Both the position numbers and the translations under genes were made by a program. A stretch of 62,064 bases of DNA, filler included, from Desulfonatronovibrionaceae bacterium (GTDB taxonomy: Bacteria; Desulfobacterota; Desulfovibrionia; Desulfovibrionales; Desulfonatronovibrionaceae), in assembly GCA_046539845.1 (NCBI GenBank). It is 5 parts of 5 records of this genome, joined end to end, with 100 filler letters (N's around TTAATTAATTAA, not from the genome) between each part and the next. Parts side by side here need not be neighbours in the genome. Positions count along the whole stretch, not along the records: positions 25,887 to 38,562 come from JBKHGE010000057.1; 4 more parts are not named here. One strand, 5' to 3'. Under the pieces are notes generated by a model. It did no database searches. It was not told the origin of the DNA and was given only the letters and a program-made list of their open reading frames with translations. Positions within the stretch are counted from its first letter, which is position 1; the number at the start of each line of letters is the position of its first letter. Below are positions 1-62,064 of the stretch, piece by piece.

Positions 1-80
1 CGGATACGCTCTCTTTCTTGCCGCGTGTACGCAAGTACCCGCGTGAAGTAGGAGGCTTCCCGGGCCGAAAAAAGAAAATG

Positions 81-242
81 TTGGCGCGGGTATCGCTATG
101 CGATACACACGGGCGGCCTGCGGCCGCGTACGGTTTTTATGTACCCTTGAACCCGTGTGTCCGACTTCAAGGAGGAATAACAGTGTAAGAATCAGCCTCT
201 GATTCTCTTCTCCATTCGCGTACATTCGCGTTATTCGCGGGC
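81..242 (-). repeat. Dispersed two-motif intergenic repeat, inverted homolog of 58072-58203
   Basis: 81-96 is the exact reverse complement of 58188-58203 (gcgatacccgcgccaa). The reverse complement of 224-242 matches 58072-58090 at 18/19. ATTCGCG occurs three times (214, 224, 233). Confidence 0.75.
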
Positions 243-420
243 CTCTTACCCGGGGATGAAGTTTGACAAAAACCCGGGACTCCCTGTTCACCAGATAGGC
301 GCCCCCCTGCCCGCCGTTGACAATCAGGTATATTCAATTACTCTGTTTTGTATAAACATAATCCTCTGCCGTCCGGGATTCGGGCCGGCAATCAAACCGC
401 GCAGACTACGGGAGATAAAA

Positions 421-1251
421 ATGCGCCTGTCCATTCTTACCGACAACAACACCTTTATCGACCGCTATTACCTGGCCGAACCGGGACTGTCCATTCTGAT
501 AGAAGACAGTGGGAAAAAGATCCTTTTTGACTGCGGTTTCAGCGATGTCTTCTGGCACAACGCCCGCATTATGGGACGCGATCTTTTGTTTCTGGATTAT
601 CTGATATTTTCCCACAGCCATCTGGACCACACCTGGGGTGTGGAAAAACTCATCCGCGAGCACACCATCGCCAGCCTGGAGGGTATTGAACACCGCAGGC
701 CGGAGGTCATCGCCCATCCCCAGGCCCTAAAAGGGGTGGAATTTTCCCCTGGAGTAAACATCGGCCCGCTTGTCGGTCCGCAGGAAATGCAGGCCTGTTA
801 TTCCATGAATTTAACCAAAAACCCGGTGCAGCTGACGGACAGGCTCTTTTTTCTCGGGGAAATCCCCCGCTCAAACGATTTCGAGGGACTGGTGAGCATT
901 GGAGTAAAAGCCGGTGAAACCACCCCGGATTTTATGCATGACGACACTGCCCTGGCCTGCAAGACCGAGGAAGGACTGATCATAATCACCGGATGCTCCC
1001 ATTCCGGGATATGCAATATAGTTGAACACGCCCGCAATGTATGCGGGGAAAACAGGGTGAAAAGCATTATCGGCGGTCTGCACCTCCAGGACCCGGCTCA
1101 GGACGTTCTCCGGGAAACCAGCCGCTTTCTGGCCGAACTGAACCTGGATTCCCTATATGCCGGGCACTGTACCGACCTTGCTTCCAAGATCGCCCTGGCC
1201 GGGGACAATCCGGTAATGGAAATGGGCTCCGGAATGGTTCTTGAATTTTGA
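421..1251 (+). CDS. MBL-fold metallo-hydrolase
   Basis: SHSHLDH metal motif, GCSHSG, IGGLHL and GHCT motifs. ATG at 421 follows GGAG and is preferred over the ORF-track start at 256. Confidence 0.9.
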   Translation: MRLSILTDNNTFIDRYYLAEPGLSILIEDSGKKILFDCGFSDVFWHNARIMGRDLLFLDYLIFSHSHLDHTWGVEKLIREHTIASLEGIEHRRPEVIAHPQALKGVEFSPGVNIGPLVGPQEMQACYSMNLTKNPVQLTDRLFFLGEIPRSNDFEGLVSIGVKAGETTPDFMHDDTALACKTEEGLIIITGCSHSGICNIVEHARNVCGENRVKSIIGGLHLQDPAQDVLRETSRFLAELNLDSLYAGHCTDLASKIALAGDNPVMEMGSGMVLEF

Positions 1252-1279
1252 CGCCCAATCCGGGTAGAGTGTGCTCTTG

Positions 1280-1309
1280 GCCCGGCACTCTGCAAACATA
1301 AGTGCCGGG
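1280..1309. repeat. REP-like hairpin (GCCCGGCACT...AGTGCCGGG), copy 1 of 3
   Basis: Same stem arms occur at 14881-14911 and 55453-55489. Confidence 0.7.
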
Positions 1310-1342
1310 ATGCATGCGTCACCTGAAACCAAGGAGGAATTC

Positions 1343-1879
1343 ATGCTTTTAAAAAACCATAGAGCGGTCATTTTAGTGGAAAATATTTTTAACGACCATG
1401 AATTCTGGTATCCATACTATCGCTTCCTGGAGGAAGGAGCGCAGGTGGAAATCGTCGCCCCGGAAAAGGATAAAAAATATACCGGGAAACATGGAACCAC
1501 CGTGGTCTCTACCGCTGCCCCGCAGGATCTGTCCGTGCGGGAATCAGGCACGCTTATAATTCCCGGCGGCTACGCCCCGGACCACATGCGGCGGGACAGG
1601 GACATGGTGGACCTGGTTTCCGATTTCCACAAACAGGGGAAAATAATCGGGGCCATCTGCCATGCGGGATGGATGCTTGCTTCTGCGGATATATTGCGCG
1701 GCCGGACAGTGACCTCTTTTTTCGCCATTCGCGACGATCTGGTAAACGCCGGGGCAAACTGGGTGGACCAGGAAGTATGCACGGACGAAAAACTGGTTAC
1801 CAGCCGCACACCTGACGATTTACCCGCTTTCATGCGTACGCTGATTAAGCTAGCGGCCGCAGACGATAGCGCGGATTAA
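1343..1879 (+). CDS. pfpI: PfpI/DJ-1 family protease/deglycase
   Basis: IPGGYAPD, AICHAGW nucleophile elbow and VTSRTPDDL motifs; AAGGAGG RBS before ATG 1343. Confidence 0.9.
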   Translation: MLLKNHRAVILVENIFNDHEFWYPYYRFLEEGAQVEIVAPEKDKKYTGKHGTTVVSTAAPQDLSVRESGTLIIPGGYAPDHMRRDRDMVDLVSDFHKQGKIIGAICHAGWMLASADILRGRTVTSFFAIRDDLVNAGANWVDQEVCTDEKLVTSRTPDDLPAFMRTLIKLAAADDSAD

Positions 1880-1909
1880 ATTCGGCCCGACTCCGGACCG
1901 GAAAAAAAC

Positions 1910-2485
1910 ATGCGCAACACCCTGATTATAATGTCCCTGGCCATACTCGGACTGGCCGGGCTGGCGTTTTACCGGGACGGCACGCCCGCTCTTATGCAGG
2001 GACTGCTTATAAGCGGCCGGACTTTGCTGAATATCCTGCCCCTCCTTGTGGTCGCCTTTGCAGTGGCCGGGCTTGTTTCCCAGGTCACCTCCACGCAGGC
2101 GGTCAATAAATGGCTGGGGCAGGCCTCCGGATTCCGGGGCATCCTCCTGGCCGCAGTGGCCGGGGCCATAGTCCCGGGAGGGCCGTATATCTTTTTTCCC
2201 CTGGCGGCCACACTGCTTGTTTCCGGAGCCAGGATCGGAACGGTGATAGCCTTTCTCACGGCCAAGAACCTGTGGACCCTGTCCCGGCTGCCCATGGAAT
2301 TCGCCCTTTTGGACGCCAGAATTGTCATAATCCGTTATGCGGTTACCTTTGTATTCCCTGTTCTCCTGGGTCTGCTCGGAAACATGCTTTTCTCCGCAAG
2401 CACGGATAAATTGAGACAAAGCGTGGCCCGGATACAGAACCAGGCCCAGGCCGAAAATCCGGGCAAGGGGAGCAAAAAATGCTGA
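1910..2485 (+). CDS. Permease, DUF318/ArsP-like half-size subunit 1
   Basis: Hydrophobic multi-TM protein with WLG...G.RGI and PGGPY..FP motifs; overlaps the next gene. Confidence 0.75.
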   Translation: MRNTLIIMSLAILGLAGLAFYRDGTPALMQGLLISGRTLLNILPLLVVAFAVAGLVSQVTSTQAVNKWLGQASGFRGILLAAVAGAIVPGGPYIFFPLAATLLVSGARIGTVIAFLTAKNLWTLSRLPMEFALLDARIVIIRYAVTFVFPVLLGLLGNMLFSASTDKLRQSVARIQNQAQAENPGKGSKKC

Positions 2486-2964
2486 TAGCCTTTCTGGTCC
2501 TTTTGGCCATGGCCGCGGTTCTGTTTTTCATTGCCCGCAGGGAGGGGCAAGGCAGCCATATCTGTGGACTCAAGAAAGGAATGGGGATGTTTATCCGCCT
2601 GGCCCCGCTTCTTGTTTTGGCCTTTTTGCTGGCCGGCTTTATCCAGGTGGCCATTCCCCCGGAACTGATCCAGGAATGGATTGGGACCAAGTCCGGGGTC
2701 AAGGGGGTATTTATCGGAAGCATAGCCGGCTCTCTGCTGGCTGGCGGTCCCTATGTCTCCTTCCCGGTGATCTCGGCCATCAACCACTCCGGAGCCGGAA
2801 CCGGGGCCACGGTTTCTCTTATAACCGGATGGGCGGTTATCGGTTTGGGACAGCTGCCCTTTGAGCTGACCATTATGGGGCCCAGATTCATGCTCGTTCG
2901 TCTGGCAACTGTTTTCGTCACCCCGTTTCTCGCCGGATTGATCACGCAATATTTTTTCGGATAA
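2479..2964 (+). CDS. Permease, DUF318/ArsP-like half-size subunit 2
   Basis: Paralogous to the upstream gene (WIG..SG.KG, GGPY.SFP, LPFE motifs); 7-bp overlap. Confidence 0.75.
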   Translation: MLIAFLVLLAMAAVLFFIARREGQGSHICGLKKGMGMFIRLAPLLVLAFLLAGFIQVAIPPELIQEWIGTKSGVKGVFIGSIAGSLLAGGPYVSFPVISAINHSGAGTGATVSLITGWAVIGLGQLPFELTIMGPRFMLVRLATVFVTPFLAGLITQYFFG

Positions 2965-3140
2965 AAATCCATTTGAATTCGAGTCCCGGAAGGACCCCTT
3001 GGCGGAACTTAAAAAACTCGACCCAAAAGTCTGGGAGCTCAAAGAAAGGGGCGAATAAATTCTTTTTCAGACGTTGCGGTACCGATTTTTCCCATGCCAA
3101 TCGTCGAAGGACATTTTTATCCCCCCAGCCCAACTCCGCC

Positions 3141-3190
3141 CATAACCATATCCCCGCATAATCACTTAAGCACATAACCACATACCCCAT
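3141..3190. repeat. Degenerate 8-bp-period tandem repeat (cataacca/cataatca/cttaagca)
   Basis: 3159-3180 matches the reverse complement of 57957-57978 at 20/22 and resembles 58276-58297. Confidence 0.7.
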
Positions 3191-3207
3191 AAATACCCTG
3201 CCCACGC

Positions 3208-3241
3208 AAAACGGCCGGAGCGGAGGAACCGCCCCGGCCGT
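3208..3241 (-). terminator. Intrinsic terminator of the OmpA-family gene
   Basis: GC-rich hairpin acggccggagcgg/ccgccccggccgt followed by a short T-run on the minus strand, about 25 bp after the stop. Confidence 0.6.
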
Positions 3242-3266
3242 GTGCAGACGTAAACCGGTTGTAGAG

Positions 3267-4484
3267 CTAGGGGGTGATCACGTTTATAACCGCCCTTCTG
3301 TTCTGTCTTCTGCCGGTGTATGTATCGTTGTCTTCCACAGGCTGGGACTCTCCCATACCCACTGTGCTGATACGACCGGAATCAATTCCCTTCTCCTCAA
3401 GGTATTTCTTGACTGCGGACGCCCGTTTTTCGGACAGCTTCTGGTTATATTCAGCCGAACCAGTGCTGTCGGTATAGGCCTCGACCATGGCTATTGCCCG
3501 CGGATTTGCGGACAAATATTCGGCCACCTTGTCCAGCTGGCCTGTAAAGTAATCGGAGACTATCTCAACGGAATCCACTTCAAACAGGGCTTCAGCCTCG
3601 GCGTCAATGAGAATGGCCTGTTCGGATATGTCCACTTCGCAGCCCACTGAGTTCACTTGCACTCCGTCCGGAGTATCCGGGCACTGGTCAAAGAGGTTGA
3701 TCACCCCATCATTGTCGTCATCCAGGGCGCAACCGTGTTCATCCACTTCTGCCCCGGCCGGAGTATCGGGGCAGCGATCCTTTTCGTCAATCACCCCGTC
3801 TTTATCCGCATCCGGGGCGTAATCGTAAAAGATTTCCCGGACCAGTCCAGAGACCATATCCTCGTTTTCAAAACAGGAAGCGGAATACATCCGGGAGCAG
3901 GAGTTGACCTCGGCCACTTCCCGCATCTTCTTGTCCCACTGGGCGCGGTCGGCCAGGCTCACTGCGTAGAAGCAAAAAGCATCCGGATACCTGGAGTCCA
4001 ATTCGCGTACGGCCTGGACCGCCCCCTCATCCTTGTCGAAACCGCCGTCAGAAAAGATAATCACTGCAGTTTTCCCTTGATCTTTGTCAGGCATTGTCTG
4101 GGCCATTTTCATCATGTCCTCTCTCAGGGGGGTGGGATAGCCAAACCATTTGGAAACGTTTTCCGGGAGAGCGTCTATATTCCCCTGCATGCCTTCGGAG
4201 TCATAGGGAAGGAGCGGTTGTATCTCCTTCAGGGGAGCAAAGCGGAACAAGGCCCCGTTATAGTCCAGCTCCGGGATGAGTTCATTCATCTTTTCCAGGA
4301 TGTCTTTGGCAACAGCCACCTTTTCCTGGCCGGTCTGGGCGTATTCTTCACCCATGGATCCGGAGGCGTCCACAAGGACATAGAAATTGTCCACCTTGGG
4401 GATTTTGGCCCCGCCAGAAGCCAGAGCTGTGCCGGCAAGCGTAAACACTAACAGGCCCGCTATGCACAATATTTTCTTTTTCAT
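3267..4484 (-). CDS. Secreted vWA + TSP3 repeats + OmpA-like peptidoglycan-binding protein
   Basis: Signal peptide MKKKILCIAGLL; MIDAS motif DASGS; DADKDGVIDEKDRCPDTP-type repeats; YTDSTGSAEYNQKLSEKRA and QNRR. AAGGAGG RBS before ATG 4484. Confidence 0.9.
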   Translation of the reverse strand: MKKKILCIAGLLVFTLAGTALASGGAKIPKVDNFYVLVDASGSMGEEYAQTGQEKVAVAKDILEKMNELIPELDYNGALFRFAPLKEIQPLLPYDSEGMQGNIDALPENVSKWFGYPTPLREDMMKMAQTMPDKDQGKTAVIIFSDGGFDKDEGAVQAVRELDSRYPDAFCFYAVSLADRAQWDKKMREVAEVNSCSRMYSASCFENEDMVSGLVREIFYDYAPDADKDGVIDEKDRCPDTPAGAEVDEHGCALDDDNDGVINLFDQCPDTPDGVQVNSVGCEVDISEQAILIDAEAEALFEVDSVEIVSDYFTGQLDKVAEYLSANPRAIAMVEAYTDSTGSAEYNQKLSEKRASAVKKYLEEKGIDSGRISTVGMGESQPVEDNDTYTGRRQNRRAVINVITP

Positions 4485-4608
4485 GGTATAAATCCTCCTT
4501 TTTGTTGTCTTATATGGACAGGCAGAAAATCCAGCCCGGACGTTCCCGGGCTGCTGCCCTTGCAGCATTAAACATCTATGGATAACTTTATTAACTATGA
4601 AATACAGA

Positions 4609-5925
4609 TTATTTGTAATCTTTTATTTTGTCCAACATTATTTGTAAAATAATTCTATCCGCCTCTACCATGCCCTGGGAGCTTAAACGACCGATATTGG
4701 CGATGGTCTGCATGGCTCCCTGACCCACGATTCCATCCGTGGACTGGACTCCTGCGCCTTTAAGCGCAAGCAGGGCCGCGGTGACCGCGTTTCCGGAAGC
4801 AGTGGCCAGCTTAAGGGCACAGCTGTTTTTCGCCCCGTCACAGATAACCCCGGCCAAATCCTCGATGATATTGTTTATTGCCGCCTCGATCTGCTCCGGA
4901 GCGCCTCCCAGGAGCCAGGCGACTGCCGCTGCCGCCCCGGCACCGGAAGCCACGGAGCAGGCGCAAATAGCGGCCAATCTTCCGGTATGGCTCTTGACGC
5001 AGGCGGTTATTACATGGCTGAGCGCTACAGCCCGGCACAAATCCTGCCGTGAACATTTAATCCTGTCCGCGATTATCTTGACTGGAATTATGGCTGTAAG
5101 CCCGTGGTTACCGCTTCCGGCAGAGCTCATGGCCGGAAGGGGGGCTCCGAACATGCGTGCGTCAGCCGCAGCCGAGGTATATACCCGGCTCTCGTGCACC
5201 GGGTCCGAATTTATCCAGGAATCTTCAAGCTCTTTGAGTCTTTTGCCCACCCGGAGTCCGCAGTCGTTTTCCAGTCCCCAACGGGCCAGGCGCATGTTCA
5301 TCTCAATGCCCTTCTCAATAAAGACCATATCCTCCTCGTCCAAGCCTAGGGATATCTCCAGGGCCTTATCCAGGGAGAGTGCCTGCAGCTCCTTTTCCAG
5401 CTCCCCAACCCCAAAGTAAGGTCCCTGGGAAACAGACTGGTTAAAAAAAGGGTTGCTTACTTCCTCCCGGTTTACATACAGCCCGGTTATGTGCTCGTGT
5501 TGGGAGCGGATAATAGAAGTATATTCATTTCCCCGGGCGCGGACAACAGTCTTTACGTAAAGTCCCTGTTTGTCCTGATCCAGATTTGCCTCAACCCGGC
5601 CCGAACCAACCATTTCCACGGCCCGCTGCACATCCTCATCTTTCAGACCTTCCAGGACCTGCATCTTTTTCCCCGGATCCCCGGCAACACACCCAAGTGC
5701 GGAGGCCAGCTCCAAGCCGTTCAATCCGCCGGTACCCGGGATATTCACTCCCAAACCGTTTTTAAAGATATTCGGGTCCAGCCAGACCGTAATTGATTCG
5801 GGTGAAACCCCTTCCGGAAGCAGGGACGCGGCTGCAGCTGCGCCGAGTGCAATGGCAGTGGGTTCGGTACATCCCAGGGCAGGGGTGACCTCCAGATGCA
5901 AGATCTCTTTTATCCCGAAACGCAT
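4609..5925 (-). CDS. L-cysteine desulfidase family protein (CyuA/YhaM/CdsB-like)
   Basis: PALGCTEP, ADARM.G..LPAMS..GSGNHG, AICAC and GVICDGAKNSCALK motifs. Confidence 0.85.
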   Translation of the reverse strand: MRFGIKEILHLEVTPALGCTEPTAIALGAAAAASLLPEGVSPESITVWLDPNIFKNGLGVNIPGTGGLNGLELASALGCVAGDPGKKMQVLEGLKDEDVQRAVEMVGSGRVEANLDQDKQGLYVKTVVRARGNEYTSIIRSQHEHITGLYVNREEVSNPFFNQSVSQGPYFGVGELEKELQALSLDKALEISLGLDEEDMVFIEKGIEMNMRLARWGLENDCGLRVGKRLKELEDSWINSDPVHESRVYTSAAADARMFGAPLPAMSSAGSGNHGLTAIIPVKIIADRIKCSRQDLCRAVALSHVITACVKSHTGRLAAICACSVASGAGAAAAVAWLLGGAPEQIEAAINNIIEDLAGVICDGAKNSCALKLATASGNAVTAALLALKGAGVQSTDGIVGQGAMQTIANIGRLSSQGMVEADRIILQIMLDKIKDYK

Positions 5926-6181
5926 GCATACTCCTTTACTACATTCTCCGCAGCGGTCTTGAACAACGCCTTTTGGGTACCCCGCTCCGGCGGGTAGCCT
6001 CTTCTTCCCCGGATGTCCCCAAAGAATAAATCCTAAAAAAGCCCCGGCAAACTATTATCGATTTCAATCCAAAAACTGATTTTGTATCAAAAAATTCTAT
6101 TTGTTAGCTCCGGCTGAAGTGGCTAAAAGGCATATTACACCCGTGGGGGATTTCCCTCAAGTAAATTTAAACGGAGCTTAT

Positions 6182-6805
6182 ATGCAGGAAAAGATTTTAG
6201 ACTGCCGGGGGCTTCCCTGCCCCCGGCCGGTACTGGAATGTAAACAGGTCATTGATTCCGGATACAGAGGGCAGATTCAGGTGGTCGTGGACAACGAGCC
6301 GGCCCGAGAAAACGTGTCCCGATTTCTGGATTCGCAGGGCTATGCAGTCTTGAAGAGTACGGAACAGGATCGGGAATGGATTCTGGACTGTGCTCCCCGA
6401 GAAGATCAGAACCCCCGGAGTGAAGACCGGGAGTGCCCCCAGCCTGAGCCTGCCAGTCCCTCCTTTAGGAAAAAAACCCTGATATGCATTACCCGGAACA
6501 AATTGGGCAGCGGAGATAACGAGCTGGGAGCCGGGCTTATGCATAATTTCCTGGCCACCCTTCCGGAAATGGGGGACGAATTATGGCGGGTGATCCTTTT
6601 AAACGCCGGAGTGCGCTTGGCGGTGCGGGACAGCGGCTGCCTGGGGCAAATCAAGGCCCTGGCTGACAGCGGAGTATCCGTCCTTGTCTGCGGTACCTGC
6701 CTGAACCATTTCCAACTCCTGGAAGAAAAACAAATCGGGGAGACCACAAATATGCTGGACGTGGTCACCAGCCTGCAGCTTGCGGACAAGGTCATTACCG
6801 TGTAA
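6182..6805 (+). CDS. yedF: SirA/TusA-like + DsrE-like sulfurtransferase-like selenium metabolism protein YedF
   Basis: N-terminal LDCRGLPCPRPV and C-terminal VCGTCL..F...IGETTNMLDVV; GGAG RBS before ATG 6182. Confidence 0.85.
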   Translation: MQEKILDCRGLPCPRPVLECKQVIDSGYRGQIQVVVDNEPARENVSRFLDSQGYAVLKSTEQDREWILDCAPREDQNPRSEDRECPQPEPASPSFRKKTLICITRNKLGSGDNELGAGLMHNFLATLPEMGDELWRVILLNAGVRLAVRDSGCLGQIKALADSGVSVLVCGTCLNHFQLLEEKQIGETTNMLDVVTSLQLADKVITV

Positions 6806-6815
6806 ATAAGTCTTT

Positions 6816-7664
6816 ATGGGAACGCGGGACCTTACAGTCGGCCAGATCAATTACCTGAATATCTGGCCGGTTTTTTATTTTTTGCGCCAAACCCCGGAGA
6901 TCTCCGGGGCGGGCATAGAGTTCCAGGAGGGACATCCCTCAAGATTGAACGCCAGTCTCAGGCAGGGGGAGGTGGATCTGGCCCCGGCCTCGCTTTTCGA
7001 ATACCTGAAAAACCCCGGGCTGTACCGCCTGCTCCCGAACAATGGAATAAGCGCGACCCGAGAGGTGCAAAGCGTCTTGTTCTGCACCCCGGTCCGCGGA
7101 GGGTTGCTGCGCGAGTATGTCCAAAGCAAAGGCCGAGTCTCTTTGACCTCGGCCTCGGCAACCTCGGCGGCCTTGCTCAGGATACTGTGGAAATACGCTT
7201 GGGATCTGCCTGAGCCGCAATGGACGGAATCCGATCCTGGCCGCGGCCCGGAAACCGGAGTGCCTTTTTTGGAAATCGGCAACCACGCCCTGGAAATTTG
7301 GCTAAATCCGCCGCCGGGGTATGCGGTATTTGATCTGGCCCGGGAGTGGGAAAAAATGACCGCCCTGCCCTTTGTCTTTGCCGTGTGGATAGTCCGGGCC
7401 GGACTGGAAGAGAAAAAAAAGAAAAAGGTCCAAAGGCTGTACCGAATTATAGAAGAGGTAAAATCAAACTCGGCTTCGGACCTGGAGGCCATTGTGGACA
7501 AACGGCCTCCAGGCCGGTTCACCTCTGCCGAGGTGCTCAGATACTGGCAGACCATGCACTATGACCTGCCGCCGCAGAATCTGGCCGCAATGATTTTGTT
7601 TGGGAAATATTGTCATGAATTGGGTTTAATAGACGGAGTGCCGGCGCTTTCCTGGCAGTTTTGA
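6816..7664 (+). CDS. mqnA: Chorismate dehydratase (futalosine menaquinone pathway)
   Basis: GQINYLN..P, EVQSV, SATS, LEIGN.AL and DLA.EW..MT.LPFVFAVW motifs. Confidence 0.85.
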   Translation: MGTRDLTVGQINYLNIWPVFYFLRQTPEISGAGIEFQEGHPSRLNASLRQGEVDLAPASLFEYLKNPGLYRLLPNNGISATREVQSVLFCTPVRGGLLREYVQSKGRVSLTSASATSAALLRILWKYAWDLPEPQWTESDPGRGPETGVPFLEIGNHALEIWLNPPPGYAVFDLAREWEKMTALPFVFAVWIVRAGLEEKKKKKVQRLYRIIEEVKSNSASDLEAIVDKRPPGRFTSAEVLRYWQTMHYDLPPQNLAAMILFGKYCHELGLIDGVPALSWQF

Positions 7665-7752
7665 TCTGATTTAACAGGAATGTAAGATGCTGGGCACAAA
7701 TTATTGCGGCGAAGCCAAAAGGATTTTACTCCAGACGTTTTGGAACAACACT

Positions 7753-8406
7753 TCAAGATTTTAGCCGGTTCACGTCCTCCTCGTTTCCCAAAACCGCCAG
7801 CGTATCTCCTTTTTGGAGTTCCTCCTTTGCCTGGGGGACAAAACTGAACCTGGACGCCCCCTTCCTCTTTATGGCCACGACCTGGACATTGTACTCATTG
7901 GTCAAATCCAGTTGACGCAGGGATTTGCCCTCCCATTTGCTCACCTCGATCTCCCGCAGGATTACATCCTCGCCAAAGGGCAGATAATCTATAAGGCCGG
8001 GAATCGCAAGCTTCCTGGCCAGCTGGGCGGCTGCATATCTCTCGGGAAAGACTATTTCGTCCACCTCGATCTTACGCAGGACTTTTTCATGGTCTTCGCT
8101 TATGGCCTTGCACATGATTCTGCACTCGCCGAGCTCCTTCAGATGCAGGGCAATGAGTATGCTGGCCTCCATTGACTGGCCAACGGAGATTATGACCTCG
8201 CTCAAGTCGGCCACCCCAAGCTGGGAAAGGGCGGTTTTGTCCGCGGCGTCCGCTTCATACACATGGGTGAGCACGTCCTGGGCCCGGCGGACATTATCCT
8301 TTCTGCGGTCTATGCCGAGCACTGTATGTCCCAGATCCACAAGGGACTGGGCCAAAAAGAATCCAAATTTACCCAGTCCGATTATCGCTATTTCCTTTCT
8401 GGCCAT
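7753..8406 (-). CDS. trkA: Trk/Ktr K+ uptake NAD-binding RCK subunit
   Basis: IIGLGKFG Rossmann motif, VFPER and a C-terminal TrkA_C domain. Confidence 0.9.
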   Translation of the reverse strand: MARKEIAIIGLGKFGFFLAQSLVDLGHTVLGIDRRKDNVRRAQDVLTHVYEADAADKTALSQLGVADLSEVIISVGQSMEASILIALHLKELGECRIMCKAISEDHEKVLRKIEVDEIVFPERYAAAQLARKLAIPGLIDYLPFGEDVILREIEVSKWEGKSLRQLDLTNEYNVQVVAIKRKGASRFSFVPQAKEELQKGDTLAVLGNEEDVNRLKS

Positions 8407-8499
8407 ATCTTTGCCCCCGTTAGGTTGAAGTCCTTGAACCCAGAGTGCTCCGGGCGGATGTTAAAAAGCGCACCTGCTGCTTCTGTTCATCATCCATGT

Positions 8500-9879
8500 C
8501 TAGCCGACCATGAGTGAATCCTCGGCCCGGGAAAAATGCTCTGTTTTCTGCCAGCTCTGAAGCAGGCTCAAAAACAGGATAAGCCCCAGCCTGCCGGTGA
8601 ACATGAGGATAATGAGCACGCATTTCCCGACAGTGCTCAAATTCGGGGTCAGACCGGTGGACAGGCCGACTGTGGCAAAGGCGGACACACATTCGAACAA
8701 AAGATCCTGAAAAAGCCCGTGCGCCTGCGGATGGGGCTTGCCCCCGCCCTCGACAAGCAAAAGCAGAAACACCGAACTCAGAATGAGCAACAAAGAGAAG
8801 ATTACCAGGGCCAGCATTTTATTCACCGTCTCCCGGTCCAGGGCGAATTTGTCGACCACCACCTGCTGCCTGCCCTTGATGCTGGACCAGGCAAAGGCCA
8901 AAATGGAGCGGAAAGTGGTGGTCTTTATCCCGCCGGCGCACGAGGCCGGAGACCCGCCGATGAACATAAGCAAGATCAAGATCAGCAAAGAGGCGTTGGT
9001 CATGTACCCGATGTCCACGGTAGTGAACCCCGCCGTCCTGCTGGTCACGGACTGAAAGAGACCGGCCAGTATATGCGTGCCCCATCCGGCCTCGGATCCT
9101 TCTACCCGGCCTGCGGGCTCGGTCAAAATAAGCGCCACCCACCCGAAAAGGATCAAAAACAAAGTGGTGCTCAATACAATCCTGGAATGCCAGGAAATAT
9201 GGGCGGTCTTACGCAGGCCGGTTCTTCCCCGGCTGAAACGGGGCCTGTACAATCCGCTTACTTCCAGTAGCACCCCAAAGCCCAGACCGCCCAGAACGAT
9301 TAGTATCATAAAGCATAGATTGACAAAGAGGTTGTCCTGGAAGCGGACCAGGCTGTCCGAAAAAAGGGAAAACCCGGCATTACAGAAGGCAGAGACCGCA
9401 TGGAAAAGGGCGGAGAAGGGGCTGAACTCGGCCGGGGACAAAAAGTACAAAACAACCGCTCCGATCAGCTCGAGCCCGACAACGGTCAGCACCATTTTCT
9501 GTAAAAATTTACCCAGACTGAATCCGTGGCTGTGCAAAAGGGTCTGACCCAAAGCGATATTGTCGGTAATGGAGATCTTTTTTCTCCACAGATAAAAGAT
9601 TAGGCTGGCGTAGGTCATGATCCCCAGGCCGCCAAGCTGGATCATGACCAGGATCATTGTCTGACCAAATCCGGAAAAAAAGGATCCGGTATCCACTACA
9701 ATCAGGCCGGTGACACAGGTCGCGGAAGTGGCCGTAAACAGGGCGTCCACCCAGAAAATCCCTTCCCCGGCCGTGGACACGGGCAGACAGAGGACAAAGG
9801 TGCCGGCCAAAATGGTCACGGCAAACAAAACAACCGGAAGGACAAATGGATTGAGTATCTTTCTTCTGTGCATGCGCAT
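8500..9879 (-). CDS. trkH: Trk/Ktr K+ uptake membrane subunit
   Basis: Four pore loops: SATCVTGL, SAFCNAGF, SRTAGF, SAFATVGLSTG. Confidence 0.92.
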   Translation of the reverse strand: MRMHRRKILNPFVLPVVLFAVTILAGTFVLCLPVSTAGEGIFWVDALFTATSATCVTGLIVVDTGSFFSGFGQTMILVMIQLGGLGIMTYASLIFYLWRKKISITDNIALGQTLLHSHGFSLGKFLQKMVLTVVGLELIGAVVLYFLSPAEFSPFSALFHAVSAFCNAGFSLFSDSLVRFQDNLFVNLCFMILIVLGGLGFGVLLEVSGLYRPRFSRGRTGLRKTAHISWHSRIVLSTTLFLILFGWVALILTEPAGRVEGSEAGWGTHILAGLFQSVTSRTAGFTTVDIGYMTNASLLILILLMFIGGSPASCAGGIKTTTFRSILAFAWSSIKGRQQVVVDKFALDRETVNKMLALVIFSLLLILSSVFLLLLVEGGGKPHPQAHGLFQDLLFECVSAFATVGLSTGLTPNLSTVGKCVLIILMFTGRLGLILFLSLLQSWQKTEHFSRAEDSLMVG

Positions 9880-9958
9880 GTGCTGTCCGCCCGAAAATCT
9901 CCTGAACTGCCTCTCGGCCTTATAAACGTTTTGTTTCCTGTCTCAACAGGAGGCCAAA

Positions 9959-11872
9959 TTATCCGTGTTCTTTTTTTACCGGCCCGGGATAGTTTTCAAA
10001 CAGTTTGCGGATATGCTTTCGTATGTTCTGGGCCTTTTTCGGCCCGATACCGGGCACTGACTGCAGTTCCTCGGTCTTTACTCCAGCCAGGGCCTGCACG
10101 GTCCCGAACCTTTCCCGCAGGAGCCCGGCAGTTTCCGGCCCCACTCCGGGTATGGATTCCATTGAGCTTACCGTCTGGGTCCGGCTGCGCGAGCCGCGCA
10201 TTTTGTTCAAAACGAAACGATGGGCCTCGTCCCGCAGACGCTGCAGAAACAAAAGCTCTTTGCTCCCGGGGGCAATATTCAGGGGGTTCTTGCGGCCGGG
10301 GACAAAGAGGCGGTCTTCCAGCTCCCCCTGGGTCCGACTCGCTCCCTTGGCAATCGCGGCCAAGGGAAAAAGCTCCCTGTTCTTTGTCTGACAAAGGTAG
10401 TCAAAGACCGCGTTCAGCTGACCCTTTCCCCCGTCAATCAAGAGCAGATCCGGCCAGGGAGGACCGGACCGGAGACGACGGGCCACAAATTCCCTCAGCC
10501 CGGCATAATCGTCTCCGCCCGAGGCCGCGGACAGATTATAGATACGGTACTCGTCTTTTTTGAATTCACCGTCAACCGCGGCCACCTTTCCGGCCCGCGG
10601 GCTCTGTCCGGATTGGTGGGAGATATCCACGCACTCCACATGCCGGGGCTCTTCTTCCAGCCCAAATAGCCGGGCCAGAGCCGGGGCCTTGTGCTCCCGG
10701 CCGGTTTTTATGTGCTCCAGGCGGCTGTTTTCCGCCGCCATGCCCACCAGCTCCTTTATGGACCTGCCCCGGGCAGTTTCCAGGCGAACATCCCCGCCGC
10801 GGCAATCTTTTAAAACCGATTCAATGGCCGGGTCCTCGAGATTAAAAGGCAAAACAATACGCGGCGGGATAAAGGAGTTTTTGGTATAAAACTGACTCAA
10901 AAAGCTGACCAGCATGTCCGCAAGCTCGGCCTGTTCCAGCTGATATTCCGGCCAGAAAAAATTTCGGCTGTCCAGTGTCTTCCCGTCCCGGACAAAAATT
11001 ATCCCCAAGCAGAGACCGTCCGGGGCGTAGCTCCAGCCCAAAACATCCACGTCCCCTCCCCCGGGAATGACCACCGCCTGCCTTTTTACTGTTTCCCGAA
11101 CTGCCTTTATCCGGTCCCGTAATACGGCCGCGGCCTCGAAACGGAGCTCTTCGGCCGCCCTGTGCATATCGTCTTCCATACGCTGGATCAGGGGGGACGC
11201 CCGGCCGCGCAGAAACATAATCACCCTGGATACGATCCCGGAATACTCCTCCTCGGATATGTCTTGAACACACGGAGCCAGGCATCTGTTCAGGTGATAC
11301 TGCAAACAGGGCCTGCTCCGGTTTCGGAAATTGCGATCGCTGCATTTGCGGATGGGAAAAAGGCGATGGATGGCCTTCAGGGTCTGCCGGGCTTTGTCTG
11401 CGGAGGCAAAAGGACCAAAATACTTGGCCCGGTCTCTGCCCACCTTCCGGGTTAGCTCGATTCTGGGGTATTTTTGCCCGGTATTGATTTTAAATAGTAG
11501 GTAGCGTTTGTCGTCGCGCAGGACTATATTGTATCTGGGCCGGTGCTTTTTTATCAGACTGGCTTCCAGAAGAAGGGCTTCTTTTTCCGATGAGGTGCAT
11601 ATGGTATTCACGCTCCGGGCCCGGGACAGCATGACCCTGGTCTTGGCCGGGAGTCTGTCCTGCCCGGTGAAATAAGAGGCCAGACGTCTGCTCAGTACTT
11701 TGGCCTTGCCCGCATAGATGATGCGGCCGCGTGCGTCCTTGAACAGATATACCCCGGGTTGATCCGGATAGGCCCCGGGATCATCCCGAAACAGGTCTCC
11801 CTGCGGCCCGGGCGTTGCTTCAGCCTGTTTTTCCTTCATCTGCGATCTGTTTGAGCCTTGCCCGGACCTCAT
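9959..11872 (-). CDS. uvrC: Excinuclease ABC subunit C
   Basis: GIY-YIG (PGVYLF..IIYAGKA), Cys-rich motif, ECVDISH, LIDGGKGQL, RLRDEAHRF and HhH motifs. Alternative start at 11839. Confidence 0.95.
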   Translation of the reverse strand: MRSGQGSNRSQMKEKQAEATPGPQGDLFRDDPGAYPDQPGVYLFKDARGRIIYAGKAKVLSRRLASYFTGQDRLPAKTRVMLSRARSVNTICTSSEKEALLLEASLIKKHRPRYNIVLRDDKRYLLFKINTGQKYPRIELTRKVGRDRAKYFGPFASADKARQTLKAIHRLFPIRKCSDRNFRNRSRPCLQYHLNRCLAPCVQDISEEEYSGIVSRVIMFLRGRASPLIQRMEDDMHRAAEELRFEAAAVLRDRIKAVRETVKRQAVVIPGGGDVDVLGWSYAPDGLCLGIIFVRDGKTLDSRNFFWPEYQLEQAELADMLVSFLSQFYTKNSFIPPRIVLPFNLEDPAIESVLKDCRGGDVRLETARGRSIKELVGMAAENSRLEHIKTGREHKAPALARLFGLEEEPRHVECVDISHQSGQSPRAGKVAAVDGEFKKDEYRIYNLSAASGGDDYAGLREFVARRLRSGPPWPDLLLIDGGKGQLNAVFDYLCQTKNRELFPLAAIAKGASRTQGELEDRLFVPGRKNPLNIAPGSKELLFLQRLRDEAHRFVLNKMRGSRSRTQTVSSMESIPGVGPETAGLLRERFGTVQALAGVKTEELQSVPGIGPKKAQNIRKHIRKLFENYPGPVKKEHG

Positions 11873-12599
11873 TTTTGTTCTTTGAATACACCCGTGCGGC
11901 CGCCTTTTTGATCCGCTTCTTAAGTCCGGCGCTTAATTCAGGTAAATCCGGAAATATCGGAATATCATAGTCTGCCAAGTCCAATGCGTCCATTTTCAGG
12001 TCCTCATCCAAACTGTACGTCAAATCCGCGCCAGCTATCCGTTCCTTAACCGCTTGCTGAACATCCATTCTCTTGGCGAACTGCAGGACATCGCTGGACT
12101 TGTGATAGTAGTTCAGGCGGTCGATCCGGGTGTTTAACTGCTCCAGCCACCTGTTTAGATAGGAATAGCTTATGGTGACCACCTTTTTCCCGGGTACATC
12201 CGGGTGCTGGATATACTTGCCGTGGTTGTACACCTGCACGGCCTCTGCAGTGGCCCGGTAGAGAACGGTCAGAAAGCGGTAGTAACGGGAAAATGGCCTC
12301 AAAGCGAAGGGCAGGGTGATGTCAGCCTCGGTCGGGGCCGGCTCCTCCTGGACAGAGGACAGGTCCTCGGCGCCGAATATCTGCCAAAACATCCTGCTGT
12401 GGTGTTCCCGAAGTAAAAGGGAGTTTATGAGGGAGACCAAACGCTTTATATCCCGGGCTTTGTCCTTCAGCTCTTCGGTCTTATTCTTGAACAGCTCGAT
12501 CTCTTCCTCGAGCTTGCGGCGTTTGCCGAAAAAGGTGTCCGCCGCCTCTTTCATGGCCTCATCAGTAAGATCTTCGGCTAGCCTGTCTATAGGAGCCAT
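11820..12599 (-). CDS. Hypothetical protein upstream of and overlapping uvrC
   Basis: 259-aa ORF with AAGGAG RBS before ATG 12599 and a coiled-coil-like N-terminus; no motif recognised. Confidence 0.75.
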   Translation of the reverse strand: MAPIDRLAEDLTDEAMKEAADTFFGKRRKLEEEIELFKNKTEELKDKARDIKRLVSLINSLLLREHHSRMFWQIFGAEDLSSVQEEPAPTEADITLPFALRPFSRYYRFLTVLYRATAEAVQVYNHGKYIQHPDVPGKKVVTISYSYLNRWLEQLNTRIDRLNYYHKSSDVLQFAKRMDVQQAVKERIAGADLTYSLDEDLKMDALDLADYDIPIFPDLPELSAGLKKRIKKAAARVYSKNKNEVRARLKQIADEGKTG

Positions 12600-12931
12600 G
12601 TTTTTCTCCTTGATATTTTTGGAGCTTGAAACTAGAAGATATCGTTTCGGGGACCGATGTCCTGGAAACATTCCAGTTATACAACCCGGGAACGGATACG
12701 GTTGCAACTCCGGAAAAGTAGCCAGTATTTCTTATCGGCTACCCGGGACCGGCCCGAAAAAGAAAATGGACCGCATATGTTTGATAATTCACACCCGGAC
12801 AAAAGACAACACGCCGGCCAGTGCCCGGAATGCGGCACCGGACTAATCATCAGGCGTCTGTGACGCAATGTAGTCATGTATTGCCGGGGATGCAATACGA
12901 ATTACAGGCCGGGGGACATACTTGAATATAT

Positions 12932-13031
12932 NNNNNNNNNNNNNNNNNNNNNNNNNNNNNNNNNNNNNNNNNNNNTTAATTAATTAANNNNNNNNNNNNN
13001 NNNNNNNNNNNNNNNNNNNNNNNNNNNNNNN
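12932..13031. other. Artificial contig linker
   Basis: N44-TTAATTAATTAA-N44, with stops in all six frames. Confidence 0.98.
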
Positions 13032-14636
13032 GTCCTTTTGAGCGAATCTTGCCGTATGTTAACGGAAACAGGCGGTTTCAAGAACTCCTGGATCGTTCTT
13101 CTCCGGGGAGACAGGCCCGGGGAATATTTTTATTCCGGATTCAATCATCATTTCTCTTCTATGGCCAAGAGCCTGGAAGAGGGGGAGATACCCTTTTGCG
13201 CTTGGGAAGCCATGCAGTCAAATGGACTGCACGTGGTGGAGACTCCGGAAAAAGATTGCCCGGCCTGCCCCCTGGCCGGGAAATATGCCGGAACTTCCGC
13301 CTTGATAATGCCCCTGAAGTATGAAGAGCGGGTTTTTGGATGGCTGTGCGTGTCTTTACCCCGGGAAATGGTTCATGACCGGGAGGAGCAGACCCTTTTC
13401 CTGGAGGTGGGAACGGATCTAGGCTATGCCCTGTGGGCTCTGGAGACGGAGTACGAAAAAGAGGCGGTGACCCGGGAATACCGGGCCGTTTTGGACTCCA
13501 CCCCGAATGCGGTTCTGGCCCTGGACCTGCAGGAGCGGATAACCCTTTTCAATCCCGGAGCAGAGGAACTCTATGAGTGTCCCGAAAAGGAAGCCCTGGG
13601 TGAGCCAATTTCCATTTTCTGTCCCACGGAGCTTTTGGCGGAGCAGAGGGAAAAATTTAGGATTGTCCGGGAACTGGGAAGGAAAAGCATTTATGAAACA
13701 GAACGCCTGACCAGGCAGGGTAAAAGAATCCCAGTGGAGGTCTCTCTGGGGCCCATCCGGGACGGACAGGGCAATCCGGCCGGGTACAGCTCCATTCTCC
13801 GGGATATAACCGAGCGTAAAAAATATGAGCAGGAGCTTGCCCGACTGAACGCGGATCTGAAGGCCAAGAATTCCGAGCTGGAGCAGGTGGTATATGTTGC
13901 TTCGCACGATCTGCGCACCCCGCTGGTGAATATTGACGGATACAGTCGGGAGCTCAGCACCTGCCTGCAGGAGCTCTCCCAAGAGCTGGGAAAAAATTTT
14001 CCCGCGGCCATGTCCTCGGAAATGGTAAAAAATGTGGTCCGGGAGGATGTCCCCGAGGCCCTGCATTATATTCAGACCAGCGCGGCCAAGATGGATAAGC
14101 TCTTGAGCGGACTGCTCCGGCTTTCCCGCACCGGCCGGGCCGCCCTGGAAATAAGGACTTTGGATATGAATGAGCTTGTGGCCAATGTAATCGACTCCAC
14201 TGAGTTTAAGATCCGGGAGGCCGGGGCAAAAGTGGAGGTGGCTGATCTGCCGTCGTGTGTCGGGGACGCGGTCCAGGTCAACCAGGTTTTCTCCAACCTG
14301 ATAGATAACGCCCTTAAATATCTTGACCCCTCCCGGCCGGGACTGATCCGGGTTTCCGGATGGAGAAAAAACGGTTTTTGTGTTTATTGCGTGCAGGACA
14401 ACGGCATGGGCATAAAAGCGGATCATCTTAAGAAGATATTTGAGATATTCCACAGGCTGGACCCCGGGCAGGGAACAGGAGAGGGCTTGGGATTGACCAT
14501 TGTCCGCAGAATAATGGACCGCCTGGGCGGTTCGGTATGGGCGGAGTCCTCTGCGGGCGAGGGCAGTTGTTTTTATTTGACTCTGCCCGCTGCACATGGA
14601 ATTGATAATGAAGAATCAATACCGGATTCCGGGTAA
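13032..14636 (+). CDS. GAF-PAS sensor histidine kinase, 5' end truncated by the contig edge
   Basis: H-box YVASHDLRTPL, N-box QVFSNLIDNALKY, G1 DNGMGI and G2 GEGLGL; PAS domain (FNPGAEELY). Confidence 0.9.
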   Translation, partial: VLLSESCRMLTETGGFKNSWIVLLRGDRPGEYFYSGFNHHFSSMAKSLEEGEIPFCAWEAMQSNGLHVVETPEKDCPACPLAGKYAGTSALIMPLKYEERVFGWLCVSLPREMVHDREEQTLFLEVGTDLGYALWALETEYEKEAVTREYRAVLDSTPNAVLALDLQERITLFNPGAEELYECPEKEALGEPISIFCPTELLAEQREKFRIVRELGRKSIYETERLTRQGKRIPVEVSLGPIRDGQGNPAGYSSILRDITERKKYEQELARLNADLKAKNSELEQVVYVASHDLRTPLVNIDGYSRELSTCLQELSQELGKNFPAAMSSEMVKNVVREDVPEALHYIQTSAAKMDKLLSGLLRLSRTGRAALEIRTLDMNELVANVIDSTEFKIREAGAKVEVADLPSCVGDAVQVNQVFSNLIDNALKYLDPSRPGLIRVSGWRKNGFCVYCVQDNGMGIKADHLKKIFEIFHRLDPGQGTGEGLGLTIVRRIMDRLGGSVWAESSAGEGSCFYLTLPAAHGIDNEESIPDSG

Positions 14637-14679
14637 TGTTTTTGGGATAAATAAGGATTTCTCCCAGGAGTTTAAAATA

Positions 14680-14919
14680 AACCGCCCGCTTCGCTAAAGT
14701 CGCGGAGGACGCCAAGGGTAAATATTTCTGTCCGCGGGGAAACCGCGGACAGAAAAGTTGCCCGATTCCTTTCGGGATCATTGTTGTTGATCCCTGTGGT
14801 TATAGCTGGTGAAGCGATCTTTTTGAAAGCAGCTTTCCCTGCTTTCAAAAATGTTCTGCTTGGCGAACTTCGAGTCTTGAGCCCGGCACTCAGGATTTCT
14901 GAGTGCCGGGCGGGCGGTT
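14680..14919. mobile_element. 240-bp gene-less MITE/REP-like element related to the repeats flanking the GxxExxY gene
   Basis: Terminal inverted repeat aaccgcccgc/gcgggcggtt; subterminal inverted arm at 14859-14882; four internal hairpins; 14680-14790 is colinear with 37999-38110. Confidence 0.7.
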
Positions 14920-15027
14920 CTAATTATTAAAGGTTAATATGGCCGAACCCATTTTGGGGAATGGCTGATTCCGGGTTTAAAATAAATCCGTGGTCCGGTA
15001 TAGAACGAACAAAATAAAGGATAATTC

Positions 15028-15471
15028 ATGTATGAGGATGTGGTTATACTCGTGGCCGAGGACGACGAGGGGCACGCCGGGCTGATCAAGAAAAACCTGA
15101 AAAGGACCGGGATAGTGAACGAAGTCCTTTTATTCGGGGACGGCCAGGAGATACTGGATTTTTTGCTTGGGGAAGGGCCGGGGGAACACATGCGGCACAA
15201 TACCGCGTATGTCCTTTTATTGGATATCCGTATGCCCAAGGTGGACGGCACCCAGGTCTTGAAAAGGTTAAAGGATCATCCGGAGCTGCGCAAAATGCCG
15301 GTGGTCATGATCACCACCACTGACGATCCCCGGGAAGTGGAAAAATGCCATGAACTGGGCTGCAACAATTATATCACCAAGCCCATCAACTATGACAGTT
15401 TTGTAAATACCATCCGGCAACTGGGCCTGTTTCTGGCCGTGGTCCGGGTCCCGGAGATAAACTCGGAGTAG
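15028..15471 (+). CDS. Single-domain response regulator (Rcp1-like)
   Basis: VAEDD, LLDIRMP, MITTT and YITKP motifs. Confidence 0.92.
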   Translation: MYEDVVILVAEDDEGHAGLIKKNLKRTGIVNEVLLFGDGQEILDFLLGEGPGEHMRHNTAYVLLLDIRMPKVDGTQVLKRLKDHPELRKMPVVMITTTDDPREVEKCHELGCNNYITKPINYDSFVNTIRQLGLFLAVVRVPEINSE

Positions 15472-15475
15472 TTGC

Positions 15476-17458
15476 ATGACCGAAATTCTTGATTCTTTTA
15501 TTTCCGCAGCCGCCCTGGGAGGGAATACCGAGGGCCGGGTAATGGTGGTGGATGATGACCAGGGTTTCAATAACCTGCTGGTCAAGACTCTCGGCCGGGC
15601 TGGATTCAAGCCCAAATCCGTGTTCACTGGCCAGGAGGCCGGAAAAGCCCTGCAAGCCGATCCGGATCTGGTCCTGGTCCTGGATAACAGGCTGCCGGAT
15701 ATTTCCGGAACCGAGCTGATAAAATCCCTGCATGCCCACGGATATAACCCGCCTTTTGTGGCCATTACCGGATACGGGGACGAACAGATAGCAGTGGAGC
15801 TGATGAAACTCGGGGCCAGGGACTATCTGATAAAAGGATTTGATATCCACGAGCTGCTGCCGGAGATACTCCACCGCGTTTTCCGGGAGATTGAAACGGA
15901 AAAAAAGCTGGTCCATGCGGAAAAAAAGCTCTTGCAGAGTGAGCGGGAAAAGGCCCTTCTCCTGGAGAGTATATCCAATCTGGTTGTGTTTTACGACTCT
16001 CCGGAGCTGCGGATAAAATGGGGCAATCAGGCGGCCGCGGATGCGGCCGGGATATCCTCCGGGGATCTTGCTGGCAGGCATTGCTACGAGATATGGGGAA
16101 TGCGCGATGACCCCTGCCCCGGATGCCCGGCCCTGGAATGCTTTGAAACGGGTAAGTGGGCGCAGGACCGGGAGCAGACCACCCCGGACGGCCGGATATG
16201 GAGGATAAACGCTTTTCCCGTGCGCGACAATGAAGGTGAATTTCTGGGAGTTGTGGAGGTAACCCGGGATATAACCCAACAGCAAAGAAGCAAGGAAAAG
16301 CTCATCCAGGCCAAAAAGGAGGCTGAGGCCGCGAACAAGGCCAAGTCCGATTTTCTGGCCAATATGAGCCATGAGCTGCGTACCCCGATGAATGGGATTA
16401 AGGGGATGCTCCAGCTCCTTGAGGATTCTGAAATGGACGCGGAACAAAGGGATTTTGTCCACAACGCGCTCAAATCCTCGGACCGCTTGGTGAATCTTTT
16501 AAGCGATATAGTGGATCTTTCCCGTATAGAAGCCGGCAATATCCACATAGCGGAGGAGTCTTTTCAGCCCAGGGAGGTAACGCAGGTTGCCGAGCATCTT
16601 TTCCGTCCAGCGTGCGAGCAAAAGGGCCTGGAGTTGGAGTTTAAAGTACACTCCGGTGTCCCGGATACTTTATTGGGCGACTCCACCCGGGTGCAGCAGG
16701 TCTTGAACAATCTGGTGGGCAATGCGGTCAAATATACGGATAAGGGCCGGATCGAGGTTGAAGTATGTCCGGCGGGCCAAGGGGACAGCAAAACGCAGCG
16801 GCTCCTTTTTTCCGTCTCTGATACCGGCATGGGCATTGAGGACGACATAGTGAGCTATCTGTTCAAGCCTTTTACCCAGGCGGACGAGGGTTACACCCGA
16901 AAATTTCAGGGGGCCGGCTTGGGCCTTTCCATTGTAAGCGAACTTGTTTCGGCAATGGGCGGAACCATTGCCGTGGACAGCGAATGCGGCCGGGGAAGCA
17001 CTTTTTATTTTTCCCTGCCATTTAAAACACTACAGGAAGAAAAAAGGGCGGATAAGGAGTCGGATGTGCAGGAAGCCTCCGCTCCTTCCAATCACAAGGT
17101 GCTGGTGGCCGAGGATGATATGATAAACCGCACCGCCCTTACCAAAATCCTGGAAAAGCATGATTGCGCGGTCCGGGCGGTGGAAAACGGCAGAGAGGTC
17201 CTGCAGGCCCTGCAGGAGGATGTATTTGACCTGGTGCTCATGGATGTGCAGATGCCCATAATGGACGGGGTTGAGGCCACCAGGGCCATCCGCAGCGGCC
17301 AACCCGGAATAGATTCCAGTATCCCGATTATCGCGGTTACCGCTCACGCCATGTCCGGGGACGAGGATAAATTTTTGCAGGCGGGGATGGACGGCTATCT
17401 GCCCAAGCCGGTGGATATGAACCAGTTTTACCGGATACTGGACCGGGTGATGAAGTAG
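15476..17458 (+). CDS. Hybrid histidine kinase (REC-PAS-HisKA-HATPase-REC)
   Basis: N-terminal REC (VVDDD, LDNRLP), FLANMSHELRTPM, GAGLGL and C-terminal LMDVQMP. Confidence 0.92.
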   Translation: MTEILDSFISAAALGGNTEGRVMVVDDDQGFNNLLVKTLGRAGFKPKSVFTGQEAGKALQADPDLVLVLDNRLPDISGTELIKSLHAHGYNPPFVAITGYGDEQIAVELMKLGARDYLIKGFDIHELLPEILHRVFREIETEKKLVHAEKKLLQSEREKALLLESISNLVVFYDSPELRIKWGNQAAADAAGISSGDLAGRHCYEIWGMRDDPCPGCPALECFETGKWAQDREQTTPDGRIWRINAFPVRDNEGEFLGVVEVTRDITQQQRSKEKLIQAKKEAEAANKAKSDFLANMSHELRTPMNGIKGMLQLLEDSEMDAEQRDFVHNALKSSDRLVNLLSDIVDLSRIEAGNIHIAEESFQPREVTQVAEHLFRPACEQKGLELEFKVHSGVPDTLLGDSTRVQQVLNNLVGNAVKYTDKGRIEVEVCPAGQGDSKTQRLLFSVSDTGMGIEDDIVSYLFKPFTQADEGYTRKFQGAGLGLSIVSELVSAMGGTIAVDSECGRGSTFYFSLPFKTLQEEKRADKESDVQEASAPSNHKVLVAEDDMINRTALTKILEKHDCAVRAVENGREVLQALQEDVFDLVLMDVQMPIMDGVEATRAIRSGQPGIDSSIPIIAVTAHAMSGDEDKFLQAGMDGYLPKPVDMNQFYRILDRVMK

Positions 17459-17477
17459 GGCAGGGTTATTGCGGTTT

Positions 17478-17620
17478 CCTGGATTCCTGATCCGTCATCC
17501 CGGTCCCTGACCCCGATCAGGAATCCAGGGTGCACTGGACTAGGCCAGCCGCGGAGGTTAATATTTCATCCCCGCTCCGTTATCCCGGACACCAATCCAG
17601 GACAGGGGTGACGGAACGGG
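17478..17620. repeat. Two intergenic REP-like hairpins
   Basis: Perfect 15-bp inverted repeat cctggattcctgatc (17478-17492 / 17515-17529); imperfect 16-bp inverted repeat 17571-17586 / 17605-17620. Confidence 0.65.
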
Positions 17621-17702
17621 TAATCCAGTATCCTGGTTTAACAAAACCTAAAATGTTTTGCGCAGATTCTTCGGATAAACCTAATCCATAAACGAGAACT
17701 CC

Positions 17703-18773
17703 ATGTCCAATAAGATAAAGGTCATGGCCGTGGATGATTCGGCCCTGGTCCGGCAGACCATGCAGGATATTCTGTCCGCTGATCCCGGGATAGAATTTAT
17801 AGCCGCGGCTTCCGATCCATTTGCGGCCGCGGAAAAGATGAAGCACCAGGCCCCGGATGTTTTGATCCTGGACGTGGAGATGCCGCGTATGGACGGGATC
17901 ACTTTCCTGCGCAAGATCATGACCCAGTCCCCGATCCCGGTGATCATCTGCTCCACTCTTACCCAGCAAGGCGCGGAAACCACGCTCAAGGCCATGGAAT
18001 ACGGGGCGGTGGACATAATTGAAAAGCCGAAGCTGGGAACCAAGAAATTTTTGCAGGAATCCAGCATACTCCTTTTGGACGCGGTCAAGGCCGCGGCCAG
18101 GGTCAAGGTGAGCAAGATACGCACCCTGCGCCCCATGCAGGTGGAGAAGAAACTGTCCGCGGACGCGGTCATGCCCTCGGCGAAAAGCCGGGCCATGGCC
18201 GAAACCACGGACAAGGTGGTCCTTATCGGGGCCTCCACCGGGGGAACCGAGGCCCTGCAGAAATATCTTTTGAATATGCCCCTGGATGCCCCGGGCACGG
18301 TCATTGTCCAGCACATGCCGGAGATGTTCACGGCTGCCTTTGCCCGCAGACTGGATCATATGTGTCAAATGGAGGTCAAAGAGGCCAAAGACGGGGACGC
18401 GGTCCTGCGCGGCCGGGCGCTTATCGCTCCCGGGAACAGGCATCTCATGCTCAAGAGGAGCGGGGCCAAGTATTATGTGCAGGTAAAGGAAGGTGCGCTG
18501 GTTTCCCGGCACAGGCCGTCCGTGGATGTACTCTTTCGCTCCGGGGCCAGATATTCCGGGAAAAATACGGTGGCGGTGATCATGACCGGGATGGGTGACG
18601 ACGGGGCCAAGGGTATGCTGGAGCTGCACAAGACCGGGGCCTTTTGCATTGCCCAGGACGAAAAAACAAGCGTGGTTTTCGGCATGCCCCAGGAGGCGAT
18701 CAAGCTGAACGCGGTGGACAAGATTGTTGGCCTGGATCAGATCCCGTCTGCTGTTTTGGAAAAGGCCAGATAG
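17703..18773 (+). CDS. cheB: Chemotaxis methylesterase
   Basis: REC domain plus GASTGG, VQHMP, RPSVD and MTGMGDDGA motifs. Confidence 0.96.
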
Positions 18774-18808
18774 GCAAAAGTTTGGCCCGCCTGAACCGCT
18801 TCGTCCTT

Positions 18809-19204
18809 CTAGATCAGTTCCATGTCCTTGAGTACCTGCAAAAGCTTTTTGTTGTCATAGGGCTTGGTCAGGTACCCGTTGGCGCCGCCTTCATAATAGG
18901 CCTGGACCACGTTCTTGGGATCATCCAGGGCGGTGGTCATAACCACTTTCGCCCCTTCTACTTCTTTCAGGCCCCGTTCTTTTTCCCGTTTGCGGAAGGC
19001 AAGAAGGGCTTGCTGTCCATCCACCTTGGGCATCATGATGTCCAAGAGGATCAGGTCATAAGGCTCGTTTTCCTGCCAGGCCAGGTCAAAGGCGTCCAGG
19101 GCTTCCTTTCCGTCCACGGCCACATGGCATTCCGCGTAAGGGGCCAGGGCCTTTTGCAGAACCTTGCGGCTGGCGAAATCGTCCTCGACAATTAGGCATT
19201 TCAT
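18809..19204 (-). CDS. Single-domain CheY-like response regulator
   Basis: IVEDD, LLDIMMP and YLTKP motifs; GGAG RBS. Confidence 0.9.
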   Translation of the reverse strand: MKCLIVEDDFASRKVLQKALAPYAECHVAVDGKEALDAFDLAWQENEPYDLILLDIMMPKVDGQQALLAFRKREKERGLKEVEGAKVVMTTALDDPKNVVQAYYEGGANGYLTKPYDNKKLLQVLKDMELI

Positions 19205-19278
19205 ATGTATGTTTCTCCTACAAAATATATAGTTAAATCTTGATCATATCCAAAAAATGTAAGAACAGATTAAGCCCA

Positions 19279-21084
19279 ATGAATGATTCAGTCAAGAATA
19301 TAAAAGGTTTTGTGCACAAGCATCTCCCCAATCTGTCCGCCCTGGGTGAAAAGGCGGCCAATGTGGTCCGGGACAAGGAAGATGATTTCTTGAGTCTTGG
19401 CCAAGCCATGCAGGATGTCAAGCAGAAATGTACTTCCTGCCAGGACACGGTGGTCAAGCTGACCGATGTTTTGAGCGGGGAAAGGATGGGGGAGTGCTCT
19501 TCCCGCATGTCCCGGGAGATGGAGCAGATGCAGAAGATATTCTCCCAGCGCAAGTTTTCCCGGCTGATGGAACAGATTGAAAAGCAGGGGGAAAGGGTCT
19601 CTTCCCTGGTCGCCTCCGAGCAGGAATTCAAGAGGATAGTCAAGCGCCTGGGCATGTTGGGCATCTCCACCCGCATCGAGAGCGCCAGGCTCGGGGAGGA
19701 GGGCCGCAATTTCGGTTCCCTGGCCGTGGATGTGGAAGGGCTGGCGGAAAAGATTATTGCCGATGCCAAGCAAATAAAAAGTACCGGAGTGCACCTGCGC
19801 GTCCAGATAGACCATGTCCTGGAAGAGGTCCGGGAAATTGACAGCACCCGTTCCCGGCTTTTGGAGGAGCTCTTTTCCGGGATCAGGCAGAATCTGGACG
19901 AAATGGAAAACATGCGTCTTGAGAGCCTGCGTATGGCCGAGAACATGCAGGAAACCGCCCGGCGGATAACCGAGGACGTAAGCGCCATTGTCTCCTCCAT
20001 GCAGTTCCATGACATCACCAGACAGCAGCTGGAGCATGTGCAACACGTCCTGGAGGAATCCCGGGAAGAAGCGCAGTCGGCTCTGGCGGACAAGGATGGA
20101 GAAGAGGATTTTTTTTTAAAGGACCTGGCCACCTATATAGGCGAGGTGTGCCAGCTCCAGGCCGGGCAGATGCGCAATTCGTATAAGGAACTGGACAAGG
20201 CCTTTAATGTTCTCCGGGACAAGTTTACTTCCATCGAGGACATGGTTCAGGAAATAGTTAAAGAAATAGGCAAAGAGGACAAGGGGAGGGATGATTCCGC
20301 TTCCCGCACCGTAGTGGGGAATATAGTCCACGGTTTGAACCGGGTCCGGGACAACGTGGAGCACACCGGGAGGCAGAATGAGCGCATCACTTCCTTTATG
20401 GATGATATGCGGCGGAATATGTCCGAAATAGAGGGTTTTGTGGATGAGATCGAGGAAGTCGGTTCCGAGGTGGAGCTTTTGGCCTTAAACGCCAGCGTGA
20501 AGGCCGCCCGCACCGGAGAAAACGGGCAGGCCCTGGGAGTGATCGCGGTGGCCATCCAACATCTCTCCTATGAGGCCCGGGATCAGAGCGGAAATATAGT
20601 CAGCATCCTGCAAGAGTCCCTGCAGGCTTCGGACCAAATGGCCCGGGAGGCACAGGAGAGCTTTGATCTCCAGGAAGTAAACAGGGTCAATGAAACCTTG
20701 AAATCCCTGATTTCGGATATGCAGAGCCTGGATGAGCAGGCCTCCGGGCTGCAATCGGCAGTCCATTCCTACGCGGATCAGGTGCTGGGGTATGTAAATA
20801 CGGTTTTTAATGTCCTGGAGGAAAACAGGTCCATCCTCTCCGAACTGGAGGAATTGTACCTGCAACTGGAGGATATAGCCGGCGAATCCGCGGAGATAGC
20901 TCCCAACGGCTCGGCAGAGCACACCCCCCGCCTGCAGAAGCTCCTTTCCCGGTATACCATGGAAAGCGAGCGCATGGTGCATGACATGATCTCCGGACTG
21001 GAAAGGATCGAGGAACAGAATTCCGGGGGAGAACAAGGTTCCGCTTCCGAGTCCGAGGACTGGGATAATGTGGAGCTGTTTTAG
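19279..21084 (+). CDS. Cytoplasmic MCP-like protein
   Basis: Two degenerate signalling hairpins (IESARLGEEGRNFGSLA; LALNASVKAARTGENGQAL), MQFHDITRQQLEH, C-terminal NVELF, no TM segments. Start uncertain (19240 or 19279). Confidence 0.8.
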   Translation: MNDSVKNIKGFVHKHLPNLSALGEKAANVVRDKEDDFLSLGQAMQDVKQKCTSCQDTVVKLTDVLSGERMGECSSRMSREMEQMQKIFSQRKFSRLMEQIEKQGERVSSLVASEQEFKRIVKRLGMLGISTRIESARLGEEGRNFGSLAVDVEGLAEKIIADAKQIKSTGVHLRVQIDHVLEEVREIDSTRSRLLEELFSGIRQNLDEMENMRLESLRMAENMQETARRITEDVSAIVSSMQFHDITRQQLEHVQHVLEESREEAQSALADKDGEEDFFLKDLATYIGEVCQLQAGQMRNSYKELDKAFNVLRDKFTSIEDMVQEIVKEIGKEDKGRDDSASRTVVGNIVHGLNRVRDNVEHTGRQNERITSFMDDMRRNMSEIEGFVDEIEEVGSEVELLALNASVKAARTGENGQALGVIAVAIQHLSYEARDQSGNIVSILQESLQASDQMAREAQESFDLQEVNRVNETLKSLISDMQSLDEQASGLQSAVHSYADQVLGYVNTVFNVLEENRSILSELEELYLQLEDIAGESAEIAPNGSAEHTPRLQKLLSRYTMESERMVHDMISGLERIEEQNSGGEQGSASESEDWDNVELF

Positions 21085-21195
21085 CCCTGTTTATTTTTTG
21101 GCCCGGAGTTCAGGCGCTTTATTTTGCTCACTCTGAATGGTTTCCGGGAAATGCGGATCTATAAAAGCGGCAAAAGTTGAACAGCGGAGGTTTTT

Positions 21196-21483
21196 ATGCT
21201 TGAATATGAATTAGTAAATGAGAAAGTGGGGGCCAGACTGCTTTTGACCGGGGACGGGAGCATTGAAAACGGGGAGAAGTTGAAAGAGGCCTTCCGAACC
21301 GCCCTGGATCGGGGCGGGAATATAATCGTGGATACCAGTGGGCTTAAGAGCATGGATCTCTGCCTGGTGCAAACCTATATCGCGGCAGGAAAGGAAGCAG
21401 AAAATATGGGGGTCCATCTGGAATTGCAGGGGAAAAATATCCAGGATTACATGCAAAGGGTCGGTTATCAAGGGCACTCCTAG
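21196..21483 (+). CDS. STAS domain protein
   Basis: 95 aa with VDTSGLKSMDL..VQ pattern; GGAGG RBS; lies immediately before cheY-cheA. Confidence 0.75.
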   Translation: MLEYELVNEKVGARLLLTGDGSIENGEKLKEAFRTALDRGGNIIVDTSGLKSMDLCLVQTYIAAGKEAENMGVHLELQGKNIQDYMQRVGYQGHS

Positions 21484-21542
21484 TTTAAGGTGTATAATTC
21501 CGGCCCGGAAAATATTATGGGAAAAATCTGTAAGGGGTTTAC

Positions 21543-21905
21543 ATGCCTAAAAAAATCATGACCGTTGATGATTCGGCTAGTGTACGCCAGATGGTCGCTT
21601 TCACCCTCAAGGAAGAGGGGTTTGAAGTAGTGGAGGCCAAAGACGGCCAGGACGCCCTCTCCAAGCTGAACAGTCCAGTGGACATGATCGTTACTGACCT
21701 GAATATGCCCAATATGGACGGTATTGAGCTCATAAAAAACGTCCGGGCCAAATCGGAGATGAAATTTATTCCGATTATAATGCTCACCACTGAATCCCAG
21801 GCGGAGAAAAAGACCGAAGGGAAGAAAGCCGGGGCCACGGGATGGATTGTCAAGCCGTTCAAGCCGGAACAGCTGATGTCTGTGGTTAAAAAGGTGCTTA
21901 AATAG
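21543..21905 (+). CDS. cheY: Chemotaxis response regulator
   Basis: TVDDS, TDLNMP, MLTTES and GWIVKPF motifs. Confidence 0.93.
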   Translation: MPKKIMTVDDSASVRQMVAFTLKEEGFEVVEAKDGQDALSKLNSPVDMIVTDLNMPNMDGIELIKNVRAKSEMKFIPIIMLTTESQAEKKTEGKKAGATGWIVKPFKPEQLMSVVKKVLK

Positions 21906-21938
21906 GCCGGGTTATTCCGGTCTGAATCGGAGGATACT

Positions 21939-24035
21939 ATGTCGGCAAACGAGGACAGGGGGGGACAGGCCTTTCGTGAAGAGGCCCTGGAGCTTTTGGA
22001 TGATCTGGAGAATTCCCTTTTAGAGCTGGAGGAAAACCCCCAGGACGAGGACCTTATTAACCGCGTGTTCCGGGCCATGCATACCATCAAGGGGTCCGGG
22101 GCCATGTTCGGGTTTGACGACATTTCCACATTTACCCACGAGGTGGAAACAGTGTTCGATCTGGTCCGGGGAGGACAGCTCGCCGCCGGACCGGACCTTA
22201 TAAATCTTACCTTTTCCGCCCGGGACCTGATTCTGGCCATGCTGGAGGGCCGGGAGGAAGAAAGCGAAGTACAGGCGGAGGAGATCATTTCCTCCCTGCG
22301 GGAACTGTCCGGAGTGGTTTCCGGGGAGGGGGAAGAAGAGGAAAAGACCGAAGAGGTCTCCGAAGGAGAAAAAAGGGCATTCCGGCCGGAAGACAGGATA
22401 TACCGCGTTCGCCTTTGTCCTTCTCCGGAGATTTTCCTTTCCGGCACAGACCCGGTGTCCCTTCTGGAGGAGCTTTTCGAGCTCGGACAGTGCCGGGTGC
22501 TTATGTACGAAAAGGTTCCCCCTCTCTCGGAATTCAGTCCGGATATGTGTTATCTTTCCTGGGATATAATCCTGACCACGGATCAGGATGCGGATACGGT
22601 ACGGGATGTATTTATATTCGTTGAGGAGGACGAGGCTTCGGTTCAGGAGATCTCCGAGGAGGAATCCGGGGACGACTACAAGAAAATTGGTGAGATCCTT
22701 ATTGAACGTGGGGACATAAGCGCCGAGGAAGTGCAGACCATACTCAAGGCGCAAAAGCCTTTGGGCAAGATGCTGGTGGAAGCCGGGGTAATAAGCGAAA
22801 GACAGGTCCAGGCCGCGCTGGAGGAACAGAGGATGGGCCGGGAATTAAGCCAGGTCCGAAAGAAGTCCGAGGCCGCATCCACCACTTCCAATATTCGTGT
22901 TGCCGCGGACAAGCTGGATAATTTGGTGGATCTGGCCGGGCAGCTGGTTATTATCCAGTCCAGGCTCAGCCAGGTGGCCAGGCAGGAACAGGGACCGATC
23001 CTGGAGAATATCGCCGAGGAGCTGGAACGTTTGAGCGACGAACTCCGGGACAGCACCCTGGGCATCCGCATGCTGCCCATTGGGACCACTTTCGGCAAGT
23101 TCAGGCGTCTGGTCCGGGATCTATCCCAGGACATGGGCAAGGAAATCGAGCTCAAGACCGAGGGCGCGGAAACCGAATTGGATAAAACGGTTATCGAGAA
23201 ACTGAATGATCCTCTGGTCCACCTTTTGCGTAACAGCATTGACCACGGGGTAGAACAACCCGCCGAGCGCAGGGCCGCAGGCAAGGACTCCTGCGGGACA
23301 GTGACCCTGCGGGCCACCCAGGCCGGGGGAAACGTCCTGGTGGAGATCGAGGATGACGGCAAGGGCATGGACCCAAATAAGCTGCGGGAAAAGGCGGAAC
23401 GCATGGGCCTGGTTTCCTCCGGGCAGGAACTCGGGGACAGGGAGGCCCTGGATTTGATATTTCATCCCGGGTTCTCCACTGCCGGTCAAATCAGCGATGT
23501 CTCCGGGCGCGGCGTGGGCATGGACGTGGTCAAGAAAAATATAGAATCCCTGCGCGGACAAATAGACATTGAAAGCCGGCCGGGCAAGGGGACCAGGATC
23601 TCGGTCAAGCTGCCTCTGACCCTGGCCATTATCGACGGGCTTCAGGTCCGGGTGCAGGATGAATTTTACGTGCTTCCTTTGTCCATTGTCGAGGAATGCG
23701 TGGAGATCCGGCGGGGAGAAGAAGAGAACCAGGGCAAGGAAGTGGTCCGGATCAGGGAGGAGCTGGTTCCGTTTATCGCCTTGCGCAATTCTTTCCGTAT
23801 CTCCGGGGATACTCCGGCAATAGAACAGGTGGTGGTTACCAACACCGACGCCGGGCGGGTGGGCGTGGTTGTGGATACGGTAATCGGCGAGCACCAGACG
23901 GTGATAAAAAGCCTGGGCCGGATGTACAAGGACGTGCCCGGCATTTCCGGGGCGACAGTCAAGGGAGACGGAACCTTGGCTCTGATCCTGGATATATCTC
24001 ATTTGATAAAGAGCATGCATCAAAAGGCGGTATGA
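21939..24035 (+). CDS. cheA: Chemotaxis histidine kinase with an MshEN-like insert
   Basis: Hpt FRAMHTIKG, HLLRNSIDHG, SGRGVGMDVV, PLTLAI and a CheW-like C-terminus. Confidence 0.96.
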   Translation: MSANEDRGGQAFREEALELLDDLENSLLELEENPQDEDLINRVFRAMHTIKGSGAMFGFDDISTFTHEVETVFDLVRGGQLAAGPDLINLTFSARDLILAMLEGREEESEVQAEEIISSLRELSGVVSGEGEEEEKTEEVSEGEKRAFRPEDRIYRVRLCPSPEIFLSGTDPVSLLEELFELGQCRVLMYEKVPPLSEFSPDMCYLSWDIILTTDQDADTVRDVFIFVEEDEASVQEISEEESGDDYKKIGEILIERGDISAEEVQTILKAQKPLGKMLVEAGVISERQVQAALEEQRMGRELSQVRKKSEAASTTSNIRVAADKLDNLVDLAGQLVIIQSRLSQVARQEQGPILENIAEELERLSDELRDSTLGIRMLPIGTTFGKFRRLVRDLSQDMGKEIELKTEGAETELDKTVIEKLNDPLVHLLRNSIDHGVEQPAERRAAGKDSCGTVTLRATQAGGNVLVEIEDDGKGMDPNKLREKAERMGLVSSGQELGDREALDLIFHPGFSTAGQISDVSGRGVGMDVVKKNIESLRGQIDIESRPGKGTRISVKLPLTLAIIDGLQVRVQDEFYVLPLSIVEECVEIRRGEEENQGKEVVRIREELVPFIALRNSFRISGDTPAIEQVVVTNTDAGRVGVVVDTVIGEHQTVIKSLGRMYKDVPGISGATVKGDGTLALILDISHLIKSMHQKAV

Positions 24036-24907
24036 TGACTACCACCCGGGGCCGGTCCCAGAACAGATATCAGAGCCAGCACAAGGATATGACCGCGCGG
24101 GAATTCAATGAATTGCGCGAATTTATCCATTCCGAGCTGGGTCTGCGCATCACCCCGGCCAAAAGGGGCATGCTCCAGGCCCGGCTGCAGAAACGGCTGC
24201 GCGCCCTGGGGCTGGATTCCTTTGCCAATTATAAGGAATACCTGTTCAGTCTGCAGGGTCTGGAAGTGGAGATGCCCCACTTCATGAATGTGGTTACCAC
24301 CAACACCACGGAGTTCTTTCGCGAGGCCAAGCATTTTGATTACCTGCATACCAAATTGCTCCCAAAATGGGTGGAGAAATATAATTTCTCCCGCAGATTC
24401 TCCGCCTGGAGCTGCGCCTGCTCTTCCGGTGAAGAGCCGTATACCCTGGCCATTGTCTTAAAGGAGTTTTTCAGTGCCTATTCCCGGGCAGAATGCGAAA
24501 TCCTGGCTACCGATATCAGCTCCGCTGTACTGGAAAAGGCGGTTCGGGCCGTATATCCCGAGGATAAACTGGGCAAGGTTTCCCTTAACCTGAAGCGTAA
24601 ATATTTTTTAAAGAGCCGGGACCGGAATAAAAAACTGGTCCGAGTGGCTCCGGAAATCAGGAAGCTGGTTCGTTTTCGCCAGCTGAATATAATGCACAAT
24701 TTTGATTTCCGGGAAGAGTTCGACGTGATCTTCTGCCGGAACATGCTCATCTATTTCGAGCGCAGCGACCAGGAGCATATCCTGCGCAAGCTCTGCAGAT
24801 TCCTGGCCCCGGGCGGATATCTGTTTATCGGCCATTCCGAGAGCCTGACCGGGATGAACCTCCCCCTAAAACAGGCCGCACCTGCAGTTTACAGATCAAT
24901 TTCCTGA
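24032..24907 (+). CDS. cheR: Chemotaxis methyltransferase
   Basis: TTNTTEFFRE, WSCACSSGEEPYT, IFCRNMLIYF and GHSE motifs; ATGA overlap with the cheA stop. Confidence 0.95.
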   Translation: MMTTTRGRSQNRYQSQHKDMTAREFNELREFIHSELGLRITPAKRGMLQARLQKRLRALGLDSFANYKEYLFSLQGLEVEMPHFMNVVTTNTTEFFREAKHFDYLHTKLLPKWVEKYNFSRRFSAWSCACSSGEEPYTLAIVLKEFFSAYSRAECEILATDISSAVLEKAVRAVYPEDKLGKVSLNLKRKYFLKSRDRNKKLVRVAPEIRKLVRFRQLNIMHNFDFREEFDVIFCRNMLIYFERSDQEHILRKLCRFLAPGGYLFIGHSESLTGMNLPLKQAAPAVYRSIS

Positions 24908-25147
24908 CCCTCCGGGTCGTGAACTTTTTCGACGTTTGCTGTAGAGTTTATCCGCCTGGTATTTTTGGATGTTAAGCTACCGGACCGGAACACACAAAAT
25001 TACTGGGCAAACAAGCAGTTATGAATTTTTATTTCTTGTCCCCCCGGGCCGGAAGCCTTCTTTTTTAAACCCAATCCGGAGGCATCAATTGTACAGAAAA
25101 CAGCCGGAAATTTTGCTCTATCCAAACAAGGCGACAAAGGATAAATC

Positions 25148-25648
25148 TTGAACTGGAGCAGCCACTATCCTCCTCATCTGGAAATGATCTATCTGCACAT
25201 CGGAGATGGTGGGCTTTTCGATTACTCCTGCATGATCCAGACCGTTCTCGGCTCGTGCGTATCGGTCATGCTCATAAGCCACGACCCGGCCGCCGGGGGG
25301 ACTTTCCATGCCATGCTCCCGGACTATCGTCTGCACGAAAGGGCCGGGAGCACCTATTCGGTTTATAAATACGTGAACTCGGCCCTGGACTATCTTTTGG
25401 AAAGATTCCGGAAAAAAGGGATCCGCCCCTCTGCCCTGCAGGCCAAGGTCTTTGGAGGTGCGGACCAGATCGGGATGCGGGGCATTGGGGCGGGCAAGGC
25501 CAATGTGGATATGGCCTATCGTACTCTGAAGGAAAAACGCATCCGGATAACCGCTGAGGACATAGGCGGAAAACAGGGACGCAAGGTTTTGTTTTTCCCG
25601 CACAGCGGAGAGGTCTGGATCAAAAAGATCGCCAACAGCCTAGAATAA
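25148..25648 (+). CDS. cheD: Chemoreceptor glutamine deamidase
   Basis: TVLGSCVSV, HAMLP, AKVFGGA and EDIGG..GRK motifs; start uncertain. Confidence 0.9.
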   Translation: MNWSSHYPPHLEMIYLHIGDGGLFDYSCMIQTVLGSCVSVMLISHDPAAGGTFHAMLPDYRLHERAGSTYSVYKYVNSALDYLLERFRKKGIRPSALQAKVFGGADQIGMRGIGAGKANVDMAYRTLKEKRIRITAEDIGGKQGRKVLFFPHSGEVWIKKIANSLE

Positions 25649-25686
25649 AGCCACGGTAGCGAGCGGGCCTGCCTAATAAAAACATT

Positions 25687-25729
25687 TAAAAGGATAAGGC
25701 GGATAAAATCCACTTCAAACGTCGAGGAG
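25687..25729 (+). repeat. About 42-bp dispersed repeat (taaaaggataaggcggat..aatcca...aacgtcgagg)
   Basis: Near-identical to 26006-26047 on the next contig; an inverted copy lies at about 25921-25972. Confidence 0.75.
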
Positions 25730-25731
25730 CC

Positions 25732-25786
25732 CATAAAAAAATGAAAAAGGGCAGACCCTACTACTATGTCAGAGAGACCGCTAGGG
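25732..25786 (+). mobile_element. 5' fragment of a putative IS1634-like transposase at the contig end
   Basis: Reads HKKMKKGRPYYYVRETAR into the gap, resembling from memory the N-terminus of IS1634-family transposases; only 18 codons are visible. Confidence 0.5.
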
Positions 25787-25886
25787 NNNNNNNNNNNNNN
25801 NNNNNNNNNNNNNNNNNNNNNNNNNNNNNNTTAATTAATTAANNNNNNNNNNNNNNNNNNNNNNNNNNNNNNNNNNNNNNNNNNNN
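25787..25886. other. Artificial contig linker
   Basis: N44-TTAATTAATTAA-N44. Confidence 0.98.
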
Positions 25887-25951
25887 ATAGAGAAGAATAC
25901 AATAACTCTATCTATCAAGGCTCCTAGACATAGCGTATGGGTTTTTTATGC

Positions 25952-26047
25952 TTCATCCGCCTGATCCCTTTTGATGCCAAACCCCGAGCCTTTCGTTAAA
26001 AGCCTTAAAAAGGATAAGGCGGATGAAATCCATATCCAACGTCGAGG
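25952..26047. repeat. Inverted pair of the same dispersed repeat
   Basis: 25952-25972 and 26007-26027 are inverted, matching at 19/21. Confidence 0.7.
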
Positions 26048-26235
26048 CCCCAAAAGTATATCCTTGCAAGCGGTTTTAAGTTGTAAGTGTCTGGTAAAAT
26101 CAGAGTGTTACTAAACTTTTGGGTGTGTTTAACTTCAAGCTATGGCTTTTTTGCACCCGGGCCGGATTGGGACCGGATAAAATAAGTCCTTGCCATGAGT
26201 GGATCTTTGGGTTAGAAGCACATCTCAACAAGACA

Positions 26236-26537
26236 GCAGGTGTCCTGTTACTTTTGCTTTATTAAGCGTATAACAGCGCCTCGCCCCGCGAGGCTGACTT
26301 GCCACCTGCATTAAAGCTTTTTGATTAAAAAGGCGCAGTCAGGTAGGTAAGAAAGCCCGGGCATAGATCCGGCGCTAGAGCCGGTGTCCCATCCCCAGAC
26401 CCTTTCGGGCGGATACAAGAACCGACCGGTATACAGACCATCCTCAGCGATCCCTCTTAATTGAACAAGCCGAACATTTTAGCACAAGACCTTAATCTCA
26501 GGTAGATGGGAAGCTGCAAGCTTTTTTTGTTTGCAAG
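26236..26537 (+). ncRNA. Candidate structured 5' leader (cis-regulatory RNA) of the DEAD-box helicase
   Basis: Nested helices gcaggtg/cacctgc, ctgtta/taacag, gcctcgc/gcgaggc and ccggc/gccgg; long-range tcccatc/gatggga; weak promoter TTGCCA-N17-TAGAAG at 26190-26218. Confidence 0.45.
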
Positions 26538-26590
26538 ACAGTCTGTTGTGGTTCTGCCTGATTTTGTCGGTTGATAAAGGAGATTGGATT

Positions 26591-27709
26591 ATGGATTTTA
26601 CCCAATTTGAACTGGATGGAAAAATACAGGCCGGGATCAAGGCCTGCGGATTTGAAAAACCCACGCCTATACAGGCGCGGGCCATACAACCAGGGCTCGA
26701 GGGCCGGGACATCATGGGCCTGGCCCAGACCGGGACCGGGAAAACCGCGGCCTTTGTCCTGCCCATACTGGAGAGGCTTATGCGCGGAAAAAGGGGACGG
26801 ATTAGAAGCCTGATCCTTTCTCCTACCCGGGAGCTGGCCGAACAGACCCTGGAGCATATAGAAACCCTGGGTCGCCGCACCGGGCTGAAGGCTGTTTCGG
26901 TGTACGGCGGAGTGAGCAAAGGCGGTCAGATCCGCAAGATCAGAAGCGGTGTGGATATTGTTGTGGCCTGCCCCGGTCGTCTGCTTGATCTTATGAACGA
27001 CCGGGCCGTGAATCTTTCTTCCGTGGAAGTCCTTGTCCTGGACGAGGGCGATCGGATGCTGGATATGGGATTTATGCCCGATATCCGCAAAATCTTGAAG
27101 CATCTGCCGCGCGAGCGCCAGAACATGCTTTTTTCCGCGACAATGCCCGCGGACATCAGCCGGCTGGCGGGTGATATCCTGGTCTCCCCGGCCCGCGTCC
27201 AGGTCGACCATGAACAGCCCCTGAAGCAGATAGAGCAGTGCCTGTATCCGGTCAAACAGACCCCCAAGCCGGAGATGCTTTTGCGCCTTTTGCGGGCGAA
27301 AAAGGAAAACAAGGCAACCCTGATCTTCACCCGAACCAAGCATATGGCCACCAAGCTGGCCAAACGGCTCAACACCGCCGGTCTGCGGGCCAGGGACCTG
27401 CAGGGAAATATGTCTCAGAATAATCGGCAGCGGGTCTTGAGCGGATTCAAAAGAGGCCAGTTCAATATCCTGGTGGCCACGGATATAGCTTCCCGGGGGA
27501 TCGATGTCTCCCGCATAGACCATGTGGTTAATTATGATATGCCGGATACAGCCGAGGCCTATACGCACAGGATAGGACGCACCGGCCGGGCCGCCAATAA
27601 CGGCGAGGTCTCGACCTTTGTGGAGCCCAAAAATTTTAGATTGGTCAAAATCATTGAAAAGGCCCAAAATAAAAGTATCCCCAAAAAATTCCTGCCCGAC
27701 CCGGCTTAG
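26591..27709 (+). CDS. DEAD-box RNA helicase (RhlE-like), short C-terminus
   Basis: Q motif, AQTGTGKT, PTRELA, motif II variant DEGD, SAT, SRGID and HRIGRTGRA; AAGGAG RBS before ATG 26591. Confidence 0.93.
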   Translation: MDFTQFELDGKIQAGIKACGFEKPTPIQARAIQPGLEGRDIMGLAQTGTGKTAAFVLPILERLMRGKRGRIRSLILSPTRELAEQTLEHIETLGRRTGLKAVSVYGGVSKGGQIRKIRSGVDIVVACPGRLLDLMNDRAVNLSSVEVLVLDEGDRMLDMGFMPDIRKILKHLPRERQNMLFSATMPADISRLAGDILVSPARVQVDHEQPLKQIEQCLYPVKQTPKPEMLLRLLRAKKENKATLIFTRTKHMATKLAKRLNTAGLRARDLQGNMSQNNRQRVLSGFKRGQFNILVATDIASRGIDVSRIDHVVNYDMPDTAEAYTHRIGRTGRAANNGEVSTFVEPKNFRLVKIIEKAQNKSIPKKFLPDPA

Positions 27710-27745
27710 CAGCCGGTTGATAATCTGCCGCTAGCGGGCTCTAAT

Positions 27746-27781
27746 ATACCCGCCCCCTGGATCCAGGGGGCGGGTATTTTA
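27746..27781 (+). terminator. Perfect 32-bp palindrome plus T-run, probable terminator
   Basis: atacccgccccctgga|tccagggggcgggtat followed by tt, downstream of the helicase stop. Confidence 0.6.
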
Positions 27782-28072
27782 ATTCCGGTCCCAGGGACTT
27801 AGCGGCCGGCAAGGAAAAGTTGGTTCCCCGACGTTTAAAATGCGTTTTGTCCACCTGATCCTTTTGGCCGCAAATCCCCTGTTCAAGGTTTTTTAGGCCC
27901 CGCCAAAGGGGGATGCTTGCCCCACAGACTTTTGCTAAAAAAATGAACAAAAGTTTTCCAGTCAAGGAAGATGGACTGCAGCGCTTGCAACTAGTTGACT
28001 TATGTGGGATAATCAACAATTAAAACCGTCTTGTTCTGTACGCAAATCTTCAGCTTTTGGAATCGCGAATAT

Positions 28073-29893
28073 ATGCCCTCAAAAGGAAAGGTCTCCTCTA
28101 CAGAAAAGCTTTTACAGGTCATCCGAAAGGGTGATTCCGCACTCAAGGCGGAGGACGAGGCCCCGGCCAAGGAGATCCCCAAAGGGGGTTCTTTACTGAG
28201 AGTCAGGCGTAAAAACCATCTCGGGGTCTACCTGGCGGACAATACTGTCCATTGGGTCTGCCTGCAGCGCCATTTGGGCGGCCGGCCCCGGGTGGAGAAG
28301 GTCGCCTCCACCACGGGATCTTTTGCTGATATTGATCAGGCGGTAGAGGTCTTGCGCCGGGGAGCTAAGGAGAACGTCTTTCCGGGCGGGAAAAACGAGA
28401 TTTGGGCGATTTTGGATTCCAATCAGGCAGTCCTCCACAACCTGGTCCTCCCCAAGATGGCTGAAAAGGAGATCCCGAACGCGGTGTACTGGTCTTTGAA
28501 AAAAGACCGGGCTTTTTCCGAGGGAACAGTCCTGGATTTTGAGGTCCAGGGGGAAAAGGTGGTCAAGGGGATTCCCAAACTGGCGGTTTTGGCCCTGACC
28601 TGCCCCCGCAGCGAGATAGAGCGCTGGCGGGATACTTTTGCCCGGGCCGGACTGGAGTTGACCGGGCTCACGGTTTTGCCTCTGTGCATCCAAAACCTGA
28701 TCGCCAGCCAGCAGGAGGAAAAAAGGCGCAGTGAGAGTTCGTGCGCCTTTTTGCATATCGAACGCAAGCGCACCCTGATTGCTATTTTCAACCACGGCAA
28801 GCTCGGCTTGTCCAGGGAAATACGCACCGGCGTGGACTCTATGGTCGAGGCCTTGCAGGACTATAAGGGCATTCAGCCCGGTCCGGAGGAAGAACCGGTG
28901 GCCGCGGACATGGATGACAGTAAGGTGCTGAATATCGAACCCCCTCCGCAGCCCGGGGATCAGGAGTGGGAGAGGCTGTTCATGGAGGTCCTTGACAGAC
29001 TGTGCCGGGACACCGGGGAGGAGTCAGCTCAGGACCAGGAGCGGGATGAGGCGTTTAGGCCGGTGCTGCAGCGCCTGGCCCAGCAGGTGGAGCGGAGCTT
29101 TTCCTATTTGACCCAGTACCAGGGACTTCCGGCAGTGGACCGGGTGCGTTTGTCCGGATATCTGGTCGAAAGCGACTATTTTCAGTCCTATCTCCGGGAT
29201 CAGCTGGGAGTGGAGGTCCAGCCCTGTGCTCCTGCCTTGGGCTATGCCTCTGCCGCAGCCGGGCCGGACTATCTGTCCATTCCCGCCTTGGGAGCGGCTT
29301 TGTCCTCGTCCGCCAGGACCATGAACCTGCTGTTCACCCATTCCCAGCGCAAGGCCTTCCATAAGGAGGCCAGGATACACAATGCCCTCCTGGTGGCCAC
29401 GGCTGTATTGGCTGTCTTAATTTTCGGGTATGCAAAATGGGAAACCGGGCGTCTGGAGGCGGACAAAGAAAAACTGGCCGGGCTGGAAAAAAGGCTGGCC
29501 GAGTTCACTCCAAGGGTCGAGGAGTCCATGTTGGTCCAAAAAATAAGCGCTCTCAAATCCCAGCAGGGTGTGCTCGAAGACTACGCCGCCCGATTCTCTG
29601 ATTTGGCCGCGTTCCAGGAGGCAGTATCATTGCTCCCGGAGGAGGTCCAGCTTTCCGATATCAGGCTGCAGAAAGGGGAGGGAAAAAAGGGGGACGGCCA
29701 GGGCTCCCTGATTATAGAAGGCTTTGTAGCCGGATCGGAAGGCGATTGGGAGACGCGCCTTATATCCTATCTGGTCCGGTTGGGCGATTCCCGGCTTCTG
29801 GGTGATCCGGTGGTCTACAGGCGATCAACCGTGGAGTTTGAGGACCGGGGCAGGTATCTCAGGTTTGCCCTGCGCGTGTCCCTTGCGGAGTAG
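28073..29893 (+). CDS. PilM-like cytoplasmic domain fused to a TM segment and PilN-like periplasmic domain
   Basis: Actin-like PilM features (AVYW..K, VLDFEV, AGLEL.GLT, LSREIRTG, ERSF.Y), then MNLL, one TM helix and a PilN-like C-terminus; first gene of the pilus operon. Confidence 0.7.
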   Translation: MPSKGKVSSTEKLLQVIRKGDSALKAEDEAPAKEIPKGGSLLRVRRKNHLGVYLADNTVHWVCLQRHLGGRPRVEKVASTTGSFADIDQAVEVLRRGAKENVFPGGKNEIWAILDSNQAVLHNLVLPKMAEKEIPNAVYWSLKKDRAFSEGTVLDFEVQGEKVVKGIPKLAVLALTCPRSEIERWRDTFARAGLELTGLTVLPLCIQNLIASQQEEKRRSESSCAFLHIERKRTLIAIFNHGKLGLSREIRTGVDSMVEALQDYKGIQPGPEEEPVAADMDDSKVLNIEPPPQPGDQEWERLFMEVLDRLCRDTGEESAQDQERDEAFRPVLQRLAQQVERSFSYLTQYQGLPAVDRVRLSGYLVESDYFQSYLRDQLGVEVQPCAPALGYASAAAGPDYLSIPALGAALSSSARTMNLLFTHSQRKAFHKEARIHNALLVATAVLAVLIFGYAKWETGRLEADKEKLAGLEKRLAEFTPRVEESMLVQKISALKSQQGVLEDYAARFSDLAAFQEAVSLLPEEVQLSDIRLQKGEGKKGDGQGSLIIEGFVAGSEGDWETRLISYLVRLGDSRLLGDPVVYRRSTVEFEDRGRYLRFALRVSLAE

Positions 29894-29981
29894 CAGGCAT
29901 GTCCAGTCCCGGGATATTGAGGTCGATTTTGCGCCTTGGGCCGCGAATGTCCCGGCTGGCTAGGGCAAAAGGAGAACGGAT

Positions 29982-30503
29982 TTGAGGTCGGCAAGGTCGA
30001 AAACCATACTGATTTCTTTTTTATGTGCCGGAGTGCTTGTCTTTTTGTACCTGTTCACCGTACTCCCGTTGCATATGCAGATACAAGACGTGGCCGAAGA
30101 GACAGCCGACCTGCGGGCCAGGATAACGATCCAGGAAAATTACGCCCAAGTCTATCCCCGCCTCCTTACTCAGAGCAACAAATACGATGCATGGGACTTT
30201 CCCGGGCTCGAAAAAAAGCCCCTGGACGAAAACGATATCGGGAAGGTGGTCCCGGAGCTGCACCGGATAATAGAAAAGAGCAAGCTGGGAGCGGTTTCAG
30301 TGCAGCCGATGTCCGAGTCCATAGCAGACAATGGCTCCAGCTTGCGGGTGGATATGGTCCTGCAGGGGAGCTGGGATGGGCTTCGCGAGTTCTGGACTTC
30401 TCTGGTGAAGCTCCCTTACTGGAAGAGGCTGCAGAGCCTTGAGGCCCGGGCTATCTCCGGCGACAGGGAATACCGTTTGACCGTGTGGTTCAGTTTGACC
30501 TAG
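29982..30503 (+). CDS. PilO/GspM-like assembly protein
   Basis: N-terminal TM, coiled coil and ferredoxin-like C-terminus (LQGSW..L..F...L..LP); TTG start with AAGGAG; operon position. Confidence 0.65.
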   Translation: MRSARSKTILISFLCAGVLVFLYLFTVLPLHMQIQDVAEETADLRARITIQENYAQVYPRLLTQSNKYDAWDFPGLEKKPLDENDIGKVVPELHRIIEKSKLGAVSVQPMSESIADNGSSLRVDMVLQGSWDGLREFWTSLVKLPYWKRLQSLEARAISGDREYRLTVWFSLT

Positions 30504-30576
30504 AAGTGGCCGAAAGACTGCTTTTGACCGGGCCGCGGCTTCCGGTGCATTTTTGCAAAAAAGTTAAGAGGATTGA

Positions 30577-31128
30577 ATGTCCCGCAGGGAGAAGATCATA
30601 TTAGGACTGGCAGCCGCGGCCGTGGTTTTCGGGGCCTATACCTATCTTATCCCTGAAGGCGGAGAAAAGAGCAGTCGAATCTCCGGGCAGGATGTGGAAA
30701 AGAGCGAGCAGGTGGTCAGCCAGGTGGAAAACGAGTTGAGCGGCCGGGTACGGCTTTCGGACAGACAGCTTACAGTGCTTGAGAGGCTCGAGAGCCCCTG
30801 GCCGAAGGACCCTTTTTGGGACCCGGACTCTTCCGATCGGGAGAAAAAGTCCGGGGACGAGCAGACGGATGAGAAGCGCAGGATAGTTTATTCCGGATTC
30901 GTTCAGGTGGCCGGAACCAAATACGCTGTGGTAAACGGCCGGGAATACACCATCGGAGACAAGGTTAAAGACACATCGTTCACAGTGAAGGATATCTCCT
31001 CCCAGACTCTGGTTTTGCGCGGGCCGCAGGGCAGGATAAGGGTTTCCGCAGAAGGTGGGGACGAATTCCCCGGAGAAGAGAATTCTTCCAACAGGAACAG
31101 ATCAGAGGATATTGATGATTGGAGATAA
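30577..31128 (+). CDS. PilP/MshK-like protein
   Basis: N-terminal TM, W.KDPF and YSGF...YAVVNG.EY.IGD motifs; immediately precedes the secretin. Confidence 0.6.
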   Translation: MSRREKIILGLAAAAVVFGAYTYLIPEGGEKSSRISGQDVEKSEQVVSQVENELSGRVRLSDRQLTVLERLESPWPKDPFWDPDSSDREKKSGDEQTDEKRRIVYSGFVQVAGTKYAVVNGREYTIGDKVKDTSFTVKDISSQTLVLRGPQGRIRVSAEGGDEFPGEENSSNRNRSEDIDDWR

Positions 31129-33127
31129 GCCCAAGTTAAGCCCCCTGTTTTATTGCCTGCTGCTTTTGGCGCCGGTTTTGGTTTTGTCCGGGTGCGCCAA
31201 GGACACCCCTACCCTGGAAAAAGACCCGTTTTTTGAGCGCTGGAAAGAGTTGGCGGAAAAATCCAAGGGCCATTCCCCGCAGCGGAGCAAGGAACAGGTG
31301 GATATTGACACCCGCATCTTGGGCGATTTCGAGAAAAAAAAGGTCCCAGGAAGGAAAAAACGGCCCGAACTTCCCCGGGAAAAAGTCACCCTGCATATCA
31401 ACGGCGCAGACGTCCAGGTCATTCTACGCGCCCTGGCCCGGGCCGCCGGCCAGAATATACTGGTCAATTCCAGTGTTAAGGGCATAACCAGCGTACATCT
31501 GGATGAAGTCCCCTGGGACGAGGCCTTCAAAGGGATACTGGCCACCAACGGGCTGGACTATACCTGGGAAGGCGGGGTGTTGCGGGTGGTTTCCGTGGAT
31601 GATCTGGAGAGTGAGTCCCGGATTCAGGCCGCCAAATCCAAGCGCAGGAGTCAGGAGGAAGAGGAAAAACAGGTGGCCGCCCTGCAGACCAAGGTGCTTT
31701 CCATTCATTACGCGGACGCGGACGCGGTCCGGGACGCACTGGAATCTTTTCTGACCAAGACAACGGAAGGAGAGCACCGGGGAAACATTGTGGTGGATAA
31801 GCACAACAACGCTTTGATCGTTCAGGCCATAAAGGAGGATATGGACAGCATCATGGAGATGGTGGATACCATTGACCGGCCTACGCGGCAGATCCACTTA
31901 AAGGCGCATATCGTGGAGGCGACCAAGAACACCGCCCGGGATCTGGGTATCCAATGGGGCGGCAAATGGAGCAAGCGCTCCTGGGGCGGAGACGGGAACG
32001 ACCTTATCGGCTTGGGCGGACCGGTGGGCAAGGACGGCCAGGCCTCTTTCGGGAGCATAGACCAGGGCGGGGACACCTCCAACAGAGTGGGGCTGAATTT
32101 CCCCACCAGCCCCATAACCGGTGAGGGTATGGGGACCATGGGCGCTGGTCTGAACCTGTTTGCGGGCAACCCGGATGAAAGCGTTTTAGAGGTTCAGCTC
32201 TCCGCACTACAGTCAGACGGTAAGGCCAATGTCCTCTCCAGTCCGTCCCTGACCACTATGGACAACAAGGTGGCCTTTACCGAGAGCGGAGCCAAGGTGC
32301 CCTACGTGACCACAGACGATGAGGGTGACCGGGAGGTGGAATTCGAGGATGCGGTGCTTCGTCTGGAAATGACCCCGCACGTGATAAACGACCGCTATCT
32401 GCGCCTCGAAGTCAAGGTCCAAAAAGACGAGGTGGATTTCTCCGAGGACCGCAGGGTGGAGGGCAACCCCACCATCCGCAAGAAGGACACCCAGACCTCC
32501 CTGGTGGTGGAGAATGGAGAGACCATTGTCATTTCCGGCCTTTCCAAGCAGACCATGGACGATTCCGAGTCCGGGGTCCCCTGGCTCAAGGATATCCCCG
32601 GCCTGGGCTATCTGTTCAAAGGCGACTCCATTGCGAGCGAGATGGAAGAGCTGCTTATCTTCATCACCCCCACGGTGCTGCCTAAGAGGGAGGATATGGA
32701 TGTGGCCGGGGGGCGTCCATCGGCCGACGATCTGGATGATAAACTCAAATCCACACATGACAGGCGTGCAGACACCTGGATAGAAAAGAGCAAACAGGCC
32801 CTGGACCGGGAGAAATGGCAAGAGGTGGTGCGCACCGCTTCGGTGGCGCTTTCCCTGGATCCGGGTCGGGTAGAGGGATATGTCCTGCGCGGCTGCGCTT
32901 ACGCTAATCTGGAGGAGGCCAGAGCCAGTTTATCCGACTGCCGCCGGGCCCTGTTTCTGGATCCGGAGGAGCCGCAGGCCTTAAACGTCAAGGGCCGGGC
33001 CCTGGAGCAGCTGGGAAGGATGGAAGAGGCCCTGGAAAATTTTGCCAAGAGCTGCGGCATGGGTAATTCCCGGGCATGTTCCAACCACGAGCGCCTGTTT
33101 TACAAGGACCGGAATAAAAAGGATTAA
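31115..33127 (+). CDS. pilQ: Type IV pilus secretin with lipobox and C-terminal TPRs
   Basis: LVLSGC lipobox, PW.EAF..IL, IDRP.RQI...AHIVE, LSSPSL.T.DN and VPWLKDIPGLGYLFK; TPR-like tail. Confidence 0.9.
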   Translation: MIGDKPKLSPLFYCLLLLAPVLVLSGCAKDTPTLEKDPFFERWKELAEKSKGHSPQRSKEQVDIDTRILGDFEKKKVPGRKKRPELPREKVTLHINGADVQVILRALARAAGQNILVNSSVKGITSVHLDEVPWDEAFKGILATNGLDYTWEGGVLRVVSVDDLESESRIQAAKSKRRSQEEEEKQVAALQTKVLSIHYADADAVRDALESFLTKTTEGEHRGNIVVDKHNNALIVQAIKEDMDSIMEMVDTIDRPTRQIHLKAHIVEATKNTARDLGIQWGGKWSKRSWGGDGNDLIGLGGPVGKDGQASFGSIDQGGDTSNRVGLNFPTSPITGEGMGTMGAGLNLFAGNPDESVLEVQLSALQSDGKANVLSSPSLTTMDNKVAFTESGAKVPYVTTDDEGDREVEFEDAVLRLEMTPHVINDRYLRLEVKVQKDEVDFSEDRRVEGNPTIRKKDTQTSLVVENGETIVISGLSKQTMDDSESGVPWLKDIPGLGYLFKGDSIASEMEELLIFITPTVLPKREDMDVAGGRPSADDLDDKLKSTHDRRADTWIEKSKQALDREKWQEVVRTASVALSLDPGRVEGYVLRGCAYANLEEARASLSDCRRALFLDPEEPQALNVKGRALEQLGRMEEALENFAKSCGMGNSRACSNHERLFYKDRNKKD

Positions 33128-33194
33128 CAAGCCGCTGCAGCACGTTCGCCTGCAGGACTGCAGGGAGCGCCCCTGCGGCAGGGCACGGATTTTA

Positions 33195-34793
33195 ATGGAG
33201 TATTACACCTTACTGGATCTCAAGCGCGAGCCGTTTTCCAATTCCCCGGACCCGGAATGCTTCTATCCCACGGCCCAGCATACCTTTTGCCTACAGCAGC
33301 TGGAAATAGCCATCCGCCTCCGCAGGGGGTTAAATATACTCCTGGGGGAGGTGGGCACGGGCAAGACCACTTTGTGCCGCCAACTTGTGCGCAATTTGGA
33401 TCAGGCAAAGACCCGCCTGGGTCTGATCCTGGATCCCGGGGTGGATTCGGAGTCCGAGTTCCTTGCCCTCTTGCACCGGGAGCTGGGCAGCGAATGGGAA
33501 CCGGAGGGGGCAAGCTCGCAGGAGGCGCGGGAGAGCCTGCATTCGTTCGTCTTTGACCGGGTGAACAACCACGGCGAGCTGATCGTTTTGCTCCTAGACG
33601 AGGGCCAGAGGATTGCGGAGTCCAACCTGGAGCTTTTGCGCCAGCTTCTGAATTTTGAGGCCAATGCGGAAAAATACCTGCAGATAGTGATATTTGCCCA
33701 GCCCGAGTTTGAAAGGGGACTTAAAGCCAAACGCAACCTCCTGGATCGGGTTAATTTTTACTATCGCCTCACTCCGATGAGTTTTTCGGAAATAAAGGGC
33801 ATGATCAGGCATCGCCTGCAGGAATGCGCTGAATCCGGTAAGAGGCCGCCTGAGTTTTCCCTCCCGGCCCTGTGGGCGATTCACCGTTTGAGCCGCGGAT
33901 ATCCGCGGCAGCTTTTGCATCTTTGCCACCACCTCCTGCTCGGGCTGATTGTCTCCGGTAAGAGGCGGGTCGGCCTGACGGATGTCTTGGCCCACAGATT
34001 CGGTTCCCTGTCCGGCCTGTTCCGTCCACGGGCCGGGGCTTTTCTCTGGCTTGCGACCCTGTTTGTCGGCGGGGCTGCTCTGTGGGCTGTCTTTTGGGGC
34101 CCGGGTCCGCTCACCTTTGGGTTGGAAGAAAAGGATCCGGAGCATGGGGTTGTTTTCTGGCCGGAACAGGACCCGGGGAACAGAGTCCCGGCAAAAGAAG
34201 GCCCTGCCCGACAGCAAAACAGCCGCGAAGCCGCGGTCCTTGCCCCTGAGCCCCTGCCGGAAAACGGATCCGGCAGCGGTGATAATGGTTCCGGATCGCC
34301 TTTGACCCCGGAATACGGAGTGGTTGAGGTCCCCCAGGGGCACAATCTGTGGCTTATGGCCGCTAGGATATACGGGATAACCGATGAAAACCGCCTGCAA
34401 CAGGAAATATTCCCGGAGATAAGGCGCCTGAACCCGGAACTGGGGCTTTTGGAGACCCTTACAGTGGGACAGAAGATTAAGTTTCCTTTTCTAGAGCGTT
34501 TTTTCCGCTCCCGGCCTGGAGGGTATCACATAAATTTTTTGCGCACCGTATCTCTTGACCGGGCGATGCAGTCTCTGATCTCCTCCGCTCCGGTCAAAAA
34601 GCGTTTGTGGTACAGGCAGACCGAGCGGGAGTATGAATTCTTCGTCCTCAGCCGCATGGGGTTTTCCTCCCCGGACGCGGCCAGGGCCTATTTGAACTCC
34701 TCCCTGGGACCGGATGAAGCACAGGGTGGGGCAAAGATCATGTCTTTTGAACGCGGCCCGGCCCGGGAGGACGCGGAAAACCTGCAGCAGTAG
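33195..34793 (+). CDS. ExeA/MshM-like AAA ATPase with TM and periplasmic domain
   Basis: EPFSNSPDP, Walker A GEVGTGKTT, Walker B LLLDEGQ, QPE and GYPR motifs. Confidence 0.85.
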   Translation: MEYYTLLDLKREPFSNSPDPECFYPTAQHTFCLQQLEIAIRLRRGLNILLGEVGTGKTTLCRQLVRNLDQAKTRLGLILDPGVDSESEFLALLHRELGSEWEPEGASSQEARESLHSFVFDRVNNHGELIVLLLDEGQRIAESNLELLRQLLNFEANAEKYLQIVIFAQPEFERGLKAKRNLLDRVNFYYRLTPMSFSEIKGMIRHRLQECAESGKRPPEFSLPALWAIHRLSRGYPRQLLHLCHHLLLGLIVSGKRRVGLTDVLAHRFGSLSGLFRPRAGAFLWLATLFVGGAALWAVFWGPGPLTFGLEEKDPEHGVVFWPEQDPGNRVPAKEGPARQQNSREAAVLAPEPLPENGSGSGDNGSGSPLTPEYGVVEVPQGHNLWLMAARIYGITDENRLQQEIFPEIRRLNPELGLLETLTVGQKIKFPFLERFFRSRPGGYHINFLRTVSLDRAMQSLISSAPVKKRLWYRQTEREYEFFVLSRMGFSSPDAARAYLNSSLGPDEAQGGAKIMSFERGPAREDAENLQQ

Positions 34794-34808
34794 AGAAAGG
34801 ATGGAATC

Positions 34809-36524
34809 ATGGCCAAGCGTCCCAGACTGGGAGAAATGCTGGTAGATGCCGGGCTTATATCCCAGGAACAGCTCCGGCGTGCTCTTTCCGAGCATAAAAG
34901 GTATGGATTGAAGCTGGGTGAATACCTTATCCATAACGATTATGTCCGGGAAGCGGATGTCCTGGATCTTATCAGCCGCCAGATGCGGGTCAAAAAGTAT
35001 GATCCGCAGCTGTTTACCCTGGACCCCAATCTCTCCAAACTGGTTCCTGCGGATATTGCCCAGCAGCACAAGGTGGTCCCGCTGCAGAAAAAAATGTCTT
35101 TGCTTTTGGTGGCCACCACCGATCCCTTGGATATAAACGCTTTGGATGCTGTGGAGATCGCCTCCAATATGGAGGTGGAGCCGGTGATTTGCACCGAGCA
35201 GGTGCTGCAGCAGCTGTTCAGTTCGCAGTACGGGGCCCAGATGGACGGCGGGTCGCCCCTGGAGGATATCCAGGAGGACATGGCCCTGCAGGATGGGGAT
35301 TCTGCAGAAGAGGATGCCGGCGGGGACGTAGAGGTGTCCTCGTTGCAGGATATGGCCGAGGACGCCCCGGTCATCCGTCTGGTCAACTCCCTTCTGGCCC
35401 AGGCCATCCGGGACAAGGCCAGCGATATCCATGTCAGCCCGGAAAAAAAGTCTGTTCAGGTCCGCTTCCGTATAGACGGCAAGCTGCAGGAGGTGCCCGG
35501 GCCGCCGAAGAATATGTTTCTGCCCGTGGTCTCCCGGCTTAAAATCCTGGCCAATATGGATATTGCCACCTCCCGCATCCCGCAGGACGGACGCTTCACG
35601 GTGAATATGGAGGGCAGGGAAATAAACGTGCGCACCTCGACCATGCCCACCATACACGGGGAAAACCTGGTCATGCGCCTTCTGGATATGAGTGCCAGCG
35701 CTTACAGCCTGGCCGATCTGGGCCTGGCCGGCTCCGACCGGGAGAAGATGGAAAAAATTATTTCCAGGCCGTACGGGATGATTCTGGCCACCGGGCCCAC
35801 CGGCAGCGGTAAGTCGACTACGCTTTATGCCGTTTTGCAGGAGATAAATTCTTCTGACCTGAACATAATCACCCTGGAGGATCCGGTGGAATACCGGGTG
35901 CCCAAGATCCGTCAGGCCCAACTGAACAGGCGGGCCGGGATGACCTTTGCCTCCGGGCTGCGCTCCATTTTGCGCCAGGACCCGGACGTGGTCATGGTTG
36001 GGGAGATCCGGGACTTTGAGACCGCGAATATCGCCATCCAGGCCGCGCTCACCGGACACAGACTCCTTAGCACTGTGCATACCAATGATGCAGCTGGAGC
36101 GGTTACACGGCTCGTGGACATGGGGGTGGAGCCTTTTTTGGTCTCCTCCTCCCTTCTGGCTGCCGTAGGCCAGCGCCTGGTTCGCCGGGTATGCAAGCAT
36201 TGCCAGGAGGAATACACCCCGGAAAAAAACCTCCTGGAGTTCTGGGGGATAAGCAGGGAAGAGGCAGAGGAGATCCGCTTTGTCCACGGCAAAGGCTGTT
36301 ATCACTGTAAGGACACCGGGTATCGCGGTCGCCTCGGAGTGTATGAGATTTTGCTTAATGACGAGCAGATCCAGGGCATGATCCTGCGCCGGGCCTCGTC
36401 GCACGAAATTGCCAGGGCGGCGCACAAAGCCGGGAATTTCCGGATGATGCACGAGGACGCCCTGGAGAAGGCCAAGCAGGGTCTGACTACCCTGGAAGAG
36501 ATTACTTCCGCGGTCATGACCTGA
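34809..36524 (+). CDS. GspE/PilB/MshE assembly ATPase with N-terminal MshEN motif
   Basis: RLGEMLVDAGLI, ASDIH, GPTGSGKSTT, EDPVEY, LRQDPD, STVHTNDA and a tetra-Cys motif. Confidence 0.93.
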   Translation: MAKRPRLGEMLVDAGLISQEQLRRALSEHKRYGLKLGEYLIHNDYVREADVLDLISRQMRVKKYDPQLFTLDPNLSKLVPADIAQQHKVVPLQKKMSLLLVATTDPLDINALDAVEIASNMEVEPVICTEQVLQQLFSSQYGAQMDGGSPLEDIQEDMALQDGDSAEEDAGGDVEVSSLQDMAEDAPVIRLVNSLLAQAIRDKASDIHVSPEKKSVQVRFRIDGKLQEVPGPPKNMFLPVVSRLKILANMDIATSRIPQDGRFTVNMEGREINVRTSTMPTIHGENLVMRLLDMSASAYSLADLGLAGSDREKMEKIISRPYGMILATGPTGSGKSTTLYAVLQEINSSDLNIITLEDPVEYRVPKIRQAQLNRRAGMTFASGLRSILRQDPDVVMVGEIRDFETANIAIQAALTGHRLLSTVHTNDAAGAVTRLVDMGVEPFLVSSSLLAAVGQRLVRRVCKHCQEEYTPEKNLLEFWGISREEAEEIRFVHGKGCYHCKDTGYRGRLGVYEILLNDEQIQGMILRRASSHEIARAAHKAGNFRMMHEDALEKAKQGLTTLEEITSAVMT

Positions 36525-36561
36525 ATGAAGCGCCGGCAAAGAGTCTTTTGCAGGCGCATGA

Positions 36562-36589
36562 AGACAGAGTACAGAAAATAGATGACAGA
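36562..36589 (+). repeat. Four degenerate 7-bp tandem repeats
   Basis: agacaga-gtacaga-aaataga-tgacaga; similar run at 57345-57365. Confidence 0.5.
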
Positions 36590-36657
36590 ATAATCAAAAT
36601 GTTAAAAGCTAGGGATTTTGGCATCAACCCTTTTTCTCTGTTTTTACCGGGTAAAGT

Positions 36658-37872
36658 ATGCAGTACACCTATACGGCCCTAACCGAAAACGGGACCGAGA
36701 CCAAAGGGACCCTGGAGGCCAACTCCCCGGATGAGGCCCGGGAGATTCTGGCTGCCCGGGGCTATATCCCCACTGTTGTTAAGTCCGGGTCCGGAAGCGG
36801 GACTGGGTTCTGGGAGGATCTGCGGGTGCGGCTGTCCAAGGTCAAGCCGCAGCAGCTCATTCTTTTTACCAAGCAGTTTAGGACCATGTTCCGGGCCGGA
36901 ATTCCGGTTATGGATATCTTCCGGACCATGGAGCACCAGACCGAGAACCGCAAACTGCGCTCGGTAATAGTGGAGATGGCCGGGATGGTCCAAGAGGGCT
37001 CTTCCCTTTACGACGCCTTTAACGCCCACCCTGAGGTATTCTCCCCCTTGTACTGCAGCATGGTTCAGGCCGGGGAGACCAGCGGGTCCCTGCCCGAGGT
37101 GATGGAGCGCCTGGTCTATCTTCTGGAGCACGAGCAGAAAGTGCGCAACGATATCCGCTCCGCTCTGCAGTACCCGATCATCGTGGTCATCGCCCTTGGA
37201 ATCGCCTTTTTTGTCCTTTTGACCTTTGTCATCCCCAAGTTTGTGACCATCTTCAAAAGCGCCGGCATCGATCTGCCGCTGCCCACAGTCATTGCTATCG
37301 GCCTGTACAATTTTCTGGCCGGGTACTGGTATTGGATAATTCTGGCGCTGATCGGATTAATTATGGCTTCAGTGTGGTTTTTTCGCCGTCCCTACGGCAG
37401 GCTGCTTTTGCACACTTTTTTGCTCCGCATCCCGATTTTGGGGCCGGTATTCATGAAGTCGGCCATGTCCAGGTTTGCCAGCATCATGGCCATCTTGCAG
37501 TCCAGCGGGGTTTCGGTCTTGGATTCCTTGGATATACTTTCCCGGACCATAGGCAATTCTGCTATCTCCCTGCAGTTTGACCGCGTCAAGGAACAACTTA
37601 AGGAGGGCCGGGGCATTTCCGGGCCGCTAAAGAGCGCCAAGTATTTCACACCCATGGTCGTGGACATGGTGGCCATAGGCGAGGAAGCCGGTAATCTGGA
37701 CGAGATGCTCCGGGAAGTGGCTTCCCATTATGATGAGGAAGTGGAGTACGCGGTGGGCCAGATGACCACCAATCTGGGGCCTATTCTGGTTGTCGGGCTG
37801 GCTGCTGTGGTCGGTTTTTTCGCCCTGGCCATATTCCTGCCCATGTGGGATCTGACCCAGATGGTGCAGTAG
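36658..37872 (+). CDS. pilC: GspF/PilC/MshG inner-membrane platform protein
   Basis: FTKQF.TM..AGIP, AGETSGSL, ALQYP, IGEEAGNLDEML and IFLPM motifs. Confidence 0.92.
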   Translation: MQYTYTALTENGTETKGTLEANSPDEAREILAARGYIPTVVKSGSGSGTGFWEDLRVRLSKVKPQQLILFTKQFRTMFRAGIPVMDIFRTMEHQTENRKLRSVIVEMAGMVQEGSSLYDAFNAHPEVFSPLYCSMVQAGETSGSLPEVMERLVYLLEHEQKVRNDIRSALQYPIIVVIALGIAFFVLLTFVIPKFVTIFKSAGIDLPLPTVIAIGLYNFLAGYWYWIILALIGLIMASVWFFRRPYGRLLLHTFLLRIPILGPVFMKSAMSRFASIMAILQSSGVSVLDSLDILSRTIGNSAISLQFDRVKEQLKEGRGISGPLKSAKYFTPMVVDMVAIGEEAGNLDEMLREVASHYDEEVEYAVGQMTTNLGPILVVGLAAVVGFFALAIFLPMWDLTQMVQ

Positions 37873-37910
37873 AAAGTTTGCCCGATCCCTTCCGGGATCA
37901 GTTTGTTGGA
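37871..37910 (+). repeat. Partial copy (second hairpin) of the GxxExxY-associated repeat
   Basis: agaaagtttgcccgatcccttccgggatcagtttgttgga resembles 14751-14790 and 38071-38110. Confidence 0.65.
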
Positions 37911-37993
37911 AAGGACTGCTGAACCAGCATGAGCTGTGCATGTAGAGTTTGACCAAGATGGTCAAGTAGAGGCGTGGGGGGAAAGCAGGAGAC

Positions 37994-38110
37994 CATTGAA
38001 CCGCCCGCTTCGCTCAAGGCTCGGAGGACGCCAAGGAAGAATATTTCCGTCCGCGGGGTTGACCGCGGACGGAAAGTCTGTCCAATCCCTGCCGGGATTG
38101 TTTTGGTGGA
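37994..38110 (+). repeat. GxxExxY-associated repeat, upstream copy with two hairpins
   Basis: 37994-38048 is identical to 38508-38562; hairpins at 38044-38075 and 38083-38100. Confidence 0.9.
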
Positions 38111-38129
38111 GGATGAGAAGGACCTTGAA

Positions 38130-38513
38130 ATGGATACCAATACCATAGGTAAAGATATAGTTCACTGTGCAATCAAGGTACATTCCACGCTTGGACCGGG
38201 TTTGCTGGAAACAGCATATCAAAAATGTCTGACCTGGGAACTTGAACAGATGGGTCATGCTGTTGAATGTGAACTGGATTTGCCTGTCAAATATGGACCA
38301 ATAACCCTAGAGGCCGGGTATCGTCTGGACATGCTGGTTGACGGCTGCGTGATTGTTGAAAACAAGACAGTTGATTCCTTGCTGCCAATCCATGAAGCCC
38401 AACTGCTCACCTATATGAAAATGAAAAAAGTAAATCTGGGATATCTCTTGAACTGGCACGTGCCTTTGATGAAGCAGGGGATAAAACGCATGATCCTAGC
38501 AAGAGATCATTGA
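38130..38513 (+). CDS. GxxExxY family protein (PD-(D/E)XK-like fold)
   Basis: 127 aa; HSTLGPGLLETAY (GxxExxY), RLDMLV...VIVENK and HEAQLLTYMK...GYLLN. Confidence 0.92.
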   Translation: MDTNTIGKDIVHCAIKVHSTLGPGLLETAYQKCLTWELEQMGHAVECELDLPVKYGPITLEAGYRLDMLVDGCVIVENKTVDSLLPIHEAQLLTYMKMKKVNLGYLLNWHVPLMKQGIKRMILARDH

Positions 38514-38562
38514 ACCGCCCGCTTCGCTCAAGGCTCGGAGGACGCCAAGGAAGAATATTTCC
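38508..38562 (+). repeat. GxxExxY-associated repeat, downstream copy cut by the contig end
   Basis: 55/55 identity to 37994-38048; contains the gene's TGA stop. Confidence 0.9.
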
Positions 38563-38662
38563 NNNNNNNNNNNNNNNNNNNNNNNNNNNNNNNNNNNNNN
38601 NNNNNNTTAATTAATTAANNNNNNNNNNNNNNNNNNNNNNNNNNNNNNNNNNNNNNNNNNNN
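38563..38662. other. Artificial contig linker
   Basis: N44-TTAATTAATTAA-N44. Confidence 0.98.
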
Positions 38663-39099
38663 TCCAGGGCGCGGTTTTGACCTTCCGCGACGTGGATGCC
38701 CAGAAAAAGGCCCAGGAAAACCTGCAAGAGCTGAACTCCCAGCTGGAGTCCGCCTGGCAGCTGACCCGAAGGGCTTTTGACCTGAATGATACAGCCCTGG
38801 CTGTCCTGGATACCCAGGCCAAGGTGCTGCTGGCCAACTCAGCCTTGGCTTTGCTGCTCAGCGCATCAGAAAAGGATCTCCAGGGCAGGGACTTCCCGGG
38901 ACTTATTCTGGGGGATGAAAAGCAAAGTGAACTGGGAGCCAAGCTGCGGGGCGCTCTGCAGCAGGGACAAGATTTTAAGGGCCTGGAATTTGATCTGGAT
39001 CTCCCCCAGGGGAAAAAGACCCTGGAGATCCAGGGCCTGGCTGTGGAACTGAGAAATGAACAGCCCGGGCATATATTGTTGCGAATGATCGAAAAATAA
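38663..39099 (+). CDS. 3' fragment of a PAS-containing signalling protein (possibly the tail of a CheB/CheR-PAS fusion)
   Basis: GAVLTFRDVD PAC end, coiled coil and a second PAS (LAVLD...VLLAN); truncated by the contig start. Confidence 0.6.
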
Positions 39100-39154
39100 G
39101 GGCAAAAGCGCTGGGCCATGGTTCAGACTTTGTCGAGCCCAGGGAGGGCAAAAC

Positions 39155-41293
39155 ATGCAGGACGACTCCCGGTATCCGAAATTCGAGTCCTTGCGCCGTC
39201 AGGCAGAAAGCCTGCTGCAGCACCAGGATGTGGATACCTCCGGGTATCCGGAGGATATGCTGGGGCTCATTGAAGAACTCAAGGTGTATCAGACTGAACT
39301 GGAGGTACAAAACGAAGAACTGAGAAGGGCGCAAGAGGAGCTCCGGATCCTGGAGCAGGAGTATGAAGAATTATATGAGTTCGCGCCCTGTGGTTATATC
39401 ACCCTGGATGCCAAGGGGATTGTCACCCGGAGCAATCTGACCGGGGTCAGCCTTTTAAACGACACCCGCAGTGGTTTGTTCTACTCCGGCCTGAGCCGGT
39501 TCTTAGCCCCGGATTCCAGGAACGACTTCCACCGGCTTTTGCAAGAATCCAAGCAAGGGCCGGCCAGGGCTGAGCTCCGGCTTTTGCATGACCGGGAATC
39601 CTGCATCCGGATGGAGGCCGAGGCCAAGCTGGACCGGGAAGGGCAAGTCCAACAATATCGGGTCATCCTGCACGATATCTCCCAGAGAAAAAAGGCGGAG
39701 ACCAAGCTGCAAAACGCCTTGGCGGAGCTCTCTGTCATCCACGAAAACGCCCCGCTGCTGATGCTGCTGGTGGATGAGGACAGACGGCTACAAAGGGTGA
39801 ACAATGCGGCAGCAGAATTTGCGGGCCGAAATCCGGATGCACTGCTGGGGCTTAGGGGCGGGGAGGCCCTGCGCTGCCTGCATCATTTGGATGATCCCCG
39901 GGGCTGCGGATTTGGGGAGGCCTGCCAGTCCTGCCAAGTGCGGCAAAAAGTGCTGCAGACCTTTTCGGACGGTAAAAACAGAAAGAATATAGAGGCCTGG
40001 CTGCCGTTTTCCAGGGATGGGGAACTCATCAGGAGGTGTCTGTTGCTTAGCACCAGCTATCTGGAAGTGGCCGGCCAGCCCAGGGTATTGGTCTGCCTGC
40101 AGGACATCAGCAGCATTAAGGAAGTGGAACAGGCCCTGCAGCAGGCCAAGGAACAGGCGGAGGCCGCCAACAGGGCCAAAAGCGCCTTTCTGGCCAATAT
40201 GAGCCACGAGATCCGGACGCCTCTAAACGGCGTCATGGGCATGATGCAGCTATTGGAGGGAACCAGCCTGGACCAGGAGCAGGAAGAGTACGTGCAGGAC
40301 GCGGGCAATGCGGCCAGACGTCTGACCAACCTGCTCTCGGATATCCTGGATCTTTCCAAGATAGAGGCAGGCAAGCTGGAGATCCAGGCTGCGGAGTTTA
40401 GCCCCAGGGAACTGTGCGAGTCTGTGCGGGACCTGTTTCAGCTCCAGGCCCGGGGAAAGGGCCTGGAGCAGGATTTTTACCTGCATCCGGATCTGCCCCT
40501 GAACCTGATTGGGGACGAGAAGCGGTTGCAGCAGATTTTGTTCAACCTGGTGGGCAACTCCCTGAAGTGCACCAAGCAGGGCCGGATCAGCATACAGGCT
40601 TCTCCCCTGCCTCCGGCCAAAGAGACAGACGACCTCAGGGTCATGTTCAGCGTCGCGGATACCGGGGAGGGCATACCTGAAGACAAACTGCAGCTGATGT
40701 TCGAGCCCTATGAGCAGGCGGACAATTCATTTTCCCGCCAGTACCAGGGCGCGGGTTTGGGCCTGTCCATAGTGCGCAGGCTGGTGAAGTTGATGCGGGG
40801 CAATATATCCATTGAGAGCGCTCCCGGGGAAGGGACAACCGTGCATGTGGTTCTGCCCTTTACTCTGCCTGCCGGATGCAGTGAAAGGCAGCAAGAGGAG
40901 CCGCCTGGACTTAGAGGCGGACAAAGCCTGCGCATCCTGGTGGCTGAAGACCACCCCTCCAACCAGCTCTTCATTCAAAAACTCCTGGAAAGGGAAGGGC
41001 ATCAGGTGAGCCTGGCCAAGGACGGCGGGCAGGTCTTGGACCTGCTTGGCGGGCAGGAATTCGATTGCGTGCTTATGGACGTGCAGATGCCGATTATGGA
41101 CGGGCTGGAGGCCACGCGGCGAATCAGGACTTGTGATGCCGAATTCAAGGATGTGCCCGTTATCGCTTTAACTGCGCACGCCATGAGCGGGGATCGGGAG
41201 AAATTCCTGGAGGCCGGCATGGACGATTACCTGCCCAAGCCGGTGGAAAAGAAGAAGCTGCTGGCTGCGCTGGAGAAAAATGTGCCCGGCTAA
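39155..41293 (+). CDS. PAS-PAS hybrid histidine kinase
   Basis: ELEVQNEELR coil, two PAS domains, FLANMSHEIRTPL, GAGLGL and REC LMDVQMP. Confidence 0.92.
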   Translation: MQDDSRYPKFESLRRQAESLLQHQDVDTSGYPEDMLGLIEELKVYQTELEVQNEELRRAQEELRILEQEYEELYEFAPCGYITLDAKGIVTRSNLTGVSLLNDTRSGLFYSGLSRFLAPDSRNDFHRLLQESKQGPARAELRLLHDRESCIRMEAEAKLDREGQVQQYRVILHDISQRKKAETKLQNALAELSVIHENAPLLMLLVDEDRRLQRVNNAAAEFAGRNPDALLGLRGGEALRCLHHLDDPRGCGFGEACQSCQVRQKVLQTFSDGKNRKNIEAWLPFSRDGELIRRCLLLSTSYLEVAGQPRVLVCLQDISSIKEVEQALQQAKEQAEAANRAKSAFLANMSHEIRTPLNGVMGMMQLLEGTSLDQEQEEYVQDAGNAARRLTNLLSDILDLSKIEAGKLEIQAAEFSPRELCESVRDLFQLQARGKGLEQDFYLHPDLPLNLIGDEKRLQQILFNLVGNSLKCTKQGRISIQASPLPPAKETDDLRVMFSVADTGEGIPEDKLQLMFEPYEQADNSFSRQYQGAGLGLSIVRRLVKLMRGNISIESAPGEGTTVHVVLPFTLPAGCSERQQEEPPGLRGGQSLRILVAEDHPSNQLFIQKLLEREGHQVSLAKDGGQVLDLLGGQEFDCVLMDVQMPIMDGLEATRRIRTCDAEFKDVPVIALTAHAMSGDREKFLEAGMDDYLPKPVEKKKLLAALEKNVPG

Positions 41294-41645
41294 AAGATGA
41301 ATATAACCAGTGAATCGGCGTAAAGGAAATGCCCCAGCTCGTCCCCGCACCAGACCTGGACCGGCTCCCGGGCATTGAGGACTCTGATCTTGAACACCAC
41401 CAACCCACAGTGCTCAGGAGAAGATACAATTTGGAATACTTCAAAACCTTTGCAAAAGAGGCCATGAACTGGCATAATTAATAATGCGGGCGCCGAGGTA
41501 TTCAGGCAGTTTGGGGCCCTATCCGGCCTTGCCCCACCTGGTTTTGTCCACTTTTTGATAACACTGCGAGATGAAAATGAAGCAGCCAAAAGATTTGGGC
41601 CGCTATATGCGACCCACCAGATTTACCCTGCCAGCGTAAGACGCC

Positions 41646-42740
41646 ATGCAACCGATCAAATCCTGGTTTGAAAGACATCTCAACAATCCCCAGGTGGTTC
41701 TCCTCACAGTCATCCTTTTGGGCGGGTTCGGAGTTATCTATTTCCTAGGCAGGATGCTGGTGCCCTTTTTTGCCGGCCTGATCATCGCCTATCTCCTGGA
41801 GGGGATAGTCAAACAGCTGACTAAAAGGGGCGTTCCCAGGTCTGTAGGGGTTACCCTCGCATTTCTGCTGTTCATGCTTCTTTTGGTATTCACAATTTTC
41901 TGGGTGATCCCGCAGCTGGTCAAACAGATTACCCAGCTTGTTCAACAACTGCCGAGCATGATCAGCTCAGCCCAGGTCCTGCTATTGCAGCTGCCTGAGC
42001 GTTATCCCAAATTCATCTCTGAAGGACAGGTCCACGAGATCTTTTCCGTCATCCGCGGCGAGGTCAGCAATCTGGCTCACAACATCTTGTCCATCTCCGT
42101 GGCTTCGGTCATGGGACTGATCACCCTCTTGGTCTACCTGGTCATTGTTCCTATGCTGGTCCTCTTTTTTCTCAAGGACAAAGAAAAGATCATGGACTGG
42201 TTTTCCGGTTTCCTGCCCCGGGACCGTTCCATGGCCGTGCAGGTTTGGGATTATGTGAACATCCAAATCACCAACTACATCCGCGGCAAAACCTGGGAGA
42301 TCATCATCGTCTGGATCGGGACCTTTCTTGTCTTCTCTTTGCTCAAACTCCAGTATGCTATGCTCCTGGGAGCGATTGTCGGATTCTCTGTGCTCATTCC
42401 CTATATTGGCGCGGCAGTGGCCACCCTTCCCATAGCCATGGTCGCCTATTTCCAGTGGGGGATAGGCCCTGAGCTGGCTTGGGTGCTGTTTGCCTACACC
42501 GTCATTCAGATACTGGACGCCAATGTGCTGGTAACCCTGCTTCTGGCCGAGGTGGTAAACATCCATCCGGTGGCGGTTATTGCGGCCATCCTGATTTTTG
42601 GCGGCCTGTGGGGTTTCTGGGGCGTTTTTTTCGCCATCCCCCTGGCCACGCTAGTCCAGGCCATAATCCAAGCCTGGCCGGGGCAAAAGGATGAAGACCG
42701 GGGGGAGGGCGAAAATAAGCAGGTCCAGGCTGAAGCCTGA
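41646..42740 (+). CDS. AI-2E/PerM family transporter
   Basis: AYLL, FFLKD, NYIRGK, LIPYIGA and IHPVAVI...GGLWGFWGVFFAIP motifs. Confidence 0.9.
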   Translation: MQPIKSWFERHLNNPQVVLLTVILLGGFGVIYFLGRMLVPFFAGLIIAYLLEGIVKQLTKRGVPRSVGVTLAFLLFMLLLVFTIFWVIPQLVKQITQLVQQLPSMISSAQVLLLQLPERYPKFISEGQVHEIFSVIRGEVSNLAHNILSISVASVMGLITLLVYLVIVPMLVLFFLKDKEKIMDWFSGFLPRDRSMAVQVWDYVNIQITNYIRGKTWEIIIVWIGTFLVFSLLKLQYAMLLGAIVGFSVLIPYIGAAVATLPIAMVAYFQWGIGPELAWVLFAYTVIQILDANVLVTLLLAEVVNIHPVAVIAAILIFGGLWGFWGVFFAIPLATLVQAIIQAWPGQKDEDRGEGENKQVQAEA

Positions 42741-42815
42741 GGGCAAGACTGGATTAACAGCCCATAATCAAGCAAGGCGGGAAACCATTGCTTAACTTCC
42801 ATAGCGGATAAAAAT

Positions 42816-43709
42816 TCAGCCCCCCGGTTTCGGGGTTTTTTTATCCGTCCCGGATATCCCCGCCCCCAGGACAATACTCAAAGCAGCCACTCCCAATGGC
42901 CATTCTACCTGAGCATTACCGAGCACAATCAAAATAAGCGTGGACAAAACCGGAGTGACATAAGACAAAGAACCGATAACCCCCGGCGGCCCCAGCCGCA
43001 CTCCGAAACTCCAGGCCATAAACGCCGCCCCGTAGGGCCCGCAGCCGATCCCCAGCGCGGCGACAAGCACGGGGGCACCTACACTAACAACAGTTTGCTC
43101 CCACAAGAGATGCAGGAAAAAGCCCACCAAAGCGGCGGCCGCGAATATCCAGGGAAAGGCCGGGATGCTCACTTCGCTGTACCTGCGCATTGTAAGCGAA
43201 TACAGCACCCAAGACGCTCCGGCGGCCATCCCAGACAGGTACCCGGGGAGATGGGCAAAAGGAATATGCATATCCGAACCTCCTAAGATTAGTAGGCTCG
43301 CCCCGGCAAAGGCTATGCCTGATCCAAGCAGGGTTTCCGCATGCAAAGGTTCTCTGTCAACCACCTCCGCGCTTAAAGCGAATAGCAACGGCCAAGTATA
43401 GGTTATTAGGGCCACTTCGGCGGCCGGAGCCTTGACCAAGGCCAAAAAATAGAAAAAAAGCGCCCCGACCAGCCCACCAACCGAGCCCAGCCAAGCGGGT
43501 GCCGGCAGCTTGATATGCCCCAGCGGACGCACTCCTTTCGGCAGCCAGGACAGAGTACTCATGCAGGCAGCCACTCCAAGAGACATGACCGCCAGCTGCA
43601 TCGGCGGTATCAAGGCAGTGGCTTGGCGCAATACAGGCAGCAGGGACCAGAGAACAACCGCAAACAAACCGCAGGTAATCCCTTTTATTTCCGGTGTATT
43701 TCCAAGCAT
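42816..43709 (-). CDS. DMT/EamA family exporter
   Basis: About 10 TM in two repeats; LITYTWP and LSYVTPVLST motifs; GAGGAG RBS before ATG 43709. Confidence 0.85.
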   Translation of the reverse strand: MLGNTPEIKGITCGLFAVVLWSLLPVLRQATALIPPMQLAVMSLGVAACMSTLSWLPKGVRPLGHIKLPAPAWLGSVGGLVGALFFYFLALVKAPAAEVALITYTWPLLFALSAEVVDREPLHAETLLGSGIAFAGASLLILGGSDMHIPFAHLPGYLSGMAAGASWVLYSLTMRRYSEVSIPAFPWIFAAAALVGFFLHLLWEQTVVSVGAPVLVAALGIGCGPYGAAFMAWSFGVRLGPPGVIGSLSYVTPVLSTLILIVLGNAQVEWPLGVAALSIVLGAGISGTDKKTPKPGG

Positions 43710-43756
43710 ATATACTCCTCTGAAATCAAACAGGACCATAACCTTTTCAGAGGATT

Positions 43757-43821
43757 AATCTAATTCATTACCTTGAGCAGACAAACGAAATCTCATGATA
43801 GCAACTATCAACATTTGTTAT
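43757..43821 (-). promoter_or_regulatory. LysR-type operator plus sigma70-like promoter for the EamA gene
   Basis: Minus strand reads ATAACAAATGTTGAT (T-N11-A dyad), 7 nt, a second ATC half-site, then TTGTCT-N16-TAGATT. The palindrome TGATAG-N3-CTATCA lies at 43796-43810. Confidence 0.5.
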
Positions 43822-44030
43822 CGATGCTAAAATAGGGGACATCCTGTCTTAACCTGTTGCAGACTCTGGGATGATTGATGAAGGAGGCTGACCATGAGCC
43901 CGGCCAGGTTATCGAACCGAGTCTGACCGGAAACAGTTATGAATACAGACGGGCTTGTTCCGAGGGCAGGATTTAAACACCCCTCGACAAGCGGTCAAAG
44001 GCAGGAGGAAGGCAAGAACCGGTGAGGTTA

Positions 44031-44768
44031 TCAGAGTTTGGTCCGTTTGAACACAAATTCCGGTAGATGGATTATGATACACATGATAAGGCGCCATACC
44101 GGCTTTATATAAACGGTGTCCTTCTTTTTTTTCACCGCTGTGACTATCCGGTCCCCGACCTCAGAGGGCTGAGCGGTCAACCTCTCCGGCAGGTCCAGCC
44201 CGGCGGTCATCTTGGTGGCCGCGAACCCGGGCTTGACCGTGGTCACACTTACTCCGGACCGAAACAGCCTGTGCCTCAGGCCGGAGAGATACGCGGACAG
44301 GCCGGCCTTGGCGCTGCCGTATATGTAATTGCTCTGCCGGCCGCGGTCCCCGGCCACTGAGGAAATGCCCACTATAAAGCCGCTTTTTTTACGCTCAAAA
44401 GCCGCGGCCACCACCTCCAGGATGCTAACGGCCCCCGTGTAATTGGTATCTATGATCCTCTGGGCCAGGAAGAAATCACTTTGCGCCTGCTGCTGATCAC
44501 CCAGGAGCCCGAAGGCCAGCACAACCCCGGCAGGGCAAGGATTTAACCCGGCAAAAAATCCGGGATGCGATCCGGTGTCCAGGGCGTCGAAATGCAGGGA
44601 GCTGGCCTGGATTCCGTATTTAAGACCCAAGTGAGCGGCTTCCTTGTCCAGCTCCTGCGTGTCCCTGGAAGCCAGATAGATATTATATCCATCCCGGGCA
44701 AAGCTGCGGGCGGCAGCCTTGGCCATATCGCTATTCGCTCCGAGGATGAGCACCCATTTCTGTTTCAT
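44031..44768 (-). CDS. dprE2: DprE2-like SDR (polyprenyl-phospho-keto-pentose reductase)
   Basis: GANSDMA, ISSVAGDRGR.SNYIYGSAKAG and VKPGF..TKMT; coupled to the dprE1-like gene. Confidence 0.8.
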   Translation of the reverse strand: MKQKWVLILGANSDMAKAAARSFARDGYNIYLASRDTQELDKEAAHLGLKYGIQASSLHFDALDTGSHPGFFAGLNPCPAGVVLAFGLLGDQQQAQSDFFLAQRIIDTNYTGAVSILEVVAAAFERKKSGFIVGISSVAGDRGRQSNYIYGSAKAGLSAYLSGLRHRLFRSGVSVTTVKPGFAATKMTAGLDLPERLTAQPSEVGDRIVTAVKKKKDTVYIKPVWRLIMCIIIHLPEFVFKRTKL

Positions 44769-46063
44769 AGACCAAGCCTTCTTGACTGTATGGATTCAAA
44801 TTTTTCCTGCAAGCCGTACTCCTTTCTAAGGGAGCAAAACTCCGGCAGGCAGGGGTAGCCCTGCTCAAACGCCTCCCTGCTTACCCGGGCATCCTTGGCC
44901 AAGTACATCCGGCCTCCGTGCTCGAGGACAATCTCATCCAGCCGGTCCAAAAAAGCAAAGAGCCCGGGCTGCATCTTAAAGTCCAGGGCCAGGCTGTATC
45001 CCTCCATGGGGAAGGACAAATAATTGTCATTGGCCGGACCGTGCAGCTTGAGCACGGCCAAAAAGCTGCCCATCCCGCATTCTGAGGTCTTTTTAAGGAT
45101 CTTTTCCAAACCGGAGTAGCTTTGTCTTTTGGGCAGGATGAACTGGTACTGGACAAATCCCCGACGGCCGTAAATCCGGTTCCAGTGATTGATTGCGTCC
45201 AGGGGGTAAAAAAAGGAGTCCACATTCGTAAAGTTCAGGCTTATCCGGGAGCGGACCCGAGCGTAATACAGGGAGTTAAACACTCGCACACTGTGTTTAT
45301 TGAGCACAAACCCCGGGAAATTGCACGGTACGCTCCGCATCTTGGCCGGAGTATAATCAAATCCGCCCATATCCACGAACTTGCCCACCATAAGCAATGC
45401 TCTCCCCAGCGACCGTTTCGAGGCCAGGCAATCTATCCAGGCCACGGAATAAGGCCAGTCCCGGTATTCTTCAAAGGCCTCAAACGTGTCCATAAGCGAA
45501 GCGGTCTTGATTGTGCCCTGCTCAATGACCGAAGAACGCACCCGCTCTAGATAAAAACTGACCTCCAGAATGACCCCGGTCAGTCCCATCCCCCCGCAGG
45601 TGGCTAAGAAGAGGCGCCTATTTTCCTCCCTGGAGCAGTGCACAATCCGTCCGTCTCCGAGCATCAGCCTGAGACTGTGCACTGTATCTCCAAAACAGCC
45701 GGCAACGTGGTGATTCTTGCCGTGCACATCAGCGGCCGCCGCTCCGCCGACAGTGATGAGCTTGGTCCCGGGCGTGACCTTTAGAAACCAGCCCCTAGGG
45801 AGAAAGGTCTCGACTATCTCGGACAAAAGCACCCCGGCCTCACAGGTCAAAAGCCCGGTTTCCGGGTCAAAGGAGAGCATGCGGTCCCGGGGCCTGACCG
45901 GTATATAAAGCCCGGCCAGGGCGCTGTCCCCGTAGCTGCGCCCGTTGCCGAAGGGTATAGCCGGCCCCTGCGAGCCCAGGGAGCGGGCAAGCGAACGCTC
46001 ATCGGCAAAAACAAGCGGTTTGGCCTCAATTACCGGGTATTGACCCCATCCGGAAAGGCGCAT
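44765..46063 (-). CDS. dprE1: DprE1-like FAD oxidase (polyprenyl-phospho-ribose 2'-oxidase)
   Basis: GNGRSYGD, VTPGTK.ITVGG..A.DVHGKNHH, YSVAWID, WNRIYG..GF.QYQ and YLAKD motifs. Confidence 0.85.
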   Translation of the reverse strand: MRLSGWGQYPVIEAKPLVFADERSLARSLGSQGPAIPFGNGRSYGDSALAGLYIPVRPRDRMLSFDPETGLLTCEAGVLLSEIVETFLPRGWFLKVTPGTKLITVGGAAAADVHGKNHHVAGCFGDTVHSLRLMLGDGRIVHCSREENRRLFLATCGGMGLTGVILEVSFYLERVRSSVIEQGTIKTASLMDTFEAFEEYRDWPYSVAWIDCLASKRSLGRALLMVGKFVDMGGFDYTPAKMRSVPCNFPGFVLNKHSVRVFNSLYYARVRSRISLNFTNVDSFFYPLDAINHWNRIYGRRGFVQYQFILPKRQSYSGLEKILKKTSECGMGSFLAVLKLHGPANDNYLSFPMEGYSLALDFKMQPGLFAFLDRLDEIVLEHGGRMYLAKDARVSREAFEQGYPCLPEFCSLRKEYGLQEKFESIQSRRLGL

Positions 46064-46458
46064 CTTTTAGTCCTAAATACCAAGTGTTTGTCCAAAAAAT
46101 ATTTACAGGTATAACCGACTGCAAGCCCCAGGGTCCCACCTGCATACTGGGCCCCTCTGAAATCGAAAAAATAGAAAAAAACCGCTTCCGTGCCCCAGAA
46201 GATCGCGGTGGTCAAGACTCCCATCAGGCTGTAGAGACTGAACCGGACTGCGTCCTCCTGCCTGCTGCGGGCTCGATAGTAAAATATCCAGCGCTTATCC
46301 AGAATATATTTGCTCACCAGCCCGGTCAGGGTACCCGCTGCGAGCGCGGCGTAAAGCACCCACGGGCCGCGAAAAAAATGAAAAAACGGCCACTGTGAGG
46401 CCAGGTTCACGCCTACCGCGATCAGGGCGAACACATAATAGAGAAAAATTCTGGGCAT
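46030..46458 (-). CDS. GtrA family polyprenyl-sugar flippase
   Basis: 142 aa with 4 TM, KY.LDK..(I/V)F present twice, and F.LYS.MGV.TT.IFWG.E. Confidence 0.85.
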   Translation of the reverse strand: MPRIFLYYVFALIAVGVNLASQWPFFHFFRGPWVLYAALAAGTLTGLVSKYILDKRWIFYYRARSRQEDAVRFSLYSLMGVLTTAIFWGTEAVFFYFFDFRGAQYAGGTLGLAVGYTCKYFLDKHLVFRTKRCAFPDGVNTR

Positions 46459-46548
46459 CTAATCCAGTTTACCGGGTCAAAGATTATGGAAGTTGCTGCT
46501 TTCACGGCCCTCAGGCCCGTGGCGGATCCCAGCCGTATCTCCCGTGGA

Positions 46549-47424
46549 TCACTGCACATAGAATATCCAGACAAAGCTACCTACCCATCCGGCCAGAGTA
46601 GCCTGAATGAAGAAATCCTTGAGCAGAACCTTTGTCGGGCTGCCGGTTTTGTTTTCCACAAAAGCCATCTGCATGTAACGCAAAATGCCCAGAACCACAA
46701 AGATAGCGGTCAAAAAAAGGTTGCTGCTCGAAAGCCTGGCGACGGTGGACGGGGAAATAGACCACAAAATATAGGCCAAAATCACTATGGATGCGGTCAA
46801 GACCATAGCCGAATCAAGGAACTTGAGATTGTACCCGTCCACGACCCTGCGGGTCTGATGCTTTTTGTCCTCGAATATGAGCACATCGTCGCGTCTTTTG
46901 GCCAGAGCCAGAAACAGGGCCAAAAGGAAAGTCATGACTATGATCCAGTGTGAAAGCGACACTCCGGTAGCCTGGGCCCCGACAAAAAGCCGGAGGACAA
47001 AACCGATGGAGACAAAGACCACGTCCAGGATGGGGCGGTGCTTGACCCGCAGGGTATAAGCGATATTCAGAAGTAAATACCCGGCAATAAAGGGCAAGAT
47101 CTCCGGTATTGCCAGGTACCCGAGAAGCAACCCCGCAAGCAGAAAAAAAGACAGACAGATAAAGGCCTGCAGCTGGGTTACCCGGCCGGAGGCGATCGGT
47201 CGGCGGTGCTTTTCCGGATGGACCCGGTCCTCGTCCCGGTCGTACCAGTCGTTGAATATATAGATAGAGCTGGCAACCAAAGAAAAGACCGCAAAGGCGA
47301 CGCATGCATCCAGAAACACCGCCGGCTCATGGAGCCGGAAGGCAAAAAAGCCGGGCAAAAAGACAAACAGATTTTTTACATACTGGTGAGTGCGGACCAG
47401 CTCGAGCACGTCCTTACAGTTCAT
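46549..47424 (-). CDS. UbiA-family polyprenyl-phosphate 5-phosphoribosyltransferase (DPPR synthase-like)
   Basis: R.HQYVKN..VF, YIFND..D...DR.HPEK..RPIASG, GFVLR and LAKRRDD motifs. Confidence 0.85.
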   Translation of the reverse strand: MNCKDVLELVRTHQYVKNLFVFLPGFFAFRLHEPAVFLDACVAFAVFSLVASSIYIFNDWYDRDEDRVHPEKHRRPIASGRVTQLQAFICLSFFLLAGLLLGYLAIPEILPFIAGYLLLNIAYTLRVKHRPILDVVFVSIGFVLRLFVGAQATGVSLSHWIIVMTFLLALFLALAKRRDDVLIFEDKKHQTRRVVDGYNLKFLDSAMVLTASIVILAYILWSISPSTVARLSSSNLFLTAIFVVLGILRYMQMAFVENKTGSPTKVLLKDFFIQATLAGWVGSFVWIFYVQ

Positions 47425-47692
47425 AATACAGACCCTGCGGCAAGCGGATTAAAATTTAACTGTTGTTGAAAGCAAAGCGGGGTAGTTGCAAAAAATCAGC
47501 CATTCAGGTCAGATTGCTTCGGGCTTAGCTCTACAGCCCCTGCAAAACATACTCCGTTTCCAGTGCGGCCGCCTGCAAGACGCACATGGGTGTCAGTTCT
47601 AACGGCCCGGAAACAATTCAGACTTCCAGACAGTAAATGGGCTGACCACCTTGCTGGGGCAATGCGGCACACCTGTTTTTCTTCGGGCGTTT

Positions 47693-47721
47693 TTGACACA
47701 TGGGTCATTAATAAACATAAT
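47693..47721 (+). promoter_or_regulatory. Sigma70-like promoter for the GT-C gene
   Basis: TTGACA-N17-CATAAT. Confidence 0.5.
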
Positions 47722-47784
47722 TCATCCCCAAGGGTGGAATATACAACGGCTATATGCGCCTTTTCTGGGGGATAGCAGCCCAAA

Positions 47785-49725
47785 ATGGTTTTGGTCCGCG
47801 GCTTGCAGAATTATCTATCCACAGCTCACCAAATGCAGTGCCACGTACTTGTTTTCGGGCTCTTTTGCGGGTTGGCCGGGAAAAACCATAAAACAATGCC
47901 GAAAAACAAAATGGCTTTGAACAAAAACAGCTTCAAATTTTCCGTCCCGGAGAGGATTAAAAAGGGGCTTTCCCCCCATCTGATGCTTGCTGCCGGGCTT
48001 GCTATCTTTTTTGCCTTTTTGGCCCTGCGTATCCCGGTGCGCGCCGAGTTCCTCATAAACTGGGACGCTGTCAACTACGCCCTGGGGACCAAACTCTTCA
48101 GCCTAGAGCACCATCAGCCCCATCCTCCGGGGTACATCGGTTATGTCGCCCTAGGCTGGGTCCTAAACCACCTGACCGGAGACGCCAATTCCAGCCTGAC
48201 CCTGCTCAGCGCCTTGAGCGGGGCCGCAGCACCCGCCGCTCTTTTCCTTCTGGGATCGAACTTTATGCGCAGGCCCTATGCGGCAGTGGCTGCGGCAACC
48301 TTCGGACTCTCCCCGCTTGTATGGTACTACAGCGAGGTCGCTCTGGGCTATTCACTGGCCATGGCCCTGGCCCTTTTTTTTCTCTGGGCCGGATACCGGG
48401 CCTGGAAGGAAATCTCCGGGCCACATCTGTTTTGGGCCACAATCTTTCTTGTCCTTTTGGGCTCTGTACGGCAGAGCGGGGCATTGTTTCTTATTCCACT
48501 TTGGCTGTACATGGTCTGGCCCTTCCCCTGGCGCCGCCGCCTTCAGGCAGGGGCAATCCTGGTGGCCGGTAACCTGACTTGGCTTATCCCATTGATCGTC
48601 CTTGCCGGGGACGTGCACGCCTACTTCCGGGCCGCGGCCGACCTGGCTAGCTTGGCTGTTGCTCCCACTTCCCTTTTCTCCTTTGACATCTTCGGTCTGC
48701 TCCGCAACTTCTCTTTTGTCGCCGCCGGGATCCTGGTGGGCATAAACGGGGGCCTGCTCATAATTGTTTTGGCGCGCTGCACCGGATGTCGCCCCCTGCG
48801 CGGCTTGAGCAAAGGCGATAAGACATTCTTTTCCCTTTGGCTCGTTCCGTCGCTGGCCACCTATGTACTCATCCACACCGGACAACTGGGATACATCTTA
48901 ATGGTACTCCCTATAGGCTTTATTTGGGCGGGGATGGCTCTTGATGCTATGGCCCGGCAGGCCCATGAGACTCACCTGCTGGCTGCAGCAAAACACCGGG
49001 CGGCTCTGGCCTGGAAAAGTCTGGTGCTCTCGGCCCTGACTGTTATGTTCGCTCTGACCAATGTCCTGGGGTCTTTGTACATACCAAACGCTACTCACAC
49101 CCTGACCAGCACGGAAAACATGGATACCAAGCTGTTGGCCGGCCTGCCCAATCTGGACTCGCTCTCCGAGTCAAAGCGGGAAAGGATCAAGAACTGGGCC
49201 CGACAGTTCAATGTGGAGAAAAACGATGCATACTGGAAGGGGCTTATCCGCCTGATAGAGCGATTTGACCCGGACACCACGGCCGTGCTTGCCGAGCCCA
49301 CCGGCTCGGGCAGTTTCCGGCATTTGACCTATTATCTCCCCGAATTCAGGATCTATGGGGTGGGCAAGGACATAGAAAAGGACTTCGGGTACCTGTTCAA
49401 GGCTCACAACAGCAGCAGCGACTACACCGTGCAGGGACTGGAGGAGGCGGACAGGTCCCTGCGGCTGCCGGAGGGGATCACCCGGATCATTATTCCGGAC
49501 AAGGGGATATATTCCGGACTGAACAAAGACCAGGAACAGTGGGAGTTAAAAACGCTGCAGGACGGGAGCGAGGTGTTGGTCCTAGAGGTCCCGGAGCAAT
49601 CCTTGCTGCTGTTTTTTGGGGACGAGGACTCGGACCGGGACGCAGCCGTGATCCCGCCGCTGCAGGACCGGCTCCACAGCCGGGCCCAAAACGGTCACCA
49701 AGACCATAGTATAACCCGCAACTAA
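47785..49725 (+). CDS. Polytopic GT-C-type glycosyltransferase (DUF2723/PMT-like)
   Basis: First-loop WDAVNYALG...HQPHPPGY, SPLVWYYSEVA..Y, about 10-11 TM and a soluble C-terminal domain; the true start may be downstream (about 47896-47911). Confidence 0.7.
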   Translation: MVLVRGLQNYLSTAHQMQCHVLVFGLFCGLAGKNHKTMPKNKMALNKNSFKFSVPERIKKGLSPHLMLAAGLAIFFAFLALRIPVRAEFLINWDAVNYALGTKLFSLEHHQPHPPGYIGYVALGWVLNHLTGDANSSLTLLSALSGAAAPAALFLLGSNFMRRPYAAVAAATFGLSPLVWYYSEVALGYSLAMALALFFLWAGYRAWKEISGPHLFWATIFLVLLGSVRQSGALFLIPLWLYMVWPFPWRRRLQAGAILVAGNLTWLIPLIVLAGDVHAYFRAAADLASLAVAPTSLFSFDIFGLLRNFSFVAAGILVGINGGLLIIVLARCTGCRPLRGLSKGDKTFFSLWLVPSLATYVLIHTGQLGYILMVLPIGFIWAGMALDAMARQAHETHLLAAAKHRAALAWKSLVLSALTVMFALTNVLGSLYIPNATHTLTSTENMDTKLLAGLPNLDSLSESKRERIKNWARQFNVEKNDAYWKGLIRLIERFDPDTTAVLAEPTGSGSFRHLTYYLPEFRIYGVGKDIEKDFGYLFKAHNSSSDYTVQGLEEADRSLRLPEGITRIIIPDKGIYSGLNKDQEQWELKTLQDGSEVLVLEVPEQSLLLFFGDEDSDRDAAVIPPLQDRLHSRAQNGHQDHSITRN

Positions 49726-49797
49726 CCCCGGACAATAACTGGGCCCGAAGCAGAGAGAACCGTAGACAGGGCTTTGGCCCCGGCCATGGACAAGCTG

Positions 49798-50631
49798 CTA
49801 CTGGCCCGCACCCGCTCCATCCAGGATATTCCCTATCTCGGACATCAACTCCTGGAACGTGTAGGGCTTGGCTATATATCCGCGGGCACCTCTGGCCAGA
49901 GACTCCCTGGCCTGGCCCTCTGAAGAGTAGCCGCTGGCTATGAGCACCTTGGCCTCCGGGTCGATGCGCAATACTTCTTCCAGACATTTAAAACCGCCCA
50001 TACCGGGCATGTTCAAGTCCAAAATCACCAGCTCCACGTCTGTTTCCCGCCTGGACAACATCTCCAGGGCCTCCTCTCCGCTCTTTGCGGCCCAAGCAAC
50101 ATATCCGGAGGACTGAAGCATTTCCGCGGTCAAATCTAGTATTTCGGGTTCGTCATCAACCACCAGTATGGTTTCCCCGCCCTGCCGGGTGGAGGCCTCC
50201 GGTTGGCAGATATCTTCCAACACATTGGCCCCGGGCAGCGCCGGCCAGTAAATGCGAAACATTGTCTCCTCTCCGGGACGACTAACGCATTCGATATGTC
50301 CATTGTGCGCCTTGACTATCCCGTAGACCGAGGACAGGCCAAGTCCGGTTCCCCGACCCTTTTCCTTGGTGGTATAAAACGGATCAAAGATATGTTTCCG
50401 GCTGTGCTCATCCATTCCCTGCCCGGTATCCGAGACAAGCATGCATACGTAGTCCCCGGCCTCCAGGCCCGGGTACTGCCGGGCATCCAGGGAGAGGTTA
50501 AAGGTCTTAATTGACAGCTTACCTCCCTCGGGCATGGCATCTGCAGCATTCGACCCCAGATTCATGATTACCTGCTCCACCTGGGCCGGATCCGCATTCA
50601 CCGGCCACAAATCTTCAGCCAGGCTTAATCT
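49798..50631 (-). CDS. Hybrid histidine kinase C-terminal part (HATPase-REC), truncated
   Basis: QVIMNLGSNAADAM, FDPFYTTK, GTGLGL and REC ILDLNMP. Confidence 0.88.
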   Translation of the reverse strand, partial: RLSLAEDLWPVNADPAQVEQVIMNLGSNAADAMPEGGKLSIKTFNLSLDARQYPGLEAGDYVCMLVSDTGQGMDEHSRKHIFDPFYTTKEKGRGTGLGLSSVYGIVKAHNGHIECVSRPGEETMFRIYWPALPGANVLEDICQPEASTRQGGETILVVDDEPEILDLTAEMLQSSGYVAWAAKSGEEALEMLSRRETDVELVILDLNMPGMGGFKCLEEVLRIDPEAKVLIASGYSSEGQARESLARGARGYIAKPYTFQELMSEIGNILDGAGAGQ

Positions 50632-50731
50632 NNNNNNNNNNNNNNNNNNNNNNNNNNNNNNNNNNNNNNNNNNNNTTAATTAATTAANNNNNNNNNNNNN
50701 NNNNNNNNNNNNNNNNNNNNNNNNNNNNNNN
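50632..50731. other. Artificial contig linker
   Basis: N44-TTAATTAATTAA-N44. Confidence 0.98.
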
Positions 50732-51091
50732 TGGTGGAGGCGGCGGGAGTCGAACCCGCGTCCGGGAATTATCCGCTCGAGGTCTCTACAGGCTTAGTCC
50801 CGGGTTTGGTTTCATCCCGACATATTCCCCGGAACCAGAAATGTCGGGACTAGTCCGGGTAAAGTTCTCGTCACAATGTCACCGGACAGGGCATCGCGAC
50901 CAGCCTGATGGTGTCGTCGTCTTTTTCAGCCTATCAGGCATCGGCTGAAAAGACGCTGGCAAATCTATGCAGCCAGAGCGTAGTCGTAGTCGTTGGCACT
51001 TGTGTGCTGTCCGCGTTTTTAACGAGGTCCACGCGGTACCTCGGCCTGCTACCTCGGCTTCAACCATCCCCGTCGAAACCATGGCGCCCCC
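50732..51091 (-). ncRNA. ssrA: tmRNA (360 nt), tag peptide ANDYDYALAA
   Basis: 5' GGGGGCG pairs with 3' CGCCUCC-ACCA including the G3-U alanine identity pair; T-arm GCGGGUUCGACUCCCGC; tag ORF at 50997-50965 ending LAA-stop. Confidence 0.97.
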
Positions 51092-51102
51092 TTACTCTTA
51101 TG

Positions 51103-51131
51103 TATATAATGCACTTCCGGTCTACTGACAA
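51103..51131 (-). promoter_or_regulatory. Putative sigma70 promoter of ssrA
   Basis: TTGTCA-N17-TATATA, 11 nt upstream of the mature 5' end. Confidence 0.45.
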
Positions 51132-51151
51132 GGGGTAAGGGTGTGTTAAAT

Positions 51152-51167
51152 TGGCCCGCCTTTTGTA
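51152..51167 (+). promoter_or_regulatory. Possible sigma54 promoter of fliK-flgD-flgE
   Basis: TGGCCC-N5-TTGTA; the -12 element is GT rather than canonical GC. Confidence 0.4.
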
Positions 51168-51192
51168 ATACCCCCTATCAAGGAGGCCAGAC

Positions 51193-53055
51193 ATGCAATT
51201 TTTGCCGTTAAATACCCAGTTGGATCTACTTTCATCCGGATCTAGAGAAAGAGATTTCCAGGCCCGGGGCGATTCTTTCGCCTCGGATTTTGACAGCTTT
51301 ATGCGTGCCGGGGGGAGAGAGGAGGATGCATTGGCCTCGTCCTCTTTGGATGAGGCAAGAAAAGCTGTCTCCGAACTCGAGGATAGATTTGCTGCGTGGG
51401 AACAAAAATTGGGGCCTGACAACAATGATCAATCAGATCATGGGAGCTTTTTGCAGGAAGTTGTGGACCGGGAAGATTTTGCCGCTTTAAGGGGAAAACT
51501 CGAAGAGTACGGAGTGAGTGAGGAAGAGATCTTGGAGTTGGAGAAGAAAGTGGCTGACGGTGAACTCTCCTGGGAAGGCCTTTTGGCCGAACTGGAAGAG
51601 ATAAGCGCCAAGGAGTCCAAGGTAGAACTCGCCGGAGGGGACAAGGAAAGGATCCAGGTCCTGCTGCGCCAGATCGGATTTTCCGCTGACGAGGGTCGGG
51701 AGGTCTTGAAGCAGCTTGAGTCCGGAGATCTGGACAAAGCATTTTCCCGGATAATGGCCAAACTTCGGGATATGTCCGAGGACAAGCACATATCCGTGTC
51801 TGAGAGGGACTTTCAGGCCCTTGCCCGGGCCTTTGGATTGAAGGACCCGGGGTTTGAGTTCCCTTACGGCCAAAAAGGCAGATTGAATCAGGAGCAGTTG
51901 CAGCATATCCTTTCCAGCCTGAAGCAAGAGAACTTGCGGAGCAAAGATTCGGTTCTCATGCAGGGCCTGGAGGAACTCAGGCGGGGAGAGATAAGTGCAA
52001 GGGAGCTCTTGGAGCGTTTGGCTCAAAGCGGGGATAAGGATAAGGACTCGATTCTGGAAGCCGCTTTCAAGCTGGCGGTCAAGGCCAAAAAGGAAGGCAA
52101 AGAGTTTGACAGTGTTGAGGACAAAAAGAATTTTTATCGAGCAATGGCCGATCAGGAAAAGGACCGCAACGCAAAGGGAAAGTTGGGAACTGACACCCGG
52201 TCCGAAGACAAGGAGGCCAAAATTGCCTCTGAATCCCAAGGCAAACGAGCTTCAGAGACCGAGAATGCCGGAAAAGCAGTGCGGGATAAGGTAGTGCACT
52301 CAGACGGTGAGGGGAAAAACAGTCAATCCAAGGGGGAATCAGCAGCTGCCGGGGATAAAAAGGTGGATATCCGTGCTGGTCAAAATCAGGGCGGTGGAAA
52401 TGAAAAAGAGCAAAATGAATCCAGGGAGAACGCCAAAAGCTGGAAGGAACTCTTGGGCAAGCTCAAATCCTCGGATGATGGCTCGGTAAAGGAAAATAAC
52501 AGTAGTAAGCAGGCCTTTTTCCAGGCCACCAATCTGAATGATGTCCTTGAGTCCAAGCAGATAAAGAACCCGGCAACTGGGCAGAAGGTCCCGGCCAGCC
52601 GGATAATGGAGCAGATCCAGCAGGGGATTTTCAAAAATTTGGGCCAGGGCCGTTCGCAGATGAGCCTACAGCTCAATCCTCCGCAGCTCGGTTCCATTTC
52701 CCTTATCCTGCACGTCAAAAACAACGAGGTTCAGGCCATGATAAAGACCACGAGCCACGATGTGACGCACACAGTGCAGGAGAATATGGCTCAGCTTAAA
52801 TCCAGTCTGGAACAGCAGGGTCTTAGGGTGAACCGTATGGATGTCCAGACTCAACTGCGCCAGGATTCGCACCTGCAGGACGGGAACTGGCAGGGAACTG
52901 AGCAGCATAACGAGGCCCGGGAGCGTCTGCGCCGGGGGGGACGCATGGGGTTTTTGCGCGATCTCGAAGAGCAGGGAGAAGAAATGGTCCGGGAAGTGCA
53001 AATGATAAAGTACGGAGAAAATATTTCCCAGTCCGGATTGGACATGTTTGCCTAA
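51193..53055 (+). CDS. fliK: Flagellar hook-length control protein
   Basis: Low-complexity charged middle region; C-terminal LQLNPPQLGSI...LKSSLEQQGL; lies before flgD. Confidence 0.88.
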   Translation: MQFLPLNTQLDLLSSGSRERDFQARGDSFASDFDSFMRAGGREEDALASSSLDEARKAVSELEDRFAAWEQKLGPDNNDQSDHGSFLQEVVDREDFAALRGKLEEYGVSEEEILELEKKVADGELSWEGLLAELEEISAKESKVELAGGDKERIQVLLRQIGFSADEGREVLKQLESGDLDKAFSRIMAKLRDMSEDKHISVSERDFQALARAFGLKDPGFEFPYGQKGRLNQEQLQHILSSLKQENLRSKDSVLMQGLEELRRGEISARELLERLAQSGDKDKDSILEAAFKLAVKAKKEGKEFDSVEDKKNFYRAMADQEKDRNAKGKLGTDTRSEDKEAKIASESQGKRASETENAGKAVRDKVVHSDGEGKNSQSKGESAAAGDKKVDIRAGQNQGGGNEKEQNESRENAKSWKELLGKLKSSDDGSVKENNSSKQAFFQATNLNDVLESKQIKNPATGQKVPASRIMEQIQQGIFKNLGQGRSQMSLQLNPPQLGSISLILHVKNNEVQAMIKTTSHDVTHTVQENMAQLKSSLEQQGLRVNRMDVQTQLRQDSHLQDGNWQGTEQHNEARERLRRGGRMGFLRDLEEQGEEMVREVQMIKYGENISQSGLDMFA

Positions 53056-53070
53056 AAGGAGAGCCAAGAC

Positions 53071-53787
53071 ATGCAGGCAGGAGCAATGGACGATATTTTG
53101 GGTGCATATGAGCGCGAGCTGGCTGACAAGGAAAAGGCCACCGGCGACTCTTCAGAGCTGGGAAAACAGCAGTTTCTGGAACTTTTGACCACCCAGCTGG
53201 AACACCAGGATCCTCTGGATCCCATGGACGATAAGAAATTCGTGGCCCAGCTGGCTCAGTTTTCCAGTCTGGAGCAGCTGACCAATATCTCCGGCGGGAT
53301 CGACTCCCTGAACAAGAATTCCGATCAGGAGGAAATGCTCGGGGCGGTGAATTATATCGGCAAGCAGGTCCTGGCCGAAGGGGATTCCATTTACAAGGAA
53401 GGGGATCAGGTGTCTTCGGTGTACTTTTCCCTGGATGAGCAGGCAGCCAATACCTATGCCAATGTCCTGGATAAAAACGGAAACATTATCCAGTCGGTCA
53501 ATCTTGGATCATTCCAGCCGGGCGACTATACCTATACCTGGGACGGCAAGAATTTTAACGGCAATGAGGCCTCCAACGGGGAGTACAAAGTGACGTTCTC
53601 GGCCACTGACAGCAAGGACAAGTCGGTTATGGTGGACAAGCAGGTGGCCGGAGAGGTCGTGGGACTGGAAAGGAATGACGGTGTAGCTTCATTGGTGCTA
53701 AGCGGCGGCCGGACGATAGAGTTCTCCAGGGTAAAGGAGGTGGTCGGCGACTCGACTTCTGAAGACAGTGAGGAATCATCCGGATAA
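53071..53787 (+). CDS. flgD: Flagellar hook capping protein
   Basis: [33 protein letters not shown] and YTWDGK motifs. Confidence 0.95.
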
Positions 53788-53812
53788 CGGAATATAGATA
53801 CAGGAGGAAGAT

Positions 53813-55426
53813 ATGGGACTTTCAGCATCTCTTTACGCCGGGACCAGCGGCCTTAAAGGCCACGGCGAGGCCATGTCGGTTGTTGGCAACAACATCTCCA
53901 ATGTGAGCACCGTGGGATACAAAGGTTCCCGCATGCATTTCGAGGATGCCCTGAGCCAGGAGATCACCACCGCCTCCGGGGTGGGGCAGGTCGGACGCGG
54001 TGTCCAGGTGGGGGGGGTGATGGCCAATTTCTCCCAGGGTTCCCTGGAGACGACCACTGAATCCACGGACCTGGCCATTGGCGGGAACGGATTCTTCCAG
54101 GTCTCCCCTGCGGGCGAGGAGATCGACTACTATACCCGGGCCGGTAATTTTCGCTTTGACCAGGAAGGATATCTGGTGGATCCGCACGGTTATCGGGTCC
54201 AGGGCTGGGAGGTTGATCAGGATGAGACCAGTTCAGCTGCAACCGGGGAGAGCGCATCCAACGACCGGGAGGGAGTGCAGATAACCGGGGTGCCCGGAGA
54301 TATCCGCTTGGAGAATTTCCAGTCCCCGCCCGAGGTCACTTCGCGAGTGGACATGATCGCCAATCTGGATTCCGGGAGCACGGACAACAGCACCAGTGCC
54401 TCGGATCCGTTTTTTGCCATGTTCGATTACTGGGACGCTGAACAGGACACCCCGCTTGGAGACAGTTTGTACGCCTATCAGAGTACCATAAAAACCTACG
54501 ATGAAAACGGTACCTCGCACGACATGACCGCATATTTCGACCCGGTGAGCGAGGATATAAGCGGCACCGGCGGTAATCAGTATTGGGAATACATGGTCAC
54601 AGTTAATCCGGATGAGGACAACCGCACTTTTTGGAATTCGGCAGGCAGCGAGGAAAAACGCGGTGTGCTTATGACCGGGACGCTTGAATTTAATTCCGCC
54701 GGAGAGCTGTCCAATATGAGCGGATATACCCTGAGTGATGCCTCCGGAAACGTCAACGACTTGTCTGATTGGAGCCCGGCCCAGTTCTCTCAGGATGGAT
54801 ATCCCATTTGCACTCCCAATTTTTTGGGCAATACGGATGCGGATTTTACCCATGAGGATGACGCCGAGAATATAGAAATAAACTTTGGCTTGAGAAACAG
54901 GGACCTGAGCGGTACAGGCTGGGATGGAACAGGCACTGACCCGGCCACCATAGGCTCGAATGTCGGGGACCTTATTGGCTTTCAGGATTCGCAGCGCAGC
55001 GCCCAGGCCATGACCAATTACAGTACCGGGTCGACAACCATATTCCAGTCCCAGGATGGATACGGCCCGGGGTATCTGGAGAATATCTCCGTGGACCGTG
55101 ACGGGGTGCTTACCGGCAACTACTCCAACGGACAGGTCCTGGAACTCTACGCCCTGACCCTGGCTGATTTTAATAACGAATACGGTCTAAACCGCGAAGG
55201 GGGCAATCTCTTTTCCGAGACCAGGTCGTCCGGTCCGGCTCTTACCAACCTGGCCGGGACCGGCGGGCTAGGCACTGTGGCCTCCAATTCCCTTGAGCAG
55301 TCCAATGTGGATCTGGCCACGGAGTTCGTGAAGATGATCACCACGGAAAAGGGCTTTCAGGCCAATTCCAAGACCATAACTACCACCGATAACCTCTTGA
55401 GTACCCTGATCAATCTCAAGAGATAA
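53813..55426 (+). CDS. flgE: Flagellar hook protein
   Basis: VVGNNISNVSTVGYK, DLAIGGNGFF, YTRAGNF and LEQSNVDLATEF...FQANSKTITT. Confidence 0.95.
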   Translation: MGLSASLYAGTSGLKGHGEAMSVVGNNISNVSTVGYKGSRMHFEDALSQEITTASGVGQVGRGVQVGGVMANFSQGSLETTTESTDLAIGGNGFFQVSPAGEEIDYYTRAGNFRFDQEGYLVDPHGYRVQGWEVDQDETSSAATGESASNDREGVQITGVPGDIRLENFQSPPEVTSRVDMIANLDSGSTDNSTSASDPFFAMFDYWDAEQDTPLGDSLYAYQSTIKTYDENGTSHDMTAYFDPVSEDISGTGGNQYWEYMVTVNPDEDNRTFWNSAGSEEKRGVLMTGTLEFNSAGELSNMSGYTLSDASGNVNDLSDWSPAQFSQDGYPICTPNFLGNTDADFTHEDDAENIEINFGLRNRDLSGTGWDGTGTDPATIGSNVGDLIGFQDSQRSAQAMTNYSTGSTTIFQSQDGYGPGYLENISVDRDGVLTGNYSNGQVLELYALTLADFNNEYGLNREGGNLFSETRSSGPALTNLAGTGGLGTVASNSLEQSNVDLATEFVKMITTEKGFQANSKTITTTDNLLSTLINLKR

Positions 55427-55452
55427 ACACCCATATTAGTCCCCCTGTACAC

Positions 55453-55490
55453 AAAGCCCGGCACTCAGTAAAATTGAGTGCCGGGCTTTC
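55453..55490 (+). terminator. Terminator-like hairpin after flgE (REP-like hairpin copy 3)
   Basis: aaagcccggcactca / tgagtgccgggcttt 15-bp stem. Confidence 0.65.
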
Positions 55491-55571
55491 GGTTTGGATT
55501 TTGCATAAGGTATTTTTAAGGTCCTTTGGTTATGGAGAGTAAAGAATGGGTAAACAGGTACTGGAGTAGAT

Positions 55572-57344
55572 ATGGACGCATTTGCCTGCCTGAAGGATAA
55601 TCTACTGGCCCTGGAAAAAACCGCCCCGGAGTTTGCGGCCTGGTTTAGGGAACATAAGGACAGCTGGTCCGGCTGGAAAGATCAAGTATTTTTTAATGCC
55701 CGGGGCTGGCTGGATATAAGCCTATCCGGGAAGAAGACGCTTCTGGAGACGATCCCTCCGCAGGCATATTACTCCGATTGGAAACCGGAGTTGAGTGGAG
55801 TCAAAGGGGCGTCAATAATCTCCGGGTGCAATCTGGGCTACGGGATAAACGCCCTTTTGGGCCGCACCGCACCGGGACATAAAATCGCTGTGACCGACCC
55901 CAGTCCGCAGATGCTTGCCTTGTGTTTGGGAGTTACTGACTACCGCCAACTTTTGCTCCAGGGCAGGCTGGTTTTTTTCCCCCCGTATAAACAGGCCCAG
56001 GAAGATATCCTTTTGGGTATGAACCTCCAATTTTACCACGGTGGGGTATATTTCTGGGCGGATACCCCGAGCATGCAAATCGGACCGGAGTATGAACGGC
56101 TCAATCTGCAGTGCCGGGATGTCCTGCAGAAATACAAGGTCCAGACCGGGACGTTGCGTAGAAGACAGGACGCGATAGTCGCCAACGAGCTGGACAACTA
56201 CGGCCGGGCCTTTGAAGACGGCTCTCTGGGGGATGTCCAGGGGTTTATGAAAGACAAGAGCGCGTTGGTTTTGGGGGCCGGGCCGTCTCTGGAAAAATTC
56301 GGCCCTGATCTGGCTGAAAGCGCATCAAACAAGGCGGTCTTAGCGGCCGGCCTGCAGACTCTGCCCGCCCTGGCCAGATTGGGGATAAAGCCGCATGTGT
56401 GTATGGCCATAGATTTCACTTCCGCCCTGTTAAACCCCCTGGAAAGGTTGGACAAAAAATGGCTCCGGGACATACCGTTTGTCTATTCCACCAAAGTCCA
56501 TCCTGAGGTGGTCAGGCGTTACCCCGGCCCGAGGGCGGCCATGTGGACGCGGGGCGGGCTGGGCACGCTGGTGTTTAAAAACAGAGGGATTTTGCTGGAT
56601 ACCGGAGGTTCGGTAAATGTGGCTTTGGTTCGCCTTTTTCTGGAGATGGGGGTAAAGCGTATTGTATTTGCCGGGATGGATTTCGGCTGGAAGGGGGAAT
56701 CTTCTCATGCCCCGGGACACCATGCTGCGGAACTGCGCAGAGGAAAAGGAGTCAAAGGGGTTGAGGCTCGCAAAAACGCGGATCAGGAAATCGTGTATTC
56801 CACCCCTTCTTATCTTACTTCCCTGTGGGAGCTAGAGAAGACCGTTGCCCTGCATCCGGATGTGGATTTTGGGAATCTTTTCGGCGGATATATGGACATC
56901 CAGGGGGTGCCGAGGCTGGAGGTCCAAGATCTAATAAAATCTCTAGGGTCTGACGACTCGGGCCAAGATTCACATCCCGGCGGGCTCTGCCTGTGGGCGT
57001 TCAAGGACTCCTCCAGGCCGGTCTTTGAAAAAAGAGGCGGGCAGTGGTCGTCATCTTTGCGCCGGGCGGAAAAGAGGCTGGAGCGCCTTTTTTCCCGGCC
57101 GGAAAAAAACCGGGAGGATATTAGGCGCACCCTGGCCGAGATCCGGATGTTCGTCAGCCAGGATCCCCTTTATTTGACCTATCTGCAGCCGGAGATAATG
57201 GATATAAGCGCGTTGGAAAAGTTCAATGTCCAGTATTTCCCAGCTGATCTGGTTCGTTTGAAGCAGATCGTGCAGCATATCCTGAAAAAGGTCAGGCATG
57301 TGGATCGGACGGCCGGAAATTCCGGCCTTAGCGGGGCCGCATGA
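55572..57344 (+). CDS. Motility-associated factor (Maf/DUF115-type) putative flagellar glycosyltransferase
   Basis: ALVLGAGPSL, GIKPH.C.AID and GGSV...G...IVFAGMDF......HA.G; flagellar context. Confidence 0.75.
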   Translation: MDAFACLKDNLLALEKTAPEFAAWFREHKDSWSGWKDQVFFNARGWLDISLSGKKTLLETIPPQAYYSDWKPELSGVKGASIISGCNLGYGINALLGRTAPGHKIAVTDPSPQMLALCLGVTDYRQLLLQGRLVFFPPYKQAQEDILLGMNLQFYHGGVYFWADTPSMQIGPEYERLNLQCRDVLQKYKVQTGTLRRRQDAIVANELDNYGRAFEDGSLGDVQGFMKDKSALVLGAGPSLEKFGPDLAESASNKAVLAAGLQTLPALARLGIKPHVCMAIDFTSALLNPLERLDKKWLRDIPFVYSTKVHPEVVRRYPGPRAAMWTRGGLGTLVFKNRGILLDTGGSVNVALVRLFLEMGVKRIVFAGMDFGWKGESSHAPGHHAAELRRGKGVKGVEARKNADQEIVYSTPSYLTSLWELEKTVALHPDVDFGNLFGGYMDIQGVPRLEVQDLIKSLGSDDSGQDSHPGGLCLWAFKDSSRPVFEKRGGQWSSSLRRAEKRLERLFSRPEKNREDIRRTLAEIRMFVSQDPLYLTYLQPEIMDISALEKFNVQYFPADLVRLKQIVQHILKKVRHVDRTAGNSGLSGAA

Positions 57345-57488
57345 ATACAGAGAACAGAGTACATATAAGTCAAGTAGTTATGTGTGACGCGTTGTTTGGC
57401 TTCACCTGCTTGAATGTTTTTGCGTTTTGCCGGAAAGGGGCGCCCTGGTGCGGGCCGGAATTCGCGATTCTTTCTTTCCGCTCATCCA

Positions 57489-57848
57489 TTAAAGGTTTTT
57501 GTTCATGATTGCGCCCAGCATGTTTTCAATGGATTCGGACAGCTTGAGTATTTCGTCCGGCGGAATCTTGCGGATGACTTCGTCTTTTTCCGGGTCAATG
57601 ACCTTTACCTGCATCTGTTCCGAGTCTCGATCCACGTGGAACTCCAGCTTGACATCCAGGGAGTTTGCATATTTTTGCAGGGAGGCGGCAGTCTTTTCGA
57701 TTCTCTCCGCGTTTGTCAGCTCGCTAAGTTCCTTGCTCGCGGAAGGATCTTTGTGTACTCCTCTTTGCTGCTCCCGGGAATGGTCCTGCTGAGTGCGGAC
57801 CGCATTAAGCGGGCTGCTTTCATAGTGTTGCTGTGCCTCTATTTTCAT
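57489..57848 (-). CDS. flaG: Flagellar protein FlaG
   Basis: LEFHVD......VKVID....EVIRKIPPDEIL motif; GGAGG RBS. Confidence 0.92.
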   Translation of the reverse strand: MKIEAQQHYESSPLNAVRTQQDHSREQQRGVHKDPSASKELSELTNAERIEKTAASLQKYANSLDVKLEFHVDRDSEQMQVKVIDPEKDEVIRKIPPDEILKLSESIENMLGAIMNKNL

Positions 57849-57905
57849 AATCCCCTCCGTTGACCGGCGTCCACGCCGTGCTTGGCGTTTTTTGCCTTTT
57901 CTTTT

Positions 57906-57932
57906 TTATCGGCAGCAAGACGGAAAACTTTA
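57906..57932 (-). promoter_or_regulatory. Sigma28 (FliA) promoter of flaG
   Basis: Exact consensus TAAA-N15-GCCGATAA on the minus strand. Confidence 0.85.
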
Positions 57933-57944
57933 ATTAGGAAGAGT

Positions 57945-58305
57945 GTGGTTAAGTGATGCTTATGTGCTTAAGTGGTTAAATGAGGAAGGATTATTATCAC
58001 AGCGTCTGCAGATCTTCGCAGATGAAAAAATATCAGAGATGTTAGCGGGTGGGAAAAGAAAAGAAGAGTTTGCCCGCGAATCACGCGAATAAAAGCGCAG
58101 AAAGACAGTAGCCCGATCAATGGCTAATTTTTAGACTGCCTTTTTTGCCGTGTGCGGCTAAGCAGGGCCGATCTTGTGTGTCGCGCAGCGATACCCGCGC
58201 CAAAGCATATTTTCCTTGGCACTGGGGTTAGAAATTCTTTGTTCTCAATTCCCGCCTCGGCGGCGAGTCCCCCACTAACTATTTAAGCACATAAGCACTT
58301 AACAC
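57945..58305. repeat. Composite non-coding repeat element bounded by inverted 8-mer arrays
   Basis: 57957-57978 and 58276-58297 are inverted (20/22); the interior carries motifs shared with 81-242. Confidence 0.7.
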
Positions 58306-58404
58306 AGCCCCCCAAACAGCCTTTTCTTTCTTGACGGGCATATCTGTTGCGGATACAAAAAAGCGCATTTTATTTTAGTTGGTTGAATATAATTGGTTGT
58401 TTCC

Positions 58405-59205
58405 ATGCTGAACAATTTTCTTTTTCCAGTGGATTCCAAGGTCTCCACTCAGGCCATTTTGGGCCAGGCGGAACTTATCAAGAGTTTTGAACCGGAAAAG
58501 GTATTCCTCTTGTATGTGGCGCCCGGGGAGACCAAACGCATTAATAGAAAGCTGGACGCCATTGAAGAAGGGATGCACAAACTGGATTTGGCTGTAGAGC
58601 GCCAGATCCGTATCGGGCATGTCCCCAGCCAGATTGTTGCCGCCGCAGAGATCAGCCAAAGCGTTATCTGCTTTGTCAAAAAGAGGATGAATCCCTTGCG
58701 CAAGGCCCTGGCCGGGAGTGTCCTGAGCGATGTGGTCCGCATGAGCGACCAGCCGGTCCTTATTTACAGAAAAGGCCTGTTTTCCTTGGCCGGACAGAAA
58801 TTGCGCAGCAGCATGTATGCCACGGACTTCATGTATTCTGACTATAAGTGCCTGCAGTATATAAAACATCCCGCATTCAAGGCCAAGCGGCTCATCCTCC
58901 TCCATGTCGGACAACGGGCCCCGGACCCGGAGACGGAGAAGAAGCGTTTGGACAATGTGTATAAAAACCTGGAGCGTTTGGCAGAAGAGTGCCGGGACAA
59001 TTTCGAGGAAATCGAGAAACGGGAAGTCCTGGGGCTGGGCGTGGTCCATAAGATCCTGTCCCATGCCCGTAAAAGCACTGTAGATCTTTTGGTTGTGGGC
59101 AAACTGGACGCCCCGGGGATTGTCAGCCATCTGACCGGCTCTACCGCCGAGGCCATATACAACCGGGCATCCTGCTCAGTGCTTATCATTCCCAACAGCA
59201 AATAG
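58405..59205 (+). CDS. Tandem-domain universal stress protein
   Basis: LFPVDS, GSVLSDVVR..DQPVL, YATDF and TGSTAEAI....CSVLI motifs. Confidence 0.85.
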   Translation: MLNNFLFPVDSKVSTQAILGQAELIKSFEPEKVFLLYVAPGETKRINRKLDAIEEGMHKLDLAVERQIRIGHVPSQIVAAAEISQSVICFVKKRMNPLRKALAGSVLSDVVRMSDQPVLIYRKGLFSLAGQKLRSSMYATDFMYSDYKCLQYIKHPAFKAKRLILLHVGQRAPDPETEKKRLDNVYKNLERLAEECRDNFEEIEKREVLGLGVVHKILSHARKSTVDLLVVGKLDAPGIVSHLTGSTAEAIYNRASCSVLIIPNSK

Positions 59206-59207
59206 TT

Positions 59208-60743
59208 ATGCCGGTGTTTATAAAAAGAAATATTGTCTTTCTCCTGGCTTTGGCCGTTTCCCTGGCTGTAGTGGGCCTCGGGGTCTATTCCCCGGATATG
59301 CTCGATTCCGGCTCTCAAAAGGTACACAGTCTGATTATCGACAATTTCGGCTGGGGCTATCTTTTGTCCACTCTTTTTTTTCTGGTCTTTAGCCTGGGCG
59401 TGGCTTTGAGCAGCTTCGGGAATCTCAAGCTGGGACAGGATCATGAAAAGCCTCAGTACAGCTATTTCGGTTGGTTCAGCATGCTTTTTGCTGCCGGCAT
59501 GGGGATCGGGCTTATCTTTTGGGGAGTGGCCGAACCCCTGAGCCATTACGTCCGCCCGCCCGCCTACCTGCAGCCTGAATCCGGTGAGGCGGCCGAGTTC
59601 GCCATGCGCCATAGCTTTTTCCACTGGGGTATCCATCCCTGGGCGGTATATATCGTCATGAGCCTGTCCGTGGCTTACTTTTCATTCCGCCGGGGTATGC
59701 CTCCGCTTATCTCCAGCTGTTTTTACCCCTTGTTTGGGGAGCGTATTTTCGGGGCGGTGGGTTATGTAATCGATATCCTTTCTGTTCTGGCCACTGTCTT
59801 CGGGATTGTCACCTCGCTCGGCCTGGGTGCGCTACAGATCACCAGCGGCCTGGCTAGTGTTACCCCTCTGCCGGATACCTTTGCCGCCACTATCGGTGTT
59901 ATTGCGGTGGTAACCGTACTGTTCTTGATCTCCAGCATGACTGGGCTGGACAAGGGGATACAGATTCTCAGCAAGACTAATATACTGCTTGCCCTTTTGC
60001 TTTTGGGGTTTATGCTTGTGGTCGGTCCGACCGCTTATATTCTCAATGTCTTGACCTCGACCATCGGGGGATACTTTTCTTCTTTTCTGGATATGAGCCT
60101 GTCCACCAATCCCTTTCAGGGCTATGAATGGACCAAGGATTGGACCCTTTTTTACTGGGCGTGGTGGATATCCTGGGCCCCGTTTGTCGGACTGTTCGTG
60201 GCCAGTATCTCTCGGGGGAGGACAGTGCGCGAGTTTGTCCTCGGGGCTATGGCGGTTCCCACCCTTTTGACCTTTGTCTGGTTCAGTGTTTTCGGCGCAA
60301 CCGGCCTGCATCTGGAGACCGTGAGCAATCAGGGCTTTGCCGACCGGGTCGCGGACAATGTGTCCGTGGCCCTTTTTGAACTCTTTTCCTTCTATCCATT
60401 AAGCGCGCTTTTGACCGGGATAGCCGTGCTTTTACTGATGGTCTTTTTTATTACTTCCGCGGACTCGGCCACCTATGTCTTGGCTATGATGACCTCGGGT
60501 GGAGAATTACGCCCCAAGAATTGGAAAAAGATCATCTGGGGGGTAACGGTCTCGGCAACCGCAAGCATTCTTCTTTTCTCCGGCGGACTGGATGCCCTGC
60601 AAAGGATGTCCATTACCGCTGCCCTGCCTTTTACCGCGATCATGCTCCTTTTGTGCTACTGTCTGTGGCTGGGCATGCGCTATGAATGGCGCAAGCCCCA
60701 CAAAAAGGTGATCGAATTCGACGCCGCTTCCGACTCCGAATAG
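59208..60743 (+). CDS. BCCT family transporter (glycine betaine type, probably Na+-coupled)
   Basis: MLFAAGMGIGL, FHWGIHPW, Trp box WTLFYWAWWISWAPFVG and FITSADS motifs. Confidence 0.92.
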   Translation: MPVFIKRNIVFLLALAVSLAVVGLGVYSPDMLDSGSQKVHSLIIDNFGWGYLLSTLFFLVFSLGVALSSFGNLKLGQDHEKPQYSYFGWFSMLFAAGMGIGLIFWGVAEPLSHYVRPPAYLQPESGEAAEFAMRHSFFHWGIHPWAVYIVMSLSVAYFSFRRGMPPLISSCFYPLFGERIFGAVGYVIDILSVLATVFGIVTSLGLGALQITSGLASVTPLPDTFAATIGVIAVVTVLFLISSMTGLDKGIQILSKTNILLALLLLGFMLVVGPTAYILNVLTSTIGGYFSSFLDMSLSTNPFQGYEWTKDWTLFYWAWWISWAPFVGLFVASISRGRTVREFVLGAMAVPTLLTFVWFSVFGATGLHLETVSNQGFADRVADNVSVALFELFSFYPLSALLTGIAVLLLMVFFITSADSATYVLAMMTSGGELRPKNWKKIIWGVTVSATASILLFSGGLDALQRMSITAALPFTAIMLLLCYCLWLGMRYEWRKPHKKVIEFDAASDSE

Positions 60744-60967
60744 GTCGGATCACAGAGCCGGTTTTCCCCTGCAGATCCAATTTTTCCCCTTCGGATTTTC
60801 TGTACTGGCAGACCGTTTTTGGGGAATTCGACCCTTATTGTACGTGTATTCAGACAGGGGTCCGTTAGGTGGTCAGGGTATTGACTTGCCTTTATCCGGG
60901 TTTAAGTTTATTTTTGTTACATAGGCTGGAGAATGTTTCAAAGTATAACAGATTTTTGGAAATAAGC

Positions 60968-62011
60968 ATGGACAATAGGCCCAGGAGCACAAAAGACGGA
61001 TCGGGTCAGACCCTCCTTAGTTCTGATAATAATCGTTTTGGGGATAGGGGTTTTGAGCCCTTATCCGGAAGTAAGCCCAGGATCGTCGGCGAGACACCGG
61101 GCATTTTGGAAGTCAAAAAGTTGATTTCCAAAGTGGCCTCTTTGGACTGTACAGTGTTGATAAGCGGGGAGACCGGGACCGGCAAGGAGCTGGTGAGCCG
61201 GGCCATACATCAGAAAAGTTCCAGGGGCAGAGGGAAGTTTTTGGCCATAAACTGCAGCGCATTTGGTCAGGACCTTTTGAATAACGAGCTGTTTGGATAT
61301 GAAAGGGAGACTTATTCCGGGAATGTTCGGATCAAAAAGGGGCTTTTCGAAGCCGCTCAAGGCGGCACCATTCTTTTAGATGAGATATGCGAGACCCCAC
61401 CGGCCATGCAGACCCATCTTTTGCGGGTTTTGGAGGACAAACTGATAATCCGTTCCGGAGGGACCGAGGAAATCCCGGTGGATGTCCGGGTCCTGGCGGC
61501 CACCAACCAGAGGCTGAGCAAAAAAATGGAGGACAGAGAGTTCAGGCGGGACCTCTATTACCGTTTAAATACCTTTGTCCTGCGTATTCCCCCGCTACGG
61601 GAGCGCAAGGAGGACATCCCCCTTCTGGCCAATTTTTTTCTGGGTAAGTATCGCAAGGAATACGGCAAGGATATAGACCGCATTTCCGGAGAAGCCATGC
61701 AAGTGCTCATGGATTATTCCTTTCCCGGAAACGTCCGTGATTTGGAGCATGCCATAGAAAGGGCGATAATAGTCAGTGAAGAACGGGAGATCCTGCCCGA
61801 GCATCTGCCGCAGAGATTCAAGGGGCAAGATGTTGGGGGGGGGGGCAAGGAGGAAGAAACCGAATTCGTCACCCTGGCGGAGCTGGAAAAGGATTATATA
61901 CGCAGGGTTTTAGGACACACCCGGGGAAACAGAAATGAGGCCGCCCGTATTTTGGGGATAAGCCGCACTTCTTTGTGGCGGAAACTAAAGGAAGACGAAA
62001 CGTTCAATTGA
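60968..62011 (+). CDS. Fis-family bEBP-like AAA+ regulator lacking a sensor domain and the GAFTGA motif
   Basis: GETGTGKE, LLDEI, FRRDLYYRL, FPGNVRDL and Fis HTH (AARILGISRTSLWRKLK); ETYSGN occupies the GAFTGA position. Confidence 0.88.
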   Translation: MDNRPRSTKDGSGQTLLSSDNNRFGDRGFEPLSGSKPRIVGETPGILEVKKLISKVASLDCTVLISGETGTGKELVSRAIHQKSSRGRGKFLAINCSAFGQDLLNNELFGYERETYSGNVRIKKGLFEAAQGGTILLDEICETPPAMQTHLLRVLEDKLIIRSGGTEEIPVDVRVLAATNQRLSKKMEDREFRRDLYYRLNTFVLRIPPLRERKEDIPLLANFFLGKYRKEYGKDIDRISGEAMQVLMDYSFPGNVRDLEHAIERAIIVSEEREILPEHLPQRFKGQDVGGGGKEEETEFVTLAELEKDYIRRVLGHTRGNRNEAARILGISRTSLWRKLKEDETFN

Positions 62012-62064
62012 CCGGTTTAATTATCCCGGCCCCTAGAGTTGGGCAACCAAACCCCGCCCGGGGC

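Follow-up and report, generated by a model that had tools for sequence, protein, structure and literature searches.

The GxxExxY gene at the end of contig C57 of a draft Desulfonatronovibrionaceae genome (GCA_046539845.1) lies in an element that is real, though truncated, and that belongs to a widespread and apparently unpublished family of small elements. We consider it fairly probable (roughly 0.6) that the locus is a head-to-tail cluster of an element resembling insertion sequences (IS) and their MITE derivatives, in which a decayed unit would be followed by a gene-bearing unit and then by the start of a further unit, the element being bounded by two inverted arms. The GxxExxY protein would bind double-stranded DNA at the heptamer arrays, much as transposases do at the repeated sites in their ends, and would cut at or near the arm termini, after which host repair would move, duplicate, invert or delete the unit. 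For as long as a genome has a cognate gene, its gene-less copies would be mobilised in trans, and they would persist once that gene has gone; the two identical left arms at the locus would reflect a recent duplication or homogenisation.

The locus at the end of contig C57

In the window, that is, the whole stretch of 62,064 nucleotides that was analysed, N spacers separate five contigs, all from a single draft genome (G000, 65 contigs). Contig C57 terminates within it at 38562, at the end of the GxxExxY locus. The features referred to below are as follows.

14680..14919, no strand: complete gene-less element, with left arm, hairpin 1 (14725-14755), hairpin 2, short interior, hairpin 3 (14820-14851) and right arm
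36658..37872, + strand: PilC/GspF-family gene (context), whose stop codon abuts the first partial unit
37871..37993, + strand: decayed partial unit, with the right foot of hairpin 1, hairpin 2 (37884-37899) and a decayed interior
37994..38048, + strand: repeat copy 1, comprising the left arm and the start of hairpin 1
38044..38075, no strand: internal hairpin 1, a perfect 13-bp stem with loop GGTTGA
38083..38100, no strand: internal hairpin 2, a 7-bp stem
38130..38513, + strand: GxxExxY gene, 127 aa, PD-(D/E)XK fold, with profile matches and the invariant residues intact
38508..38562, + strand: repeat copy 2 (the left arm again), which contains the TGA stop and is cut at the 55-nt assembler overlap
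38563..38662, no strand: N spacer separating contigs C57 and C58, past which the DNA is not contiguous

The first-pass annotation had read the ORF at 38130-38513 as a 127-aa GxxExxY gene, and profile searches agree (TIGR04256, E 2.8e-38; PF13366, E 2.4e-36), the scores for GxxExxY and PDDEXK_3 being 130.8 bits (cut-off 35) and 125.1 (cut-off 22) respectively. It is the sole GxxExxY gene found in the assembly. Its GC content is 44 %, that of the genome 55 %; no promoter of sigma-70 type was found for it, and the locus has no Rfam match. The layout proposed in the same annotation is also accurate: 37994-38048 and 38508-38562 are the same letter for letter, with the likeness extending 10 bases leftward with 2 differences, and the second copy, which runs to the contig end, includes the TGA stop (38511-38513). 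The left arm of copy 1 has its TTGAAC terminus at 37996, followed by the units CGC[insert]CAAG, CTCGGAG and CGCCAAG, to about 38036. The partial unit that had been noticed at the pilC stop is likewise real, with hairpin 2 and a decayed interior; it ends in an 8/10 copy of the 3′ tail of the GxxExxY gene, is without a left arm, and has its best matches among gene-less copies in congeners. We note that pilC ends MVQ-stop at the junction (37860-37872), and that related pilC pieces in the sequencing runs extend about three codons more, so that the partial unit may have clipped the pilC end.

The repeat had been described as perfect and 55 bp long; its identity stands, but the length is a lower bound, as 55 nt is the k-mer overlap that the assembler leaves at contig ends, and the true repeat is therefore at least 55 bp. 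Exactly 55 nt are common with another place at 35 of 130 contig ends, a further 14 share 51-54 nt elsewhere (49 for 51-55 nt), and only one shares more (68 nt). This coincidence of length is what might be expected if the local direct repeat were an assembly artefact or the trace of an excised 514-bp circle, and the same may be said of a 540-nt contig (37998-38537) that closes on itself in runs X1 and X2 with no exit branch seen, and of an X3 contig of depth 4 that leaves the gene end and, 137 nt later, arrives again at the start codon. We nevertheless regard either origin as very improbable. The junction from gene end to repeat, with its own left flank, is present in run contigs from all four runs compared with 36600-38562, which were X1 and X2 (both possible sources of the assembly), X3 (same study) and X4 (another study) out of 20 candidate runs; the X4 piece is 426 nt long (38112-38537) and has 7 differences from the locus. 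Depth over the unit is not above that on the pilC side (30 vs 39 in X1 and 43 vs 45 in X2), so the unit is not amplified, and the X3 joint, for which the pilC link is missing, is no demonstration of a circle. Branches and tips are moreover dropped from contigs, and the same architecture is found inside contigs of the homologous loci L042 and L069.

A right arm beyond the second copy was seen in none of the four runs, no other contig end of the assembly maps into the unit to carry the sequence past 38562, and neither a near-identical locus in a scan of metagenome proteins nor the exact junction pattern in viral contigs (0 matches) was found. As to an empty site after pilC, genomes G001-G003 and G014 have no close pilC orthologue (at most 37 % identity), and the orthologue in G004 (54 %) ends at a contig edge.

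Several other features of the window may be recorded here. Tandem repeats of the TAAGCACA type with an 8-bp period occur at 3135-3189 and 58268-58314, a structured repeat (AAAAGGATAAGGCGGAT...AACGTCGAGG) is present at 24929-24973, 25677-25727 and 25952-26047, near a contig break, and a tmRNA gene stands at a contig start (50732-51091, minus strand).

Homologous loci, the protein and its arms

Searches gave 175 loci with a GxxExxY match, of which 140 are near full length with flanks and 121 remain after one of each pair more than 85 % identical is dropped. The first-pass annotation had proposed a survey for cognate repeats beside homologues, and a repeat common to both flanks scored above 30 at 108 of the 117 non-redundant loci with at least 200 nt on each side, this threshold being the 99th percentile of 463 short control ORFs, all from this genome alone. 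Together with the co-variation of protein and repeat and the existence of gene-bearing and gene-less forms described below, this sustains the view of the locus as a candidate undescribed mobile element.

By eye, the close homologues are arranged as L-gene-R (L001, L003 and L006), LR-gene-LR (L004, L068 and L071) or L-gene-L..R (L042, whose protein is 81 % identical, and L069), where L and R are the left and right arms; since they vary in this way, it is the inverted arms that define the unit. The L-gene-L...R form favoured earlier thus has precedents, from which we infer that it is also the arrangement at the window locus, but it is one of several forms and not the defining architecture. In L006 the order is L-hairpin-gene-hairpin-R, the right half being the same as in 14680-14919. 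At L035 (G035:C4:248151-248947) two near-identical GxxExxY genes stand in tandem, 449 bp apart, with half an element between them. At L072:386-2180 the same arms surround a DUF4258 and YokU/MqsA-like pair, and a BrnT gene with its partner follows after another arm pair; these toxin-antitoxin-like genes within arms are possibly captured cargo.

The family is widely distributed. Among the 8000 candidates scored, 7999 are GxxExxY family matches; the closest named homologues include Desulfovibrionales records, 22 of 71 genomes sampled from this phylum carry GxxExxY, and single genomes have up to nine such genes. Most paralogues in the same genome are only 27-56 % identical, and phyla are intermixed on the protein trees. 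Matches were found in eight of 72,556 plasmid records and in none of 50,697 phage records.

PF13366 is the sole Pfam match of the 127-aa protein, which has no Rpn match; no Atlas look-alikes were found outside PF13366, no solved relative was found by sequence, and PADLOC returned only a weak Cas4 match (E 0.024). An alignment of 89 sequences shows no variation at residues E27, D67, E77, K79, Q91 and Y95, all of which are intact here, and a QxxxY motif is typical of RecB/Cas4-type nucleases. The structure model has a pLDDT of 96. Foldseek gave no match at E <= 0.001, the top rows being AdnA, Cas4 and Hjc, and a wide structural search has 3ijm as its best match (Z 8.0, rmsd 3.3, 100 aligned), with numerous PD-(D/E)XK chains after it; this speaks for the fold but points to no particular function. 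Against L042, dN is 0.11 and dS 1.15 (dN/dS about 0.10); to judge from these comparisons the nuclease motif is intact and under purifying selection.

An arm typically consists of three heptamers of the form C-R-C-N-R-A-X (three units in 139 of 216 arms) in inverted orientation, with a spacing of 8-10 bp, and is about 40 bp long in this lineage. The heptamer rule was written after the first loci had been seen, so that its fixed positions are circular; it called 78 of 121 loci and left 43 uncalled, including the window locus, where a small insert splits the first unit. The last base X is G at 52 of the called loci, T at 16, A at 7 and C at 3, and on the tree of the 78 proteins it needs 4 changes (minimum 3), compared with a mean of 24.4 after shuffling. 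X follows the protein tree and not the host. With only about four events on the tree this points to linkage and constraint and establishes no recognition code. A comparison of arm words that makes no use of the rule (61 loci) also finds them correlated with protein distance (Mantel rho 0.25, 0/2000 permutations), and in 13 of 17 cases the words are nearer to those of the closest protein elsewhere than to those of the best paralogue in the same genome, the remainder being three ties at zero and one case in the opposite direction. At a protein identity of 73-79 % synonymous sites are already close to saturation or beyond it, and the retention of non-coding arm words across 35-50 % identity hence implies selection. 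Among loci fetched later, Gly117 is present at 22 of 23 G-type loci and at 0 of 15 others. Arg120 was considered as the residue reading heptamer base 3 and was rejected, as the 6 of 121 proteins without it look like one lineage and several Arg120 loci have no C at that position.

The earlier suggestion that the protein recognises hairpin arms, by analogy with RAYT, did not fare well. The analogous scheme with another fold would have the protein recognise and cut hairpins of single-stranded DNA, or else an extruded cruciform, in the way that Hjc acts on four-way junctions. Complete elements do fold back strongly, the fold matches include Hjc, Cas4 and AdnA, and at one site G030 and G050 have the element interior in opposite orientations; internal hairpin 1 is perfect, and stems of this kind, with differing sequences and a similar loop, are found at seven of the ten closest loci, where they may have a structural role. 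A perfect stem of at least 10 bp is present at only 22 of 121 loci, however, and the arms themselves argue the other way. When 43 left/right arm pairs (38 loci) are compared, the free base N4 proves complementary 73 times out of 125 in register and 144 times out of 244 out of register, and one spacer base has a modest in-register excess (45/82 vs 28/80); mismatches between arms, counted at 69 of 121 loci, lack strand bias (238 G-T vs 227 A-C, p 0.64). Since N4 is not kept complementary, double-stranded binding sites are favoured over a RAYT-like reading of hairpins, and the arms appear to behave like inverted arrays of such sites rather than like a selected one-strand stem. The multi-copy occurrence of GxxExxY genes (up to nine) and their mixing across phyla are also unlike RAYTs, and we consider cutting of single-stranded or extruded DNA unlikely.

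Gene-less copies and mobility

The segment at 14680-14919 is, as had been noted, a complete gene-less element with both arms. A first regular expression for the arms gave 9 matches in the genome compared with 4-10 in shuffles, and profiles were used instead; the arm profile has 10 matches at E <0.01 in this genome, some of which are its own training rows. Five occupied sites (14.7 kb, C3 twice, C20 and C24) are without the element in G002 and G003. In G001 there is no element at C20, the element at C3:5500 is shared, at least one arm is present at the second C3 site, and the 14.7-kb site has the same termini with a different interior. Because the flanks are too diverged, the element ends are not readable at the empty sites. 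The copies at G000:C3:5500 and G001:C26 have 1 difference in about 170 bp, in a region that is 85 % identical as a whole.

Gene-less copies G002:C68 and G001:C73 still contain a piece of the gene, about 58 nt long and covering codons ~84-103 (nhmmer E-values 7e-7 and 1.5e-4; 0/500 shuffles), from which it follows that they arose by internal deletion, in the manner of MITEs. For 14680-14919 and 37871-37993, a comparison with the gene itself finds no significant remnant (221 and 189 of 500 shuffles as good), and 14680-14919 matches the G002 remnant only indirectly (21/33, 0/10000). An X4 contig that joins 38102 to 38411 (85 % likeness) likewise speaks for internal deletion. It had been proposed that recombination between the two L copies yields the gene-less form; this is not needed, given the remnants in G002 and G001 and the right half of L006, although such a pop-out is possible at the window locus.

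Copies are dispersed in other genomes as well. G030 has 24 arm matches and at least nine full gene-less copies of 206-213 bp that are 89-97 % alike; at one of these sites G037 has no element and G050 has it in inverted orientation. In G115 two gene units, 98 % identical (7 differences in 348 coding nt), lie at unrelated sites, and their similarity stops 56 and 67 nt outside the gene, just past the arms; this is the only near-identical dispersed pair of gene units within one genome among the 175 loci. A target duplication of fixed length was found neither at the nine G030 copies nor at the G115 pair; the empty sites were too diverged to define ends. G030, G037, G050 and G136 carry this arm type, but searches found no gene to match it in any of them; in that genus the closest GxxExxY copy, from G046, is interrupted by three in-frame stops. 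These results, like the T-type arms described next and the genes enclosed at L072, tell against a strict link between arms and a cognate gene.

Arms of T type (CCCGCGAAT-NACGCGAAT) occur in the window at 58071-58203 and 81-241 (minus strand), and also in C54, C44, C22 and C37, with a shared 38-bp interior piece. The T-type arm has 9 matches in this genome, against 1-3 in shuffles, but the searches of the assembly yielded no GxxExxY gene of T type.

Two further motifs accompany some gene-less copies. The first is another family of repeats, hairpins of the form CCGGCACTCA-loop-TGAGTGCCGG with 15 regular-expression matches genome-wide, among them those at 14880-14911, 55455-55494 and 1279-1309; it is partly nested in right arms, including that of 14680-14919 (14880-14911), and mostly stands alone, and a long-loop form (C7:26145) resembles the G001 interior at the 14.7-kb site. 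No link of this family to Y1 transposase loci was found. The second motif, GCCCGCAACCCAA, is asymmetric and has a short hairpin in front of it; in some gene-less copies (G000:C8:27591, C16:6780 and several G030 copies) it is situated 10-20 bp beyond one of the arms, and it was found at none of the 121 gene-bearing loci.

These observations also bear on whether the protein might be a passenger or a regulator. The arms would then be operator-like sites or hot spots of recombination that owe their spread to a different enzyme or to recombination by the host, and GxxExxY would simply be their commonest cargo. Such a role would suit the DUF4258/YokU-like and BrnT genes enclosed by arms at L072, the arm families present without a detected cognate gene, the failure to find a fixed-length target duplication, and the tandem gene copies at L035, which may arise through flanking repeats. 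Against it, the catalytic-type residues are invariant, the type-specific arm words track the protein and not the host, and 0 of 8 Y1/HUH transposase loci in this genome and three congeners have arms or family-B hairpins nearby. We hold a passenger or regulatory role to be quite unlikely, and prefer an IS- and MITE-like element acted on by its own protein, although the single near-identical gene pair, the arm families with no matching gene found and the failure to find a target duplication count against this reading too. A bolder proposal is that GxxExxY proteins are the sole mobilising enzymes, stand-alone PD-(D/E)XK transposases or recombinases that would read a simple, diversifying heptamer code in their ends, of a very widespread undescribed class of elements of roughly 0.5 kb, and that they would move gene-less copies and captured cargo in trans, with several orthogonal types per genome; we put this forward only tentatively, as something short of probable.

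Relation to known systems and significance

In the general model of an IS with its MITEs, terminal inverted arms enclose one gene, and internally deleted copies lack it. The element described here resembles such a system in its terminal inverted arms, single small gene, more numerous deleted gene-less copies and lineage-specific occupancy of sites, but it is not a member of the known IS, RAYT or integron families. It departs from the IS model in having a 127-aa PD-(D/E)XK protein with no match to DDE, HUH or serine transposase families, arms made of heptamer arrays, no fixed target duplication found, and identical multi-copy gene units that are rare. An integron cassette with attC shares with it a promoterless ORF, a stop codon in the AAC end of the repeat, GTT at the far end and toxin-antitoxin-like cargo (L072), whereas here the mismatches are without strand bias, the gene is mostly inside the palindrome and the units are dispersed.

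The ends of Tn7 hold repeated binding sites, and TnsA works with other Tns proteins. TnsA is named as a PD-(D/E)XK transposase (PMC3424549), and GxxExxY shares its nuclease class; cutting of transposon ends is a feature of TnsA that GxxExxY may have in common with it. Unlike TnsA, GxxExxY is one small protein alone, with no linked partner gene. REPIN/RAYT and TIRtron/TIRYT systems, as described in two reports (10.1101/2021.07.10.451892; PMC3733652), have dispersed extragenic palindromic or inverted repeats with a variable spacer and a cognate gene among them, as seen here; the RAYT itself is there an HUH/Tyr protein, single-copy and vertically inherited, which cuts single-stranded REP DNA. GxxExxY differs in being a multi-copy PD-(D/E)XK protein, mixed across phyla, that seems to move with its arms, and these arms are without the pairing signature. 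For Rpn we know of no flanking arms. Rpn/YhgA-like proteins form a transposase-annotated nuclease family linked to RecA-independent transfer (PMC5350276), and belong to a different Pfam family (PF04754).

PDDEXK_3 is given as of function unknown, with multiple transfers (PMC3424549), and GxxExxY is mentioned in passing (10.1101/2021.01.26.428298). A search by titles and abstract openings, with most subscription journals outside it, found no published description of such an element.

The window locus is one more truncated instance, and its value lies in tests at the level of the family. The arm consensus supplies a concrete candidate substrate, with natural specificity variants in heptamers ending in G, A, C or T, and the function of GxxExxY proteins thereby becomes directly testable. 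If the protein does mobilise its unit alone, it would represent a new and very small chemistry for the movement of DNA, and several unnamed families of intergenic repeats would be explained.
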